NCBI GenBank assembly: GCA_963621525.1
Contig: CAVFER010000002.1
Coordinates: forward strand, 25,773 to 89,772
Length of the DNA stretch: 64,000 nt
Origin: a bacterium
GTDB lineage: Bacteria > Bacillota > Clostridia > Lachnospirales > Lachnospiraceae
Direction: 5' to 3'
The translations under genes and the position numbers were made by a program. Positions 1 to 64,000 of the stretch are shown one piece after another (within the stretch, counting starts at the first letter, position 1; every line of letters starts with the position of its first letter). Below the pieces are notes generated by a model. That model made no database searches. It saw only the letters and a list, made by a program, of their open reading frames with translations, and was not told the DNA's origin.

Positions 1-477
1 TATGGAAAATGTATCCCCGGCGATAAAATCCGGGGATATTTTCACGCATTGGATCTTTGTGGCTGTAAAAGCAGTCTGGAAACCGGTATCCGGATCATGG
101 ACTGTCTGCACCGGGATTTTTCCTATGTGCCAAAGCAGACCCGGGTGGAAACAACGGCAGAGGAAGCCTGGAAGATGGGTATGGGCGTATGTCAGGATTT
201 TGCCCATATTTTTGAGACTTTGCTGCGTCTTGCCGGGATTCCGGCAAGATACGTGTGCGGTCTGATGTTAGGGGAAGGAGAAAGTCATGCCTGGGTAGAG
301 GCCTGCTGCGACGGCAGGTGGATCGGATTGGATCCCACCAATGACTGCCTGGCAGATGACCGTTATATTAAACTGGGGGATGGCCGTGATGCCTGCGAAT
401 GTGCCATCAATCGGGGAATCCTGATAAATGGCGGACAGCAGAAACAGCAGGTGAAGGTGGTTGTAAGCCGTATCTGA
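1..477 (+). CDS. Transglutaminase-like domain protein, C-terminal portion (5' end lies outside the window)
   Basis: Frame 1 is open from base 1 to TGA at 475-477. The peptide has the transglutaminase-core context GVCQDFAHIF...SHAWVEA...GLDPTND (Cys/His/Asp spacing). Confidence 0.75.
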   Translation, partial: YGKCIPGDKIRGYFHALDLCGCKSSLETGIRIMDCLHRDFSYVPKQTRVETTAEEAWKMGMGVCQDFAHIFETLLRLAGIPARYVCGLMLGEGESHAWVEACCDGRWIGLDPTNDCLADDRYIKLGDGRDACECAINRGILINGGQQKQQVKVVVSRI

Positions 478-565
478 CATGGATACTCCATCAGTGAGCC
501 GATAGCTGAAAGACTGCCGGGATCAGGAAAAATAATGTGGAAAATGAACAAAAAGGATAAGAACG

Positions 566-1516
566 ATGATAGAAACCATAGCAAGCGTGGGGCTTCCAGT
601 TGATGAGGTCCTGCGGATCAGAAAAAACCGGATCATGCCGCAAAAACCAGCCGATTCATTGCCAAGGATCAGCATTGTTACCGGGATCCACGGGGATGAA
701 TTAGAAGGACAGTATATCTGTTATGAACTGCAGCGGCGGATCCGAAAAGAGCAGCAGCATCTTACGGGAATCGTGGATATTTATCCGGCTATGAACCCTT
801 TGGGAATTGATTCCATTACAAGGGGGATACCGGCCTTTGATCTGGATATGAACCGCCTTTTTCCCGGAAATACCAGCGGAAACATGACGGAATACCTGGC
901 GGCGCAGATCATTCAGGATGTAAAAGGATCGGACTGTGTGCTGGATATCCATGCAAGTAATATCTATCTTTCCGAGCTTCCACAGATCAGGATCAACGAA
1001 CTCCATGAAGAAAAGCTGGTACCTCTGGCAGAAGAAGCCAATGTAGACTTTATCTGGGTACATGGAGCAAGTACCGTACTGGAAGCTACTTTTGCCCATA
1101 GCTTAAACAGCGTAGGAACACCGGTGCTGGTAGTGGAGATGGGTGTGGGGATGCGGATCACCCGGGCTTACGGAGATCAGTTAGTAGACGGGATCTTTAA
1201 TCTGATGAAAAAGCTTGGCATATGGACTGGAGAAGTAAAAAGTCCCAGAAAACCCATCATCTCACGAGATCCGAAGGATGTCAGCTATCTGAATGCGAAA
1301 GTCAGCGGCATTTTTATCCCGTCTGTTAAGCATGGGGCAGTATTAAAAGAAGGGGATCTGATCGGAAAAATCGTAGATCCTTTAGCCGGAGTGGTATTAG
1401 ATGAGGTGACAGCGCCTATGGACGGGATCTTGTTTACAATCCGTGATTATCCGGTTGTAGGGGAAGGCTCTCTTATGGGACGTCTTCTGAGAAAGGAGAT
1501 CTGCGAACATGCGTAA
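566..1516 (+). CDS. Succinylglutamate desuccinylase/aspartoacylase (AstE/AspA, M14-like zinc deacylase) family protein
   Basis: 316-aa ORF with ISIVTGIHGDELEG (HxxE metal motif), DLDMNRLFPG and LDIHAS motifs typical of the family. Confidence 0.75.
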   Translation: MIETIASVGLPVDEVLRIRKNRIMPQKPADSLPRISIVTGIHGDELEGQYICYELQRRIRKEQQHLTGIVDIYPAMNPLGIDSITRGIPAFDLDMNRLFPGNTSGNMTEYLAAQIIQDVKGSDCVLDIHASNIYLSELPQIRINELHEEKLVPLAEEANVDFIWVHGASTVLEATFAHSLNSVGTPVLVVEMGVGMRITRAYGDQLVDGIFNLMKKLGIWTGEVKSPRKPIISRDPKDVSYLNAKVSGIFIPSVKHGAVLKEGDLIGKIVDPLAGVVLDEVTAPMDGILFTIRDYPVVGEGSLMGRLLRKEICEHA

Positions 1517-2432
1517 ACGTATCATTTATGAGATGAAGGGCCTTTACCGGGACGACTTCAGGATCACGGGATATGAATTTGGGGAAGGAGAAGAATCCGT
1601 CTGCATCGTGGGAAATTCACGGGGTAATGAGGTACAGCAGATTTATTGCTGCTCCAAACTGATCAAGAAGTTCCGCCAGTTAGAAGCAGAAGACCGGATT
1701 AAAAAAGAACAGAAGATCCTGATCATTCCTTCTTTAAATCCATATTCCATGAACATCCAGAAACGGTTCTGGCCTACAGATAATACGGATATCAACCGTA
1801 TGTTTCCTGGCTATAATCTGGGTGAGACAACACAGCGGATCGCAGACGGTGTTTTTCGTGAGATCTCAAAATACCGCTTCGGGATCCAGTTTACTTCCTT
1901 TTATATGCCGGGAGATTTTGTTCCCCATGTACGGCTGATGGAGGAGGGATACAGCAAGCCGGAGCTTGCCCTGCAATTTGGTCTGCCTTACGTGGTCATC
2001 CGCAAAGTACGCCCTTATGACACAGCAACTTTGAATTACAATTGGCAGGTATGGGATACGCAGGCATTCTCTCTTTATACCACCACAACTGAACAGATCA
2101 GCCCCAACGGTGCAGGACAGGCTGTATTAGCAATATTAAATTTCCTGTCGGCACAGGGGATCGTCAACTATCTGGGGCCGTCACTGGTCAGCCCCAAGGT
2201 GGTATTTGATACAGACCTGATTCCGGTGAGAACTTCCGAATCCGGTATCTTTGAACCTCTTGTAAAAGCAGGTGACCGGGTAAATATGGGACAGCCTCTT
2301 GCCAATATCCTTCATCCATATGAAAGTGAACTGATCGAAACGTTGTATGCACCGGCTGACGGAAAAATATTCTTTATCCATAATGAGCCATTGACCTATG
2401 CAGATACAGCGGTCATCAAGCTGGTATTGTAA
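1509..2432 (+). CDS. AstE/AspA-family paralogue with degenerate metal site (probable non-catalytic partner)
   Basis: 307 aa. It aligns with the upstream paralogue (VCIVGNSRGNEVQQ vs ISIVTGIHGDELEG; DINRMFPG conserved; IQFTSF vs LDIHAS). The start overlaps the upstream stop by 8 nt. Confidence 0.65.
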   Translation: MRKRIIYEMKGLYRDDFRITGYEFGEGEESVCIVGNSRGNEVQQIYCCSKLIKKFRQLEAEDRIKKEQKILIIPSLNPYSMNIQKRFWPTDNTDINRMFPGYNLGETTQRIADGVFREISKYRFGIQFTSFYMPGDFVPHVRLMEEGYSKPELALQFGLPYVVIRKVRPYDTATLNYNWQVWDTQAFSLYTTTTEQISPNGAGQAVLAILNFLSAQGIVNYLGPSLVSPKVVFDTDLIPVRTSESGIFEPLVKAGDRVNMGQPLANILHPYESELIETLYAPADGKIFFIHNEPLTYADTAVIKLVL

Positions 2433-2472
2433 GAGAATGATGTCCGTTAAGATAAAGAAAGATGGTAGAATT

Positions 2473-4080
2473 ATGAAAAAAAAATATAGCACACGAAGTT
2501 TATCATTCCGGATCATCAGCAGGAATGTGCTGATCCTGCTGATATTCAGTGTGATCGTCAGCGGAATCGGTTATGCACTGTTTACCGATTCTCTGACAAG
2601 GAGTTACAACGATTTTGCTTTCCAGACTGCAGAAACGGCAGCTTCCGTAGTAAATGGCGACCGGATCGGAGAATTTCTGGAGTCCGGCGGAAATGACAGT
2701 GAATACCAGAAAGAACTAAAACAGCTGCAAATGCTCTGTCAAACCCAGGGCGTTACGTTGATCTATGTGATCGCTGTGGATCAGAGTGATTACAACAGTT
2801 TCCGGTCCGTCCTCAACGTCCCATCCGAAGAAAGTGGATACACACCCTGGGAAGTCGGTTTTGAGCGGAGTACAACCAACGAAGAATACCGTTCTATTTA
2901 TCGGGACATCTACGAAAACGGGCTGCAGCGCGGTACCATTTATCGTTTGAAAGATCTCAGAGGAAAAGATCCACATATCACCTCTCTGATCCCCATCCAT
3001 GGTTCAGATGGCTCCGTCACGGCGATTCTGTGTGTGCAGAGACCGATGAAGGAACTTACGGTAGGACGTTATCGTTATCTGCGGGAAGTGGCAGCCGTTG
3101 TCCTTGCTGTTTCCGTACTGGTATCGATCGGCACGGCGATCTATCTGAAACGCCAGTTTGTAAAGCCGGTGCGCCAACTGGCTCTGGAGGCAGAGCGATT
3201 TGCTAACGAGAACAGCCGCAACTACGAGATGAAGCTTTCTGAGCTGAGTACCATATCGGAACTGCATGCACTGGGAACCTCTATTGAGAAGATGGAAGAG
3301 GATACCATCAGAAATATGGAAAATATCCGCCAGATGACTGCAGAACGGGAAAAAGGAAAGGCAGAACTTGTTCTGGCAGCGCAGATCCAGAAGGATGCAA
3401 TTCCAAGCAACTTCCCGAAGGATGACCGTTTCACTCTTTACGGTTCCATGGCTCCGGCAAAGGCTGTCGGCGGTGATTTCTATGACTTTTTCATGATCGA
3501 TGACGACCATCTGGGAATGGTGATCGCAGATGTGTCGGATAAAGGCATTCCGGCCGCTTTGTTTATGATGATCTCGAAAATCGTGATCCACAATTTTGCG
3601 ATCATGGGAGCATCCCCCAAAGCAGTTCTTGAAGAGGCAAATAGAATGATCGTCCAGCATAACCAGTCCAGTATGTTTGTGACAGTCTGGTTCGGGATCC
3701 TGACCCTTTCCACAGGAAAAATCGTAGCGGCCAATGCAGGGCATGAATATCCGATGTTAAAAAAGGCAGATGGAACATTTGAACTTTTTAAGGATCCTCA
3801 CGGGCTTCCTATTGGCGTCATGGATGGAATTTCTTATAAAGAATATAGTTTTCACCTTGACCGGGGAGGCGCACTGTTCCTTTATACAGACGGCCTGGCT
3901 GAGGCCTCCGACGAAAAACAGCAGTTCTTCGGGACAGACCGTATCCGGGAAGAATTAAATAAAACACCGGATGCAGATCCAGAAACCCTTCTTTTCAATA
4001 TGAAGACGAGCGTTGACCGGTTTGTGGGGAAGGCACCGCAGTTTGATGATCTGACCATGCTGGCAGTAAAACTTTTATAA
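2473..4080 (+). CDS. Membrane-anchored PP2C-type (SpoIIE/RsbU family) serine phosphatase with N-terminal sensor region
   Basis: C-terminal GGDFYDFFMIDDDHLGMVIADVSDKGIPAALFM, YTDGLAEA and FDDLTMLAV motifs. Two hydrophobic segments flank an N-terminal domain of about 190 aa. ATG 2473 (MKKKYS) is preferred over the track start 2398, which overlaps the previous gene. Confidence 0.8.
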   Translation: MKKKYSTRSLSFRIISRNVLILLIFSVIVSGIGYALFTDSLTRSYNDFAFQTAETAASVVNGDRIGEFLESGGNDSEYQKELKQLQMLCQTQGVTLIYVIAVDQSDYNSFRSVLNVPSEESGYTPWEVGFERSTTNEEYRSIYRDIYENGLQRGTIYRLKDLRGKDPHITSLIPIHGSDGSVTAILCVQRPMKELTVGRYRYLREVAAVVLAVSVLVSIGTAIYLKRQFVKPVRQLALEAERFANENSRNYEMKLSELSTISELHALGTSIEKMEEDTIRNMENIRQMTAEREKGKAELVLAAQIQKDAIPSNFPKDDRFTLYGSMAPAKAVGGDFYDFFMIDDDHLGMVIADVSDKGIPAALFMMISKIVIHNFAIMGASPKAVLEEANRMIVQHNQSSMFVTVWFGILTLSTGKIVAANAGHEYPMLKKADGTFELFKDPHGLPIGVMDGISYKEYSFHLDRGGALFLYTDGLAEASDEKQQFFGTDRIREELNKTPDADPETLLFNMKTSVDRFVGKAPQFDDLTMLAVKLL

Positions 4081-4087
4081 AAATATG

Positions 4088-4116
4088 AGGCGCGTTGCTG
4101 ATCATGCAACGCGCCT
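4088..4116. terminator. Bidirectional intrinsic terminator between convergent genes
   Basis: Perfect 11-bp stem AGGCGCGTTGC/GCAACGCGCCT with a 7-nt loop, lying between stop codons at 4078-4080 (+) and 4119-4121 (-). Confidence 0.7.
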
Positions 4117-4118
4117 TA

Positions 4119-5603
4119 TTATACATCGTGATAAAATTCACGTATCATAGGATAAATGGTTTTATATTTCTTATAAACAGGTTCATACGCCTTTACAGCG
4201 TCCGGGTCCGGCTTTAGGACCGTGCAGCCGCCTTTTTCTTCTAATACATGAATAAAGGACGGATAATCCGGGATAATGCCCTCGGCCAGGAAAACACTGG
4301 ACGCAATGGCAAGTGCAGGCAGCAGATCCGGGTCTTTGTAAACATGAACAGGAAGGCCCATTACATTACTTAAGATCCGGCACCAGGCAAGTTCTCTTGC
4401 ACCGCCTCCGATGACGGAAAGTTTCACTGCAGGGTGATTAAAGAGCTCCAAGCCGTGGCGAATGGAAAATGCCACTCCTTCTAATACACTTCCTGCCATG
4501 TCTGCGGCAGAGGTATTCTGATCTAAACCAAGGAAAGAGGCGCGGATGTGGCTGTCCATAATAGGAAAACGTTCACCGGTCAGATAGGGCAGGAAAAAGA
4601 CACCGTGGCTGCCGGGAACATGTTCTTTTAAAAGGTGGGAGATATAGGAAAAATCCGGCGTATGGTCCGGCTCGCGGGATAAGATCCGGGCAATAAAGCG
4701 GTGTACATTTCCGCCATTTAAAAATGGTACAACATTGATATACAGATCCTTTTGCATGGCAGCCAGGTTAAAACCGCCGCCTTCGCTGTCCATAAGGCCT
4801 TTTGAAACGGCTGCCACCCAGCTGGAAGTTCCAAGGTTAATATTATATTCCCCGGGCGCTAAAATGCCGCTGGCAAGTGTGGTAGCCCCGGCATCTCCTG
4901 TGCCTGCGTAAACCTTTGTGCCGGGCAGATAGCCGGTATCAGCAGCCCCGTTTTCGGTTATTACGCCTGCAAGTTCATGGGAATGGAGCAGTTTTGGAAA
5001 TTTTCTCATGTCCAGCCCGGAGCCGTTTATCAGGAGTTCGGACCATGTTTTATGTTCCAGATCCATAGCTCCGGCTGTAGCGCAGGCCGTCATATCACCA
5101 AGCAAATTTCCGGTAAGTCTTGCGATCACATAGTCCTTAGAGCTGATGAGAAATGCAGCTGTCTGATCATAAATTTCCGGTTGATTTTCCTTTATCCACA
5201 AAATCTTTGCAAGTGGCATAGAACCGTCAAAATGGTTTCCGGTAACAGTGGTAATAGTATCGCCGCCAACGGCATTTTCGATGGCTTCTGCCTGTACGCC
5301 CGCCCGTCCGTCAGAGTATAGGATGGCATTGCGCAGGGCTTTTTGGTTACTTCCGACCGGTATCACATCCTGCATCTGACCGGAGAAAATAAGGGCGGAA
5401 ACGTCCTTAGCCGGTATCTTCTCGGTAAGCGCCCGGGATAAGGCGCAAAAAGCACTGTACCACTCATCCGGGTCCTGTTCCTTAAATCCGTTTTCTTCTA
5501 TGGAGTGGATCACCTTGCTTCCTGTAAAAACAGGTTCTCCATCGTCACGTACAGCTACCGCCTTTACTGCGGTAGTCCCGATGTCAAAGGTTGCAACTAA
5601 CAT
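4119..5603 (-). CDS. FGGY-family carbohydrate kinase (xylulokinase-like)
   Basis: 494 aa. N-terminal FDIGTTAVKAV ATPase motif and C-terminal VIGGGARELAWCRILSNVMGLPV, typical of FGGY kinases. GGAGG lies 10 nt upstream of the ATG. Last gene of the ABC operon. Confidence 0.8.
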   Translation of the reverse strand: MLVATFDIGTTAVKAVAVRDDGEPVFTGSKVIHSIEENGFKEQDPDEWYSAFCALSRALTEKIPAKDVSALIFSGQMQDVIPVGSNQKALRNAILYSDGRAGVQAEAIENAVGGDTITTVTGNHFDGSMPLAKILWIKENQPEIYDQTAAFLISSKDYVIARLTGNLLGDMTACATAGAMDLEHKTWSELLINGSGLDMRKFPKLLHSHELAGVITENGAADTGYLPGTKVYAGTGDAGATTLASGILAPGEYNINLGTSSWVAAVSKGLMDSEGGGFNLAAMQKDLYINVVPFLNGGNVHRFIARILSREPDHTPDFSYISHLLKEHVPGSHGVFFLPYLTGERFPIMDSHIRASFLGLDQNTSAADMAGSVLEGVAFSIRHGLELFNHPAVKLSVIGGGARELAWCRILSNVMGLPVHVYKDPDLLPALAIASSVFLAEGIIPDYPSFIHVLEEKGGCTVLKPDPDAVKAYEPVYKKYKTIYPMIREFYHDV

Positions 5604-5628
5604 TTCTTCTTACCTCCGCATTCTCCAG

Positions 5629-5681
5629 ATGTTCTCTCTAAATCTCACTGTACCTGATTTTGCGAGATTCCGAGAGGACAT
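5629..5681. repeat. Long copy of a dispersed palindromic element (18-bp imperfect stem, 17-nt loop) in the permease-kinase intercistronic gap
   Basis: ATGTTCTCTCTAAATCTC (5629-5646) pairs with GAGATTCCGAGAGGACAT (5664-5681). Related copies are at 10953-11115, 13884-13919 and 46327-46354. Confidence 0.7.
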
Positions 5682-5691
5682 TCCTATTTTA

Positions 5692-6627
5692 TCAATTCTT
5701 TCCAGCGCCGATCTTCTGGATCACAACAGCCAGTATGATAATACCGCCGGTAATGATATTTTGCATAAAGCTTGGCATCTGCAAAATAGTCAGACCGTTG
5801 GCAAGAACTGCTAAAACAGCGGCGCCGATGAGCGTACCCACTACACAGGGAACACCGCTTTTAGAAACGGTACAGCCGATAAAAACAGCTGCATAAGACT
5901 GGAGAAAATAGCCTTGTCCGGCGGTGGTGTTGGCAGAACCGACTCTGGAAGCCACCAGTGCTCCTGCAAGGCCTGCAATGGCACCACATAAGGAAAAGGC
6001 CAGTACCCGGTAGCGGAAAATAGGGATTCCTGCTACTTCGGCAGCTTCCTTGCTGCCGCCAATGGCGTACAGTTTCCGGCCCGAAGCGGTGTGTCCCATG
6101 AAAACATAAAAAACAAGGTACAAAACAACAGCTGCCAGAGTGATGAACGGGATTCCTGCGATCTTTAAGATACCGGGAATGGTAAATGCCTTTGGAATAC
6201 CATTGAACACCGTAGTGCCGCCGGTAAGACCGTAAATCACGCCGTCTAATACGGTTCCCATACCGAGAGTAGTGATAAAAGATAAGATCTGAAAACGGGC
6301 AACTACAATGCCGTTTACGCAGCCGACTAAAAGGCAGATCAGAGCGGCAATCAGAAAACACAGCGCTACAGGAATCTGGCGGATTGACAGCAGAGCAGCG
6401 ATCACGCCTCCCAGACTTACAATATTTCCCACGGATAAGTCAAACTCATTGATGGTCATAACAAAAGTAGCGCCAAGAGCCACCATGGCTAACGGTGCCG
6501 CCTGTCTGCTGATATTTAAGAAGTTTTTCACTGTGCAGAAAGAGGCCGGGCGGAGAATGGAAAAAATAAGGATGATCACCGCCAGTGCAGCTACGGTTCC
6601 ATAATGTTTAAATGCTTTCATTTTCAT
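5692..6627 (-). CDS. Sugar ABC transporter permease (RbsC/AraH-type, CUT2 family)
   Basis: Polytopic membrane protein of RbsC-like composition. ATG 6627 is preferred (GAGAGG 6 nt upstream) over the track start 6651. Confidence 0.85.
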   Translation of the reverse strand: MKMKAFKHYGTVAALAVIILIFSILRPASFCTVKNFLNISRQAAPLAMVALGATFVMTINEFDLSVGNIVSLGGVIAALLSIRQIPVALCFLIAALICLLVGCVNGIVVARFQILSFITTLGMGTVLDGVIYGLTGGTTVFNGIPKAFTIPGILKIAGIPFITLAAVVLYLVFYVFMGHTASGRKLYAIGGSKEAAEVAGIPIFRYRVLAFSLCGAIAGLAGALVASRVGSANTTAGQGYFLQSYAAVFIGCTVSKSGVPCVVGTLIGAAVLAVLANGLTILQMPSFMQNIITGGIIILAVVIQKIGAGKN

Positions 6628-8248
6628 GTATTTCCTCTCTTTCTGCTTCATAACAGCAGGCCAGTATGTCCGCTGGCTTTAAATTCTTATTTGGAAAGAT
6701 CTTGCGTATTTTCCCTGATGCCATGACTGCGATCTCATCAGCCACTTCCAAAAGCTCTGTAAGATCCGATGAAACGTAGAGAACGGCTTTGTTTTCTGCT
6801 GCCTGAGTGCGCAGCAGGCTGTGGATCTGCTGTCTGGTGGCTACATCCACGGCTTGTGTGGGTTCATCGCACAGCCATATGGAGGGGGATGTAAGCAGTG
6901 CTTTGGCAAATACAACCTTTTGCTGGTTGCCGCCGGACAGCTCGCAGGCTGGCTGGGAAGTGCCGGTGCAGCGGATCTTTAAGGCGGTTATCATGTTTTT
7001 CGCTGCCAAAACAGCATCTGCCTTTGAGAAAAGACCCTTTTTAGAATAATGGTCAATAGAAGATAAGTTCATGTTTTCTTCTATCGTAAAGGACGGGATC
7101 ATGGCCTTGCGCCGCCTGTCTTCGCAGATAAAGGCAATACCTTTTTTAATAGAATCAACAGGAGTTGGCTTTTTCACCATTTCTTCGCCAATTTCAATGG
7201 TTCCGCCGGATATGCGCCGGATGCCGTAGATACATTCTAAAAACTCCGTCCGCCCGCTGCCGCAAAGACCGAACATACCGGTAATATGTCCTCTGTGGAC
7301 AGTAAGACTGGCGTCTTTTACAATGTGGTCAGCAGATGCTAAGTGGGAGATAGTAAGTGCAGGGGATGATTGTGTGACTGCCGATGGGGAATGATCGGTG
7401 CTGTCTGGTATCAGATGTTTGTTGGATACTTCCGATTTAGGCACATTTTTCAGATCGCCTGACTTCGAGCTGTCTGTGGTCGCAGACTGTCTGCCTTCAG
7501 CGGTCTGTTTCGCATCTCCATCTTCGTCTTCGTTACCGCCCATCAGCTGCACCAGTTCCTTCTGGCTGGTAGAAGCAGTATCACAGGTGCTTACTAACTT
7601 ACCATTTCTAAGGACTGTCACCCGGTCAGTCAGCGCCATGATTTCTTCCAGCCTGTGGGTCACATAAAGGACTGCAGTTCCATTTTCCTTCAGATTTTTT
7701 ATAATGGAGAACAATAAATTTGTTTCTTTATCAGAGAGAGAAGCAGTAGGCTCATCTAAGATCATTAACCTGCAGTCACTCATCATGGCCCGCAGGATCT
7801 CCACGCATTTCTTCTGGGCCGGAGTCATCTGGAAGATGGATTTTTTTAAGTCTAAATGAATTCCGAGTTCTTCTCCCTTTTTCCGGGCTGCCATCTCCAT
7901 TTCCTTCCATTGGATCAGACCGCCCTTTCGGGGATAAGGCCGTCCAAGCCAGATATTTTCCAGAGCGGAAAATGCAGGTATCAGCACGTGATCCTGGAAA
8001 ATGATATTGATGCCCAGTTCCCGGCTTTGCACCGGGCCGAAATCAGCAGGAAAAGGAGCTCCGTTCCAGATTAGCTCCCCTCTGTTTTTTGTATACACGC
8101 CGCCTAAAATCTTGATAAACGTAGACTTTCCGGCGCCATTTTCACCTACCAGTCCATGGATCTCTCCCACCTTTAGAGAAAGATCCAGTCCCTTAAGGGC
8201 ATATACACCATTAAATGTTTTGTCCAGTTTCTTTGCTTCTAACAGCAT
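6608..8248 (-). CDS. Sugar ABC transporter ATP-binding protein, fused double nucleotide-binding domain (RbsA/MglA type)
   Basis: Walker A GENGAGKST and LILDEPTASL lie in the first nucleotide-binding domain (NBD). The second NBD has CGSGRTE, LSGGNQQK and WLCDEPTQAVD. ATG 8248 has AGGTGG 5 nt upstream; the track's GTG 8257 lies inside that RBS. Confidence 0.85.
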   Translation of the reverse strand: MLLEAKKLDKTFNGVYALKGLDLSLKVGEIHGLVGENGAGKSTFIKILGGVYTKNRGELIWNGAPFPADFGPVQSRELGINIIFQDHVLIPAFSALENIWLGRPYPRKGGLIQWKEMEMAARKKGEELGIHLDLKKSIFQMTPAQKKCVEILRAMMSDCRLMILDEPTASLSDKETNLLFSIIKNLKENGTAVLYVTHRLEEIMALTDRVTVLRNGKLVSTCDTASTSQKELVQLMGGNEDEDGDAKQTAEGRQSATTDSSKSGDLKNVPKSEVSNKHLIPDSTDHSPSAVTQSSPALTISHLASADHIVKDASLTVHRGHITGMFGLCGSGRTEFLECIYGIRRISGGTIEIGEEMVKKPTPVDSIKKGIAFICEDRRRKAMIPSFTIEENMNLSSIDHYSKKGLFSKADAVLAAKNMITALKIRCTGTSQPACELSGGNQQKVVFAKALLTSPSIWLCDEPTQAVDVATRQQIHSLLRTQAAENKAVLYVSSDLTELLEVADEIAVMASGKIRKIFPNKNLKPADILACCYEAEREEIHENESI

Positions 8249-8347
8249 TCTTGCCACCTGCCATTTTCTGTGATCGAATCATGATCTGTAATCTGCATCA
8301 GCTCAAATTCCCTTCGGTTCATCTGCAACCCATGGAAATTTATGCTG

Positions 8348-9406
8348 TTACTGAGCATTTTCCTGAGTAATAAGTTCTGCCGGAGCGTACATTTCACCTT
8401 TTTCAATGGTTTCTCCTGCATAATATTTTTCCATCTGCTGGCAGACGATATCAGCCATGCCTTCAAAATTCTGCTTTACCGTTGCCTTTAAGCAGGAACC
8501 GTCTTTGATCATCTGCACTGCCTGTTCATTTCCGTCAACACCGGTAACGATTACTTCATCACGTCCTGCTTCTGCTAATGCCTTTGCAGCGCCGATGGCC
8601 GGTTCATCCCATGCAGCGAAAATAGCAGTTACGGAATCTTTATCAGGATTTGCGGTCAGCAGGTTAGCGGTGATCTCTTCTGCGTCATTAATAGGCTGTT
8701 CAGCCGGCACATGCTGTTCTGTGATCAGTTGAATATCCGGATATTCTTTTATAATGTCATCGAATGCTTCACAACGCTTTACAACACCCGGATGAGGTCT
8801 GTGGGTCAGTGCGATCACAGTACCTTTGCCGCCCATCAGGTCGTCAAAAAGGTAGCGGACGATCAGTTCGCCCATCTGGTAGTTGTCGCTGGTAGCATTG
8901 ACCTGCATTCCGTCAATAAAACCGCTGTCACAGCCAAATACCGGGATATCTGCGTCAAAAGCTTCTGTCAGCTGGTTTGCAACCTGATTGGGGTCTGCAC
9001 TTACTAAAACAATGCCGTCTGTGCCGGAAGAAACAACGTCTTCAATACGGCTTGCCAGCTCTGCGAAATCATTGGCAGTATCGATCACAAATACCTCTGC
9101 GCCTTCCGCCTCTAAGTTATCTTTGATAAAGCCGGCCATCTGGTTGGTGGTGACAGAAGTAAGGTAGGGTGTCATAACGGAAATCTTTTTGCCTGCAAGA
9201 GCAGAGTCGCCCGCCGTCTTTACGTCTGCTTTGCCGTCAGCTGCATCCTCAGAAGCTTTCTTAGTATCAGCAGCAGTTTCTGCCTGTGCAGTTGTTTCCG
9301 TCTGTGCAGCAGTTGTTTCATCTGCTTCCGTAGAGCAGCCTGTAAGCAGGATACCGGTCAGTGCTGCAGCTGCAGCCAGAGTTAAGAAATTACGCATTTT
9401 TTTCAT
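8348..9406 (-). CDS. Sugar-type ABC substrate-binding lipoprotein (periplasmic-binding-protein type I, ribose-binding-like)
   Basis: Lipobox LLTGC follows a signal peptide, then a T/A/E-rich linker and an RbsB-like core (VLVSADPN..., AIFAAWDEPAIGAAKAL, VTGVDG). AGGAGG lies 8 nt upstream of ATG 9406. Confidence 0.85.
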   Translation of the reverse strand: MKKMRNFLTLAAAAALTGILLTGCSTEADETTAAQTETTAQAETAADTKKASEDAADGKADVKTAGDSALAGKKISVMTPYLTSVTTNQMAGFIKDNLEAEGAEVFVIDTANDFAELASRIEDVVSSGTDGIVLVSADPNQVANQLTEAFDADIPVFGCDSGFIDGMQVNATSDNYQMGELIVRYLFDDLMGGKGTVIALTHRPHPGVVKRCEAFDDIIKEYPDIQLITEQHVPAEQPINDAEEITANLLTANPDKDSVTAIFAAWDEPAIGAAKALAEAGRDEVIVTGVDGNEQAVQMIKDGSCLKATVKQNFEGMADIVCQQMEKYYAGETIEKGEMYAPAELITQENAQ

Positions 9407-9480
9407 AATGTTGTCCTCCTTAGATAAAGATGTCCGAGAGAGCATAAAGTTTTTGTTTGCCGGAATACATTTTGGAATTA

Positions 9481-9516
9481 AAAAATCCCGGACATGACTT
9501 TTATATCATGTCCGGG
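9481..9516 (-). terminator. T-box expression-platform terminator
   Basis: Perfect 11-bp stem CCCGGACATGA/TCATGTCCGGG with an 8-nt loop, followed by a U tract on the minus strand. Its 5' arm overlaps the 3' arm of the antiterminator. Confidence 0.85.
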
Positions 9517-9601
9517 ACGAATGAATCGTGGTGCCACCCGAGTTCACAGATATGGCTTAACATCTACGAACTGCTTCGCACTGGTGTGCAACGCTGGTGT
9601 T

Positions 9602-9638
9602 AAATAAAAAGCAGCTACTCCATAATCGGAATATCTGC
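9602..9638 (-). terminator. Additional terminator-like hairpin plus U tract inside the T-box leader
   Basis: Minus-strand GCAGAUAUUCC-GAUUAU-GGAGUAGCUGC (11 positions, 1 mismatch, 1 G-U pair) followed by UUUUUAUUU. Confidence 0.45.
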
Positions 9639-9870
9639 CACCAATCTGTCTCATTTTCAGAGTACGGAAAGTTATAAAAAAGCTTCGATACTCTTATCCT
9701 TTAACGCAGGAATCACGGCCTCGGCTACTTGCTGTCGCGTTCGCCTGGCGTCTCACAAACCCATTCCATAAGGAACTCCATACTGCCTTCCACCACCGGC
9801 AGCTCTCTGTGATCTCATTCCGAATGTACTCTCTTTGCTCATCGACGTTACATTTGAATTTTATGGTAAT

Positions 9871-9899
9871 AAAGTAGCACAATTTATACGCACTGTCAA
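9871..9899 (-). promoter_or_regulatory. Sigma-A-type promoter of the T-box/ABC/kinase operon
   Basis: Minus strand: TTGACA (9899-9894), 17-nt spacer ending in TGC (extended -10), then TACTTT (9876-9871). Confidence 0.55.
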
Positions 9900-10012
9900 T
9901 TATTTTCAGCGTTTTTTTGGCGGGCTAAAAGGTTTCCTGAAAGATTATCCGAATTACATTGACCGGACCGCGGGTATGCTGTAACATAGATAAAAAACGG
10001 AGGAAATGATGT

Positions 10013-10627
10013 ATGACAAGAGCAGAGTTAAAACGAAATGCAAGAAGAAAACTGGGAGGGAAATTATTTGGTGCAAACTGGGTCAATGCAGTTCTTGTAA
10101 TGGTTATCTTTTATATATTAACAGGAGTTGTAAACTGTATTGCCGGATACGGCACCCTGATCATGCTGGTGATCGGCGGCCCCTTAAGCTACGGAACAGC
10201 AAAATTGTTTTTGCAGCAGTGCGATGACGGAAAAAAGATGAATCCGCAGGATATCTTTAAAGCTTTTGTGGACGACTTCGCCGGAAATTTCATATTATAT
10301 CTGCTGAGATATGTTTTTATTGCCCTCTGGTCCCTTTTACTGATCATTCCTGGTATTGTAAAAATGTATTCCTATTCCATGGCATTTCTGGTAAAAGCAG
10401 ATCACCCGTCCTATGACTGGAAAGAATGCATGGATGTCAGTAAAGAACTGACTCGCGGAAATAAGTGGAAACTGTTCATGCTGGATCTGAGCTTTATCGG
10501 CTGGGAGATCGTAGGATGCCTGTGCTTCGGTGTCGGAACCTTTTGGGTCAATGCATACAGAGAAGCAACCATAGCAGAATATTACAGATACTTTGAAAGC
10601 AATCATGCAATCAACAGAGATTTTTAG
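10013..10627 (+). CDS. DUF975-family integral membrane protein
   Basis: 204 aa. The N-terminus MTRAELKRNARRKLGGK..W and the four-TM layout are typical of DUF975 proteins. Confidence 0.65.
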   Translation: MTRAELKRNARRKLGGKLFGANWVNAVLVMVIFYILTGVVNCIAGYGTLIMLVIGGPLSYGTAKLFLQQCDDGKKMNPQDIFKAFVDDFAGNFILYLLRYVFIALWSLLLIIPGIVKMYSYSMAFLVKADHPSYDWKECMDVSKELTRGNKWKLFMLDLSFIGWEIVGCLCFGVGTFWVNAYREATIAEYYRYFESNHAINRDF

Positions 10628-10653
10628 ATGGATTTTTATTCAGAACAGACAAA

Positions 10654-10676
10654 TGGCACCTCACGATGAGGTGCCA
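10654..10676. terminator. Intrinsic terminator between convergent genes
   Basis: TGGCACCTC/GAGGTGCCA, a 9-bp perfect stem with a 5-nt loop, followed by CTTTTTTT on the plus strand. Confidence 0.75.
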
Positions 10677-10682
10677 CTTTTT

Positions 10683-10928
10683 TTACTGCTGAGCCTTATA
10701 CTGCTCTAAAGCGGTTGCCAGCTGGTCAGGACAGGAAGTCGGGCGTGGTCCGCACTTGATGCCTTTTAAACGCTTGATCGCTTCGTCGATATCCATTCCT
10801 TCAACCAGTGCTGCGACGCCCTGGGTATTGCCGGAGCAGCCGCCTAAAAAATGAACATCGGTTACCTTATTGTCCTTTACTTCAAAAGAAATGGCTCTTG
10901 AACAGACGCCGTGGGTTGTATAATCCAT
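10683..10928 (-). CDS. TSCPD-domain protein (TIGR03905-like small protein)
   Basis: GVCSRAISFEVKDNKV...FLGGCSGNTQGVAALVEG...CGPRPTSCPDQLA. ATG 10928 has GGAGG 8 nt upstream; the track start 10931 is GTG. Confidence 0.8.
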   Translation of the reverse strand: MDYTTHGVCSRAISFEVKDNKVTDVHFLGGCSGNTQGVAALVEGMDIDEAIKRLKGIKCGPRPTSCPDQLATALEQYKAQQ

Positions 10929-10952
10929 CACATGTACCTCCTTGTTTGAAGT

Positions 10953-11115
10953 ATGTCCTCCCGGAGCCTTTCCTGCACCTGCCTTTGTGGCCGATTTTCT
11001 GCCAGTCGAATCCGAATTTCAGAGGCGGACGCAACGCCAACGCCTCAGAAATTTGGGCACAACTGACAAAAAATCTTCTCACAAAATCAGGCACAGAAAG
11101 ATTTAGAGAGAACAT
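10953..11115. repeat. Composite/expanded copy of the palindromic element family, with a nested 13-bp inverted repeat
   Basis: Left end ATGTCCTCCCGGA (10953-). Right end CACAAAATCAGGCACAGAAAGATTTAGAGAGAACAT (to 11115) matches the minus-strand read of 5629-5664 at about 31 of 36 positions. Internal inverted repeat AATTTCAGAGGCG (11015-11027)/CGCCTCAGAAATT (11041-11053). Confidence 0.55.
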
Positions 11116-11272
11116 AAGTGTTAAAGTGTGCCGGTCAGTCCTTGACGAGCAGACACCAAACTGTTACCATGTATCTGTGTACCCGTTTTACTGTTCGTAC
11201 ACATGTGTAACTTTCATTATGCTTCATGAAAATAAGATTGTCAAGTTTTTGGAATTAAACAGGAGGACAAAG

Positions 11273-11965
11273 ATGATCGGAATTATCGGTGCCATGGACG
11301 AAGAAGTGGCAATGTTAAAGGAAAAACTTACAGAGGTTCAGGTAGAAACAAAGGCAGCTATGGACTTCTATAAAGGAAAATTAGAGGGAAAGGACGTGGT
11401 AGTCGTCCGTTCTGGTATTGGCAAGGTAAATGCGGCAATGTGTGCCCAGATCTTAGCAGATGTATACCATGCAGACCATGTGATCAATACAGGTATTGCA
11501 GGTTCCTTAAAGGCAGAAATCAACATTGGAGATATCGTGCTGTCAACCGATGCTCTTCAGCATGATATGGATGCCCGGGCATTTGGCTACGAACCGGGTC
11601 AGATTCCGAGAGTAGATACTCTTTCTTTTAAGGCAGATGAGAAAATGATCGCTCTTGCAAAAGAATGCTGTGAAAAGGTAAATCCAGAGATCGGTGTATT
11701 TACCGGAAGAGTGGTTTCCGGCGACCAGTTTATTTCTGATAAAGAGAAGAAAAAATGGCTCACAGATACCTTTGCAGGCTACTGCACAGAAATGGAAGGG
11801 GCAGCTATTGCACAGGTATGCTATTTTAATCACATCCCGTTCCTTATTGTAAGAGCGATCTCTGATAAGGCAGATGACAGCGCATCTATGGATTATCCGA
11901 CCTTTGAGGCGCAGGCGATCCGCCACAGCGTGAACTTAATGGCAGAGATGATCCGCTGCTTTTAA
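11273..11965 (+). CDS. mtnN: 5'-methylthioadenosine/S-adenosylhomocysteine nucleosidase
   Basis: MIGIIGAMDEEV..., VVRSGIGKVNAA, and GYCTEMEGAAIAQV...VRAISDKAD motifs. AGGAGG at 11261-11266. The track ORF start 10808 is a spurious upstream extension. Confidence 0.9.
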   Translation: MIGIIGAMDEEVAMLKEKLTEVQVETKAAMDFYKGKLEGKDVVVVRSGIGKVNAAMCAQILADVYHADHVINTGIAGSLKAEINIGDIVLSTDALQHDMDARAFGYEPGQIPRVDTLSFKADEKMIALAKECCEKVNPEIGVFTGRVVSGDQFISDKEKKKWLTDTFAGYCTEMEGAAIAQVCYFNHIPFLIVRAISDKADDSASMDYPTFEAQAIRHSVNLMAEMIRCF

Positions 11966-12065
11966 TACGAAATAATGCAAACAGCCAGTTATCTGCTTTG
12001 GAGGTATCTTTGTACGGCTGGCAGCCGGAAGTTTCTACAAAAAACTGATAAAAGAAAGCGCAAAT

Positions 12066-13793
12066 ATGGCGCTGACCAAGAACCGGTATCTGCGGAATTT
12101 AAAACAGAACGCAGAAGATACATATAAAAGTACATACGAATACAAAGGAGTAAAGAAAAAGTTTATGGCAACACAGTTTTCTGCTACAGGGCAGATAAAG
12201 CAATTTATAGCAGAGGCGGCAGCTGATGTCAGGGAATTTGGACAGTTTTTAAAAAAAGAAAAGGCACTTAAGCTTATCTGCCTGTCCCTGATCTTAGTCT
12301 GCTGGGGATTAAAGATCGTTTATGATGATATTTTTATTGACAGTGAGATCATGAGTCTGGAGCCATATGCGCTGCTTCAGTCCTGGTATGGAAGCCGGCG
12401 CTTCAGCCTGATCTTTACGAAAAAAATATTTCATATGATCCGGCTGGTCCCCTATTTATCCAATCTGCTGACAGCTGCGTTCCTTTTTCTGGCGGCACTT
12501 TTGTTTGCTTTTTGCCTGCAGACATGGATCCCGATCCTGAAAAAGAAACCATATGATAAGGGACTGCTGTTAGCAGCGGCCTTTTTTGTAACAGCGCCGT
12601 CCCTTGCAGAACAGTATGCATATACGCTTCAGGCTTTTGAGATCACATTATCTATGTGCATCTGCATGATCGCAGTGTATTGTTCCGGGAGAGCGATTTA
12701 TGGAAATGGTTCTGTCATCTGGTATTTGGCAGCTGTGCTGCTTCTGGTATGGACATTAGGCTCTTATCAGGGTTTTTGTGTCTGTTATGTAGCATTGGTG
12801 CTGATCTCATTTCTGGGAAGCTATGAGACAGATATGCATAAGGGGCAGGAAAAAGCCTTTCTTTATGGTATCCGACAGGTTATCATTTTTATTATAGGAT
12901 TTATTTTGTATTTCCTGACAGCTTCGTTTTTGTGCCGGGTCAAAGGCGGGGATTCCAGTTATGTGGATGCCATGTTTATGTGGGTCACCTTAAGTAAGGC
13001 AGAGTGCCTGCATTATGTAAAGGATGAATTCCGTGCATTGTATTGTGGTGTGGTGCCGGTCCTTTATAATCGTTTTTTTGGCATAATGGCATTTGGTTGT
13101 ACCATATTTCTGGCTGTCCGTTGTGTGAAACTGCATTTTAAGAAATGGTACTGGTATTTTCTTGGGTTATTCCTGCTGTTTGCGTCACCTATGTTTGTTA
13201 CGCTGTTAAGTGGAATGCGGACACCGGTACGTGGACAGCTGGTATTTCCCCTTCTTTTAGGGGGCTTTGCCTGTATTTTTTATTGTTTTGCAGTGGGATG
13301 CCTGGAGCATTTTAATGGTTTGTCTGTAAAATCCCGATCTGTTGTTGTGTCCCTTCTTTTTGTGGCAATGTTTTATCAGGCATGGACACAGGGAATGGAT
13401 CTGGTACAGTTAAACCAGACCCTTCATGATACGGTGGTCAATGACCGGATCATCGCCCAGCAGATGTATGGGGATATCCGCCGCGTGGCGGATCGCTCTG
13501 ATATGCAGAACTGTCCGGTGGCTTTTGTGGGAACACGCAGCGCCAGGATACCAAATACAGCGGCAAGAGGAGAAGTGATCGGATATTCTTATTTTGATTT
13601 TGGATTGACCAATATCGGGATCAATAACCGGACAACGGGCTTATTTAACCTTATGGGACTGAACCTGGCGACGCCTACAGTGGAAGAATATGAACAGGCG
13701 CTGCAGAAAGCAGCAGATAAGCCCTGCTGGCCTGCGAAGGAGTCGGTTTTCCTTCTGGATGATGGCTGCGTAGCTGTAAAGCTTTCAGAGTAG
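12066..13793 (+). CDS. Large polytopic membrane protein, possibly a GT-C-type glycosyltransferase
   Basis: 575 aa with more than 10 hydrophobic segments, an acidic VYDDIFIDSE loop after the first TM and a soluble C-terminal domain. Alternative start ATG 12165. Function is not established. Confidence 0.5.
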   Translation: MALTKNRYLRNLKQNAEDTYKSTYEYKGVKKKFMATQFSATGQIKQFIAEAAADVREFGQFLKKEKALKLICLSLILVCWGLKIVYDDIFIDSEIMSLEPYALLQSWYGSRRFSLIFTKKIFHMIRLVPYLSNLLTAAFLFLAALLFAFCLQTWIPILKKKPYDKGLLLAAAFFVTAPSLAEQYAYTLQAFEITLSMCICMIAVYCSGRAIYGNGSVIWYLAAVLLLVWTLGSYQGFCVCYVALVLISFLGSYETDMHKGQEKAFLYGIRQVIIFIIGFILYFLTASFLCRVKGGDSSYVDAMFMWVTLSKAECLHYVKDEFRALYCGVVPVLYNRFFGIMAFGCTIFLAVRCVKLHFKKWYWYFLGLFLLFASPMFVTLLSGMRTPVRGQLVFPLLLGGFACIFYCFAVGCLEHFNGLSVKSRSVVVSLLFVAMFYQAWTQGMDLVQLNQTLHDTVVNDRIIAQQMYGDIRRVADRSDMQNCPVAFVGTRSARIPNTAARGEVIGYSYFDFGLTNIGINNRTTGLFNLMGLNLATPTVEEYEQALQKAADKPCWPAKESVFLLDDGCVAVKLSE

Positions 13794-13864
13794 AAAAAGT
13801 CCATTAAAAATTATAATAACAGGTTCTGGAATTGGCAGTGTAAATATGCTATACTAACATGTAG

Positions 13865-13882
13865 TTGGGAAATTTTTCACAA
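13865..13882 (+). promoter_or_regulatory. Rex-operator-like inverted repeat downstream of the pgi -10 element
   Basis: TTGGGAAATTTTTCACAA matches the recalled Bacilli-type Rex consensus TTGTGAANNNNTTCACAA at 13 of 14 specified positions. Confidence 0.3.
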
Positions 13883-13883
13883 A

Positions 13884-13919
13884 ATGTTCTCTTGGAATCC
13901 CAGAGGACATAAATCTCAC
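13884..13919. repeat. Short copy of the palindromic element family in the pgi 5' UTR
   Basis: ATGTTCTCT-TGGAATCCC-AGAGGACAT, followed by AAATCTCAC (a motif also present in the 5629 copy). Confidence 0.6.
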
Positions 13920-13951
13920 AAGTATGCAATCAGAAAAGGAGAGCGGGAATT

Positions 13952-15301
13952 ATGGGTAAGGAAGTTGTATTTGATTATTCAAAGGCCACCGGCTTTATCT
14001 CAGCGGAAGAGATGGCTAACTTCAAAAAAACAGTTATGACAGCAAAGGAAACTCTGCTTAGCAAAGAAGGCGCCGGAAACGACTATCTTGGCTGGATCGA
14101 TCTTCCGGTTGATTATGATAAGGATGAGTTTGCCAGAATTAAAAAGGCAGCAGCAAAGATCCAGAGCGATTCAGATGTTCTGCTGGTAGTAGGAATCGGC
14201 GGTTCCTATTTAGGGGCAAGAGCAGCCATCGAATTTTTAAGCAACAGCTTTTATAATGTGCTGTCAAAGGATGTGCGCAAGACTCCTGAGATTTATTTCG
14301 TAGGAAACAGCATCAGCAGCAAATATATTGCAGACCTTAAGAAGGTTCTGGCCGGAAAAGACTTCTCTATCAATATTATTTCCAAGTCCGGTACCACCAC
14401 AGAGCCAGCTATCGCTTTCCGAGTATTTAAGGAAATGCTCATCGAAAAATATGGCAAAGAAGGAGCTGCAAAGCGTATCTACGCAACCACAGACCGTGCA
14501 AAGGGCGCTTTAAAGAATCTGGCAGACGAAGAAGGTTACGAAGAGTTCGTGGTTCCGGATGATGTAGGCGGACGTTTCTCCGTTCTTACAGCAGTAGGTC
14601 TGCTTCCAATCGCTGTATGCGGCGCAGATATTGACAAGCTGATGGAAGGTGCTGCTTCTGGCCGTAAGAAAGCACTGGAAACTCCTTACGAAGAAAACCC
14701 GGCTCTTCTGTATGCAGCAGTCCGCAACATCCTGCTTCGCAAGGGCAAAGCAGTAGAGATCGTAGCAAATTATGAGCCAAGCCTTCACTATGTATCTGAG
14801 TGGTGGAAGCAGCTGTTTGGCGAAAGTGAAGGAAAAGACCAGAGAGGTATTTTCCCTGCAGCAGTAGATCTGACCACAGACCTGCACTCCATGGGACAGT
14901 TCATCCAGGACGGCGCACGCATTATGTTTGAGACCGTTATCAACGTAGAAGAATCTCCGGAAGAGATTATTTTAAAGAAAGAGGATGTAGACACTGACGG
15001 CATGAACTATCTTGCCGGAAAGACAGTAGATTTCGTAAATAAGAGTGCTATGAACGGAACCATTCTGGCTCATACAGACGGAAATGTACCAAACCTGATG
15101 GTAAAGGTACCAGAGCAGAATGAATTCTATTTAGGTGAATTATTCTACTTCTTTGAGTTTGCCTGCGGCGTAAGCGGCTACATTTTAGGCATCAATCCAT
15201 TTAACCAGCCGGGCGTAGAAAGCTACAAGAAGAACATGTTTGCTCTCCTTGGCAAGCCGGGCTATGAAGCTCAGAGAGAAGAACTGTTAAAGAGACTGTA
15301 A
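13952..15301 (+). CDS. pgi: Glucose-6-phosphate isomerase
   Basis: 449 aa. Firmicute-type PGI motifs [40 protein letters not shown] and [14 protein letters not shown]. Confidence 0.95.
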
Positions 15302-15325
15302 AAAAATAACCGATATTTATAAGAG

Positions 15326-15357
15326 GGGGCTGTTTTCTAAAAGCAGCTCCTTTTTTT
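15326..15357 (+). terminator. pgi intrinsic terminator
   Basis: GGGGCTG/CAGCTCC stem (one G-U pair), 11-nt loop, then TTTTTTT. Confidence 0.75.
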
Positions 15358-15459
15358 ATATTGTTTGAAAGCGGCCCCCTATTTTGTACTAGACGTAAGC
15401 CTGCTGCAATGATAGAATGTGCATGACTACGTTGTGACAACGAAAGGAGAACTATTAAG

Positions 15460-17451
15460 ATGGGCACAATTGAAATTAAAACGAAGACAGCGAATGCGAT
15501 TCGCGTATTATCTGCTGACGCGATCCAAAAGGCAAAATCCGGACATCCGGGACTTCCTTTAGGCTGTGCTTCTGCGGCATATGAATTATGGGCTGATCAT
15601 ATGAGACATAACCCGGCAGATCCGAAATGGGTGGATAGAGATCGCTTTATCCTTTCCGGCGGACATGGTTCCATGCTGCTGTATTCATTATTCCACTTAT
15701 TTGGCTATGGTGATTTATCCATGGATGATTTAAAGAACTTCCGTCAGGTTGGTTCCTTAACTCCGGGACATCCTGAGTATGGCCACACAGTAGGTGTAGA
15801 AGCTACCACGGGACCTTTAGGACAAGGAATGGGCATGGCTGTAGGTATGGCTATGGCAGAGGCTCATTTAGCTTCCGTATTCAACAAAGATGATATTAAG
15901 ATCGTAGACCATTACACCTATGTACTGGGCGGAGACGGCTGTATGATGGAAGGACTTTCCTCTGAGGCGTTCTCTTTAGCAGGTACATTAGGACTTGGAA
16001 AACTGATTGTTATTTATGATTCCAACAATATTTCTATTGAAGGAAATACAGATATTGCATTTACAGAAGATACTGCAAAGCGTTTTGAGTCCTATGGATT
16101 TGGTGTATTCCAGGTAGAAGACGGAAATGATTTTGCAGCCATTGGTGCAGCCATCGAAGCAGCTAAGGCTGATACACAAAGACCATCCCTGATCGTTCTC
16201 CACACTCAGATCGGATACGGCTGCCCGGCCAAGCAAGGCAAAGCATCTGCTCACGGTGAGCCTCTGGGTGAAGATAATATCATTGCCATGAAGGAAAACT
16301 TAGGCTGGGAGAGCATGGAGCCATTCTATGTACCTCAGGATGTTTATGACCACATGGCTAAGGTAAAGGAAAGCTTAAAGGCACCGGAAGAAGAGTGGAA
16401 CGCAAGATTTGCAGCATACTGTGAGAAGTATCCGGAAATGAAGGAACTTTGGGATCAGTATCATGACAAAGACCTGCCTAAGAAACTTTGGGATAACGAA
16501 GAGTTCTGGTCCTATGAGGACAAGCCACAGGCAACCAGAAACCTGTCCGGAGAGCTGTTAAATAAGATCAATAAGGTAGTTCCGAACCTGTTTGGCGGTT
16601 CTGCTGATCTGGCTCCTTCCAATAAGACCAACTTAAAGGGGGAAGGTGACTTCTCCAAGACAGATTATTCTGGAAAAAACCTGCACTTTGGCGTAAGAGA
16701 GCAGGCAATGACTGCTATTGGAAATGGTCTGGTTCTTCACGGCGGTGTGATCCCGTATGTAGCGACCTTCTTCGTATTCAGTGATTACATGAAACCGGTT
16801 GCAAGACTGTCATCCCTGATGAAGGTGCCGTTAATCTACGTTCTGACCCATGACAGTATCGGTGTAGGCGAAGACGGCCCAACCCATGAGCCGATTGAGC
16901 AGTTAGCAATGTTCCGTGCACAACCTAACTTCCATGTATTCCGCCCGGCAGACGCAAAAGAAACTGCAGCAGCATGGTACAGTGCTATTACTTCTGAAAA
17001 TACACCTACCGCTCTGGTACTTACCAGACAGAACCTGCCTCAGTTAGCAGGAACCGGCCGTGATGCAGTAAAGGGTGCCTACATTGTAGCTGATTCCGCA
17101 AAAGAAACCCCGGATGCGATCATCATTGCTACCGGTTCTGAGTTAAGCCTGGCAGTAGAAGCAAAAGAAATGCTGTTAAAGGATGGAATGGATGTGCGCG
17201 TTGTATCCATGCCATGTATGGATCTGTTCGAAGAGCAGAGTCCGGAATACAAAGAATCCATTCTTCCAAAAGCGGTAAGAAAGAGAGTTGCAGTAGAGGC
17301 ACTTTCCGACTACGGCTGGGGCCGCTATGTTGGCCTTGACGGCGCAACTGTATGTATGGAAGGCTTCGGCGCTTCCGGTCCGGCAGCACAGCTGTTTGAG
17401 AAGTTTGGATTTACAGCAGAGCGTGTTGCTGAGACTGTAAAGAGTCTGTAA
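15460..17451 (+). CDS. tkt: Transketolase
   Basis: 663 aa with [37 protein letters not shown] and [19 protein letters not shown] motifs. Confidence 0.95.
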
Positions 17452-17505
17452 GTAAGATATGAAGATTGACGGATGCGCGCGCATCCGGATATCGTAATTG
17501 TAAAA

Positions 17506-17551
17506 TACCCCGGTGACTGCCTGGAAAATGGCATCCATCGGGGTACTTTTT
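17506..17551 (+). terminator. tkt intrinsic terminator
   Basis: TACCCCG...CGGGGTA stem followed by CTTTTTA. A perfect GC hairpin CGGATGCGCGCGCATCCG at 17470-17487 precedes it. Confidence 0.65.
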
Positions 17552-17624
17552 ATGTCAACGATGCGCACTCGCGCGATAAGGAAGTTTGTCGCAAACGACC
17601 GCGTCAGCGGCGCGGTTAGACGTT

Positions 17625-17891
17625 TTATTCTTCAATCACCTGTATCTCTAAATAATCGAAATCCACAGTCTCAATAAAATTATCCTGTGTAAATCGGGCT
17701 TTGTCGTGATATTTAAAATCCTGGACCGTAGCATCCAGCCACATAGGCTTTTCCAGGTCAAACTTATAGCATATCTCATCTAAACAATTAAAAACCATCT
17801 GTGTCCTGGAAATAGAATAATCGCCGCAGCAGGCCACCATATCCTTCACCAGATGGTTATCCTTCATGATCTTTCCCCACATCCGAAACAT
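17625..17891 (-). CDS. Small hypothetical cytoplasmic protein (88 aa)
   Basis: Intact ORF divergent from the Fic gene. I recognise no domain. Confidence 0.5.
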   Translation of the reverse strand: MFRMWGKIMKDNHLVKDMVACCGDYSISRTQMVFNCLDEICYKFDLEKPMWLDATVQDFKYHDKARFTQDNFIETVDFDYLEIQVIEE

Positions 17892-17975
17892 GTATTTTCC
17901 AGCCTTTCTTTTTGTTCAGTGCTATACGTCAGTATAGCATATCCTAATGGGATATGTACAGAAGGGAAAACACAT

Positions 17976-18057
17976 CTTATCTGCATATAAAAGATAGAAT
18001 TATATGCAGATAAGGTTGTTTTTTCTGCATATATCATGATAAAATCATATGCAGAAA
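17976..18057. promoter_or_regulatory. Two perfect inverted repeats sharing the core CTGCATAT/ATATGCAG (candidate operators) in the divergent Fic promoter region
   Basis: IR1 is CTTATCTGCATATAA (17976-17990)/TTATATGCAGATAAG (18000-18014). IR2 is TTTCTGCATAT (18022-18032)/ATATGCAGAAA (18047-18057). IR2 abuts the Fic RBS. Confidence 0.55.
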
Positions 18058-18066
18058 GGTGGTACA

Positions 18067-19116
18067 ATGATGAGGGATTTTGACTATTCATTTTTAAATA
18101 ATGGCTTACTTCCAGCCAGTTTAGTAAACCTTACTGCCAATATTGCAGAATTAAAAATAATGGCAGGTGTGCGAAAAGAAGAATATATACAGATATTTAC
18201 AGAATTAGAAGCTGTGGCAAAAGTACAGTCAATCAAAAGTTCTAATGCCATTGAAGGTATCGTGACCAGTGATGAACGTATTGCGGCAATTGTCAATCAG
18301 AATAGTGCCCCGTTAAATCACAATGAAGCTGAAATTGCCGGATATCGTGATGCTTTAAATGAGATCCATTTAGGATATGAACATATTGATTTTCGTGAAA
18401 GAGATATTTTACGTTTACATGAAATTTTAATGCAGTTTACGGGAAATGGCATTGGTGGCCAGTATAAGATGGATGATAATGTGATTCTGGAAATTGACGC
18501 AAAAGGCAGACGAAAGGTTCGGTTTCATCCCACATCAGCGTTGGAAACACCAGAAGCAATGGAACAGTTAACCCTTGCATATATGGATGCCCGCAGTGAT
18601 GCCAATATTAACCAATTATTGCTTATTCCTTGTGTTATCCTGGATTTTCTTTGTATTCATCCGTTTCGTGATGGGAATGGAAGAATGTCCCGGCTGTTAT
18701 CATTGTTATTGCTTTATAAAAATGGGTTTGATGCTGGAAAATATGTGTCGTTTGAAGAGCAGATAAATAGTTATAAAGCTTATTATTATGAAGCATTGCG
18801 AAAGTCATCAACAGACTGGGAGAAAAATGAAAATTCATATTTCCCATTTATTGAAAATTTCCTGTCAACTCTTTATATGTGTTATAAAGAGCTGGACAAA
18901 CGTTTTGCTATTGTAAATGGCAGGAAAATTACAAAGAAAGCCAGAATAGAGTCTACAGTGCTGAACAGTTTGACGCCCATTTCTAAATCAGAAATATGTA
19001 AAATATTACCAGATGTCAGTCCAACTACAGTGGAAGTGGTTTTAGGGGAAATGGTAAAGACGGGAAGTATACGACGCGTAGGAGCTGGGCGTATGACAAG
19101 ATATATTAAGGGATGA
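18067..19116 (+). CDS. Fic-family protein (class II, N-terminal inhibitory motif) with C-terminal winged-helix domain
   Basis: Fic motif HPFRDGNGRMSR (18658-18693). Inhibitory-helix motif SNAIEG (18241-18258). The C-terminal SKSEICKILPDVSPTTVEVVLGEMVKTGSIRRVG looks like a winged helix-turn-helix (wHTH). AGGTGG lies 4-7 nt before ATG 18067/18070. Confidence 0.85.
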   Translation: MMRDFDYSFLNNGLLPASLVNLTANIAELKIMAGVRKEEYIQIFTELEAVAKVQSIKSSNAIEGIVTSDERIAAIVNQNSAPLNHNEAEIAGYRDALNEIHLGYEHIDFRERDILRLHEILMQFTGNGIGGQYKMDDNVILEIDAKGRRKVRFHPTSALETPEAMEQLTLAYMDARSDANINQLLLIPCVILDFLCIHPFRDGNGRMSRLLSLLLLYKNGFDAGKYVSFEEQINSYKAYYYEALRKSSTDWEKNENSYFPFIENFLSTLYMCYKELDKRFAIVNGRKITKKARIESTVLNSLTPISKSEICKILPDVSPTTVEVVLGEMVKTGSIRRVGAGRMTRYIKG

Positions 19117-19200
19117 ATGAAGAGAGTAAGTTGCACTGTTAAATGAGAAATTCTTGAGATGCAGGAGTGTACTCGCGTTGACGTAGAAATGATATATTTT

Positions 19201-19248
19201 ATTCAAAATGTTTTTATTAAAATGGATTTGAATAAAAACATTTTGAAT
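19201..19248. repeat. 18-bp perfect AT-rich inverted repeat
   Basis: ATTCAAAATGTTTTTATT (19201-19218)/AATAAAAACATTTTGAAT (19231-19248), with a 12-nt spacer. Confidence 0.8.
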
Positions 19249-19267
19249 TAATTGGGAGGTGATCTAT

Positions 19268-19333
19268 ATGTTTGTAGGAAGAGAAAGGGAATTGGATCAC
19301 TATCAGAAGAGGATGTATTGTTACTTACATTAG
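19268..19333 (+). pseudogene. 21-codon remnant resembling the N-terminus of an AAA-type ATP-binding protein
   Basis: GGAGG lies 8 nt before the ATG. MFVGRERELDHYQKRMYCYLH-stop. MFVGRE+EL is a common N-terminus of DUF234/archaeal-ATPase-type proteins (from recall, not searched). Confidence 0.35.
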
Positions 19334-19438
19334 ATTCGCTTTATGAATAAACCATTCCTTGCCCTGATACGGGTTTTGTAGTAAGCTATAACTAATGATA
19401 AAATCCCCCAAATTTGGGTGGAGAGGAGGTACTGGGCA

Positions 19439-20542
19439 GTGGAGCAGGCTATTACTGATTATGTGAAATTTCTGGCAGATGCCAGGGATGCAGTGTATCG
19501 TCTGAATAATGATCAGGCGACAGCAAAGCAGTTAAAAGAACAGGGAGAACGCCAGGAAAAAGAGCTGGCAGCTGCAAAAAAGGCAGTGACAGATTCGGTG
19601 AATCAGACCATAAAAAAACGGCGCAGTGAGATCGATACAAGTTATGATAAAGAGATCGCAAAAGGTCAGGAGCGGTTGAAAAAAGCCAGAACCCAGCGTG
19701 AAAAAGCCAAAAATAAAGGAATGAAGGAACGGATCGCAGAGGAAACCAGTGAGCTGAGAGAGCACAACCGGGATCTGCAGGTACAGATGAAGACCATGTT
19801 CCAGAAGGATAAAGTACCTGTATTCTGTCGCACTACATTTTATTATGCGCTGTATTATGCACGGGGATTTAAAGAGCGCATGATCGGGTTTATTACCTTC
19901 CTGATCTGCTTTTTAGCACTTCCATGCGGTATTTATTTCCTGCTTCCGAATCGGAAGATCTGGTATCTGGTGCTGGTTTATTTTGCAGATATCATTATTT
20001 TCGGAGGCCTGTATGTGACTATTGGAAACAGAAGCCGGTCCCGTTACCAGGATGCCTTAAAACAGGGCCGCGAAATCCGTAACCTGTTAAATTCCAATGA
20101 AAAGAAGATTAAAGTCATTACTCACAGTATTGAAAAAGACGGAAATGAAGATATTTACGATCTGGAAAAATACGATGATGAGATCGCCTGCGCACAGCAG
20201 GAACTGTCTGATATAGCGGCAAAGAAAAAAGATGCCATCAGCAGCTTTGAAAATGTGACCAGAAATATCATCGCAGATGAGATTGAAGGCAGCTACAAAG
20301 CCGAGATCGAAGAGATGGAAAAGAAGCTGAAAGAAGTGCAGGATACTCTTGCGGAGTTAGAAAGCAACATCCGTCAGCAGAATATCCATATTACGGACAC
20401 CTTTGGTCCGTATCTGGGCAAGGAATATCTGGATTCAGATAAACTTCTTGGTTTAACAAAACTGATTCAGTCAGGAGTCGCCGGGAATATTACCGAAGCC
20501 ATTGAACTGGATAAGAAGGGTCATGCAACGAATGAACCGTAA
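19439..20542 (+). CDS. Hypothetical coiled-coil membrane protein
   Basis: K/E/Q-rich heptad-like N- and C-terminal regions flank hydrophobic segments (IGFITFLICFLALPCGIYFLL, WYLVLVYFADIIIFGGLYV). GTG 19439 has AGGAGG 9 nt upstream; the track start is GTG 19418. Confidence 0.55.
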   Translation: MEQAITDYVKFLADARDAVYRLNNDQATAKQLKEQGERQEKELAAAKKAVTDSVNQTIKKRRSEIDTSYDKEIAKGQERLKKARTQREKAKNKGMKERIAEETSELREHNRDLQVQMKTMFQKDKVPVFCRTTFYYALYYARGFKERMIGFITFLICFLALPCGIYFLLPNRKIWYLVLVYFADIIIFGGLYVTIGNRSRSRYQDALKQGREIRNLLNSNEKKIKVITHSIEKDGNEDIYDLEKYDDEIACAQQELSDIAAKKKDAISSFENVTRNIIADEIEGSYKAEIEEMEKKLKEVQDTLAELESNIRQQNIHITDTFGPYLGKEYLDSDKLLGLTKLIQSGVAGNITEAIELDKKGHATNEP

Positions 20543-20581
20543 CAGGAAAAAAATCAGTAAAAATGGAAAAATAAAAATTAG

Positions 20582-20610
20582 TTGAAAACCAAACAAAACC
20601 GCACTATAAT
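20582..20610 (+). promoter_or_regulatory. Promoter of the thiD-cytX leader
   Basis: TTGAAA, 17-nt spacer, TATAAT. Confidence 0.65.
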
Positions 20611-20615
20611 AGTAA

Positions 20616-20725
20616 AGAACTGGAAAAGGGGAGCTGGCAGTGAGCTGGCTGAGAGTGGGATGCGTTTCCCAGACCCGTAACCTGATTTGGATAATGCCAA
20701 CGTAGGGATATAAAACCGAGGTCGT
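20616..20725 (+). promoter_or_regulatory. TPP (THI-box) riboswitch
   Basis: GGGGAGC...GCTGAGAG...ACCC..AACCTGATTTGGATAATGCCAACGTAGGGA conserved core. Confidence 0.9.
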
Positions 20726-20743
20726 TTTAGAGTGTGATCTTAG

Positions 20744-20776
20744 CGGATATGTCTGTTGCGGGCATGTCCGTTTTTT
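20744..20776 (+). terminator. TPP riboswitch terminator
   Basis: CGGATATGTCT/GGGCATGTCCG stem (with G-U pairs) followed by TTTTTT. Confidence 0.75.
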
Positions 20777-20994
20777 ATTGTCATGCATCGCTGGTTATCG
20801 TCGTGATGATCGGGGCGGTGCTTAGTACATCGTTTACAAAATAACTAGCGATGTACTAGTACATTGTTTCAGGTCTTCCAGGCGGCATATTGGGGGCACC
20901 ACCTTATGTCGCATAATAAAACGTGGCCTGCAGTAAAATATGCAGAATGTACATGGTATACACTGTAGGAATGCTGAGAAGGGAGAAGACGAAT

Positions 20995-21801
20995 ATGAAA
21001 ACAGCATTAACGATCGCCGGAAGTGATTCCAGCGGAGGCGCCGGTATTCAGGCCGACATTAAGACAATGATGGCAAATGGAGTATTTGCCATGAGCGCGA
21101 TCACAGCACTGACTGCGCAGAACACAACAGGAGTGGAGGCAATCTTAAATGCCACTCCACAGTTTCTTGGACAGGAATTAGACTGTATTTTTACAGATAT
21201 TTACCCGGATGCGGTAAAGATCGGTATGGTATCCGACAAAGAACTGATCGGTATAATCGCGGCAAAATTAAAGCAGTACGATGCAAAGAACGTGGTAGTA
21301 GACCCGGTCATGGTGGCTACCAGCGGAGCAAGACTGATTGGTGAGGACTCCATTGAGACTTTAAAGGCAGAATTATTCCCACTGGCAAAGCTCTTAACAC
21401 CAAATATCCCGGAAACAGAAGAATTGACCGGTATGAAGATCACATCTGCTGCAGATATGGAAGCAGCAGCAAAGAAGATCTCTGAGACCTATCACTGTGC
21501 AGTTCTCTGCAAAGGCGGACATAAATTAAATGATGCAAATGACCTGCTTTGGAGCGAAGGAAAGAGTCGTTGGTTTGCCGGAAAACGCATTGACAATCCA
21601 AATACACATGGAACCGGCTGTACCTTATCATCAGCCATTGCTTCCAACCTGGCAAAAGGCTTTGATCTGGAAACAAGCGTAGAGCGTGCAAAAGATTATA
21701 TTTCCGGTGCTTTAGCAGCTATGCTGGATCTTGGAAAAGGCAGCGGACCTATGGATCATGGTTTTGCCATTGATAATGAATATACAAGGGAGGCAGAATA
21801 A
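20995..21801 (+). CDS. thiD: Hydroxymethylpyrimidine/phosphomethylpyrimidine kinase
   Basis: MKTALTIAGSDSSGGAGIQADIKT..., VVVDPVMVATSG, and NTHGTGCTLSSAIA motifs. The track start 20923 is a spurious extension. Confidence 0.9.
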   Translation: MKTALTIAGSDSSGGAGIQADIKTMMANGVFAMSAITALTAQNTTGVEAILNATPQFLGQELDCIFTDIYPDAVKIGMVSDKELIGIIAAKLKQYDAKNVVVDPVMVATSGARLIGEDSIETLKAELFPLAKLLTPNIPETEELTGMKITSAADMEAAAKKISETYHCAVLCKGGHKLNDANDLLWSEGKSRWFAGKRIDNPNTHGTGCTLSSAIASNLAKGFDLETSVERAKDYISGALAAMLDLGKGSGPMDHGFAIDNEYTREAE

Positions 21802-21803
21802 TT

Positions 21804-22964
21804 ATGGAAAGAAGAACCTCTCTTTTTGACAACGGCCTGATCTGGTTTGGCGCAGGTGTTTCCCTGGCAGAGATCCTGACAGGTACGTACTTTTCTGCTT
21901 TAGGTTTTGGAAAAGGCTTTGCAGCTATTGTCCTGGGACATGTGATCGGCTGCGTTCTTCTGTTTTTAGCAGGCGTCATCGGCGGAAAGAGCCGTTTAAG
22001 CGCTATGGAAACAGTAAAAAGCAGCTTCGGCAACAAGGGCGGCCTGTTTTTCGCCCTGTTAAATGTATTGCAGTTAGTTGGCTGGACTGCCATTATGATC
22101 TATGACGGCGCTCTGGCAGCAGGCGGCATTTTCTCATCCGGACACTGGATCTGGTGCCTTGTCATCGGTGCTTTGATCGTTGTATGGATTATGGTTGGAA
22201 TCACCAATCTTGGAAAGATCAATACAGTGGCAATGACAGCCCTGTTTTTACTGACACTGGTGCTTTGCAAGGTTATTTTCTTTGGCGGAAATACTGTTCT
22301 TTCACAGCCGGATGACAGCCTTTCCTTTGGCGCAGCAGTAGAACTGGCAGTTGCTATGCCATTATCATGGCTTCCGTTGATCAGCGATTATACCAGAGAA
22401 GCCGAAAAGCCGGTAGCAGCAACGGCAGTCAGCGCTGTTGTATATGGTCTGGTAAGCTGCTGGATGTATGTGATCGGTATGGGCGCATCTATCTTAACCG
22501 GCGAGTCCGACATTGCCCAGATCATGTTAAAGGCCGGTTTAAGCATTATTGCTCTGATCATCGTAGTATTTTCAACTGTCACAACCACCTTCCTGGATGC
22601 CTACTCTGCAGGTATCTCCAACGAGTCCATTTTCCCGCAGTTTAAGGGGCAGTATGTGGCAGTTGCAGTAACCGTTATAGGAACTATAGGAGCCATCGTA
22701 TTTCCAATGGATGACATTACCGGCTTCTTATACTTGATCGGTTCTGTATTTGCACCGATGATCGCTATTCAGATCGCGGACTACTTTATCTTACACAGAG
22801 ACAGAAGAAAAACCGCATTTGACGCCAGAAACCTGGTGATCTGGGTCGTTGGTTTTGTTTTATACCGTATTCTGATGAATGTAGATCTGCCGGTTGGAAA
22901 TACACTGCCGGATATGATAATTACCATAGTGCTGTGCGTGATCGCAGGCGCGGTGTTGCATTAA
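21804..22964 (+). CDS. cytX: Putative hydroxymethylpyrimidine transporter (CytX-like, NCS1 family)
   Basis: 386 aa, about 12 TM. It follows thiD directly under TPP riboswitch control, the arrangement I recall as typical for cytX. Confidence 0.7.
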   Translation: MERRTSLFDNGLIWFGAGVSLAEILTGTYFSALGFGKGFAAIVLGHVIGCVLLFLAGVIGGKSRLSAMETVKSSFGNKGGLFFALLNVLQLVGWTAIMIYDGALAAGGIFSSGHWIWCLVIGALIVVWIMVGITNLGKINTVAMTALFLLTLVLCKVIFFGGNTVLSQPDDSLSFGAAVELAVAMPLSWLPLISDYTREAEKPVAATAVSAVVYGLVSCWMYVIGMGASILTGESDIAQIMLKAGLSIIALIIVVFSTVTTTFLDAYSAGISNESIFPQFKGQYVAVAVTVIGTIGAIVFPMDDITGFLYLIGSVFAPMIAIQIADYFILHRDRRKTAFDARNLVIWVVGFVLYRILMNVDLPVGNTLPDMIITIVLCVIAGAVLH

Positions 22965-24853
22965 GCTAACAAAGATACCTGATGCGCAATCCCTTCCTCT
23001 CTCAATATCTCTTCCTCTCTCTGATGACAGGTAAAGATAATACACTGGTTATTCCAGGCTTTTGAAAGCCACTTCAGGGCGGTTTTTAAACGATCATCGT
23101 CGTAGAGTGCAAAACTGTCATCAAAGATCAGTGGCATACTGCCTTTATTGCCGATTACAAGTTTGGCGGCAGCCAGACGGACAGCCAGATAAATCTGATC
23201 CATGGTGCCGCTGCTGACCTGTTCAATAGGGACCAGACGGGTGGGGGTGTTCATAAAGATACTTAAGTCCTGATCAATGCTCATGCTGCGGTAGATGCCG
23301 CCGGTAATGCCTTCGATCAGTTCAGAAGCAGTTTTGTTTAAATAAAGTCCGAAGGAATCACGGATGGTGGTGGACAGATTGGTCATGGTATCCTGAGCCA
23401 GATCTACAGCGTCTAATTCTTCCTGGATATGTTCATTTTCGGACAAAACATGTTTTAACTGATCTGCTTCGTTTTTCTTTGCAGCCAGCTGCTCTAATTT
23501 CTGTTCCAGTTCCCATTGGATGCGCTGCTGTTTCTCTATTTCACCGGATATGCCTTCTTCTGTCTGCTGTAGCTTACTGATTTCTTCCGACATGGCTTTC
23601 AGGGTATGTTCCGACTGTTCCACAGCCTTGCTTAACCGCAGGAAACCGCCTAACTTCTCTTCCAGGGTATCCAGAGCTTCATTGGAAATAGAGGAGTCCT
23701 GAAGATGTCTTGAAAAGATCTCCTGGAGAAGTCTTGTTTCAGTATCCAGCTGCTTTTTAAAATGTCGGCTGCGGTTTATTAACATAATTCCGGAAACCAG
23801 GAAAAGGATACCGCACAGTCCGCATAAAAGTGCCGGAAGTTGTAATGCGGCTGGTGAAAGCTGTAAAAATCTGGGAGCCAGACTGGAGAGAAAGGCAATA
23901 CCGGTTTCCGGTGCCAGCAGGAAGAACAGGCCACTTCCAATGCCAAAAGCTGCAAGAAACAACAGAAAAAATGCCCCCACAGTCCGGAAACGCTTATTGC
24001 AGGCTTCCGTTGCACTGATGTAATTCTGAAAATGCTGTCGGGTTTCATCTCTGTATTTTTCTACAGATGCCTGGTCTGTAAACTGGCTGTTTAATAAGAT
24101 CTGCCGTCCTTTTGCAGCCTTTTCTAAAAGCACTTCTTTTTCTTTCTGCTTTTTATCCAGTTCTTCTTTTATAACACTCCGTTCCTGACGTTTTGCAGTC
24201 AGTTGGTTCGCATATTCCGGAGCAGATATTTCCTGCTCGATTTTTCGGATCTCACTGAGAGCTGCTACATAGTTTTTGGCCGCTTCCGGTGCGAACCGGG
24301 TTTCTAACTGCTTGCGCTGGGATTTTAAATAGGCACTGGCCTTGGTGATGTTTATGGCAATGCTTCCGGAAGTATTTAAGTTTGCAATGTAATTTCGCAG
24401 CTCCGAAACCATTCCTCCGTCTGTGGCACATTTTAACTGACCGATGCTGACGGTATTGTCATAGGCAGTTTCGGACAGACCGCAGCGCAGCTTGTCCCAC
24501 AAAGCTTTGTTGCTTTCTTCTTCTTTTCCCGTAGTTTCATTAATAATGCTAAGGCGCTTGTCTCCTTTCTGGAAACGGCGCTCGATGCGGTAGACCTGTC
24601 CGTCACATTCCACCCGCAGATAACCTTCATAGACGCCACTCTGGGTCCATGGCTGGAATTTGGAATAAGTATCATTTTTAGAAGCGCGTCCCCGCCCCCG
24701 TTCAATGCCAAAAAGCATGCCCTTGATAAAGGTATGTAAGGTAGATTTACCGGCCTCGTTCTTTCCGTAAACCACATTTAAACCGTCCTGAAAGGAAATG
24801 TCACGGTTATGAAATTTTCCAAAGCCGTCAATATGCAGACTGAGTATTTTCAT
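22961..24853 (-). CDS. SMC/SbcC-like AAA ATPase (YhaN-like) with central hydrophobic hairpin
   Basis: Walker A GKNEAGKST, long coiled-coil segments, signature-like SSGTMDQIYLAVRLA and Walker B PLIFDDSF. ATG 24853 (MKILSLHIDGFGKF) lies 4 nt after the upstream stop, with AAAGGAG preceding it. Confidence 0.7.
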   Translation of the reverse strand: MKILSLHIDGFGKFHNRDISFQDGLNVVYGKNEAGKSTLHTFIKGMLFGIERGRGRASKNDTYSKFQPWTQSGVYEGYLRVECDGQVYRIERRFQKGDKRLSIINETTGKEEESNKALWDKLRCGLSETAYDNTVSIGQLKCATDGGMVSELRNYIANLNTSGSIAINITKASAYLKSQRKQLETRFAPEAAKNYVAALSEIRKIEQEISAPEYANQLTAKRQERSVIKEELDKKQKEKEVLLEKAAKGRQILLNSQFTDQASVEKYRDETRQHFQNYISATEACNKRFRTVGAFFLLFLAAFGIGSGLFFLLAPETGIAFLSSLAPRFLQLSPAALQLPALLCGLCGILFLVSGIMLINRSRHFKKQLDTETRLLQEIFSRHLQDSSISNEALDTLEEKLGGFLRLSKAVEQSEHTLKAMSEEISKLQQTEEGISGEIEKQQRIQWELEQKLEQLAAKKNEADQLKHVLSENEHIQEELDAVDLAQDTMTNLSTTIRDSFGLYLNKTASELIEGITGGIYRSMSIDQDLSIFMNTPTRLVPIEQVSSGTMDQIYLAVRLAAAKLVIGNKGSMPLIFDDSFALYDDDRLKTALKWLSKAWNNQCIIFTCHQREEEILREEGIAHQVSLLA

Positions 24854-24857
24854 GGGT

Positions 24858-25928
24858 TTAGCTCCTTTCATCGGTGGTGTGAAGCAGGGCATTGACACCA
24901 TAATATAGTGCTTTTTTTTCTACAGGGCCCATATCGTCATTCTGAAGCGCCTGGATGAAAAATCCGATCATATCACTGGAATGTTCTGCAAACAAGGCAG
25001 AAAAGTCATAATCCGGCTCTGTATCGTCGATGACCTCAGCGATGCGGTAAAATGTTTGCAGGGAAGACAGATCAAATTCAATATCCGGGTCCCGCATGCC
25101 TTTGATCCGGAAACGGTAAATATTATTTGTGCCTCGTTTTTGAATCTCTGCTTCGATCCGGTCTGCCAACTCCCCGTTGGTCGTTTCTTTTGAAACATTC
25201 ACAGCCAAAGGTATATATTGAAGAGAGGCAGCAGGAACAAACTCCAGATGGGTCAGCTTCCGGGTCACAGGATGGATCTCGCCGGTAAAATATCCGTGGA
25301 TACCGGTTTCTGTCAGGTCTAAAGGTTCCGGTGAACCGCAGTAAGCCATTTTATCCTCAGCGATTACCTTAGGTTTGTGGATATGTCCTAAGGCAATGTA
25401 AGAAAATGGGGATAACTCCAGACTGTTAAAGTTTAACGGTAAGTGGGAAGCATCTCCGCCGTGTGCCATCAGGATCTGGATGTGGTTGTTTAAAGGAACC
25501 TGGATGTCCTCTAACAGTGGTTTTTTGATCTCTGTGGTGTGATAGCTGAAACCATAAACTTCGGTATTGATATCCTCAAAATATACAGATTTTAAAGTAG
25601 GATCCATGAGAAATGTGACGTTGGGACTCCATGCAAAGCTTAAAAGAGCAGAATTATCCCGGATGCGGTCATGGTTTCCTGCAATGAGGATGACTTTTAC
25701 ATTGGGAATGGTGGTAAACAGATAGTTGACTTCTTTTAAGTCGCGCACAAGCGGCTGGCGGTGGAACAGGTCACCGCTGACAAACAGGCAGTCAGCCTGT
25801 AACTTTCCTGCCTGTGCAACGATCTTCTTAAAAGTATCTTTGATCGCCTGAGCCCGTTCGCGTCCCCATGGCTTATCTGCATCGGGAGTCATTCCCCAGT
25901 GGATATCGCCTGTATGGATAAATTTCAT
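24858..25928 (-). CDS. Metallophosphoesterase DNA-repair exonuclease (SbcD/YhaO-like)
   Basis: GDIHWG, SGDLFH, AGNHD, MAHGG and LGHIH calcineurin-like phosphoesterase motifs. Confidence 0.8.
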   Translation of the reverse strand: MKFIHTGDIHWGMTPDADKPWGRERAQAIKDTFKKIVAQAGKLQADCLFVSGDLFHRQPLVRDLKEVNYLFTTIPNVKVILIAGNHDRIRDNSALLSFAWSPNVTFLMDPTLKSVYFEDINTEVYGFSYHTTEIKKPLLEDIQVPLNNHIQILMAHGGDASHLPLNFNSLELSPFSYIALGHIHKPKVIAEDKMAYCGSPEPLDLTETGIHGYFTGEIHPVTRKLTHLEFVPAASLQYIPLAVNVSKETTNGELADRIEAEIQKRGTNNIYRFRIKGMRDPDIEFDLSSLQTFYRIAEVIDDTEPDYDFSALFAEHSSDMIGFFIQALQNDDMGPVEKKALYYGVNALLHTTDERS

Positions 25929-25963
25929 GGATACCTCCTTTTTTGGATTTCAAGATTATAGTT

Positions 25964-26001
25964 TAAAAAATGGCGCAAAACAAAGAAATCTGTTTTGCGC
26001 C
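25964..26001 (-). terminator. asnS intrinsic terminator
   Basis: GGCGCAAAACA/TGTTTTGCGCC, an 11-bp perfect stem followed by a U tract on the minus strand. Confidence 0.8.
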
Positions 26002-26069
26002 GGGTATGTTTGTGTAAGCCAACGAATTGCTACGCAGCTGCGCAGCTCCCGCACTTTTGTTCCCTTGGC

Positions 26070-27461
26070 TTACAACTCGCAGTTATTAACAGTTCTTGGG
26101 AACGGGATAACGTCGCGGATGTTTGACATACCGGTCAGGTACATTACACAGCGCTCAAAACCAAGTCCGAAACCTGCGTGACGGGTGGAACCATATTTAC
26201 GAAGATCCAGATAGAATCCGTAATCCTCTTTCTTAAGTCCGAGCTCATCCATTCTTGCAACCAGCTTGTCATAGTCATCTTCACGCTGGCTTCCGCCGAT
26301 GATCTCGCCGATTCCGGGAACCAGACAGTCTACTGCGGCAACGGTCTTGCCGTCCGGGTTCATCTTCATGTAGAATGCCTTGATCTCCTTTGGATAATCT
26401 GTAACGAATACAGGTTTCTTGAAGATCTCTTCAGTCAGGTAACGCTCATGCTCAGTCTGCAGGTCGCAGCCCCAGGATACCTTGTAATCAAATTTGTCGT
26501 TGTGTTTCATTAACAGCTCAACTGCTTCGGTATAGGTAATACGTCCGAATTCAGAGTTAAGAACGTTGTTTAAGCGGTCTAGCAGACCTTTGTCCACGAA
26601 ACTGTTAAAGAAGTTCATTTCTTCCGGCGCATGCTCCAAAACATACTTGATTACATATTTTAACATGCCTTCTGCAACACGCATATCATCATCCAGATCA
26701 GCGAAAGCCATTTCCGGCTCGATCATCCAGAATTCAGCTGCATGACGGGTGGTATTGGAGTTCTCTGCACGGAAGGTAGGTCCGAAAGTATATACGTTGC
26801 GGAATGCCATAGCGTAGGTCTCTACGTTTAACTGGCCGCTTACAGTCAGGTTGGTTGGCTTTCCGAAGAAGTCCTGCTTAAAATCAATGGTTCCGTCTTC
26901 ATTTTTTGGAATGTTGTTCAGATCCATAGTGGTAACCTGGAACATTTCGCCTGCGCCTTCGCAGTCGCTTCCTGTGATCAGTGGAGTGTGGACATATACG
27001 AAGTCATGCTCCTGGAAGTACTGGTGGATGGCATATGCGATCAGGGAACGTACACGGAATACTGCCTGGAAGGTGTTGGTTCTCGGACGTAAATGTGCGA
27101 TAGTACGCAGATATTCGAAAGAGTGGCGCTTTTTCTGCAGAGGATAATCAGATGCAGATGCACCTTCAACAGTAACCTCAGTAGCCTGGATCTCAAATGG
27201 CTGCTTGGCCTGTGGGGTAGCAACTAAAGTACCTTTAACGATGATAGCAGTTCCCACACCTAACCTGGAAACCTGTGCAAAGTTTTCCAGAGTGTCGTGG
27301 TAAACGGCCTGAAGTGTCTCAAAATAAGTTCCGTCACTGATTACGATGAAACCGAATGCCTTGGAATCACGAAGGCTGCGGATCCATCCGCCAACGGTAA
27401 TTTCCTTATCCAGGAATTTTTCCGGATTTTTGTAAAGCTCTCTTACTGTAACTAAATCCAT
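26070..27461 (-). CDS. asnS: Asparagine--tRNA ligase
   Basis: 463 aa class-IIb synthetase with an N-terminal OB fold, [21 protein letters not shown] and [12 protein letters not shown]. Confidence 0.95.
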
Positions 27462-27844
27462 GATGAGTAATGTCTCCTTTTCTCCAATACAAAATTTCTA
27501 AAAGCAAAATGCGATATTACAAGACATTATAAGGTATTTCACATAATGTTTCAAGGTTTTCATGTGTTTTGCCGGGGTTATCTATATCCTTTGGATCAGT
27601 TTCAAGGTAATCGGTGTAATGAGGCAATCTGCAGCATTGTTGAGAGAATGGAGGGGGTATATGGTGGTTGGAAAAAACGTTCGGTACTATATATTGAAAG
27701 TAGTGTAAAATATAAATAAATACGTCGAAAAAAGTCGGAAAACTGCATAAAAAACGTAAAAAATATTAAAATATTTGTATACTATTTACAGTGTTTGTGG
27801 TATAATAATTCTTACAAAATTATATAACAGCAAGAGGTGATAAC

Positions 27845-29119
27845 GTGATTAAAAAAGAAATGATTGCCATGCTTTTAGCTGGCGGACAGGGAAGCCGTCT
27901 TGGCGTTCTGACACAGAAAGTAGCCAAGCCGGCGGTATCTTTTGGGGGGAAGTACCGGATCATTGATTTTCCGCTGAGTAACTGTATTAACTCCGGCGTT
28001 GACACAGTCGGTGTTTTGACACAGTACCAGCCTTTACGTTTAAATTCACATATCGGAATTGGTATTCCGTGGGATTTGGACAGAAATGTTGGCGGCGTGA
28101 CGATCTTACCTCCATATGAAAAGAGCAAAGGAAGTGACTGGTATACCGGTACAGCCAATGCTATCTATCAGAACCTGGAGTTTATGGAGGCATATAATCC
28201 GGAGTATGTGCTCATCCTTTCCGGTGACCACATTTACAAAATGGACTATGAAGTAATGCTTGATTATCACAAGGCAAATAATGCGGATATCACCATTGCT
28301 GCTATGCCGGTACCGATCGAAGAAGCAAGCCGATTCGGTATCCTGATCACAGATGAGCATAATCGTATTACAGAATTTGAGGAAAAACCGGCTGTTCCAA
28401 GAAGCAACTTAGCTTCCATGGGTATTTATATCTTCAGCTGGCCGGTTCTTAAGGAAGCCCTGATCAAGATGAAGGACGAACCGGGATGTGACTTTGGTAA
28501 ACACATTATCCCGTACTGTCACGCAAAGGGTGACCGCAGCTTTGCATACGAGTACAACGGCTACTGGAAAGATGTAGGTACCCTTGGTTCCTACTGGGAA
28601 GCAAATATGGAACTGATCGATATCATTCCGGAGTTTAACCTGTATGAAGAATACTGGAAGATTTATACGAAGAGCGATGTGATCCCGCCTCAGTATATCG
28701 CTTCTGATGCCCACATCGAGCGGAGTATCGTTGGTGAAGGAACCGAGATTTACGGTGATGTTATCAATTCTGTGATCGGAGCAGGCGTTACCATTGCAAA
28801 AGGTGCTGTAGTCCGTGATTCCATTGTTATGCAGGGAAGCGTGATCGGAGCAGGAGCATCCGTTGAAAAGGCCATTATCGCAGAAAATGTAAAAGTTGGT
28901 TCCGGTGTTCAGATCGGTGTTGGTGAATATGCACCAAGTACATATGACCAGAAGGTATACCAGTTCGACCTGGCTACCATCGGCGAGAACTCTATTATCC
29001 CGGATGGCGTAAAGGTCGGAAAGAATACCGCCATAGCAGGCGAGACCACCGTAGGCGACTATCCTGATGGATTACTGGCAAGCGGAAACTACATTATAAA
29101 GGCAGGTGGCGTGAAATGA
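27845..29119 (+). CDS. glgC: Glucose-1-phosphate adenylyltransferase
   Basis: GTG start. [36 protein letters not shown], plus C-terminal left-handed beta-helix repeats. Confidence 0.9.
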
Positions 29120-30237
29120 GAGCGATCGGTATCGTATTAGCAGGTGGTAACAGCAAGAGGATGCGGGAACTGTCCAGTAAAAGAGCAGTGGCTGCTATGC
29201 CGGTTGCAGGAAGCTACCGCAGTATTGACTTTGCATTAAGCAATATGACAAACTCCCACATTCAGAATGTGGCAGTATTTACACAGTATAACTCCAGATC
29301 CTTAAACCTTCATCTGAGTTCGTCTAAATGGTGGGACTTCGGACGTAAGCAGGGCGGATTGTATGTATTTACTCCATCCATTACTCCGGAAAACGGAGAC
29401 TGGTACCGTGGTACAGCAGATGCTCTCTACCAGAACCTGACCTTCTTAAAGAACAGCCATGAGCCATACGTAGTTATCACTTCCGGAGATGGTGTTTATA
29501 AGCTGGATTACAACAAGGTTCTGGAGTACCATATTGAGAAGAAAGCAGATATTACGGTTGTCTGCAAGGATATGGAAGAAGGAACAGATGTTACCCGCTT
29601 TGGATGTGTCAAGTTAAATGATGACGGACGCATCACTGACTTTGAAGAAAAACCTATGGCTTCTGACGCTACCACTATTTCCTGTGGTATCTATGTTATC
29701 CGCAGAAGACAGCTGATTGAGCTGCTGGAGAGCTGCGCAGCAGAAGACAGGTATGACCTGGTAAATGATATTCTGGTACGTTATAAGAACTTAAAGAGGA
29801 TTTATGCTTATAAGTTAGACAGCTACTGGAGCAATATCGCTGCCGTTGATTCTTACTATAAGACCAACATGGACTTTTTAAAGCCGGAAGTAAGAGATTA
29901 TTTCTTCAAGCAGTATCCGGACGTATATACCAAGGTTGATGATCTTCCGCCGGCAAAATACAATCCGGGTGCTGTTGTTAAGAACAGCCTTGTATCCAGT
30001 GGTTGTATTTTAAATGGTACAGTGGAAAATTCCATCCTCTTTAAGAAGGCATACGTTGGAAACAATTGTATCATCAAGAACTCTATCATCTTAAATGACG
30101 TTTATATCGGTGATAATACAGTAATCGAGAACTGCATCGTTGAGAGCCGGGATACCATCCGTGCCAACACGACCCATATTGGAACACCTGATAATATTAA
30201 GATCGTCATTGAGAAGAACGAACGCTACACGCTATAG
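29116..30237 (+). CDS. glgD: Glucose-1-phosphate adenylyltransferase regulatory subunit GlgD
   Basis: A paralogue of GlgC whose start overlaps the glgC stop (ATGA). [35 protein letters not shown]. Confidence 0.85.
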
Positions 30238-30330
30238 AAAAATTACATCATAGTGAGGCACGTTCTTCTGGTTCCTGCAGAAGGCGTGCAGCACGGGGGC
30301 TGACGGAAGAAGCGGAAGGAGTATTAAAGC

Positions 30331-30612
30331 ATGCAGGTAACAGATGTGAGAGTAAGACGGGTAGAGAAAGACGGGAAAATGAAAGCGATCGTTTCTATTA
30401 CCTTAGACAATGAATTTGTGATCCACGATATCAAAGTCATTGAAGGTGAGAAGGGACTGTTCATCGCAATGCCAAGCCGCAAGGCAGCAGACGGCGAATA
30501 CCGAGACATTGCCCATCCGATCAATTCCGGTACACGGGAAATGATACAGGCTATTATTCTGGACAAATACGAAAGTACATTATTAGAAAATGAAGAAGAG
30601 GCACTTGCATAG
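30331..30612 (+). CDS. spoVG: Septation/regulatory protein SpoVG
   Basis: [51 protein letters not shown]. Confidence 0.95.
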
Positions 30613-30637
30613 ACAGTGCCCATTAATCTACAGTAAG

Positions 30638-30691
30638 ATACCCTGGACCAGTAAATAGGGCAGAAACCATGACTGGTCCGGGGTATTTTTA
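30638..30691 (+). terminator. spoVG intrinsic terminator
   Basis: 15-bp stem ATACCCTGGACCAGT/ACTGGTCCGGGGTAT (one G-U pair) followed by TTTTT. Confidence 0.8.
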
Positions 30692-30819
30692 TAAAATGAT
30701 GTTGGGGCAAAATACAGGCATGATAAGGAATATGAGATTAGAAAATTAGTTTAAAAAGTTAAGAAAATAAAGCGAACACAGATAAAATGACATCAAAACA
30801 TAAAAAAAACAGGAAAAAC

Positions 30820-30848
30820 TTGACTTTTTAAACATACCGTGTTATTAT
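30820..30848 (+). promoter_or_regulatory. Promoter of the C26 peptidase/amino-acid ABC operon
   Basis: TTGACT, 17-nt spacer, TATTAT. Confidence 0.55.
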
Positions 30849-30933
30849 GCGTCAAAGACAAAGGGGTCTGCATCGTAGGAGAAAGTGCAGGCTCTTTTTG
30901 TATATAGCGAGATTTAAGGAGATGAACGTTAAG

Positions 30934-31644
30934 ATGAAACGGATTGGTTTGATCCCTTTATATGATGATGACAGGGACAGTTACTGGATGCTCCCCGGAT
31001 ATATGAAGGTGCTTGAAACCTGTAAAGCACTTCCGCTTATGCTTCCGTTGACCGAAGATCCTGAGGAACTGGATGAATGTTTTCGGCTTTGTGATGGCAT
31101 CTTGATGACCGGCGGTCATGATGTAGATCCGGCGTTGTATGGGGAGACTGCAGGAAAAGACTGCGGTATTCCATGCAGCAGCCGTGATAAGATGGAGGCC
31201 TATCTTTTTAAAAAGGCTTTACAAGAGGATAAGCCGGTTTTGGGCATCTGTCGGGGCATACAGCTTATGAATGTGCTGCTGGGAGGAACTTTATATCAGG
31301 ATCTTCCTTCTGAACATCCGTCACAGACAGAGCATCATATGACAGCTCCTTATGATAGACCGGTGCATAAAGTGATTGTAAAAGAGGGAACACTTCTATC
31401 AGAACTTATAGGAGCCGGAGAGCATGGTGTGAATAGTTATCATCATCAGGCAGTCAAAGATCTGGCGCCGGGAGCGGAAGCTATGGCATACTCAGAGGAT
31501 GGTCTGGTAGAGGCAATCGCAGTGCCCGGTAAAACCTTTATCGTGGGAGTGCAGTGGCATCCGGAATTTGCCTTTGAAAAAGATCCGGGATGTAAAGCAG
31601 TTGTGCAGGCGTTTGTGGATGCCTGCAGGACACAGGAGAAATAG
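30934..31644 (+). CDS. Gamma-glutamyl-gamma-aminobutyrate hydrolase family protein (peptidase C26, class-I amidotransferase fold)
   Basis: LGICRGIQLMNV (nucleophile Cys) and VQWHPE (His/Glu) motifs. The start is ambiguous (30922 or 30934). Confidence 0.8.
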   Translation: MKRIGLIPLYDDDRDSYWMLPGYMKVLETCKALPLMLPLTEDPEELDECFRLCDGILMTGGHDVDPALYGETAGKDCGIPCSSRDKMEAYLFKKALQEDKPVLGICRGIQLMNVLLGGTLYQDLPSEHPSQTEHHMTAPYDRPVHKVIVKEGTLLSELIGAGEHGVNSYHHQAVKDLAPGAEAMAYSEDGLVEAIAVPGKTFIVGVQWHPEFAFEKDPGCKAVVQAFVDACRTQEK

Positions 31645-31712
31645 ATCCAAGGCCGTTTGTGGCTATAAGGATAGATCAAATGAAGGTTTAGAAAAGAGAG
31701 GAGAATTCTATT

Positions 31713-32570
31713 ATGAAAAAAAGAGCATGGATTATGGTAATGGCAGCAGCAATGGCAGCAGCAATGACTGCATGTGGAAATTCCGGAAGTACAACTGCTG
31801 ATACGACAGCAGCAGAAACGACAGCAGAAACAACAGCAGCAGAGTCAAAGGCAGAGGAAACTTCGAAAGAGGCAACAGCAGATACTTCTGATAAGACCTG
31901 GATCATTGCAACAGACACAGCATTTAAGCCTTTTGAGTATACGGATGAAAGCGGAAATTTTGTAGGTATTGATATGGACATCCTGAAAGCAGTGGCAGAG
32001 GATCAGGGATTTAAGTATGAGGTACAGGTACTTGGCTGGGATGCCTCTATTGCAGCATGCCAGGCCGGTCAGGCAGATGGAATGATCGCAGGCGCATCTA
32101 TTACAGATGAACGTGAGAGTTCCGGCTGGATCTTCTCTGATGGCTATTATGACGCAAATCAGAGTATGGCTGTTGCAGAAAGCTCGGATATTACCGGTTT
32201 TGATGACTTAAAGGGCAAAAAAGTGGCAGTTAAGACGGCTTCTATGAGTGCAGACTATGCAGAAAGTCTGAAAGATGAATATGGCTTTGAGATTACTTAC
32301 TTTGAGGATTCACCAACTATGTATCAGGCAGTTGTAGGCGGCCAGGCAGCTGCATGCTTTGATGATACTCCGATCATGGCAAGCAACATCAAGGATACAG
32401 GTATTGCTATGAAACTGGTAGACGGAACAGGAAATGATCCGGCTGCTTATGGTTTTGCAGTTTTTGATGACAGCAAGAAAGAACTGATCGATCTGTTTAA
32501 TGCCGGACTGAAAGATATCAAGGAAAACGGCACTTATGACAAGATCATTGCAGAGTATTTAGGAGAATAA
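31713..32570 (+). CDS. Polar amino-acid ABC transporter substrate-binding lipoprotein
   Basis: Lipobox MTACG, a T/A/E-rich linker, then a PBP type II core (WIIATDTAFKPFEY...GIDMD). Confidence 0.85.
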   Translation: MKKRAWIMVMAAAMAAAMTACGNSGSTTADTTAAETTAETTAAESKAEETSKEATADTSDKTWIIATDTAFKPFEYTDESGNFVGIDMDILKAVAEDQGFKYEVQVLGWDASIAACQAGQADGMIAGASITDERESSGWIFSDGYYDANQSMAVAESSDITGFDDLKGKKVAVKTASMSADYAESLKDEYGFEITYFEDSPTMYQAVVGGQAAACFDDTPIMASNIKDTGIAMKLVDGTGNDPAAYGFAVFDDSKKELIDLFNAGLKDIKENGTYDKIIAEYLGE

Positions 32571-32599
32571 CAGATATTGGTAAAGAAGGGTGAGATATT

Positions 32600-33280
32600 A
32601 TGATCAAGATTATCACCACTTACGGAGAGCTTCTTCTGCTGGCAATGGGGCGGACGTTGCTGCTTGCGTTCTTAGGTTTGATATTTGCGTGTATTCTGGG
32701 AATGGCCTTCGGTCTTCTCAGTGTAGTAAAAAATAAAATATGCAATGTGATCGCACAGATCTTCGTATTCGTGATACGTGGTGTGCCGATGATCGTGCTG
32801 GCTTTCTTTGTATTCTTTGGTATTCCATACCTGCTCAATAGTATTTGGGGCATTGGAAATGGATTTACACTGTCAGCCCTTCAGGCCGGTGTTATCTGTC
32901 TCGCCTTAAACTGCGGTGCTTATATGGCTGAGATTATCCGTGCCGGTATTCAGGCTGTGGATATCGGCCAGATGGAGGCCGGAAGATCGCTTGGACTTCC
33001 ATACTGGAAAACGATGCGAAAGATCATTCTCCCCCAGGCGATCCGCACTATGATCCCGAGTATCATTAATCAGTTTATCATCACAGTGAAGGATACATCG
33101 ATCTTATCTGTGATCGGTTTCCCTGAACTGGTCCTGGCTGCAAAAAATGTTCAGGCGAACACATTCCGCTCCTTTGAAACATGGACCATTGTGGGAATCA
33201 TGTATCTGATTGTGATCACGGTGCTGTCTTATATTGCAAAGATTGTAGAGAGGAGGATGAACCGTGGAGTCAAACGATAA
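32600..33280 (+). CDS. Polar amino-acid ABC transporter permease (His/Glu/Gln/Arg/opine family)
   Basis: 226 aa with an EAA-like loop [19 protein letters not shown]. Confidence 0.85.
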
Positions 33281-34010
33281 AAATATTAAAGTCCAGGTTA
33301 AAATGCTTCGGAAAAACTTCGGAGAGCTGGAAGTTCTGCGGGATATATCCACGGAGATCTATGAAGGCGAGGTAGTAGTTATTTTAGGACCGTCCGGATC
33401 CGGAAAATCTACATTTTTGCGCTGCTTAAACAAGCTGGAGACAACCACTGCAGGAGAGATCTGGGTAGATGGTGTAAATATTTCTGATCATAAAGTGAAT
33501 ATGAATAAAGTGCGTGAGAATATCGGTATGGTGTTCCAGCATTTTAATCTGTTTAATAACATGGATGTACTTCATAATCTTATGCTGGCTCCGATTGAAC
33601 TGAAAAAAGCCGATAAGGATGAAGCCAGAGAACGGGCTATGGCGATGTTAAAGAGAGTAGATCTGGCAGAAAAAGCGGACTGTTATCCGTCGCAGCTTTC
33701 TGGAGGCCAGAAACAGCGTGTTGCTATTGCCAGAGCACTTTGTATGAAACCTGATATCATGTTATTTGATGAACCGACGTCTGCTCTGGATCCGGAGATG
33801 GTTGGTGAGGTACTGGCTGTTATGAAGCAGCTGGCAGCAGAAGGTATGACCATGGTGATTGTAACCCATGAGATCGGATTTGCCAGAGAGGTGGCTGACC
33901 GGGTTATTTTCATGGATGGTGGCTATATCGTAGAGGAAGGAACGCCACAGGAAGTTATCTTAAATCCCAAAGAAGCGCGTACCATCAGTTTTTTGAATAA
34001 AGTACTTTAA
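33264..34010 (+). CDS. Polar amino-acid ABC transporter ATP-binding protein (GlnQ-like)
   Basis: [24 protein letters not shown], and [13 protein letters not shown] motifs. The start overlaps the end of the permease gene. Confidence 0.9.
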
Positions 34011-34144
34011 CCGATCATCATACAAATTTTTTTTGGTTATTGTGGTTTTTCTCAAAACAAGATAGAATACAAATGAGGTCTGTTTTGCGGACCATGTTCA
34101 TGAAACATCATAGACCGAGTGTTTAGCAAAAAGGAGTTTTGAGA

Positions 34145-35524
34145 ATGAATTACGATGTAATTATTGTGGGAGCCGGCCCTGGTGGAATTTACTCTGCTTA
34201 CGAGCTGATGAAGAAATGCAGCGGAAAAAAAGTTGCTGTATTTGATTCCGGATATTCTTTAAAAAAGCGTCATTGCCCCATCGACGGTGAGAAGATCAAA
34301 GCCTGTATTAAATGTAAGTCCTGCTCGATTATGAGCGGTTTTGGCGGTGCAGGTGCGTTCTCTGATGGTAAGTATAACATTACCAATGATTTTGGCGGTA
34401 CATTATATGAATATATTGGAAAAAAAGCTGCTACTGAGCTGATGGAGTACGTAGATGAGATCAATATGGCCCACGGTGGTGAAGGTACCCGGATGTATTC
34501 CACAGCCGGAACCGGTTTAAAAAAGGTTTGCCTGCAAAACCGTCTGAAGCTGTTAAATGCTTCTGTCCGTCATTTGGGAACGGATATTAACCTGGTTGTG
34601 TTAGGTCAGTTATACGATGAGTTAAAAGAAAAGGTAGATTTTTATTTTGAATCTCCTGTGGACCATATTGAGTGTCTTGAAAGTGGCGGATACAGAGTAT
34701 GGAGCAGTGATAAATCTTATGACTGCAGTCAATGTATCGTTTCTGTAGGACGAAGCGGCAGCAAGTGGATGGAGCATATCTGTAAAGAACTGGACATCCC
34801 TACCAAATCCAACCGTGTGGATATTGGCGTACGCGTGGAGCTTCCTGCTGTGCTGTTTGCCCATCTGACTGATGAGCTGTATGAAAGTAAGATCGTATAT
34901 CGTACTGAGAAGTTTGAGGATAATGTGCGTACTTTCTGTATGAATCCGAAGGGAATTGTTGTAAATGAAAATACCAACGGCATCGTTACTGTAAACGGCC
35001 ACAGCTACGAGGATCCGGAAAAGCAGACAGAATGTACCAACTTTGCGCTTCTGGTTTCCAAACATTTCTCTGAACCGTTTAAGGACAGCAACGGCTACGG
35101 TGAGAGTATTGCCCGTCTTTCTAATATGTTGGGCGGCGGCGTGATTGTACAGCGTTTTGGTGACCTGATCCGCGGAAGAAGGAGTACCCCGAAGCGAATT
35201 GAGGAAAATGTCTTTGTGCCTACTCTTTCTGCAACTCCCGGTGATCTGAGCCTTGTTCTTCCAAAGCGTATCTTAGACGGTATCATCGAGATGATCTATG
35301 CCCTGGATAAGATCGCACCGGGAACTGCAAATGATGATACACTGCTTTATGGTGTAGAAGTCAAATTCTACAACATGGAAGTAGACGTAGACGAAAATCT
35401 GGAAAGCCGCCACAAAGGCCTTTACATCATCGGCGACGGCAGCGGCGTGACCCATTCCCTTTCCCATGCATCTGCAAGCGGCGTGTATGTAGCACGTAAG
35501 ATTGCAGAGAGTGTAAAAGGATAA
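34145..35524 (+). CDS. FAD-dependent oxidoreductase-like protein (COG2509-type, function unknown)
   Basis: N-terminal DVIIVGAGPGGIYSAYEL dinucleotide-binding motif. AAGGAG lies 8 nt before ATG 34145 (the track start is TTG 34139). Confidence 0.7.
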   Translation: MNYDVIIVGAGPGGIYSAYELMKKCSGKKVAVFDSGYSLKKRHCPIDGEKIKACIKCKSCSIMSGFGGAGAFSDGKYNITNDFGGTLYEYIGKKAATELMEYVDEINMAHGGEGTRMYSTAGTGLKKVCLQNRLKLLNASVRHLGTDINLVVLGQLYDELKEKVDFYFESPVDHIECLESGGYRVWSSDKSYDCSQCIVSVGRSGSKWMEHICKELDIPTKSNRVDIGVRVELPAVLFAHLTDELYESKIVYRTEKFEDNVRTFCMNPKGIVVNENTNGIVTVNGHSYEDPEKQTECTNFALLVSKHFSEPFKDSNGYGESIARLSNMLGGGVIVQRFGDLIRGRRSTPKRIEENVFVPTLSATPGDLSLVLPKRILDGIIEMIYALDKIAPGTANDDTLLYGVEVKFYNMEVDVDENLESRHKGLYIIGDGSGVTHSLSHASASGVYVARKIAESVKG

Positions 35525-35560
35525 ACTGTTATAGTTGAAACGGAATATTTAAATGTGACC

Positions 35561-35589
35561 TTGATTTTGTGTTTTTTTTGTGCTATACT
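35561..35589 (+). promoter_or_regulatory. Promoter of the queT leader
   Basis: TTGATT, 17-nt spacer ending in TGC (extended -10), TATACT. Confidence 0.6.
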
Positions 35590-35661
35590 TCCACCCGTTG
35601 TAAAGCCCGAAAAAACAAGGTCGTATAGGGCTTTTAAGGCGGTCACCGCCTATAAATGTGC

Positions 35662-35704
35662 CGAGTGTTCGTGACCTTCCACTCGTAAAACAAAACTAAA
35701 GGAG
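35662..35704 (+). promoter_or_regulatory. preQ1-I-like riboswitch aptamer sequestering the queT Shine-Dalgarno
   Basis: CGAGUG-UUCGUGACCUUC-CACUCG-UAAAACAAAACUAAAGGAG parallels the B. subtilis queC aptamer (AGAGG-UUCUAGCUACAC-CCUCU-AUAAAAAACUAAGG, recalled from the literature). Loop CCUU (35675-35678) can pair with AAGG (35699-35702). Confidence 0.6.
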
Positions 35705-35713
35705 AATTGAAAA

Positions 35714-36214
35714 ATGAACAAACAGTATTACCAATCAAGAACAGGCTTTATTACTCAAAGTGCGCTGATCGCAGCTCTTTATGTGGTGCTGACGATGATC
35801 GTTGCACCTATCGCTTTCGGCCCGATCCAGTTCAGAATCTCAGAATTGTTATGTGTGCTGCCGTATTTTTTAACAAGTGCAGTTCCGGGCGTTACCATTG
35901 GCTGTTTCCTTGCTAACCTGCTTTGCGGTGCAGCAACGCTGGATGTGGTGTTCGGAAGTATTGCAACTCTGATCGGAGCAGTTGGTTCTTACTATCTTGG
36001 AAAGAAGAACAAATGGCTGGTATGTGTTCCGCCAATCCTTTCCAATACCATCATTGTTCCATGGGTACTGCGCTATGCCTACGGCTCCACCGACCTGATT
36101 CCATATGCTATGCTGACTGTAGGGATCGGAGAGATCCTGGCTATCGGTGTGCTGGGAAATATCCTGTTAGTGACACTGGAACGTCATTATAAAGCAGTGC
36201 TGTTTGCAAAGTAA
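35714..36214 (+). CDS. queT: Queuosine-precursor transporter QueT (ECF S-component-like)
   Basis: 166-aa membrane protein with a QueT-family N-terminus TGFITQSALIAALYVVLTMIVAPIAFGPIQFRISE. Confidence 0.8.
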   Translation: MNKQYYQSRTGFITQSALIAALYVVLTMIVAPIAFGPIQFRISELLCVLPYFLTSAVPGVTIGCFLANLLCGAATLDVVFGSIATLIGAVGSYYLGKKNKWLVCVPPILSNTIIVPWVLRYAYGSTDLIPYAMLTVGIGEILAIGVLGNILLVTLERHYKAVLFAK

Positions 36215-36258
36215 TATTGGGAAAATTATTGTAAATGTATCATTTGTGAATGAGGAAG

Positions 36259-36298
36259 ATCCCTCTGGAGTGTTTTAAATACGCCAGGGGGATTTTTG
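36259..36298 (+). terminator. queT intrinsic terminator
   Basis: ATCCCTCTGG/CCAGGGGGAT stem followed by TTTTT. Confidence 0.75.
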
Positions 36299-36545
36299 CG
36301 CCTGGGCTCTGGACATGAAAAATATATTTATAGTTATTTCCATACTCCTTTAGGAAAACGTTCCAAATGCACCGTCCAAATATGCCCCCACTGTCAACCT
36401 GGAACTGGCTGAAAAACGCCAGGAGCAGGAGGTAGAACGTCTGGTAGCCTGTGGACTCTTTACAAAAGAACGGGCTTTGGAGACACTGCGGGAAGTGAAA
36501 TGTAAGAGTGAAATTGGAATGTAAAGAGATGTGAAATATCACGGC

Positions 36546-36574
36546 TTGTAAAAGACGGCTATATCTGCTAGAAT
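36546..36574 (+). promoter_or_regulatory. Promoter of pth-mfd
   Basis: TTGTAA, 17-nt spacer ending in TGC, TAGAAT. Confidence 0.5.
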
Positions 36575-36664
36575 AAGTGAACGACTAATTAAAATGAGCG
36601 TTAGATACCCCCTATATGGCGGAATCTAGCGCTTTCAGGCGTGTTTTGGAAAGGAAAATATTTT

Positions 36665-37231
36665 ATGTATATCATAGCAGGACTGGGAAACCCTACAAGG
36701 GAGTATGAGAAGACAAGACATAATGTGGGATTTGATACCATTGATGTGCTGGCAGACAAGTTAAACACATCTGTGGATGAGAAAAAATTTAAGGGACTTT
36801 ATGGAAGGGGAATCATTGCAGGAGAAAAGGTGATTCTTTTAAAGCCTCAGACATTTATGAATTTAAGCGGTGAGAGTGTAAGAGAGGCTGCAGATTTCTA
36901 TAAGGTAGATCCGGAACATATCATTATCATATATGATGATATCAGTCTGGATGTAGGTCAGCTGCGCATCCGCAAGAAAGGAAGTGCAGGCGGCCATAAT
37001 GGTATCAAAAACATCATTGCCCACCTGGGAACCCAGGAGTTTCCACGAATTAAGGTAGGCGTAGGCGACAAGCCGCCGAGAATGGATCTGGCAGATTATG
37101 TGCTCAGCCGTTTCTCTAAGGAAGACCGTGAAAAAATGGAACAGGCATTTAAAGATGCGGCAGAGGCAGTGGAGGTCATGATCGAAGAGGGACCAGATGC
37201 GGCTATGAACCAGTTTAATGGTCACAAATAG
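36665..37231 (+). CDS. pth: Peptidyl-tRNA hydrolase
   Basis: MYIIAGLGNPTREYEKTRHNVGF...GGHNGIKNI. Confidence 0.95.
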   Translation: MYIIAGLGNPTREYEKTRHNVGFDTIDVLADKLNTSVDEKKFKGLYGRGIIAGEKVILLKPQTFMNLSGESVREAADFYKVDPEHIIIIYDDISLDVGQLRIRKKGSAGGHNGIKNIIAHLGTQEFPRIKVGVGDKPPRMDLADYVLSRFSKEDREKMEQAFKDAAEAVEVMIEEGPDAAMNQFNGHK

Positions 37232-37313
37232 GTATTGTGAAACCATCAAACAGACACAATGCAGACAGAAATAGCAATGGAACAGAATCAGATACAGGAT
37301 ATAAGGGGAAAAC

Positions 37314-40300
37314 ATGGAAAATCCGTTATTGGAATTACAGGAATATGAAAATTTACGGGAAGCGTTAAAAAAGGCAAAAGGCCCGGTCCAGGCAACGGGA
37401 ACCCTTGATTCCCAGAAAGTACACCTGATGTACTGGCTGGGAAAAGACGGCGGCTTTCCCTGGAAGCTGGTGGTGACCTATGATGACCAGAGAGCCAGGG
37501 AGATCTACGATGATTTTCGCAGCTTTACGGAAAATGTATGGCTCTACCCGGCAAAGGATCTGCTGTTTTACAGTGCGGATATACACGGAAACCTGATGAC
37601 CCGCCAGCGCATTGCAGTGTGGCGGCACCTGATGGAAGAGGAAGAAGGTGTGGTAGTTACTACACTGGACGGTCTCATGGATCATCTGCTGCCACTGGTG
37701 TTTTTAAAGCAGCAGGCTGTGACTGTAGAAAATGGCCAGATCATGGATCTGGATGAATGGAAAGAACGCCTTACAGCCTTAGGCTATGAGCGCACAGCCC
37801 AGGTAGACGGCATGGGTCAGTTTTCTATCCGTGGCGGTATCGTGGACATTTTCCCGCTGACAGAGGAAGTGCCGGTTCGTATTGAACTGTGGGATGATGA
37901 GGTAGACTCTATTCGCAGTTTTGACCCGGAAAGCCAGAGGTCTGTGGAGCCGCTGGAAAAAATCACCATTTATCCTGCAGCCGAGACCATTTTAACGAAA
38001 AAACAGTTGGAAGCCGGGATCGAACGTCTGGAAAAGGAAGAAAAAGAATATGAAGCAGCCTTAAGGGTCAAACATCAGATCGAAGAAGCATCCCGTATCC
38101 GGGGTATCATCAAAGAACTCACAGAAGGGATCCGGCAAGGCTGGAAACGGGATGGACTTGATGCCTATATCCGGTATTTCTGCCCGGAAACAGTATCATT
38201 TCTGGACTATTTTCCGGCAGGAGATACTCTGATCTGCCTGGATGAACCGGCAAGATTAAAAGACAAGGGCGAGACAGTAGAGCAGGAATTTCGTGAAAGC
38301 ATGATCCACCGCCTGGAAAAGGGCTATCTGCTGCCGGGACAGACAGAGCTTCTCTATGCAGGCGTTCAGGTCCTTGCAAAGCTTCAAAGCCCTTATACTG
38401 TAATGCTTACCGGTCTTGACCAGAAGCTTCCTGGCATGAAGGTAAAGGAAAAGTTCAGTTTTGATGTGCGAAACGTCAACTCCTATCAGAACAGCTTTGA
38501 CATGCTTATAAGCGATCTGACCCGGTGGAAAAAAGAAGGCTATCGGGTAGTCTTATTGTCTGCTTCCAGAACAAGAGCCAGCCGTTTAGCCAGTGATCTG
38601 AGGGAATATGACCTGCGGGCCTACTGTCCTGACGGAACAGGGGAAGAACATAAGGCGGCTCCAGGGGAGATCTTAGTTACCTACGGAAATATCCACCGGG
38701 GTTTTGAGTATCCCCTGATCAAATATGTCATCATCACAGAAGGTGACATGTTTGGCACAGAAAAGAAGAAAAAACGGCGGAAAAAGAGTAATTACCAGGG
38801 CAAAGCCATTCAAAGCTTTTCGGAATTGGCAGTAGGAGATTATGTAGTTCATGAGGAACATGGCCTTGGAATCTACAAGGGAATTGAAAAAGTAGAGCGG
38901 GATAAGGTCATTAAGGACTATATTAAGATCGAGTATGGTGATGGCGGCAATCTGTATCTTCCTGCCACCAGACTGGAAAGCATTCAGAAATATGCAGGAG
39001 CAGATGCAAAAAAGCCGAAACTGAACAAGTTAGGCGGTACTGAGTGGAACAAGACTAAGACCCGGGTAAAAGGTGCGGTCCAGGAAATTGCAAGGGATCT
39101 GGTAAAACTGTATGCGGCCCGTCAGGCGCAAAATGGCTATCAATACGGGGAAGATACTGTGTGGCAGAAGGAATTTGAGGAACTGTTCCCTTATGAAGAA
39201 ACAGATGATCAGTTAGATGCCATTGAAGCCGTAAAAAAGGACATGGAAAGCCGAAAGATCATGGACCGGCTGATCTGCGGTGACGTTGGTTACGGCAAAA
39301 CGGAGATCGCCCTTCGGGCTGCTTTTAAGGCAGTTCAGGACAGCAAGCAGGTGGTATATCTGGTTCCTACCACCATTCTGGCACAGCAGCATTACAATAC
39401 CTTTGTCCAGAGAATGAAGGATTTTCCGGTGCGCATTGACATGTTAAGCCGTTTCTGTACCCCATCCCAGAAGAAAAAAACGCTGGAAGACCTGCGAAAA
39501 GGCATGGTGGACATTGTGATCGGTACCCACAGAGTCCTTTCCAGGGACTTGAAGTTTAAAAATCTGGGTCTTCTGATCATCGATGAGGAGCAGCGTTTTG
39601 GTGTAGCCCATAAAGAGAAGATCAAGCAGTTAAAGGAAAATGTAGATGTTATGACTCTGACTGCAACTCCTATTCCAAGAACGCTGCACATGAGTCTTGC
39701 AGGGATCCGTGACATGAGTGTGCTGGAAGAGCCGCCTGTAGACCGTACGCCTATCCAGACTTATGTAATGGAATACAACGAGGAAATGGTACGGGAAGCC
39801 ATCAACAGGGAGCTGGCGCGAAAGGGTCAGGTATATTATGTATACAACCGAGTGACGGATATTGATGAGGTGGCTGCAAGGATACAGAAGCTGGTACCGG
39901 ATGCAGTGGTTACTTTTGCCCATGGCCAGATGCATGAGCATCAGTTAGAGCGGATCATGACGGATTTTATTAATGGTGAGATCGATGTTTTGGTATCCAC
40001 TACCATTATTGAGACAGGTCTTGATATTCCCAATGCCAATACCATGATCATTCATGATGCAGACAGATTGGGACTTTCTCAGTTGTATCAGCTGCGTGGC
40101 CGTGTAGGCCGTTCCAATCGTACATCCTTTGCATTTTTAATGTATAAGCGGGATAAGCTTTTAAAAGAGGAGGCGGAAAAACGTCTTCAGGCAATTCGAG
40201 AATTTACGGAATTAGGCTCCGGTATCAAGATCGCCATGCGTGATCTGGAGATCCGGGGCGCCGGAAATGTTCTTGGAGCAGAGCAGCATGGACATATGGA

Positions 40301-40844
40301 ATCAGTGGGATATGATCTTTACTGTAAAATGTTAAACCAGGCAGTTCTGGCATTAAAGGGCGAGGAAACAGAGGAAGATTCTTATGCTACCAGCGTGGAA
40401 TGCGACATTGATGCATATATTCCTGCCACATATATTAAAAATGAGTATCAGAAACTGGATATTTATAAGAGAATCTCTGCCATTGAGACAGAAGATGAAT
40501 ATATGGATATGCAGGATGAGCTGATGGACCGTTTTGGGAATATTCCAAAGAGCGTGGAAAATCTTCTGGTCATTGCCAGAGTCCGTGCGCTGGCCCATAA
40601 GTGCTATGTGACAGAGGTTTTAGTAAAAGAAAAAGAAGTGAAGCTGACCATGTATCAGAAGGCCAAGATCAATGTAGGCGGTATACCGGATCTGGTAAAT
40701 TCCTACGGAGGTGCCTTAAAACTGGTGCCGGGGGAAGTGCCTGTGTTTCATTATGTGGAGAGAAAACCAAAAGGCATTACCATTGAAGATACGCTGTTTA
40801 AGGCAGAAGAAATAGTAAAGGAACTCAAAAAGCTGCGGATGTGA
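37314..40844 (+). CDS. mfd: Transcription-repair coupling factor
   Basis: 1176 aa with a UvrB-homology N-terminus, the RNAP-interaction region YVVHEEHGLG, helicase motifs GDVGYGKTE, DEEQRFG and QLRGRVGRS, and a TRG motif. Confidence 0.95.
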   Translation: MENPLLELQEYENLREALKKAKGPVQATGTLDSQKVHLMYWLGKDGGFPWKLVVTYDDQRAREIYDDFRSFTENVWLYPAKDLLFYSADIHGNLMTRQRIAVWRHLMEEEEGVVVTTLDGLMDHLLPLVFLKQQAVTVENGQIMDLDEWKERLTALGYERTAQVDGMGQFSIRGGIVDIFPLTEEVPVRIELWDDEVDSIRSFDPESQRSVEPLEKITIYPAAETILTKKQLEAGIERLEKEEKEYEAALRVKHQIEEASRIRGIIKELTEGIRQGWKRDGLDAYIRYFCPETVSFLDYFPAGDTLICLDEPARLKDKGETVEQEFRESMIHRLEKGYLLPGQTELLYAGVQVLAKLQSPYTVMLTGLDQKLPGMKVKEKFSFDVRNVNSYQNSFDMLISDLTRWKKEGYRVVLLSASRTRASRLASDLREYDLRAYCPDGTGEEHKAAPGEILVTYGNIHRGFEYPLIKYVIITEGDMFGTEKKKKRRKKSNYQGKAIQSFSELAVGDYVVHEEHGLGIYKGIEKVERDKVIKDYIKIEYGDGGNLYLPATRLESIQKYAGADAKKPKLNKLGGTEWNKTKTRVKGAVQEIARDLVKLYAARQAQNGYQYGEDTVWQKEFEELFPYEETDDQLDAIEAVKKDMESRKIMDRLICGDVGYGKTEIALRAAFKAVQDSKQVVYLVPTTILAQQHYNTFVQRMKDFPVRIDMLSRFCTPSQKKKTLEDLRKGMVDIVIGTHRVLSRDLKFKNLGLLIIDEEQRFGVAHKEKIKQLKENVDVMTLTATPIPRTLHMSLAGIRDMSVLEEPPVDRTPIQTYVMEYNEEMVREAINRELARKGQVYYVYNRVTDIDEVAARIQKLVPDAVVTFAHGQMHEHQLERIMTDFINGEIDVLVSTTIIETGLDIPNANTMIIHDADRLGLSQLYQLRGRVGRSNRTSFAFLMYKRDKLLKEEAEKRLQAIREFTELGSGIKIAMRDLEIRGAGNVLGAEQHGHMESVGYDLYCKMLNQAVLALKGEETEEDSYATSVECDIDAYIPATYIKNEYQKLDIYKRISAIETEDEYMDMQDELMDRFGNIPKSVENLLVIARVRALAHKCYVTEVLVKEKEVKLTMYQKAKINVGGIPDLVNSYGGALKLVPGEVPVFHYVERKPKGITIEDTLFKAEEIVKELKKLRM

Positions 40845-40863
40845 AAGTCCGCAGCTTTTTGAG
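40824..40863. terminator. Bidirectional terminator overlapping the mfd stop
   Basis: Perfect 16-bp inverted repeat CTCAAAAAGCTGCGGA/TCCGCAGCTTTTTGAG. Confidence 0.8.
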
Positions 40864-40878
40864 TTCACAGGAAATTTT

Positions 40879-41457
40879 TTATAGCTTTGGCCAGCACTTC
40901 GGCAGTCTTGGATTTTCCACACGGACTGGTTCCGGATAAGTTTCACCGTAAAGCTCTAATTCTACGGTTTCAATGATCTGTGGGTCTACAGGCTTATTTA
41001 CTTCTACACCTGGGATTGGAAAGTCCACAGGAACAGTCTTAACAGCTGCGATCCGGCGAATCTCATCCATACCGGAAATGACTTTGCCAAATACCGGATA
41101 GGTTCCTTTATGGTCAGGGCAGTCACGCAGGGGAAAGAAAAATTCACAGCTTGCCAGTCCTGCTTCCCCATATCCGCCCATGCAGACACAGCCCGGATGG
41201 GAATCAAGAGGGGCGATCTCCGGGTGGAGTGCAAATTCATTGGGGATCAGGTACTGAAGCTCTTTATGGCCAAATGCCGTATAACTTACATCTACCCAGT
41301 TGTCCGGAACAATACGCTCGATGGCGTGATGGTCTAAGTATCCGTGGGAAGCTGCAAAAATAAAGCTGTTTACCGTATTCGGTGCTGCTTCGGGCAGCAG
41401 TTCTATTACAATATCCGCTCCATTTGCCATGTGGAGCGTAGCTTTTGGGTTTTTCAT
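40879..41457 (-). CDS. Peptidyl-prolyl cis-trans isomerase, cyclophilin type
   Basis: IVIELLPEAAPNTVNSFI...FFFPL...YPVFGKVISGMD. AGGAGG lies 8 nt before ATG 41457. Confidence 0.85.
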   Translation of the reverse strand: MKNPKATLHMANGADIVIELLPEAAPNTVNSFIFAASHGYLDHHAIERIVPDNWVDVSYTAFGHKELQYLIPNEFALHPEIAPLDSHPGCVCMGGYGEAGLASCEFFFPLRDCPDHKGTYPVFGKVISGMDEIRRIAAVKTVPVDFPIPGVEVNKPVDPQIIETVELELYGETYPEPVRVENPRLPKCWPKL

Positions 41458-41485
41458 GGTGGGACCTCCTGATTCGTTTTTCCGT

Positions 41486-42562
41486 CTATTCAATAATCTG
41501 CAGTTCCTTCGGATAATGGTTTAATACTTCCACACCATCTTCCGTTACCAGTATCAGGTCCTCTACGCGGACACCGGTATCGCCGGTTAAGTAGATCCCT
41601 GGTTCGATGGAGAAGATCATCCCTGGTTTTGCTTCCCATGTATTTGCGGAGGAAACATCGCCGAATTCATGCTCGGAAAGACCGATGAAATGCCCAAGAC
41701 GGTGGTTGAAGTTTGGTCCCCAGCCCTTAGCGGAAATCAGATCTCTGGCTGCAGCGTCAAGCTGGCATAACGGTACACCGGGACGGATCTTTGAGATAGC
41801 GGTCTCGTTGGCTGCTTTGGTGGTCTCGTATACTTCTCTGTGTGCATCACTTACGGTCCTGAAATAGAAGGTACGGGTCATGTCAGAGCAGTAGCCGTCT
41901 TTGATGCAGCCTACGTCAAAGAGAACGCAGTCGCCTGGCTTTACAACGGTATCATCCGGAGAATGATGGGGGTCAGCGGCATTTGCTCCAAATGCAACTA
42001 ATGGAGAGAAAGAATAGCCGTCTGCGCCCAGATCTAAGTAGATCTGAAGCATCTGGTCCGCTACTTCTTTTTCAGATACACCTTCGTGGATCAGATTTTT
42101 GAATTTAGCCATGGCTTTATCGTTGATAGAAGAGGAAATACGCATCTTTTCCTGCTCTTCAGTATCTTTTACGCCTCTGGTGATATCGACGGCCAGAGAG
42201 CCGTTTACGAAGCCTGCAGCAGCCTTCATTTCCATAAGAGGCAGAAGAAAACGTGCCTTTAAGTCTTTATCCACGCCAAGAACGGCATTTTTATCCAGGC
42301 GGGCAGCAACAATCTCCGGTACTGGATCTGTGTCAGAATACCATACTTTTTCAACGCCTACATCGCCAGGTACATTGAAAAGGTTGTTTAAGAAATAGTA
42401 ATGGTGTCCGTCAGCCTTTAAAAGCAGTGCATAAAAACGCTCGATAGGAGCCATGGAAATACCTGTAAGGTAGCAGATCGACATTGGATCGGTAATGAGC
42501 ATCTGGTCTACGCCCTGTTCTTTTAAGGCAGCCAGAATGCGGTTTGCTCTTGCTTCGTTCAT
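41486..42562 (-). CDS. Xaa-Pro aminopeptidase/dipeptidase (M24B family)
   Basis: Pita-bread metal-ligand contexts FDVGCIKDGYCSDMTRT, HRLGHFIGLSEHE, FSIEPGIY and VRVED. Confidence 0.85.
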   Translation of the reverse strand: MNEARANRILAALKEQGVDQMLITDPMSICYLTGISMAPIERFYALLLKADGHHYYFLNNLFNVPGDVGVEKVWYSDTDPVPEIVAARLDKNAVLGVDKDLKARFLLPLMEMKAAAGFVNGSLAVDITRGVKDTEEQEKMRISSSINDKAMAKFKNLIHEGVSEKEVADQMLQIYLDLGADGYSFSPLVAFGANAADPHHSPDDTVVKPGDCVLFDVGCIKDGYCSDMTRTFYFRTVSDAHREVYETTKAANETAISKIRPGVPLCQLDAAARDLISAKGWGPNFNHRLGHFIGLSEHEFGDVSSANTWEAKPGMIFSIEPGIYLTGDTGVRVEDLILVTEDGVEVLNHYPKELQIIE

Positions 42563-42631
42563 GATAATATTTCTCCTTTATTTAGGTTATAAACATATGA
42601 CGCCGGGGCTTGTAAACAGCCTTCCGACGTC

Positions 42632-42660
42632 ATAATACTTTACTATGATAGTGTTGTCAA
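42632..42660 (-). promoter_or_regulatory. Candidate internal promoter for pepP-PPIase
   Basis: Minus strand: TTGACA, 17-nt spacer, TATTAT. Confidence 0.45.
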
Positions 42661-42712
42661 GCAACCCCGTTCTCTCCATGCCTGCACGCTGGAAAGATGA
42701 GAAAGATTGCCA

Positions 42713-43561
42713 TTAAAATTGAGTTCTTAACTTTGGATCTAACAGGTCTCTTAAACCATCGCCGATGAAGTTGGCCCCAACTGCCATGGTGAAAATAGCA
42801 AGTCCCGGGAAACCGGCAACCCAGAATTTATTGAAGTAATCCACACCGTCAGAGACCATCATGCCCCATTCTGGTGTTGGCGGAGCGGAGCCAAGTCCTA
42901 AGAAGCTTAAGGTAGAGAACATCAGGATCTTGTTTCCGATGTCTGTGGTAGCCATGATCAGGACGGAGCTGACGCTGTTTGGGATGATCTCTTTCATCAG
43001 GATACGCATCCGGGATGCTCCAAGAGCTTCTGCCGCATTTACATATTCATTTTCCTTTACACTTAAAACAACGCTTCGCATCAGGCGTGCGTAGGTAGGC
43101 CAGGAAACAATGACCAGGGCGAACATGGTGTTAAACAGGTTGGACCCCATAACTGCGTTGATGATCATTGCCAGGATCAGGGATGGGAAGGACAGGATCA
43201 TTTCGGAAAAACGCATCATCACATTGTCCAGCCAGCCGCCTGCATATCCGGCTAATGCACCGTAAAAGGTTCCGATAAAACCTGCAATGATAACGGAGAG
43301 ACATCCTGCAAGAAGGGAGTAACGTCCACCGTAGATCACACGGCTGAAAATGTCACGTCCGAAGTTGTCTGTGCCAAACCAGTGGATGGCAGAAGGCGCT
43401 TTTAAACGCATGGACAGATCTTGTGCAATAGGATCATAAGGAGCAATAACAGGTGCTAAAACAGCTGCTAAGATCCATCCAAGACAGATTAAAATACCCA
43501 GTGTAAACAGGTAATTGGATTTTAATAATTTTTTCAGGGAATGGATCATTGTTAACTGCAC
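42713..43561 (-). CDS. Peptide (Opp/Dpp-type) ABC transporter permease, C-type
   Basis: 282 aa. An OppC/DppC-like N-terminal TM, then the EAA region NAAEALGASRMRILMKEIIPN. Confidence 0.85.
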   Translation of the reverse strand: MQLTMIHSLKKLLKSNYLFTLGILICLGWILAAVLAPVIAPYDPIAQDLSMRLKAPSAIHWFGTDNFGRDIFSRVIYGGRYSLLAGCLSVIIAGFIGTFYGALAGYAGGWLDNVMMRFSEMILSFPSLILAMIINAVMGSNLFNTMFALVIVSWPTYARLMRSVVLSVKENEYVNAAEALGASRMRILMKEIIPNSVSSVLIMATTDIGNKILMFSTLSFLGLGSAPPTPEWGMMVSDGVDYFNKFWVAGFPGLAIFTMAVGANFIGDGLRDLLDPKLRTQF

Positions 43562-44571
43562 CTCACTCTTGGATCGATGATACCGTAAAGGATATCGACC
43601 ACTGTATTGATGATCATATAATTTAATGCGATCAGCAGTGCAACGCCGATGATCGCCGGATAGTCAGCTGCCATAACAGATTCATAGGCAAACTGGCCTA
43701 CACCTGGCCATTTGAAAATGGTTTCTACTAATACCATACCGCCAAGGAGGTTTCCAAGTCCCAGACCGATAACAGTCATAACCGGGATCAGGGCATTTCC
43801 AAGAGCATGTTTTAAGATCAGGCTGATACTGTTTAAACCTTTTGCCTTTGCTGTACGGACATAGTCCGTAGACAGCGCATCTAACAGGTTAGAACGGGTG
43901 GTTCTGGTGATCAGTCCCATGGTAAAGGCAGCCAAAACGATACTTGGAAGGATCAGGTGGCGGAGGGCATCCATGGCTTTTGCCGGATTTCCTTCGAGCA
44001 GGCTGTCGATCACATACATTCCGGTAACAGAGGCCGGAGCAGAAAAAGAATTGCTTAAACGACCCGGTCCCGGGAATATTTTTAACTTATAGTAGAAGAA
44101 GTACAGCATCAGCAGCGCAAACCAGAAGGCCGGAATGCTGACACCGGTTACGGAAATGGCCCGGACGATCTGATCTAAGATACTGTTGCGGCGGATGGCG
44201 GAAATGATACCAAACAGGATGCCGAAAACAGAAGCGATCACGATGGAAAACAGGGCCAGTTCCAGAGTGGCGGGATAACATCTTGCCAGATCGTCAAGTA
44301 CCGGACGGCTGGTACGGATAGAGGTCCCAAGGTCAAAGTGCAGAAGATCACGGATGTAATAGATATACTGCACGATGAGCGGGCGGTCCAGACCGTGTTT
44401 TGCACGGTAGGCCGCTACGATCTCCGGATCATTTAAGGCTCTCTGGCTTAAGTTTGCAACAACCGGGTCACCGGGTATCATCTTTGTAAGGATGAATACC
44501 AGGGTGGCAACACCGAACAGCATAACTGCCAGATAAACCACACGTTTTCCAATAAATTTCAACTCTCCCAT
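43552..44571 (-). CDS. Peptide (Opp/Dpp-type) ABC transporter permease, B-type
   Basis: 339 aa with OppB/DppB-like DYVRTAKAKGL and an N-terminus IGKRVVYLAVMLFGVATLVFIL. Confidence 0.85.
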   Translation of the reverse strand: MGELKFIGKRVVYLAVMLFGVATLVFILTKMIPGDPVVANLSQRALNDPEIVAAYRAKHGLDRPLIVQYIYYIRDLLHFDLGTSIRTSRPVLDDLARCYPATLELALFSIVIASVFGILFGIISAIRRNSILDQIVRAISVTGVSIPAFWFALLMLYFFYYKLKIFPGPGRLSNSFSAPASVTGMYVIDSLLEGNPAKAMDALRHLILPSIVLAAFTMGLITRTTRSNLLDALSTDYVRTAKAKGLNSISLILKHALGNALIPVMTVIGLGLGNLLGGMVLVETIFKWPGVGQFAYESVMAADYPAIIGVALLIALNYMIINTVVDILYGIIDPRVRCS

Positions 44572-44603
44572 TTGGATCTGGTACCTTTCTATAGTGCGAA
44601 TTT

Positions 44604-44653
44604 AAAAACCTGAGAAAAACAAATGTCTGCTGTCGCAGCCGCTTGTTTTTCTC
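44604..44653 (-). terminator. Intra-operon attenuator hairpin after the binding-protein gene
   Basis: Minus-strand GAGAAAAACAA...TTGTTTTTCTC, an 11-bp stem with GC-rich interior pairing, followed by AGGUUUUUAAA. Confidence 0.5.
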
Positions 44654-44662
44654 TGCGCTGTT

Positions 44663-46303
44663 TTATTTTACATTGATCTCAGTCAGATCGATGGTGTAGG
44701 AATCAAAGATATCTACTCCATCTAATCTGCTGCTGTGAGCGATATGAGCAGGAGCCTGTGCAATCACGATGAATGGACCGTCCTCATACATTGCATCCTG
44801 AATGTTTTCCAGAACCTGGGTGCGGGAATCATTGTCAGTTGCTTCCATTGCTCCCTGGTACATTGCAGCCAGTTCCGGGTTCATTTCAGCCGTCCATCCG
44901 GCTCTCTTGCCTACCGTACCGCCTGGAAGGAATTCTAACTGTACGTTAGGATCACAGTAATCTACGCCCCAGTACATAACGGTGAAGCCCAGTGTGCCAT
45001 TGCGGTATGCGTCGCCGTAGCCTGCTGCCCAAGCCTGGGTGGTGATATTTACATTAATGCCGATCTGGGATAAGTCATCCTTTACCTTCTGAGCCAGGTC
45101 AGTTAAAAGGATACCTTCCATATCCAGGTCAGAAACAGTCATATCTACGTCAAAACCGTCCGGATAGCCAGCGTCAGCTAACAACTGCTTCGCTTCCTCG
45201 ATATTGGTGTAATCATCCGGCCGTGTTCCCTTGCTTCCCATAAATCCATCCTGAATAATGGAATATGGAGTTAAGGTGCCTTCACCGCAGATCATGCGGA
45301 TTCCAGAGTAATCAAGTGCCTTGCGGATGGCTTTTTGTACATCTGGGTTAGAAACAGGTCCGCCGTATTCTTCGTTCATGTTCATCATAACGAAACCGAT
45401 CATCTTGGTGGTTCCATCTATGATCTCTACATTTTCAGCAGATCCCAGTTCCTCTAACGTATCATCAGTCAGGTTTAATGCAACATCAATATCTCCGGCA
45501 GACAGAGTCATCATCTGGGTGTTTGCATCTGGCTGGATTTTTAAAATATACTTGTCTACATTAGTAGGATCGCCCCAGTAATTCGGGTTCTTTTCCAGAA
45601 CAACTTCCTCATCTGGAGTATAGCTTGTCAAGGTATACATACCGCTTCCGGCACTTGCACTGTCAAGGAAGCTCTGTGCAGTATCAGCAGAAGAAGCGTC
45701 GTCTGCGTCAGTACCGCCATTTTCTTTTACAACAGCACTGTCAAGAACAGCTAAAGAACTATAGGTCAGCTTAGAAAGAATGGCACTGTCAGGCTGATTT
45801 AAGTGGAAGATCACAGTAGTATCATCCGGAGTTTCCATGCTTTCAATAGTATCACAGATGAAAGACGGATTTCCCTTTAAGTTTTTGGTGCGGTTGATGC
45901 TGAATGCAACGTCAGCGGAAGTGATCTTATTGCCGCTTGCAAAGGTCAGACCGTCTTTTAACTTAACAGTCAATGTTAAGCCGTCCTCAGAGAATTCGTA
46001 GGTATCTGCCAGGCAAGGCTGTGGAGTGCCGTCATTTTCGTAGAACTTAAACAGGTTCTCGTAGCAGGCATTTATGATCAGCTGTGGGTACTTTTCGTAA
46101 ACATAACCTGGATCCAGAGTGGAGAAACCGGATCCCATGGCAATGATTACTGTGTTGTCGCCGGTGGAACTGCTTTCTGCCTGGGTACTGTCAGAAGAAC
46201 CAGCTGCAGAAGTGTCAGTGGATGCCTGTCCGCCTCCGCATGCGGTGCAGCCTGCTGCAACTGCCATGGAGAGGGCGAGGGCTAAGAGTTTTTTGTTTTT
46301 CAT
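44663..46303 (-). CDS. Peptide ABC transporter substrate-binding lipoprotein (SBP family 5)
   Basis: Lipobox AAGCTAC, an S/T-rich linker, then a family-5 core of 546 aa. GGAGG lies 8 nt before the ATG. Confidence 0.85.
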   Translation of the reverse strand: MKNKKLLALALSMAVAAGCTACGGGQASTDTSAAGSSDSTQAESSSTGDNTVIIAMGSGFSTLDPGYVYEKYPQLIINACYENLFKFYENDGTPQPCLADTYEFSEDGLTLTVKLKDGLTFASGNKITSADVAFSINRTKNLKGNPSFICDTIESMETPDDTTVIFHLNQPDSAILSKLTYSSLAVLDSAVVKENGGTDADDASSADTAQSFLDSASAGSGMYTLTSYTPDEEVVLEKNPNYWGDPTNVDKYILKIQPDANTQMMTLSAGDIDVALNLTDDTLEELGSAENVEIIDGTTKMIGFVMMNMNEEYGGPVSNPDVQKAIRKALDYSGIRMICGEGTLTPYSIIQDGFMGSKGTRPDDYTNIEEAKQLLADAGYPDGFDVDMTVSDLDMEGILLTDLAQKVKDDLSQIGINVNITTQAWAAGYGDAYRNGTLGFTVMYWGVDYCDPNVQLEFLPGGTVGKRAGWTAEMNPELAAMYQGAMEATDNDSRTQVLENIQDAMYEDGPFIVIAQAPAHIAHSSRLDGVDIFDSYTIDLTEINVK

Positions 46304-46326
46304 AATTAAATCCTCCTCTTGTTTTT

Positions 46327-46354
46327 ATGTACTCGCGGAATCTCGAGAGTACAT
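46327..46354. repeat. Short copy of the palindromic element family in the oppF-oppA intercistronic gap
   Basis: ATGTACTCGCGGAATCTCGAGAGTACAT aligns with 13884-13910 (ATGTTCTCTTGGAATCCCAGAGGACAT) and with the arms of 5629-5681. Confidence 0.6.
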
Positions 46355-46382
46355 ATGGATATTCAGCATTAAAAGCTGTTTT

Positions 46383-47357
46383 TTACTGGTATAAATGACA
46401 TGCCACAAAATGACCTTTTTCAATCTCTTTTAATTGTGGAATCTCTTTAGAGCAGATATCGCAGGCCTTTGGACAGCGGGTGTGGAACGGGCAGCCGGAA
46501 GGCGGGTCAGAAGGACTTGGAACTTCACCAGTTAAATGGATACGTTCTGCCCGGTCATCTGCGTCAACCTGAGGGATCGCAGATAAAAGAGCTTCTGTAT
46601 AAGGATGATAACGTTTCTCATACAGCTGGTCATAAGCGGCAATCTCCACCATTTTTCCCAGATACATAACGCCTACGCGGTCGCTGACCTGGTAAACAAC
46701 GTTTAGGTTGTGGGAGATGAAGAAATAAGTCAGTCCCAGGCGTTCCTTTAATTCCTGGAGCAGATTTAAAACCTGTGCCTGGACGGATACGTCAAGGGCG
46801 GAAACGGCTTCATCGCAGATAATAAGCTTTGGCTCTAAAGCCAGTGCTCTTGCGATACCGATACGCTGTTTCTGTCCGCCGGAAAGCTCATGAGGATAGC
46901 GGCTTAAATGATAGGTGTCAAGGCCTACTAGATGAAGCAGCTCTTCGATCCTTGCGTCTACGTCCATGGAACCGGTCATATGGTGGATCTGGAACGGTTC
47001 CATAAGGATCTGGCGCACGGTACGTCTCGGATTTAAGCATGCGGACGGGTCCTGGAAAATGATCTGGGCTTTTTTACGCATCTGTTTTAATGCTTTGCCC
47101 TTTAATCCGGAAATATCTTCCCCGTCTAAATAAACATGGCCGTCAGTAGTAGGGATCAGGCGGATTAAGGCACGTCCCAAGGTACTTTTTCCGCAGCCGG
47201 ACTCACCAACTACACCGAAAGTCTCACCTGCGAAAATATCAAATGAAATATCGTCTACGGCACGCACTGTGCCGGATTTTTTGTCTTTTCCTTTAAAATA
47301 TACTTTTACATGGTCTGCGTGGACCAGTACGTCTTTGTTCTTGCTTTCATCAGCCAT
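46383..47357 (-). CDS. Peptide ABC transporter ATP-binding protein (OppF/DppF-like)
   Basis: [36 protein letters not shown] and a C-terminal Cys-rich oligopeptide extension. Confidence 0.9.
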
Positions 47358-48363
47358 TGGTTACTGCCTCCTGACTTCCATTATCTGCCTGTGCATAGAG
47401 CCAGCAGCGTACCTGACGGTCTTCTCCGACTGAAAATACCGGTGGTTCTTCCTTACGGCAGCGGTCGCAGGCTTTTGGACATCTTGGCCAGAAGCGGCAG
47501 CCCTTGATGCGCTCTACCGGGTTTGGAACCATACCTTCAATGGTGGACAATGGTTTGCGCTCCTTGGTGATCCTTGGGATAGCGCTTAAAAGTCCCTGTG
47601 TATAAGGATGGAGCGGTTCACGGAAAATGTCAGCTACAGGCGCTTTTTCTACAATGTGGCCGTTATACATAACAATAACCGTGTCACACAGCTCACTTAC
47701 AACTCCCAGATCATGGGTGATAAATACGACTGAGGTGTTCATTTCCTGATTCAGATCACGGATCAGGTCCAGGATCTGTGCCTGAATGGTCACATCCAGA
47801 GCAGTGGTAGGCTCATCTGCAATGAGGATCTGTGGCTGACAGGCTAAAGCCATGGCGATCATCACACGCTGGCGCATACCGCCGGACATCTGGTGGGGAT
47901 ATTCATAAGCACGGGCCTGTGGATTGGCAATACCAACGGCCTGCATCATTTTGATGGCTTCTTCCATGGCTTCTTTTTTCTTCATCCCCCGGTGAAGCCG
48001 TAAGGACTCTGCAATCTGCTTTCCGCAGCGGATGATGGGATTTAAAGAAGTCATAGGTTCCTGGAAGATCATGGAGATCTCGTTTCCGCGGATCTTCTGC
48101 ATTTCCCGTTCAGAAAGCTGTACCAGATCCTTTCCATTATATAAGATCTGTCCGCCGGTAACTTTGCCGGGAGGATTCGGGATCAGCTGCATCATAGCCA
48201 GGGAAGACACACTTTTTCCGCTTCCGCTTTCTCCTACGATGCCTAACTTCTCACCGCGGTGAAGCGTATAGCTTAAGTGGTCTACTGCGTGTACCGTTCC
48301 GGCCATGGTCTTGAATTCCACACACAGATCATTTATTTCAAGTAATGTTTCTGACTGGTTCAT
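47350..48363 (-). CDS. Peptide ABC transporter ATP-binding protein (OppD/DppD-like)
   Basis: [35 protein letters not shown] and a C-terminal [14 protein letters not shown] motif. Confidence 0.9.
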
Positions 48364-48588
48364 GGTTTTCTCTCATTTCTACAGGATTCTATGGGTAAAC
48401 AAACCTATTATCCGACGAAAGGATCGGATAAGGACAATACGTTTGTCAGTTTAAAGCGGCAAAGTATCAACAGGAAAAAAAAACAACATTACATAGTTTG
48501 GATACAGTTGATAAAGCTTAGGATACCATATTCTTTAAGGAAATTCAACTGGTGGGACAAGGTTCTTTTTATAAAATGTTACAGTTCA

Positions 48589-50791
<2,203 letters not shown>

Positions 50792-51003
50792 AAAGTTCTC
50801 CTTTTTGGGATGCAGTAACCGTCCAAAATTCAAAAATCCTCTTGCAAGCAAGATTGCATCGGATTTTAGACTTTTTGACACTGGTGTCATTATATATTAT
50901 ATGTAGGAAAATTACAACGTTACCGTACATAGGCAGGCACTTTTGGAACCGAAAATCTCTACCCATGAACAGTAACATTACAATTTATGGGAGACAGGGC
51001 GTC

Positions 51004-51032
51004 TTGACGAAAGCCCCGTAAACGCTTATACT
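51004..51032 (+). promoter_or_regulatory. metG promoter
   Basis: TTGACG, 17-nt spacer, TATACT. There is no T-box between the promoter and the start codon. Confidence 0.6.
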
Positions 51033-51081
51033 TACATCATTAGAATGCCCCAAAAGGGGGATGGAAAGAGGGATTTAAAAT

Positions 51082-53064
51082 ATGTGTCAGGATTGTAAGA
51101 AAAAACCGTATTATATTACAACTGCCATCGCATATGCTTCCGGTAAGCCGCATATCGGCAACACCTACGAGATCGTGCTGGCAGACAGTATTGCAAGATA
51201 TAAGAGAGCTCAGGGATACGATGTATTCTTCCAGACCGGAACCGATGAGCATGGACAGAAGATCGAAGAGAAGGCAGAGGCTGCAGGTGTTACTCCACAG
51301 GAATTTGTAGACAAGGCTGCCGGTGAGATCAAGCGTATCTGGGATCTGATGAACACTTCCTACGATAAGTTTATCCGTACCACAGATGCTGACCATGAAG
51401 CACAGGTACAGAAGATCTTTAAGAAACTGTATGACCAGGGCGATATTTACAAAGGCGCTTATGAAGGACTTTACTGTACTCCATGTGAGTCTTTCTGGAC
51501 TCCCTCCCAATTAGTAGACGGCAAGTGCCCCGACTGTGGCAGAGAAGTTAAGCCGGCAAAGGAAGAGGCGTATTTCTTCCGTATGAGCAAATATGCACCT
51601 CAGCTGATCGAGTACATTAATTCTCACCCAGAGTTTATCCAGCCTGTTTCCAGAAAGAATGAGATGATGAACAACTTCCTTCTTCCGGGACTTCAGGATC
51701 TGTGTGTGTCCAGAACTACTTTTGACTGGGGTATTCCGGTAACCTTTGATCCAAAGCATGTTACCTATGTATGGCTGGATGCACTGACCAACTATATTAC
51801 CGGTATCGGTTATGACTGCGATGGAAATAGCACTGATCAGTTCAAGAAATACTGGCCTGCAGACCTGCATCTGATCGGTAAGGATATTATCCGCTTCCAT
51901 ACCATTTACTGGCCAATCTTCCTGATGGCTTTAGGCGTACCCCTTCCAAAGCAGGTATTTGGTCATCCGTGGCTGCTTCAGGGCGATGGCAAGATGAGCA
52001 AATCCAAGGGAAATGTTCTCTATGCAGATACTCTGGTAGATTTCTTTGGGGTAGATGCAGTGCGTTACTTCGTGCTTCATGAAATGCCATTTGAAAATGA
52101 CGGTGTTATCTCCTGGGAACTGATGGTAGAGCGTATGAACTCTGACCTGGCAAATATCCTTGGAAACCTTGTAAATCGTACCATTTCCATGAGCAATAAG
52201 TACTTTGACGGTGTTGTAGAAAACAAGGGTGTTGCAGAAGCTGTTGATGAAGACTTAAAGGCTGTTGTATTAGAGGAAGTGAAGAAGGCAGATGCAAAGA
52301 TGGCTCAGCTGCGAGTGGCAGATGCCATTACAGAGATCTTTGGTATCTTCAGAAGATGCAACAAGTACATTGATGAGACCACTCCATGGACTCTTGCAAA
52401 GGATGAAGCTAAGAAAGACCGTCTTGCAACGGTTCTTTACAATCTGACAGAGGCGATCACGATCGGTGCTTCCCTGTTAGAGGCATTTATGCCTGAGACT
52501 TCTGAGAAGATTTTAACTCAGTTAAATACAAAGAAGAGAGAGCTGGGTGAAATGGATACCTTCGGTCTTTATCCTTCAGGAAATAAGGTAACAGACAAGC
52601 CTGAGATCCTTTTTGCACGTATGGATATCAAGGAAGTTATGGCAAAAGTAGAGGAAATGCACGCAGCAGCTGCAGAAGAAAGTGCAAAACCGGCAGAAGA
52701 AGCAGCTGAAGATGATAGCATTGACTTAGAGCCAAAGGCAGAGATCACCTACGATGATTTCGCAAAACTGCAGTTCCAGATTGGTGAGATTGTTAAATGT
52801 GAGGCAGTTCCTAAGTCCAAAAAACTTCTCTGCTCTCAGGTAAAGATCGGAACCAAGACCCGCCAGATCGTAAGCGGCATCAAAGCTCATTATTCACCAG
52901 AGGAAATGGTAGGAAAGAAAGTTATGGTAGTGACCAACTTAAAGCCTGCTAAATTAGCCGGAGTCGTATCCGAAGGAATGCTCCTGTGCGCAGAAGATGC
53001 AGATGGAAATCTGTCCTTAATGGTACCGGAAAAGAAGATGCCGGCTGGAGCTGAGATCTGCTGA
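51082..53064 (+). CDS. metG: Methionine--tRNA ligase with C-terminal tRNA-binding (Trbp111/EMAPII-like) domain
   Basis: HIGN (HIGH motif), KMSKS, a zinc knuckle CTPCE...CPDCG, and a C-terminal domain VKCEAVPKSKKLLCSQVKIG. Confidence 0.95.
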   Translation: MCQDCKKKPYYITTAIAYASGKPHIGNTYEIVLADSIARYKRAQGYDVFFQTGTDEHGQKIEEKAEAAGVTPQEFVDKAAGEIKRIWDLMNTSYDKFIRTTDADHEAQVQKIFKKLYDQGDIYKGAYEGLYCTPCESFWTPSQLVDGKCPDCGREVKPAKEEAYFFRMSKYAPQLIEYINSHPEFIQPVSRKNEMMNNFLLPGLQDLCVSRTTFDWGIPVTFDPKHVTYVWLDALTNYITGIGYDCDGNSTDQFKKYWPADLHLIGKDIIRFHTIYWPIFLMALGVPLPKQVFGHPWLLQGDGKMSKSKGNVLYADTLVDFFGVDAVRYFVLHEMPFENDGVISWELMVERMNSDLANILGNLVNRTISMSNKYFDGVVENKGVAEAVDEDLKAVVLEEVKKADAKMAQLRVADAITEIFGIFRRCNKYIDETTPWTLAKDEAKKDRLATVLYNLTEAITIGASLLEAFMPETSEKILTQLNTKKRELGEMDTFGLYPSGNKVTDKPEILFARMDIKEVMAKVEEMHAAAAEESAKPAEEAAEDDSIDLEPKAEITYDDFAKLQFQIGEIVKCEAVPKSKKLLCSQVKIGTKTRQIVSGIKAHYSPEEMVGKKVMVVTNLKPAKLAGVVSEGMLLCAEDADGNLSLMVPEKKMPAGAEIC

Positions 53065-53103
53065 TAGATCAGTAAATTCATATACAGATCACCTCATAAA
53101 ATA

Positions 53104-53152
53104 CAGGGATCCAAACTGTACCAGGACTGGCACAGCTGGGTCCCTGTTTGTT
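53104..53152 (+). terminator. metG terminator candidate
   Basis: CAGGGATCC/GGGTCCCTG stem (one G-U pair) with a long interior, followed by TTTGTT. Confidence 0.55.
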
Positions 53153-53320
53153 AGTGTGCTATTTCATTAACAGTGGATACAGTTCACTGCCAGCCGTCTC
53201 TTGGACCTGCTTCTGTAATTTCAATTATCGTGATTTTTGCGGTATATGTGGGCGCAGGATAATTGAGAAAAACAATCGAAATGCAAACTTTTGTTTACAT
53301 CCGTTTACACAAGCGCTGAA

Positions 53321-53348
53321 TTGACAGGTGCTTTATTTCAGGTATAAT
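53321..53348 (+). promoter_or_regulatory. moeA promoter
   Basis: TTGACA, 16-nt spacer, TATAAT. Confidence 0.6.
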
Positions 53349-53449
53349 ATTTTGCGAAACGATATACAAACAGTAAGAATATACGATAGAAATTTGATAT
53401 AAAGCGAAAGAGTTCAAGAAAACACAAGCAAGCACAGGAGGAACGACCA

Positions 53450-54646
53450 ATGCAGATCAGTTTGGAAGAGGCACTGGATATTCTTGTCAATCATATAACA
53501 CCGGGAAAAGCAGAAAGAAAATATTTGGAAGAATGTCTGGGACTGGTACTTTCAGAAGATGTATATGCGCTCCTTGATATGCCGCCGTTCAGCCGTTCAG
53601 CTCTGGATGGCTATGCATTCCGGGCTAAAGACAGTGCCGGCGCTTCCAAAGAGCAGCCGGTATGTTTGAAGGTAGCGGGAAAAGTATACGCCGGGGATTT
53701 CACGGAGGCAGAAGTAAAGCCGGGAGAGGCGATCCGTATTATGACAGGTGCCATGATACCTGCGGGTGCTGACTGTGTTCTCCGCCAGGAAGATACAGAT
53801 GAAGGGGAAGAAACGGTTCAGATCTATACAGAAGTAGAACCTGGTTTTTGCATCTGTTTTAAAGGAGAAGAATATAAAAAAGGCCATATCCTGCTCCATA
53901 AAGGTACAAAGGTCGATGCAGCGGCTCTGGCCGTTGCCAGCGGAAACGGCATTATGAAGCTGCCGGTTTATGGGCGGGTAGAAGCGGCAGTTGTTTCTTC
54001 CGGCAGTGAGGTAGTAGAGCCGGGCACAGCATTGACTCCCGGAAAAATATACAATACCAATACGGTATATATGAAAGCTCGTTTACATCAGCTAGGTGCC
54101 CGGGTAATGATGAGCCGGACTGTGGGAGATGAGCTGGATGTTATGACTGAGGCTTTAAAAGAAGCAGCCGGTCAGGCGGAACTGGTGATCACTACCGGTG
54201 GTGTTTCTGTAGGACAGAAGGATCTGACAGAAGAAGCACTGCTTTCTATTGGAGCTAAGATCCTGTTTCATGGTATTGCCATTAAACCGGGGATGCCCAC
54301 CCTTGCTGCTAAAAAAGACGGTGTTCTGTTTATAGGACTTTCCGGCAATCCATTTTCTGCGGCAATCCCATTTGAGATGTTTGTACGTGAGATTCTGTCA
54401 TTAAAAATGGGCGATCCGGATCTGAAACTGCGCCGGGAAACTCTTACCGCTGTAACCGGTTTCTCAAAAAACAGCCAAAAACGTCGCTTCCTCAGGGGAA
54501 AAGCAGAAGGAAAAGAAGTCTGGCTTCCGGACCAGCAGGCAAATGGGCAGATGCGCAGCATGGTAGGCTGCAACTGCTTGATTGAGATACCGGCAGGAAG
54601 CGGACCGGTGAATGCGGGAGACAAGGTGGAAGTGCTGTGGCTGTAG
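53450..54646 (+). CDS. moeA: Molybdopterin molybdotransferase
   Basis: 398 aa with SALDGYAF, IMTGAMIPAGADCV, ITTGGVSVGQKD and GLSGNP motifs. Confidence 0.85.
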   Translation: MQISLEEALDILVNHITPGKAERKYLEECLGLVLSEDVYALLDMPPFSRSALDGYAFRAKDSAGASKEQPVCLKVAGKVYAGDFTEAEVKPGEAIRIMTGAMIPAGADCVLRQEDTDEGEETVQIYTEVEPGFCICFKGEEYKKGHILLHKGTKVDAAALAVASGNGIMKLPVYGRVEAAVVSSGSEVVEPGTALTPGKIYNTNTVYMKARLHQLGARVMMSRTVGDELDVMTEALKEAAGQAELVITTGGVSVGQKDLTEEALLSIGAKILFHGIAIKPGMPTLAAKKDGVLFIGLSGNPFSAAIPFEMFVREILSLKMGDPDLKLRRETLTAVTGFSKNSQKRRFLRGKAEGKEVWLPDQQANGQMRSMVGCNCLIEIPAGSGPVNAGDKVEVLWL

Positions 54647-54735
54647 GAATGCAGGCAGCGACTGGTGGAAAATCGGCTGCAAAGGCAAGTACAGGAAAGA
54701 CTCCGAGAATACATTCTTAAGTTGGAGGAAAACAT

Positions 54736-56016
54736 ATGGAAAATAACACATTTGCTTTAAAGGGAAATATCGTATATGCAAAAGACAGCAATGAATTATG
54801 CATCAATGAGCAAAAATATCTTGTCTGTGAAAATGGAAAGGTCCAGGGGATTTATACGCAGCTTCCGGAAGATATGAAAAATATTCCGGTAGAAGATATG
54901 GGCGATAAGCTGATTATCCCGGGACTTACCGATCTTCATGTTCATGCTCCGCAATATTCCTTCCGAGGCCTGGGAATGGATATGGAGCTTCTTGAATGGC
55001 TGGAGACCAATACATTTCCGGAAGAAGCGAAATACAAGGATCTGGAATATGCGAAAAAAGCATATGGCATTTTTACAGAACAGATGCGAAAAAGTGCTGC
55101 CACAAGGGCATGCATTTTCGCCACAGTCCATAAAGAAGCTACTGTTTTACTTATGGACCTGATGGAAGAAAGCGGTCTTTCTACTATGATCGGAAAGGTA
55201 AATATGGACCGCAACAGCCCGGATTATCTGCGGGAGCCGTCGGCGGAAGCATCAGAAACGGCTACCAGAGAGTGGCTGAAAATGGTGGCTGACAAAAATT
55301 ATGACCACACAAGGCCAATCCTTACGCCAAGGTTTACACCAAGCTGTACCGATGAACTGATGGAACGGTTAAAAGGCATCCGGAAAGAGTATGACCTGTC
55401 TGTGCAGTCCCATCTGTCTGAAAATCCGGGAGAGATCGACTGGGTGAAGGAATTATGCCCCTGGTCTGAATTTTACGGGGATGCCTATGATCATTTTGGG
55501 CTGTTTGGCGGAGAATGTCCTACGATCATGGCTCACTGTGTTTATTCAGGGGAAGAAGAGATCTCCCGCATGAAAGAAAATGGAGTATTTATCGCCCACT
55601 GTCCTGCCTCCAATACCAATCTTTCTTCCGGCGTAGCACCGGTGCGCCGCTATCTGGAAGAAGGTCTGAATATTGGACTGGGAAGTGATGTAGCAGGCGG
55701 AACAACGGAAAACCTGTTTGCAGCCATGGCCCATGCGATCCAGGCATCCAAACTTCGCTGGAGACTGCTAGATGCGTCCTTAAAACCGCTGACAATTGAA
55801 GAAGTATTTTATATGGCAACCAAAGGAGGCGGAGCTTTCTTTGGTAAAGTGGGAAGCTTTGAGCCTGGCTATGAATTTGACGCAGTAGTTTGCGATGACA
55901 GCCGATTAGAACATCCCCAGCCGCTGACTGTGAAGCAGAGGCTGGAGCGGATCATTTATCTGGGGGATGAGAGAGAAGTGGCAGGAAAATATGTAGAAGG
56001 AAGAAAGCTGTTTTGA
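54736..56016 (+). CDS. guaD: Guanine deaminase (amidohydrolase superfamily, E. coli GuaD type)
   Basis: DLHVHAPQ (HxH), LLEWLETNTFPEE..YKDLEYA, GKVNMDRNSPDYL, SHLSEN, AHC, and GLGSDVAGG. These are collinear with E. coli GuaD as I recall it. Confidence 0.75.
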   Translation: MENNTFALKGNIVYAKDSNELCINEQKYLVCENGKVQGIYTQLPEDMKNIPVEDMGDKLIIPGLTDLHVHAPQYSFRGLGMDMELLEWLETNTFPEEAKYKDLEYAKKAYGIFTEQMRKSAATRACIFATVHKEATVLLMDLMEESGLSTMIGKVNMDRNSPDYLREPSAEASETATREWLKMVADKNYDHTRPILTPRFTPSCTDELMERLKGIRKEYDLSVQSHLSENPGEIDWVKELCPWSEFYGDAYDHFGLFGGECPTIMAHCVYSGEEEISRMKENGVFIAHCPASNTNLSSGVAPVRRYLEEGLNIGLGSDVAGGTTENLFAAMAHAIQASKLRWRLLDASLKPLTIEEVFYMATKGGGAFFGKVGSFEPGYEFDAVVCDDSRLEHPQPLTVKQRLERIIYLGDEREVAGKYVEGRKLF

Positions 56017-56056
56017 TTACGAGAAAGCAGGCTGGGTTCGGTCATTTACATCGTAT

Positions 56057-56086
56057 AAAAAGCAGCCTGTTCTGGCTGCTTTTCTT
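56057..56086 (+). terminator. guaD intrinsic terminator
   Basis: AGCAGCC/GGCTGCT stem with a 6-nt loop, flanked by AAAA and TTTCTT. Confidence 0.7.
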
Positions 56087-56148
56087 GTAAACCACCCGGC
56101 TTCATGTTATGATGCTTATGTATTTAATCCGCAGGAGGCATAAGCAAT

Positions 56149-56928
56149 ATGATATTTGATACACATGCCCATTATGACGATGAAGCCTTTGACGAGGACA
56201 GAGAGCAGCTTTTGGCAACTTTTAAGGAAAATGGCATCGGTGCTGTTACAAATGTGGCCGCCAGTCTTTCCAGCTGCAAAACAACACTGGAGCTTGCCAG
56301 AAACCATGATTTTATGTATGCTGCTTTAGGCGTACATCCAAGCGAAAGCGCAGAACTATCGGATGAAGGCTTAAAAGAGATTGAAACCTGGTGCACCGAA
56401 AGACAGGACGGCAAGGTCCGCGCTATTGGTGAGATCGGCCTTGATTATTACTGGGAAGAGCCGGACAAAGAGATCCAGAAAAAATGGTTTGTGGCCCAGT
56501 TAGATCTGGCCCGCAGGTTAAAGCTTCCGGTGATCATCCATAGCCGTGATGCTGCAAAAGATACTTTAGACATTATGAAGGCAGAACACGCAGGGGATAT
56601 TGGCGGTGTGATCCACTGTTTTTCCTATACAAAGGAAATGGCAAGAGAATACCTGGATATGGGATTTTTCCTTGGTATTGGCGGTGTGCTCACCTTTAAA
56701 AACTCCAGAAAACTGGTAGAAACCGTAGAATATGCCCCCTTAGACCGCCTGGTACTGGAAACTGACTGCCCATATCTGGCACCTGTTCCTAACCGGGGAA
56801 AGCGAAATTCTTCTCTGAATCTGACCTACGTGGCAGACCAGCTGGCTGCGCTCAAAGGTATAGACCGGGAAACAGTAGAGAAAATGACCTGGGATAATGC
56901 CGGAAGGCTTTATCGTTTACAGGTGTAG
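56149..56928 (+). CDS. tatD: TatD-family metal-dependent hydrolase/DNase
   Basis: MIFDTHAHYDD, GEIGLDYYW, IIHSRDA, HCFS and ETDCPYLAP motifs. Confidence 0.9.
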   Translation: MIFDTHAHYDDEAFDEDREQLLATFKENGIGAVTNVAASLSSCKTTLELARNHDFMYAALGVHPSESAELSDEGLKEIETWCTERQDGKVRAIGEIGLDYYWEEPDKEIQKKWFVAQLDLARRLKLPVIIHSRDAAKDTLDIMKAEHAGDIGGVIHCFSYTKEMAREYLDMGFFLGIGGVLTFKNSRKLVETVEYAPLDRLVLETDCPYLAPVPNRGKRNSSLNLTYVADQLAALKGIDRETVEKMTWDNAGRLYRLQV

Positions 56929-56997
56929 ATTCACCTACCGTTGGCGGGTGAAAATGATGCAATAACAGAAAGAAGACAAAAGCAGGTAAAATTATAG

Positions 56998-57858
56998 ATG
57001 AATCAGAAATTATCAGATCCGAAAAAAACAATTGAAGTCATTCAGAAGTATCAGTTTGCATTCCAGAAGCGCTTCGGCCAGAACTTCCTCATTGATGCCC
57101 ATGTTCTGGAAAAAATTATAAGTGCAGCAGGTATTACAAAGGATGACTGCGTTCTGGAGATCGGTCCGGGAATCGGTACCATGACCCAGTATCTGGCAGA
57201 AAGTGCCGGACAAGTGATCGCAGTGGAGATCGACACCAATCTGCTGCCTATTCTTGCAGATACATTAAAGGACTATTCCAATGTAAAAGTCATCAATCAG
57301 GACATCCTGAAGGTAGATATCAATGAACTGGTAAAGGAATACAATAACGGCAGACCCATCAAAGTAGTTGCCAATCTGCCATATTACATTACCACCCCGA
57401 TCATCATGGGGCTGTTTGAAAGCAATGTGCCAATCGACAATATCACTGTTATGGTCCAGAAAGAAGTGGCAGACCGTATGCAGGTAGGACCGGGATCAAA
57501 AGACTATGGCGCCCTGTCTCTGGCAGTGCAGTACTACGCAAGCCCGTATATTGTGGCAAATGTGCCGCCAAACTGCTTTATCCCAAGACCAAATGTTGGC
57601 TCTGCGGTGATCCGTCTGACTCGCTATCAGGAACCGCCGGTGCAGGTAAAAGATCCAAAGCTGATGTTCAAGCTGATCCGGGCCTCCTTTAACCAGAGAA
57701 GAAAAACACTGCAGAATGGCTTAAATAACTCACCGGAGATCTCATTTTCAAAAGAAGAGATTACAAAGGCCATTGAGAGCCTGGGAGTATCGCCTTCGGT
57801 CCGGGGTGAAGCATTAACCTTGGAGCAGTTTGCACAGTTAGCTAACTACTTACTGTAA
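56998..57858 (+). CDS. rsmA: 16S rRNA (adenine1518/1519-N6)-dimethyltransferase
   Basis: RFGQNFLID, LEIGPGIGTMT, VANLPYYITTPI and FNQRRKTL motifs. Confidence 0.95.
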   Translation: MNQKLSDPKKTIEVIQKYQFAFQKRFGQNFLIDAHVLEKIISAAGITKDDCVLEIGPGIGTMTQYLAESAGQVIAVEIDTNLLPILADTLKDYSNVKVINQDILKVDINELVKEYNNGRPIKVVANLPYYITTPIIMGLFESNVPIDNITVMVQKEVADRMQVGPGSKDYGALSLAVQYYASPYIVANVPPNCFIPRPNVGSAVIRLTRYQEPPVQVKDPKLMFKLIRASFNQRRKTLQNGLNNSPEISFSKEEITKAIESLGVSPSVRGEALTLEQFAQLANYLL

Positions 57859-57887
57859 AAGCTGACTTTTATTAAAAAGAAAGGCAA

Positions 57888-59126
57888 ATGCCTATGTCAG
57901 ATAAAAAAAGATGGATCCGGCTGGTTGTGGCGGCAGGTTTAGGTGCGATCGCCGGTGCATGGACTTATCAGATAAAAAAAGATAAAAAAGCGAAAAATGA
58001 TGCCAGACTGGCTACTGTGGAAGCTGCTGTAGTGCGCAGCAGAGATTATGGAAAACAGAAAGCTTATATTGTGGGAAATGGTTTAAGCGCTCTGGCAGCA
58101 GCAGTCTGGCTTATAAAAGACTGCCATTTCCCGGGAAGCAGCATTATGGTGCTTGGGGAAAATGATAAGTCAAAGGAAAGCGATACTTCTCTTGTAGTAA
58201 GCTGGGAAAACTGTGAGGATTTTCTGGAACTGTGTGGAAAACTTCCAGGTTTCGGGGAGAAAGTATTTACTTTCCCAAAAACAGACGGCAGAGAATGTCT
58301 GAACTGTGCAGATCTTCCGGTACTCTGGCGGCTGTTATGCACAGAAGAGGAACGACTGGATGTTTTAAGCATTGAAGACTGGTTCAGTGAAACCCCTCAC
58401 ATATTTGAGACAGATCTGTGGAAGCTGTGCCAGGGGGTGTTTGGTCTGAAAAAGGACAGCAGTCTGGCGGAATTTCGCAGATGTCTGTGTGAGCTGAAGG
58501 GCCCATTTTTGTTCCTTTCACCAGAGGAAACAGAGGATATGATCCATTCTCTGAAGTGGTATCTGCGTCGTAAAGGCGTTTTGCTGCTGGAAAATAGCCA
58601 GGTAACAGATCTGGAGATTGAAAATGGAAAGGGAAGCAGAAATGGTCTGGCTGTGAAAAAACTGTATGTAAAGCGCAGATTGCAGGAAGAAGAAACAGAC
58701 AGGGAATCTTTTGTATTTGAAAAGATAAATTTAAATTCCGGGGATATCTGCATTATGGAAAATGGCAGCGGTTCTGGAAAATTATGGCAAAAAGTAGCTG
58801 ATCTGAACATTGCTTTGGGAGAGCCGGAAGTTTTTGCAGAGGAAGATGGAGAACTTATGCCGCTTCGGCCGCATCATTTTACGGACCGGCCTAAAACGGT
58901 TCCAACCGGAAGCCGAAATATTGGCCTTGTGGGAGCATTTTCACGGCTGGAAGAAGGTTATTGCCTTACTGGAAACTATGCTGTGGCAAGTGCCAGAAGT
59001 GCAGTGGATGAGCTTTTGCATGCAGGAAAACGGGCGGTCGGAGCAGATGAAAAGAAACAGTCCGGGATCAGAAAAGGGATCACCGTTTACAAAGTGGTCC
59101 GTTCATTGTACCGCGCAGGTCTGTAA
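57888..59126 (+). CDS. Membrane-anchored protein with oleate-hydratase (MCRA)-like N-terminal dinucleotide-binding segment; function unknown
   Basis: The TM WIRLVVAAGLGAIAGAW is followed by KAYIVGNGLSALAAAVWLIKDCHFPGSSIMVLGE. That resembles the FAD-binding N-terminus of oleate hydratases, but the protein is about 180 aa shorter and diverges afterwards. Alternative start 57894. Confidence 0.4.
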   Translation: MPMSDKKRWIRLVVAAGLGAIAGAWTYQIKKDKKAKNDARLATVEAAVVRSRDYGKQKAYIVGNGLSALAAAVWLIKDCHFPGSSIMVLGENDKSKESDTSLVVSWENCEDFLELCGKLPGFGEKVFTFPKTDGRECLNCADLPVLWRLLCTEEERLDVLSIEDWFSETPHIFETDLWKLCQGVFGLKKDSSLAEFRRCLCELKGPFLFLSPEETEDMIHSLKWYLRRKGVLLLENSQVTDLEIENGKGSRNGLAVKKLYVKRRLQEEETDRESFVFEKINLNSGDICIMENGSGSGKLWQKVADLNIALGEPEVFAEEDGELMPLRPHHFTDRPKTVPTGSRNIGLVGAFSRLEEGYCLTGNYAVASARSAVDELLHAGKRAVGADEKKQSGIRKGITVYKVVRSLYRAGL

Positions 59127-59181
59127 CTTTCGTGTATGGTCACGCTGCCGCTTGGCGGCGATTAAAAAGGAGGACAGCAAA

Positions 59182-59580
59182 ATGCTGTTTATCGGAGGTA
59201 TCAGTCAGGGCCGGAAGCTGCTTAACTATGCAAGGAGCATTCTTTGCGGAAGCTGCGGCAGTACCAGTCAGAGTCAGGTCTTTATGACTTATATGTATTT
59301 CAGTTTTTTCTTTATTCCGCTGTTTAAGTGGAATAAGCGTTTTTATGTGCAGATGTCCTGCTGCAGCGCCATTTACGAGCTGGAGCCGGAGCTTGGAAAA
59401 GCCATATTAAGGGGCGAAGAACCGGCAATCACATCTGCCGATCTTCACCTGATCCAGGAAGGAAAATATACCCGTACCTGGCAGGAAGGCTCCGGAAATC
59501 CCCACAAGAAATGTATGCGCTGCGGATTTGAGACAGATGAGGATTACAATTACTGCCCGAAGTGCGGGGGGAGAATCTAA
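59182..59580 (+). CDS. Zinc-ribbon domain membrane protein
   Basis: AAGGAGG precedes ATG 59182. CGSCGS...hydrophobic segment...CMRCGFETDEDYNYCPKCG. The longer track ORF from 58810 overlaps the previous gene and is rejected. Confidence 0.6.
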   Translation: MLFIGGISQGRKLLNYARSILCGSCGSTSQSQVFMTYMYFSFFFIPLFKWNKRFYVQMSCCSAIYELEPELGKAILRGEEPAITSADLHLIQEGKYTRTWQEGSGNPHKKCMRCGFETDEDYNYCPKCGGRI

Positions 59581-59589
59581 GGAACGCAT

Positions 59590-59630
59590 AAGGAAAACAA
59601 GCGCCGCTTTAAGCGGCATTTGTTTTCCTT
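59590..59630 (+). terminator. Terminator-like long hairpin after the zinc-ribbon gene
   Basis: AAGGAAAACAA/TTGTTTTCCTT outer stem with a GCCGC/GCGGC inner stem. There is no strong distal T tract. Confidence 0.5.
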
Positions 59631-59722
59631 GCGTCCTTAACGAGTGAACAGCCTGCGTAAGCAGGCAGTAAAGCGCGTCAGCGCGGGTTCACGAGTGAAC
59701 CCAGCGACCGCGAAAAAACCTA

Positions 59723-59752
59723 TTGACAATTTTCACTAATAAATGCTATTCT
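59723..59752 (+). promoter_or_regulatory. thiC-thiE promoter
   Basis: TTGACA, 18-nt spacer ending in TGC, TATTCT. Confidence 0.55.
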
Positions 59753-59756
59753 GAAT

Positions 59757-59856
59757 GCGAACAGGGAGCTTGTGAAGCAGGCTGAGAGGAAGTAATCGAA
59801 CTTCGACCTATTGTACCTGATGTGGGTAATGCCAACGTAGGGAAATAATGTGTCGC
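59757..59856 (+). promoter_or_regulatory. TPP (THI-box) riboswitch
   Basis: P1 is GCGAACA...TGTGTCGC. Core is GGGAGC...GCTGAGAGG...ACCTGATGTGGGTAATGCCAACGTAGGGA. Confidence 0.9.
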
Positions 59857-59887
59857 ATACTATATTTGCGTATCGTGCGTATATGTT

Positions 59888-59925
59888 GCGGTCCGTTCCT
59901 TATGTGGGCGGACCGTTTTGTTTTG
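59888..59925 (+). terminator. TPP riboswitch terminator
   Basis: GCGGTCCG/CGGACCGT stem followed by TTTTGTTTT. Confidence 0.75.
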
Positions 59926-59986
59926 TGGAAAACGCTCCGTCCAGGTGCCCCTTCTGTGGATAAATATTATGTGAAGGAGAAAGAAA

Positions 59987-61294
59987 ATGAACTACACAAC
60001 ACAGATGGATGCTGCCAGAAAAGGAATTATTACAAAGGAGCTTCAGGCAGTAGCAAAAAAAGAGCAGATGGATACAGCGCAGTTAATGCAGCTGGTGGCA
60101 GAGGGAAAAGTAGCCATTCCTGCAAACAAAAACCACAAATGTCTGGATCCAAATGGTATCGGTTCCATGTTAAAAACCAAGATCAATGTAAACCTGGGAA
60201 CTTCCAGAGACTGCAAAGACCTGGATATGGAACTTCAAAAAGTAAATGATGCAGTAAAAATGGGTGCAGAGTCTATCATGGACCTAAGCTCCTGGGGGGA
60301 TACCCAGAAATTCAGAAGAAAACTGACTGCCGAGTGCCCAGCGATCATTGGTACTGTACCAATCTATGATGCAGTGGTATACTATCATAAGGCACTGAAG
60401 GATATTACCACAGAAGAGTGGTTAAAGATCGTGGAAATGCATGCACAGGACGGTGTTGATTTTATGACCATCCACATTGGCATCAACCGTGCAACTGCCC
60501 AGCGTTTTAAGAAAAATAAGCGTCTTATGAACATTGTATCCAGAGGCGGTTCCATTATCTTCGCATGGATGGAGATGACCGGAAAGGAAAATCCATACTA
60601 TGAGCATTTCGATGAGATTCTGGATATCTGCCAGAAATATGATGTAACCATCAGTTTAGGGGATGCCTGCCGTCCGGGATGCTTAGAAGATGCCACTGAT
60701 GTTTCCCAGATTGAAGAGCTGGTAACATTAGGGGAACTGACTAAAAGAGCCTGGGAGAAAAATGTGCAGGTGATCGTAGAAGGACCGGGCCATATGCCTC
60801 TTAACCAGATTGCAGCTAATATGCAGATCCAGCAGAGTATCTGCAAAGGCGCTCCTTTCTATGTGTTAGGGCCGCTGGTTACAGATATTGCACCTGGATA
60901 TGACCATATTACAGCAGCCATTGGCGGTGCGATCGCAGCTACTTACGGCGCAGCGTTTTTGTGTTATGTAACACCAGCTGAACATTTACGACTGCCGGAT
61001 CTGAATGACGTAAAAGAAGGCATTATTGCTTCTAAGATCGCAGCCCATGCAGCGGATATTGCAAAAGGCGTCAAGGGCGCTTCTGAATGGGACCGTCAGA
61101 TGGGAATGGCCAGAAAGAAACTGGACTGGGAAAAGACCTTTGAGCTTTCTATTGATCCGGAAAAGGCGAGAAACTACAGAGCATCTGCCAAGCCGGAAAA
61201 AGAAGATACCTGCTCTATGTGCGGCAACTTCTGTGCTGTAAAAAATATGAACCGCATTTTAGACGGTGAGATCGTAAGTATTTTTGATGAGTGA
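59987..61294 (+). CDS. thiC: Phosphomethylpyrimidine synthase
   Basis: 435 aa with Clostridial short-form ThiC motifs GTVPIY, DFMTIH, EGPGH and the C-terminal CSMCGNFCA Fe-S cluster motif. Confidence 0.95.
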
Positions 61295-61313
61295 GTAGGA
61301 AAAGGAGAGAACC

Positions 61314-61958
61314 ATGAAATTTGACAAAAGCCAGTTGTTGATCTATGCAGTAACCGACCGGTCCTGGACCGGGAAAATGAGTCTTTATGAGCAGACTGAG
61401 GCAGCTTTAAAAGGCGGCGCTACCATGGTGCAGCTTCGGGAAAAAGGACTGCGGGATGACAACGTGGAAGAATATCTGGAAGAGGCGAAGAAAATGCGTG
61501 CCCTCACAGAAAAATACAATGTTCCTCTCCTGATCGATGATAATATAAAATTAGCTCAGGCTTGCGGTGCAGACGGTGTCCATGTAGGCCAGAACGACAT
61601 GGATGCAGGTCTTGCAAGAGAGCTTTTAGGGCCGGATAAGATCCTGGGAGTCACTGCAAAGACAGTAGAACAGGCATTAAAAGCCCAGGCCCAGGGCGCT
61701 GACTACTTAGGCAGCGGAGCTGTATTTGGCACATCTACTAAAAAAGACGCGCGTCCCATGACAATGGAGCAGCTGCAGGCCATCTGTGCTGCTGTGAAAA
61801 TCCCGGTGGTAGCTATCGGCGGTATCTGCCTGGAAAATATTGAAAAGCTGAAAGGAAGAGGAACAGCAGGCGCTGCCATTGTATCCGGTATCTTTGCAGC
61901 AGAAAATATTGAAGAGACTACGAGAACCCTTCGTGAGAAAATGGAGCGTAATCTTTAG
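61314..61958 (+). CDS. thiE: Thiamine-phosphate synthase
   Basis: LIYAVTDR, VQLREK, LIDDN, GVHVGQND and AIGGI motifs. Confidence 0.9.
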   Translation: MKFDKSQLLIYAVTDRSWTGKMSLYEQTEAALKGGATMVQLREKGLRDDNVEEYLEEAKKMRALTEKYNVPLLIDDNIKLAQACGADGVHVGQNDMDAGLARELLGPDKILGVTAKTVEQALKAQAQGADYLGSGAVFGTSTKKDARPMTMEQLQAICAAVKIPVVAIGGICLENIEKLKGRGTAGAAIVSGIFAAENIEETTRTLREKMERNL

Positions 61959-62002
61959 AAACATCAGTTTACAATTTTGTACGCTCAAAGGAGGACTTAT
62001 CC

Positions 62003-62953
62003 ATGAACCATAAAACGGTTGTTTTCAACGAAGCAAAAATGAATTTTGACGGAAATCTTGATTTTTCCGTTCTTTCCTCAGAAGTTGTTACCTACAGTGA
62101 TACTGCACCAGACCAGTTTTTAGAACGCGCAGCTGACGCCCAGATTCTTGTTACTAAGGAAATGCCTGTAAGCCGCGAGCAGATCCTGGCACTGCCGGAT
62201 AGCGTGAAGCTGATCTGCGAGGCAGGAACCGGCTATAATAATCTGGATCTGGATGCAGCACGAGAAAAAGGTATTACGATATGCAATATTCCAGCCTACA
62301 GTTCTGATCGTGTGGCACATACCGCCATTATGATGATCTTAAATTTAAGTTCCACTATGCAGACCCAGATGGCTATGCTGGCAAAGGGAAACCATGACAA
62401 TTTTACCAAAAATCTCCAGGTTCCTCATGTGGAAGTAAACGGAAAAACTCTGGGTATCATCGGCGCAGGAAATATTGGATGCGCTGTGATGAAGATCGCG
62501 AAAGCTTTGGATATGAATATTCTTGTGTATACGAGAACACCCGGAGAAGATGAAGAAAATGTACATTATACAGACCTTAAGACGGTACTGAAAAACAGTG
62601 ACTATGTTTCCCTTCACTGCCCGTTGACCCCGGCTACCAGACACCTGATCAATGCTGATACGTTAGCTCTGATGAAGCCAACTGCCTTCCTGATCAACAC
62701 ATCCAGAGGCGCTTTGATCGATGAACCGGCACTGATCAAAGCTTTACAGGAGCGCAAAATTGCAGGCGCCGGACTGGACGTACAGGAAACAGAGCCGCCT
62801 GCAGAAGACAATCCATTATACACACTCGATAATGTGATCCTTACCCCGCATATGGGCTGGAAAGGACTGGAGACCCGCCAGAGACTGCTCAGCATCTTAA
62901 AGGGAAATATTGACGGATTTATCAATGGAAAACCGATAAATGTGGTTTCATAA
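62003..62953 (+). CDS. D-isomer-specific 2-hydroxyacid dehydrogenase family protein (glycerate/hydroxypyruvate reductase-like)
   Basis: NAD-binding GIIGAGNIGCAV, plus catalytic contexts NTSRGALID and TPHMGW. Confidence 0.8.
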   Translation: MNHKTVVFNEAKMNFDGNLDFSVLSSEVVTYSDTAPDQFLERAADAQILVTKEMPVSREQILALPDSVKLICEAGTGYNNLDLDAAREKGITICNIPAYSSDRVAHTAIMMILNLSSTMQTQMAMLAKGNHDNFTKNLQVPHVEVNGKTLGIIGAGNIGCAVMKIAKALDMNILVYTRTPGEDEENVHYTDLKTVLKNSDYVSLHCPLTPATRHLINADTLALMKPTAFLINTSRGALIDEPALIKALQERKIAGAGLDVQETEPPAEDNPLYTLDNVILTPHMGWKGLETRQRLLSILKGNIDGFINGKPINVVS

Positions 62954-63013
62954 AGCAGATTATTTTACACATTTACATAAAGTTTAATTGAAAGACGAGG
63001 TAATAAAAATACG

Positions 63014-64000
63014 ATGAACCCACATTTATCTTTCTCCTGCGACTACATGGAAGGGGCGCATCCGGCCATCCTTCAGAAACTGGTGGAGACAAATCTTGAA
63101 AAAACCGGTGGATACGGACTGGATCCATACTGCGATTCTGCCAAAGAAAAGATTAAAGCAGCCTGTGGCTGTCCGGATGGGGAAGTTTTCTTTCTGATAG
63201 GCGGCACCCAGACAAATGCTACTGTGATCGATGCACTCCTTAAAAGCTATCAGGGAGTGATTGCAGCGGAAACCGGACATGTAAGTGTTCATGAGGCCGG
63301 TGCCATTGAGGCAGACGGACACAAAGTGCTTACACTGCCACATGATAATGGAAAAATCAGCGCTGACCAGGTTCGCAGACTTCTGGACAATTTTAATAAT
63401 GATGCCAACCATGAGCACATGGTCATGCCGGGAATGGTATATATTTCCCATCCTACAGAATATGGTACCCTTTACACCTTAGAGGAACTGACTGAAATCA
63501 GCAATGTATGCCGTGAAAACCACATTCCTCTTTATATGGACGGAGCACGTCTGGCTTATGCCCTGGCATGCAGCGAAAACCAGCTGACGCTGGCTGATAT
63601 TGCCCGTTTATGCGATATCTTCTATATCGGCGGAACGAAATGCGGAGCGATGTTTGGAGAAGCTGTAGTTATCCCCAAACCAGGAATGATCCCACATTTC
63701 TTCACTATTATCAAGCAACACGGTGCATTGCTTGCCAAAGGACGTCTTCTGGGTATCCAGTTTGACACCTTATTTACAGATTCTCTTTATGAAAAAATCG
63801 GCGTACTTGCGATTCAGGCTGCCGACCGGATACGAAAGACCTTAAAAGAACAGAATTTCCGTCTCTGCTTCGGTTCTCCTACCAACCAGGTATTCTGTAT
63901 TGTGGAAGATACCCTTATGAAACGCCTGGAGAAACAGGTGGAATTTGGATTCTGGGAAAAATACGACGATACTCATACGGTGATCCGCTTTGCTGCCAGC
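63014..64000 (+). CDS. Threonine aldolase/beta-eliminating lyase family PLP enzyme (3' end outside the window)
   Basis: Not in the ORF track because no stop falls within the window. I translated it by hand from ATG 63014 and it stays open to base 64000 (329 codons). MNPHLSFSCDYMEGAHPAIL..., GGTQTNA, YMDGARLAYAL, and GGTKCGAMFGEA (PLP lysine context). Confidence 0.75.
   Translation, partial: MNPHLSFSCDYMEGAHPAILQKLVETNLEKTGGYGLDPYCDSAKEKIKAACGCPDGEVFFLIGGTQTNATVIDALLKSYQGVIAAETGHVSVHEAGAIEADGHKVLTLPHDNGKISADQVRRLLDNFNNDANHEHMVMPGMVYISHPTEYGTLYTLEELTEISNVCRENHIPLYMDGARLAYALACSENQLTLADIARLCDIFYIGGTKCGAMFGEAVVIPKPGMIPHFFTIIKQHGALLAKGRLLGIQFDTLFTDSLYEKIGVLAIQAADRIRKTLKEQNFRLCFGSPTNQVFCIVEDTLMKRLEKQVEFGFWEKYDDTHTVIRFAAS

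Follow-up and report, generated by a model that had tools for sequence, protein, structure and literature searches.

T-boxes are described upstream of genes that encode aminoacyl-tRNA synthetases, enzymes of amino-acid biosynthesis and transporters of amino acids or peptides. In a tryptophan-specific T-box the anticodon of uncharged tRNA-Trp pairs with a UGG specifier and a second pairing joins its free 3′ end to the T-box bulge; this stabilises a weak antiterminator, and RNA polymerase then reads through into the operon. TrpX-type substrate-binding proteins belong to the ABC_sub_bind (COG2984) family and are paired with a single-NBD ATPase. The Lsr autoinducer-2 system combines the LsrACDB importer with the FGGY kinase LsrK, the SorC-family repressor LsrR and the TIM-barrel enzyme LsrF. 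Among described Trp T-boxes, the leader of S. suis trpXYZ governs a binding-protein-dependent ABC importer serving tryptophan supply (PMC9382623), and bacteria of the gut, as well as intracellular ones, have been described that salvage indole with a stand-alone tryptophan synthase (variant A1, 'TrpAB only', of Ashniev et al., 2022, PMC9026213). In this study, we analysed a 64-kb stretch of bacterial DNA (the window) in which four genes lying between two terminators encode an RbsB-like lipoprotein, a fused double-NBD ATPase, an RbsC-like permease and an XylB-like FGGY kinase (Table 1). Structural alignment and folding show that this operon is preceded by a Trp-specific T-box riboswitch, predicted to act by transcription attenuation. 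The leader has the UGG Stem I, the UGGC bulge and the competing terminator of the Trp T-boxes of S. suis trpXYZ (PMC9382623) and of Firmicutes trp operons and trpS, and differs from them in its large, lineage-variable Stem III insertions. Like the S. suis leader, it stands before a binding-protein-dependent ABC importer; TrpXYZ, however, belongs to a different ABC family (PMC9382623), whereas the importer found here is of the CUT2 monosaccharide type and is accompanied by an FGGY kinase.

Table 1. Coordinates of the leader and operon features (positions within the window).
Feature	Position	Strand	Basis
Putative sigma-70 promoter	9871..9899	-	TTGACA 9899->9894, 17-nt spacer, TG 9879-9878, TACTTT 9876->9871
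T-box leader (RF00230), full length	9510..9851	-	Rfam match; leader kept upstream of orthologous SBP genes
Stem I: K-turn base, specifier internal loop, AG bulge, distal loop	9750..9846	-	MFE fold and Rfam alignment
Specifier codon UGG (Trp), followed by purine G9760	9761..9763	-	Rfam specifier columns and folding
Hairpin GCAGAUAUUCC/GGAGUAGCUGC with U-run, within expanded Stem III	9601..9639	-	Folding, conservation
T-box sequence GGGUGGCACCACG	9527..9539	-	Rfam alignment; bulge UGGCACC holds UGGC
Leader intrinsic terminator CCCGGACAUGA / UCAUGUCCGGG with U tract	9478..9518	-	Terminator scan (9518->9485), fold
Substrate-binding lipoprotein (SBP), lipobox LLTGC, CUT2/RbsB-like	8348..9406	-	Peripla_BP_4, E 1.7e-41
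Fused double-NBD ABC ATPase, RbsA/XylG-like	6608..8257	-	Two ABC_tran domains
RbsC-type permease	5692..6651	-	BPD_transp_2, E 1.2e-38
FGGY-family kinase, XylB-like	4119..5603	-	FGGY_N and FGGY_C domains
Operon-end intrinsic terminator	4088..4116	-	Terminator scan; 11 pairs, 8 G-C, T-rich tail

The initial annotation of this DNA had called a T-box from its motifs, and the call is upheld by a permissive Rfam cmscan, in which the minus-strand segment 9851->9510 matches RF00230 over the entire model (positions 1-219 of 219) with 91.3 bits and E 1.3e-20, all of the named motifs being in place. The score lies 1.7 bits under the gathering score of 93, a shortfall attributable to an insertion of ~37 nt after the F-box and a second one of 83 nt in Stem III. 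By its structural features the leader is a genuine, full-length Trp-specific T-box and is treated as a member of RF00230 despite the sub-gathering score. It is kept upstream of the orthologous SBP gene in ten of the related loci (L001-L008, L010 and L018).

The MFE fold of 9846->9745 alone reproduces a canonical Stem I, comprising a K-turn/GA-motif base (GUC-GAUGAG-CAAA ... UUUG-UGA-GAC), an S-turn specifier loop (GAGAGUA), an AG bulge (CACAGAGAG) and a distal loop (GGUGGUGGAA). The two sides of the specifier internal loop are GAGAGUA and GAAUGGG, the latter being the 3′ side, which reads GAA-UGG-G before entering the UUUG helix and carries UGG at 9763->9761. The Rfam structural alignment and the independent folding thus both place UGG in the specifier loop, in agreement with the tryptophan codon initially proposed, and the AGUA of Stem II and the F-box GCGUUA also lie where they had been assigned. 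UGG-G again occupies the Rfam specifier columns in the independently diverged leader of an Oscillospiraceae locus (L014), which scores 66.1 bits against RF00230 (E 3e-14), and AAUGGG is identical in all seven aligned leaders. A consensus structure computed with RNAalifold from a MAFFT alignment of both leader lineages was discarded because that alignment, built from sequence only and not from structure, yielded spurious long-range pairs; the helices were instead compared lineage by lineage. Compensated pairing is evident in this comparison: the K-turn helix is CAAA/UUUG in one lineage and GUGA/UCAC in the other, antiterminator helix A1 is CGGG/CCCG versus AAGG/CCUU, and A2 is ACGA/UCGU versus GCGGU/ACCGU. 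The terminator sequences also differ between the lineages, and the antiterminator bulge UGGCACC is identical in both.

In isolation the antiterminator takes the fold (((((.......((((.....))))))))), which leaves UGGCACC as a 7-nt bulge and has an energy of -8.4 kcal/mol; the terminator form reaches -31.2 kcal/mol (z = -6.2), energetics typical of a T-box. The 5′ arm of the 11-bp terminator overlaps the 3′ strand of the antiterminator, and the two structures share the CCCGG strand and are mutually exclusive, so that folding and the terminator scan agree on the switch suggested at the outset. The UGGC of the bulge, which is also reported for the validated Trp T-box of S. suis trpX (PMC9382623), would pair with the tRNA 3′ end GCCA. 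As no tRNA-Trp gene is present in the window or in 18 loci, the match between discriminator base and UGGC rests on the literature. Upstream of the leader, the elements of the proposed extended -10 promoter are all present, and their layout is kept before the orthologous leaders of L003, L004, L008 and L018, with TAATCT in form B (the operon forms are described below). The -10 hexamer agrees with the consensus at only three of six positions, which accounts for its omission by the consensus scan, and the promoter is listed here as putative.

The Stem III insertions raise the question of whether the leader has decayed, leaving an operon that is constitutive or answers to another signal. The sub-gathering Rfam score would fit such a loss of function, as would the variable distance between Stem I and the T-box sequence (259 to 435 nt among orthologues) and the internal hairpin with its U-run, of which the region 9640->9575 folds at -20.2 kcal/mol (z = -3.4). 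However, the variable insertions are confined to Stem III, and Stem I, the specifier, the bulge and the antiterminator/terminator pair are intact across orthologues, with compensatory changes. The hairpin itself is present in all form A and form B leaders and carries compensatory changes in L004 (GCGGAUAUUCC/GGAAUAUCCGU), and the same arrangement of regulatory elements recurs in an independent lineage. A broken leader is hardly credible in the light of this conservation.

The gene content read from the sequence is confirmed by Pfam and NCBIfam profiles. The importer is of the CUT2 type, made up of a Peripla_BP_4 SBP, an ATPase whose two ABC_tran domains lie on one polypeptide, and a permease of the BPD_transp_2 family. 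The SBP matches Peripla_BP_1, Peripla_BP_3 and Peripla_BP_4 and no other binding-protein family in Pfam, and the two NBDs of the ATPase are fused, which sets the importer apart from TrpXYZ. The closest PDB entries are 2ioy for the SBP (E 1e-29) and 3hz6 for the kinase (E 1.3e-63), whose FGGY_N and FGGY_C domains place it in the FGGY family. The best named matches of the four proteins are RbsB, XylG/AraG, RbsC and XylB, none of which reaches its equivalog cutoff: RbsB scores 88 bits against a cutoff of 337, RbsA 380 against 745 and RbsC 189 against 398, the ATPase remains under every equivalog cutoff, and the kinase, with 297.7 bits against the TIGR01312 (XylB) cutoff of 380.25, is not classed as a xylulokinase. 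Xylulokinases are still the proteins that it resembles most, which fits a ketopentose-like substrate such as 1-(o-carboxyphenylamino)-1-deoxyribulose (CdR). The operon-end terminator, also read by eye, follows directly on the kinase stop codon. As noted initially, no regulator gene is adjacent; the neighbours are SpoIIE downstream (convergent) and DUF975 upstream (divergent). Neither trpA nor trpB is found in the operon or elsewhere in the 64-kb window.

The operon was compared with 37 related loci, of which complete cassettes only were judged for a link to tryptophan. In the gene-order maps every complete cassette has such a link, be it trpBA, a TrpA-like gene or a Trp T-box, and four operon forms are distinguished. 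Form A, that of the window, has a Trp T-box alone before the cassette. Form B (L006-8 and L018) has the order T-box-SBP-ATPase-permease-kinase-trpB-trpA. Form C, from Oscillospiraceae (L013-17), has an independent Trp T-box followed by trpB-trpA-SBP-ATPase-permease-kinase; its trpB and trpA score 641 and 288 bits in L014, far above the equivalog cutoffs, and a locus from a spirochaete MAG (L020) has the same gene order without the T-box. Form D, the commonest with 18 loci, is SorC-SBP-ATPase-permease-TrpA-like-kinase. The SBP alone retrieved 28 complete loci; the operon contains trpA or a TrpA-like gene in 24 of them and is of form A, with a Trp T-box, in the other four. In all annotated flanks, none of trpC, trpF, trpD, trpE and trpG was seen beside any cassette. 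The cassette spans several Clostridia families and one spirochaete, and in NJ trees (computed without support values) the cassettes under T-box control fall into two separate clades, both nested among those under SorC.

Form D resembles the Lsr system in its CUT2 importer, in an FGGY kinase that would trap the cargo as a phosphate ester, in its SorC-family regulator and in a TIM-barrel enzyme that would take over after phosphorylation. An autoinducer-2 reading, which this combination had prompted, was rejected on the equivalog scores (LsrK 102 bits against 528, LsrA 358 against 586, LsrC 116 against 388) and on the links to TrpA and the T-box. Lsr has two permease genes where the present cassette has one, its TIM barrel is of the LsrF and not the TrpA family, and it is controlled by a SorC repressor where the window operon is under a T-box.

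A second reading draws on the protein families: the cargo would be an ordinary sugar such as ribose or xylulose, or a polyol such as ribitol or a tetritol, with the T-box being either an evolutionary accident or a means of supplying carbon skeletons (PRPP, serine or glyceraldehyde-3-phosphate) during tryptophan starvation. All four proteins do belong to monosaccharide-type families, and the AWD motif of the SBP is shared with the PDB sugar-binding-protein entry 4wt7. Nevertheless, no protein reaches any equivalog cutoff, and a tryptophan link in every complete locus, in four arrangements, is unexpected for a generic sugar system, which makes this reading unlikely.

The TrpA-like proteins of form D are only ~24% identical to canonical TrpA and score 94-113 bits against TIGR00262, straddling the cutoff of 102. 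In S. typhimurium numbering (reference sequence validated against 1a50), all ten proteins aligned keep E49, D60, Y102, Y175, T183, G184, G211-F212-G213, G234 and S/T235, and with these all residues of TrpA that serve in catalysis (Glu49 and Asp60) or bind the ligand, among them the glycines and serine for the phosphate and those of the indole pocket; they carry F22Y. At position 56 they have D, T, N or A, so that alphaAsp56, which we take to be a contact of TrpA to TrpB, is not kept, and no form D locus has an adjacent trpB. The plant enzymes BX1 and IGL are stand-alone lyases of indole-3-glycerol phosphate (IGP), and BX1 (1tjr), which resembles the TrpA-like proteins in being encoded with no trpB beside it, is among their best PDB matches. 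Unlike BX1 and IGL, the form D proteins are bacterial, and their genes lie inside an importer-kinase operon.

At SBP positions chosen by alignment to the pocket of ribose-binding proteins, D160, S161, F163, S173-D174-N175, R211, W266-D267, D291, N293 and Q312 show no variation among forms A-D, the most distant cassettes included, which argues for one ligand common to all forms. Several hydroxyl-binding residues of ribose-binding proteins are retained, and an ordinary polyol or sugar would be compatible with the sequence. From gene neighbourhood and residue conservation, the predicted ligand is indole-3-glycerol.

The joining of orthologous cassettes to trpB-trpA, in two arrangements, or to a TrpA-like lyase gives genomic support to the salvage route induced by tryptophan starvation that the initial annotation had put forward. 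Since an FGGY kinase is transcribed together with the importer, what is imported must undergo phosphorylation and so cannot be tryptophan itself. We consider it probable that indole-3-glycerol, which is the last intermediate of the pathway without its phosphate, enters through the importer, that the kinase, a predicted indole-3-glycerol kinase, phosphorylates its terminal hydroxyl and regenerates IGP, and that the alpha and beta subunits of tryptophan synthase convert IGP to tryptophan. Since the window lacks trpA and trpB, the synthase of the source genome would have to be encoded elsewhere; in sister lineages it lies within the same operon. Form D would be a substrate-inducible version of this route: its repressor belongs to the SorC family, and a stand-alone IGP lyase of its own, the TrpA-like protein, would split IGP into indole and glyceraldehyde-3-phosphate. 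As in indole salvage (PMC9026213), a late precursor of tryptophan would be drawn from the environment and converted by TrpB. Indole salvage, however, needs no importer, kinase or TrpA activity, whereas the proposed route enters one step earlier, at IGP, and thereby gives TrpA a catalytic role.

Two other cargoes deserve comparison with indole-3-glycerol, one of which, CdR, was the second candidate of the initial annotation. Its phosphorylation by the kinase would give CdRP and an entry into the pathway at TrpC. Mutants in trpC are known to excrete CdR, and the closest characterised relatives of the kinase phosphorylate the 5-OH of a ketopentose. The cassette, on the other hand, is repeatedly joined to trpA, trpBA or a TrpA-like lyase and in no case to trpC, and the lyase, the sole extra enzyme in form D, cannot act on CdRP. 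CdR is very improbable on this evidence, and indole-3-glycerol, whose phosphate is the substrate of TrpA, is the candidate favoured. A different indole- or aryl-substituted polyol or conjugate, such as a substituted indole-glycerol or a glycoside yielding one, would leave the T-box and the tryptophan relationship in place, its phosphorylated product being an IGP analogue cleaved by TrpA or the TrpA-like enzymes. The genomic evidence indicates a TrpA substrate after phosphorylation and not the exact molecule, and the specificity of the TrpA-like proteins could be shifted, given their low identity to TrpA and the F22Y change. Forms B and C, however, use canonical trpA and trpB, the SBP pocket is identical in forms with canonical TrpA and with the TrpA-like enzyme, and a Trp T-box is only sensible if the product feeds tryptophan synthesis. 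Such a cargo, a substituted indole-glycerol or its glycoside included, is a possibility of minor weight beside indole-3-glycerol.

In the Trp T-box literature searched, no T-box is associated with an FGGY kinase or a sugar ABC system, although T-box surveys or databases may mention one. The literature searched likewise contains no description of indole-3-glycerol uptake or of an indole-3-glycerol kinase, nor of a bacterial TrpA-like lyase within an importer-kinase operon. A Trp T-box before a sugar-type importer and a carbohydrate kinase would widen the T-box regulon to the salvage of a phosphorylatable intermediate. We give an even chance to the broader proposal that the module is an unrecognised and widespread indole-3-glycerol pathway, with a new kinase, a stand-alone IGP lyase, dual regulation and a part in cross-feeding in the gut. 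If the proposed route is correct, indole-3-glycerol kinase would be a new enzyme and its reaction a new entry point into tryptophan synthesis, and the retention of TrpA with TrpB in some tryptophan auxotrophs and 'TrpAB-only' genomes would be accounted for. One module would then follow two opposite logics, substrate induction through SorC and induction by tryptophan starvation through a T-box, the latter having arisen at least twice independently. Indole is a host-active signalling molecule and a precursor of uremic toxin, and the form D lyase would constitute a tryptophanase-independent source of it in free form. Tryptophan auxotrophy is common among gut Clostridia (PMC9026213), among which indole-3-glycerol would be a likely cross-fed precursor.

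The system is hidden from routine annotation because the leader falls just under the Rfam cutoff and the genes are labelled 'sugar ABC transporter' and 'tryptophan synthase subunit alpha'. Scans of eight related loci at the gathering level reported no T-box, although three of them (L013, L014 and L016) carry one, and the corresponding scan of the whole 64-kb window did not report the leader either. The sole matches in the window at the Rfam gathering threshold are two TPP riboswitches.

The operon is preceded by a T-box with a Trp specifier and an intact terminator/antiterminator switch, and its cassette of genes for a substrate-binding protein (SBP), an ATPase, a permease and an FGGY kinase is linked across genomes to TrpA and TrpB functions. 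The T-box call of the initial annotation was upheld by a permissive Rfam scan (9350-10000), in which RF00230 was matched over its full model (positions 1-219 of 219; 91.3 bits, E 1.3e-20), and every leader element that it had claimed was found on reading the minus strand (9900->9400). The score falls 1.7 bits short of the curated gathering score of 93 because of insertions of ~37 nt after the F-box (GCGUUA) and of 83 nt within Stem III. At curated thresholds, a scan of the whole window reported no T-box and only two TPP riboswitches (RF00059; 55.4 and 59.2 bits, each over the gathering cutoff); the leader would escape routine annotation pipelines.

Folded in isolation, Stem I adopts the canonical T-box architecture, with a base helix (GUC/GAC), a K-turn internal loop (GAUGAG/UGA), a helix above it (GCAAA/UUUGU), a specifier internal loop (5' side GAGAGUA, 3' side GAAUGGG), an AGAGA bulge in the upper stem and the distal loop GGUGGUGGAA. 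The proposed Trp specifier is confirmed by the Rfam structural alignment, which places UGG in the specifier columns, followed by a purine (G) and then by helix. The T-box sequence folds into the expected antiterminator with a 7-nt bulge, UGGCACC (-8.4 kcal/mol), the CCCGG strand of which doubles as the 5' arm of the competing perfect 11-bp terminator; the latter precedes a U tract and was recovered both by folding (-31.2 kcal/mol, z = -6.2) and by a terminator scan. The UGGC of the bulge is shared with the S. suis trpX leader, a Trp T-box validated by experiment (PMC9382623). That the leader is a decayed T-box is barely credible, since all functional elements are conserved despite the Stem III insertions; architecturally it is a standard Trp T-box that adds one more member to a known RNA class, and we regard the T-box/Trp part of the reading as close to certain. 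As for the extended -10 promoter suggested initially, its elements are present in a layout conserved in orthologues and the -35 box is perfect, but the -10 box is weak and the promoter was not listed by a consensus scan.

Stem III is an insertion hotspot in the leaders of the related loci L001-L010 and L018, and in near-identical orthologues the T-box sequence lies between 259 nt (L003) and 435 nt (L010) from the beginning of Stem I. Palindromes occur among the inserts, for example the AAAGTCACAAATCC...GGATTTGTGATTTT segment of L001 and L010, and the inserts have the look of small mobile or repetitive elements that this site tolerates. A conserved hairpin with a U-run, 5' of the T-box sequence and with compensatory changes in L004, looks like an additional terminator or a pausing site.

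Features of the window, in window positions
Feature	Position	Strand	Details	Source
Putative promoter	-35 9899->9894; -10 9876->9871	-	TTGACA, 17-nt spacer, TGc, TACTTT	sequence reading
RF00230 match	9851->9510	-		permissive Rfam scan
Stem I	9846->9750	-		folding
Specifier	9763->9761	-	UGG	Rfam structural alignment
Stem III region	9740->9545	-	insertion hotspot	
Hairpin with U-run	9639->9601	-	UUUUUAUUU	
T-box sequence	9539->9527	-	GGGUGGCACCACG	
Leader terminator	9518->9485	-		terminator scan
Lipoprotein SBP	9406->8348	-	lipobox LLTGC; Peripla_BP_4	Pfam/NCBIfam
Fused two-domain ABC ATPase	8257->6608	-		Pfam/NCBIfam
RbsC-type permease	6651->5692	-		Pfam/NCBIfam
FGGY kinase	5603->4119	-		Pfam/NCBIfam
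Operon-end terminator	4116->4088	-	strong	terminator scan, sequence reading
TPP riboswitch	20617-20725	+		Rfam
TPP riboswitch	59752-59861	+		Rfam

The gene content named in the initial annotation was borne out by the domain searches. A strong terminator lies 3' of the kinase stop codon, and the operon is therefore a four-gene unit. Its neighbours (a SpoIIE phosphatase, DUF975 and a PNP-family protein) are unrelated, no regulator gene is adjacent, as had been stated, and neither trpA nor trpB occurs within the 64-kb window. None of the four proteins reaches an NCBIfam equivalog cutoff: the SBP scores 88 bits with the RbsB model (cutoff 337), and the kinase 297.7 bits with XylB (cutoff 380.25) and 102 bits with LsrK (cutoff 528). 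The nearest solved structures are ribose-binding protein for the SBP (2ioy, E 1e-29) and a putative xylulokinase for the kinase (3hz6, E 1e-63).

An SBP scan of species-representative genomes yielded 24 related loci, context look-ups of SBP homologues and of divergent TrpA-family (TrpA-like) homologues added 13. Their gene orders, determined with tblastn and Pfam/NCBIfam, fall into four operon forms. Form A (the window, L003, L004 and L010, with truncated L001 and L002; Enterocloster/Clostridium, SBPs 92-96% identical) consists of T-box, SBP, ATPase, permease and kinase. Form B (L006, L007, L008 and L018, with truncated L005; SBP ~84% identity) has the form A leader and cassette followed on the same strand by trpB-trpA, with a spacer of 88-185 nt and no clear terminator between. 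Form C (L013-L017; Oscillospiraceae: Oscillibacter and Dysosmobacter) has a different T-box, then trpB-trpA and then the cassette; in L014 the T-box is full length (Rfam, 66.1 bits, E 3e-14), and trpB and trpA score 641 and 288 bits. Form D (18 loci in Enterocloster citroniae and aldenensis, Bacilliculturomica, Lachnospiraceae and other Clostridia) encodes a SorC-family regulator (PF04198), SBP, ATPase, permease, a TrpA-family protein of 240-275 aa and kinase, with no T-box motif in any locus. Four form D members picked through TrpA-like proteins of only 39-46% identity all carry the same six-gene cassette. Searching with the SBP alone gave 28 complete loci; a trpA or TrpA-like gene lies within the operon in 24 of them, and the remaining four are form A loci with a Trp T-box. 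The window operon is one of a larger family of clostridial cassettes that has gone unannotated, and the coupling of this family to trpA, trpB and TrpA-like genes supports and sharpens the earlier idea of Trp-precursor salvage. An ordinary sugar or polyol as cargo, for which family-level similarity is the sole argument, is improbable given that the Trp linkage is invariable across the cassettes.

In S. typhimurium TrpA numbering (reference sequence the same as that of 1a50 chain A), all ten TrpA-like proteins retain both catalytic residues, Glu49 and Asp60, along with Tyr102, Tyr175, Thr183-Gly184 of loop 6, Gly211-Phe212-Gly213 and Gly234-Ser/Thr235, and maize BX1 (1tjr), a stand-alone indole-3-glycerol phosphate (IGP) lyase, is among their top PDB matches. 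Asp56, which forms an allosteric salt bridge to TrpB Lys167 and is otherwise strictly conserved, is lost (D, T, N or A at this position); together with the lack of an adjacent trpB, this is consistent with a stand-alone lyase. Canonical cassette-linked TrpA (L006-8, L013-18 and L020) instead has Glu for Asp at catalytic position 60 in 10/10 sequences (motif AEGPVIQ), unlike the divergent proteins.

The SBP was aligned to 2ioy, with ligand positions numbered as in E. coli ribose-binding protein. It has equivalents of Asp89, Arg141, Asp215 and Gln235, which bind sugar hydroxyls, but Ser replaces Arg90 and Trp replaces Asn190. All 32 SBPs compared from forms A-D agree at these and neighbouring positions (D160, S161, F163, S173-D174-N175, R211, W266-D267, D291, N293 and Q312), and variation is minimal in the most distant cassettes (F163Y in one locus). 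This invariance implies a single ligand shared by all forms, with a polyol part and a part requiring the altered, more aromatic pocket.

We favour, with moderate confidence, indole-3-glycerol as the imported cargo and IGP as the kinase product. A related indole- or aryl-polyol is a lesser possibility, the genomics fixing the product class and not the exact cargo. The TrpC-side candidate 1-(o-carboxyphenylamino)-1-deoxyribulose would suit a xylulokinase-like kinase; it is very improbable, as trpC is not seen beside any cassette (nor are trpF, trpD, trpE or trpG in any annotated flank) and form D has the TrpA-like enzyme only. As in T-boxes generally, uncharged tRNA-Trp would stabilize the antiterminator, so that the operon would be induced by Trp starvation; with indole-3-glycerol as cargo, the imported compound would be phosphorylated to IGP by the FGGY kinase. 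Forms B and C would encode all that is needed for Trp, through TrpA and then TrpB with serine, whereas form A would require the housekeeping tryptophan synthase. In form D the TrpA-like lyase would cleave IGP, yielding indole and glyceraldehyde-3-phosphate, and the SorC regulator probably responds to the phosphorylated product, in line with other members of its family. The controlled system is probably an importer and kinase that salvage a pathway intermediate under T-box control, a specific hypothesis that is backed by several independent genomic lines and cheap to test.

Leaders of forms A/B and C keep the same helices with different sequence throughout: K-turn helix CAAA/UUUG versus GUGA/UCAC, antiterminator A1 CGGG/CCCG versus AAGG/CCUU, A2 ACGA/UCGU versus GCGGU/ACCGU, and terminator CCCGGACAUGA/UCAUGUCCGGG versus CGUCCUUGAUGAGA/UCUCAUCAGGGGCG; both leader types share the specifier AAUGGG and the bulge UGGCACC. 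In neighbour-joining trees of the SBP and the kinase (no support values), A+B and C form separate clades with form D cassettes between, which argues that T-box control probably had more than one origin; another explanation is that, in one lineage, a trpBA operon already under T-box control took up the cassette.

The closest T-box-regulated system, TrpXYZ, imports Trp itself; unlike it, the window operon includes a kinase and its SBP matches Peripla_BP families only. Form D most resembles in architecture the Lsr AI-2 system (SorC repressor, CUT2 importer, FGGY kinase and TIM-barrel enzyme); membership is ruled out, every Lsr equivalog score being below cutoff. In the literature we found nothing on indole-3-glycerol kinase or uptake and no T-box control of FGGY or sugar-ABC genes, a prior mention in a 2008 T-box regulon survey being possible. 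Gut genomes retaining TrpAB only have been read as using 'indole precursors' (Ashniev et al., 2022; PMC9026213), and the cassette would offer them a concrete route with catalytic use of TrpA.

Outside Firmicutes, a Spirochaetales MAG (L020, 5904-12848) carries trpB-trpA-SBP-ATPase-permease-kinase, the form C order, with no T-box motif and an amidohydrolase gene upstream; this occurrence suggests horizontal transfer of the whole module. Three loci 84-95% identical to the window operon (L003, L005 and L010) lie in MAGs labelled Agathobaculum, Paludibacteraceae and Prevotella, and are probably binning contaminants rather than indicators of true hosts. The form D SBP gene of L034 (4571-5509) is split into two called ORFs (199 and 104 aa), by either misassembly or a frameshift that would make it a pseudogene. 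A cobalamin riboswitch (L013, 4389-4573, minus strand; 100.7 bits) is oriented opposite to the T-box-trpBA operon of that locus and lies ~1 kb upstream of it. Directly upstream of the form D cassette in the Enterocloster-type loci L025, L026 and L033 (1-4572) are genes for a Bmp-family nucleoside-type ABC importer and a hybrid histidine kinase and a GntR-family gene.
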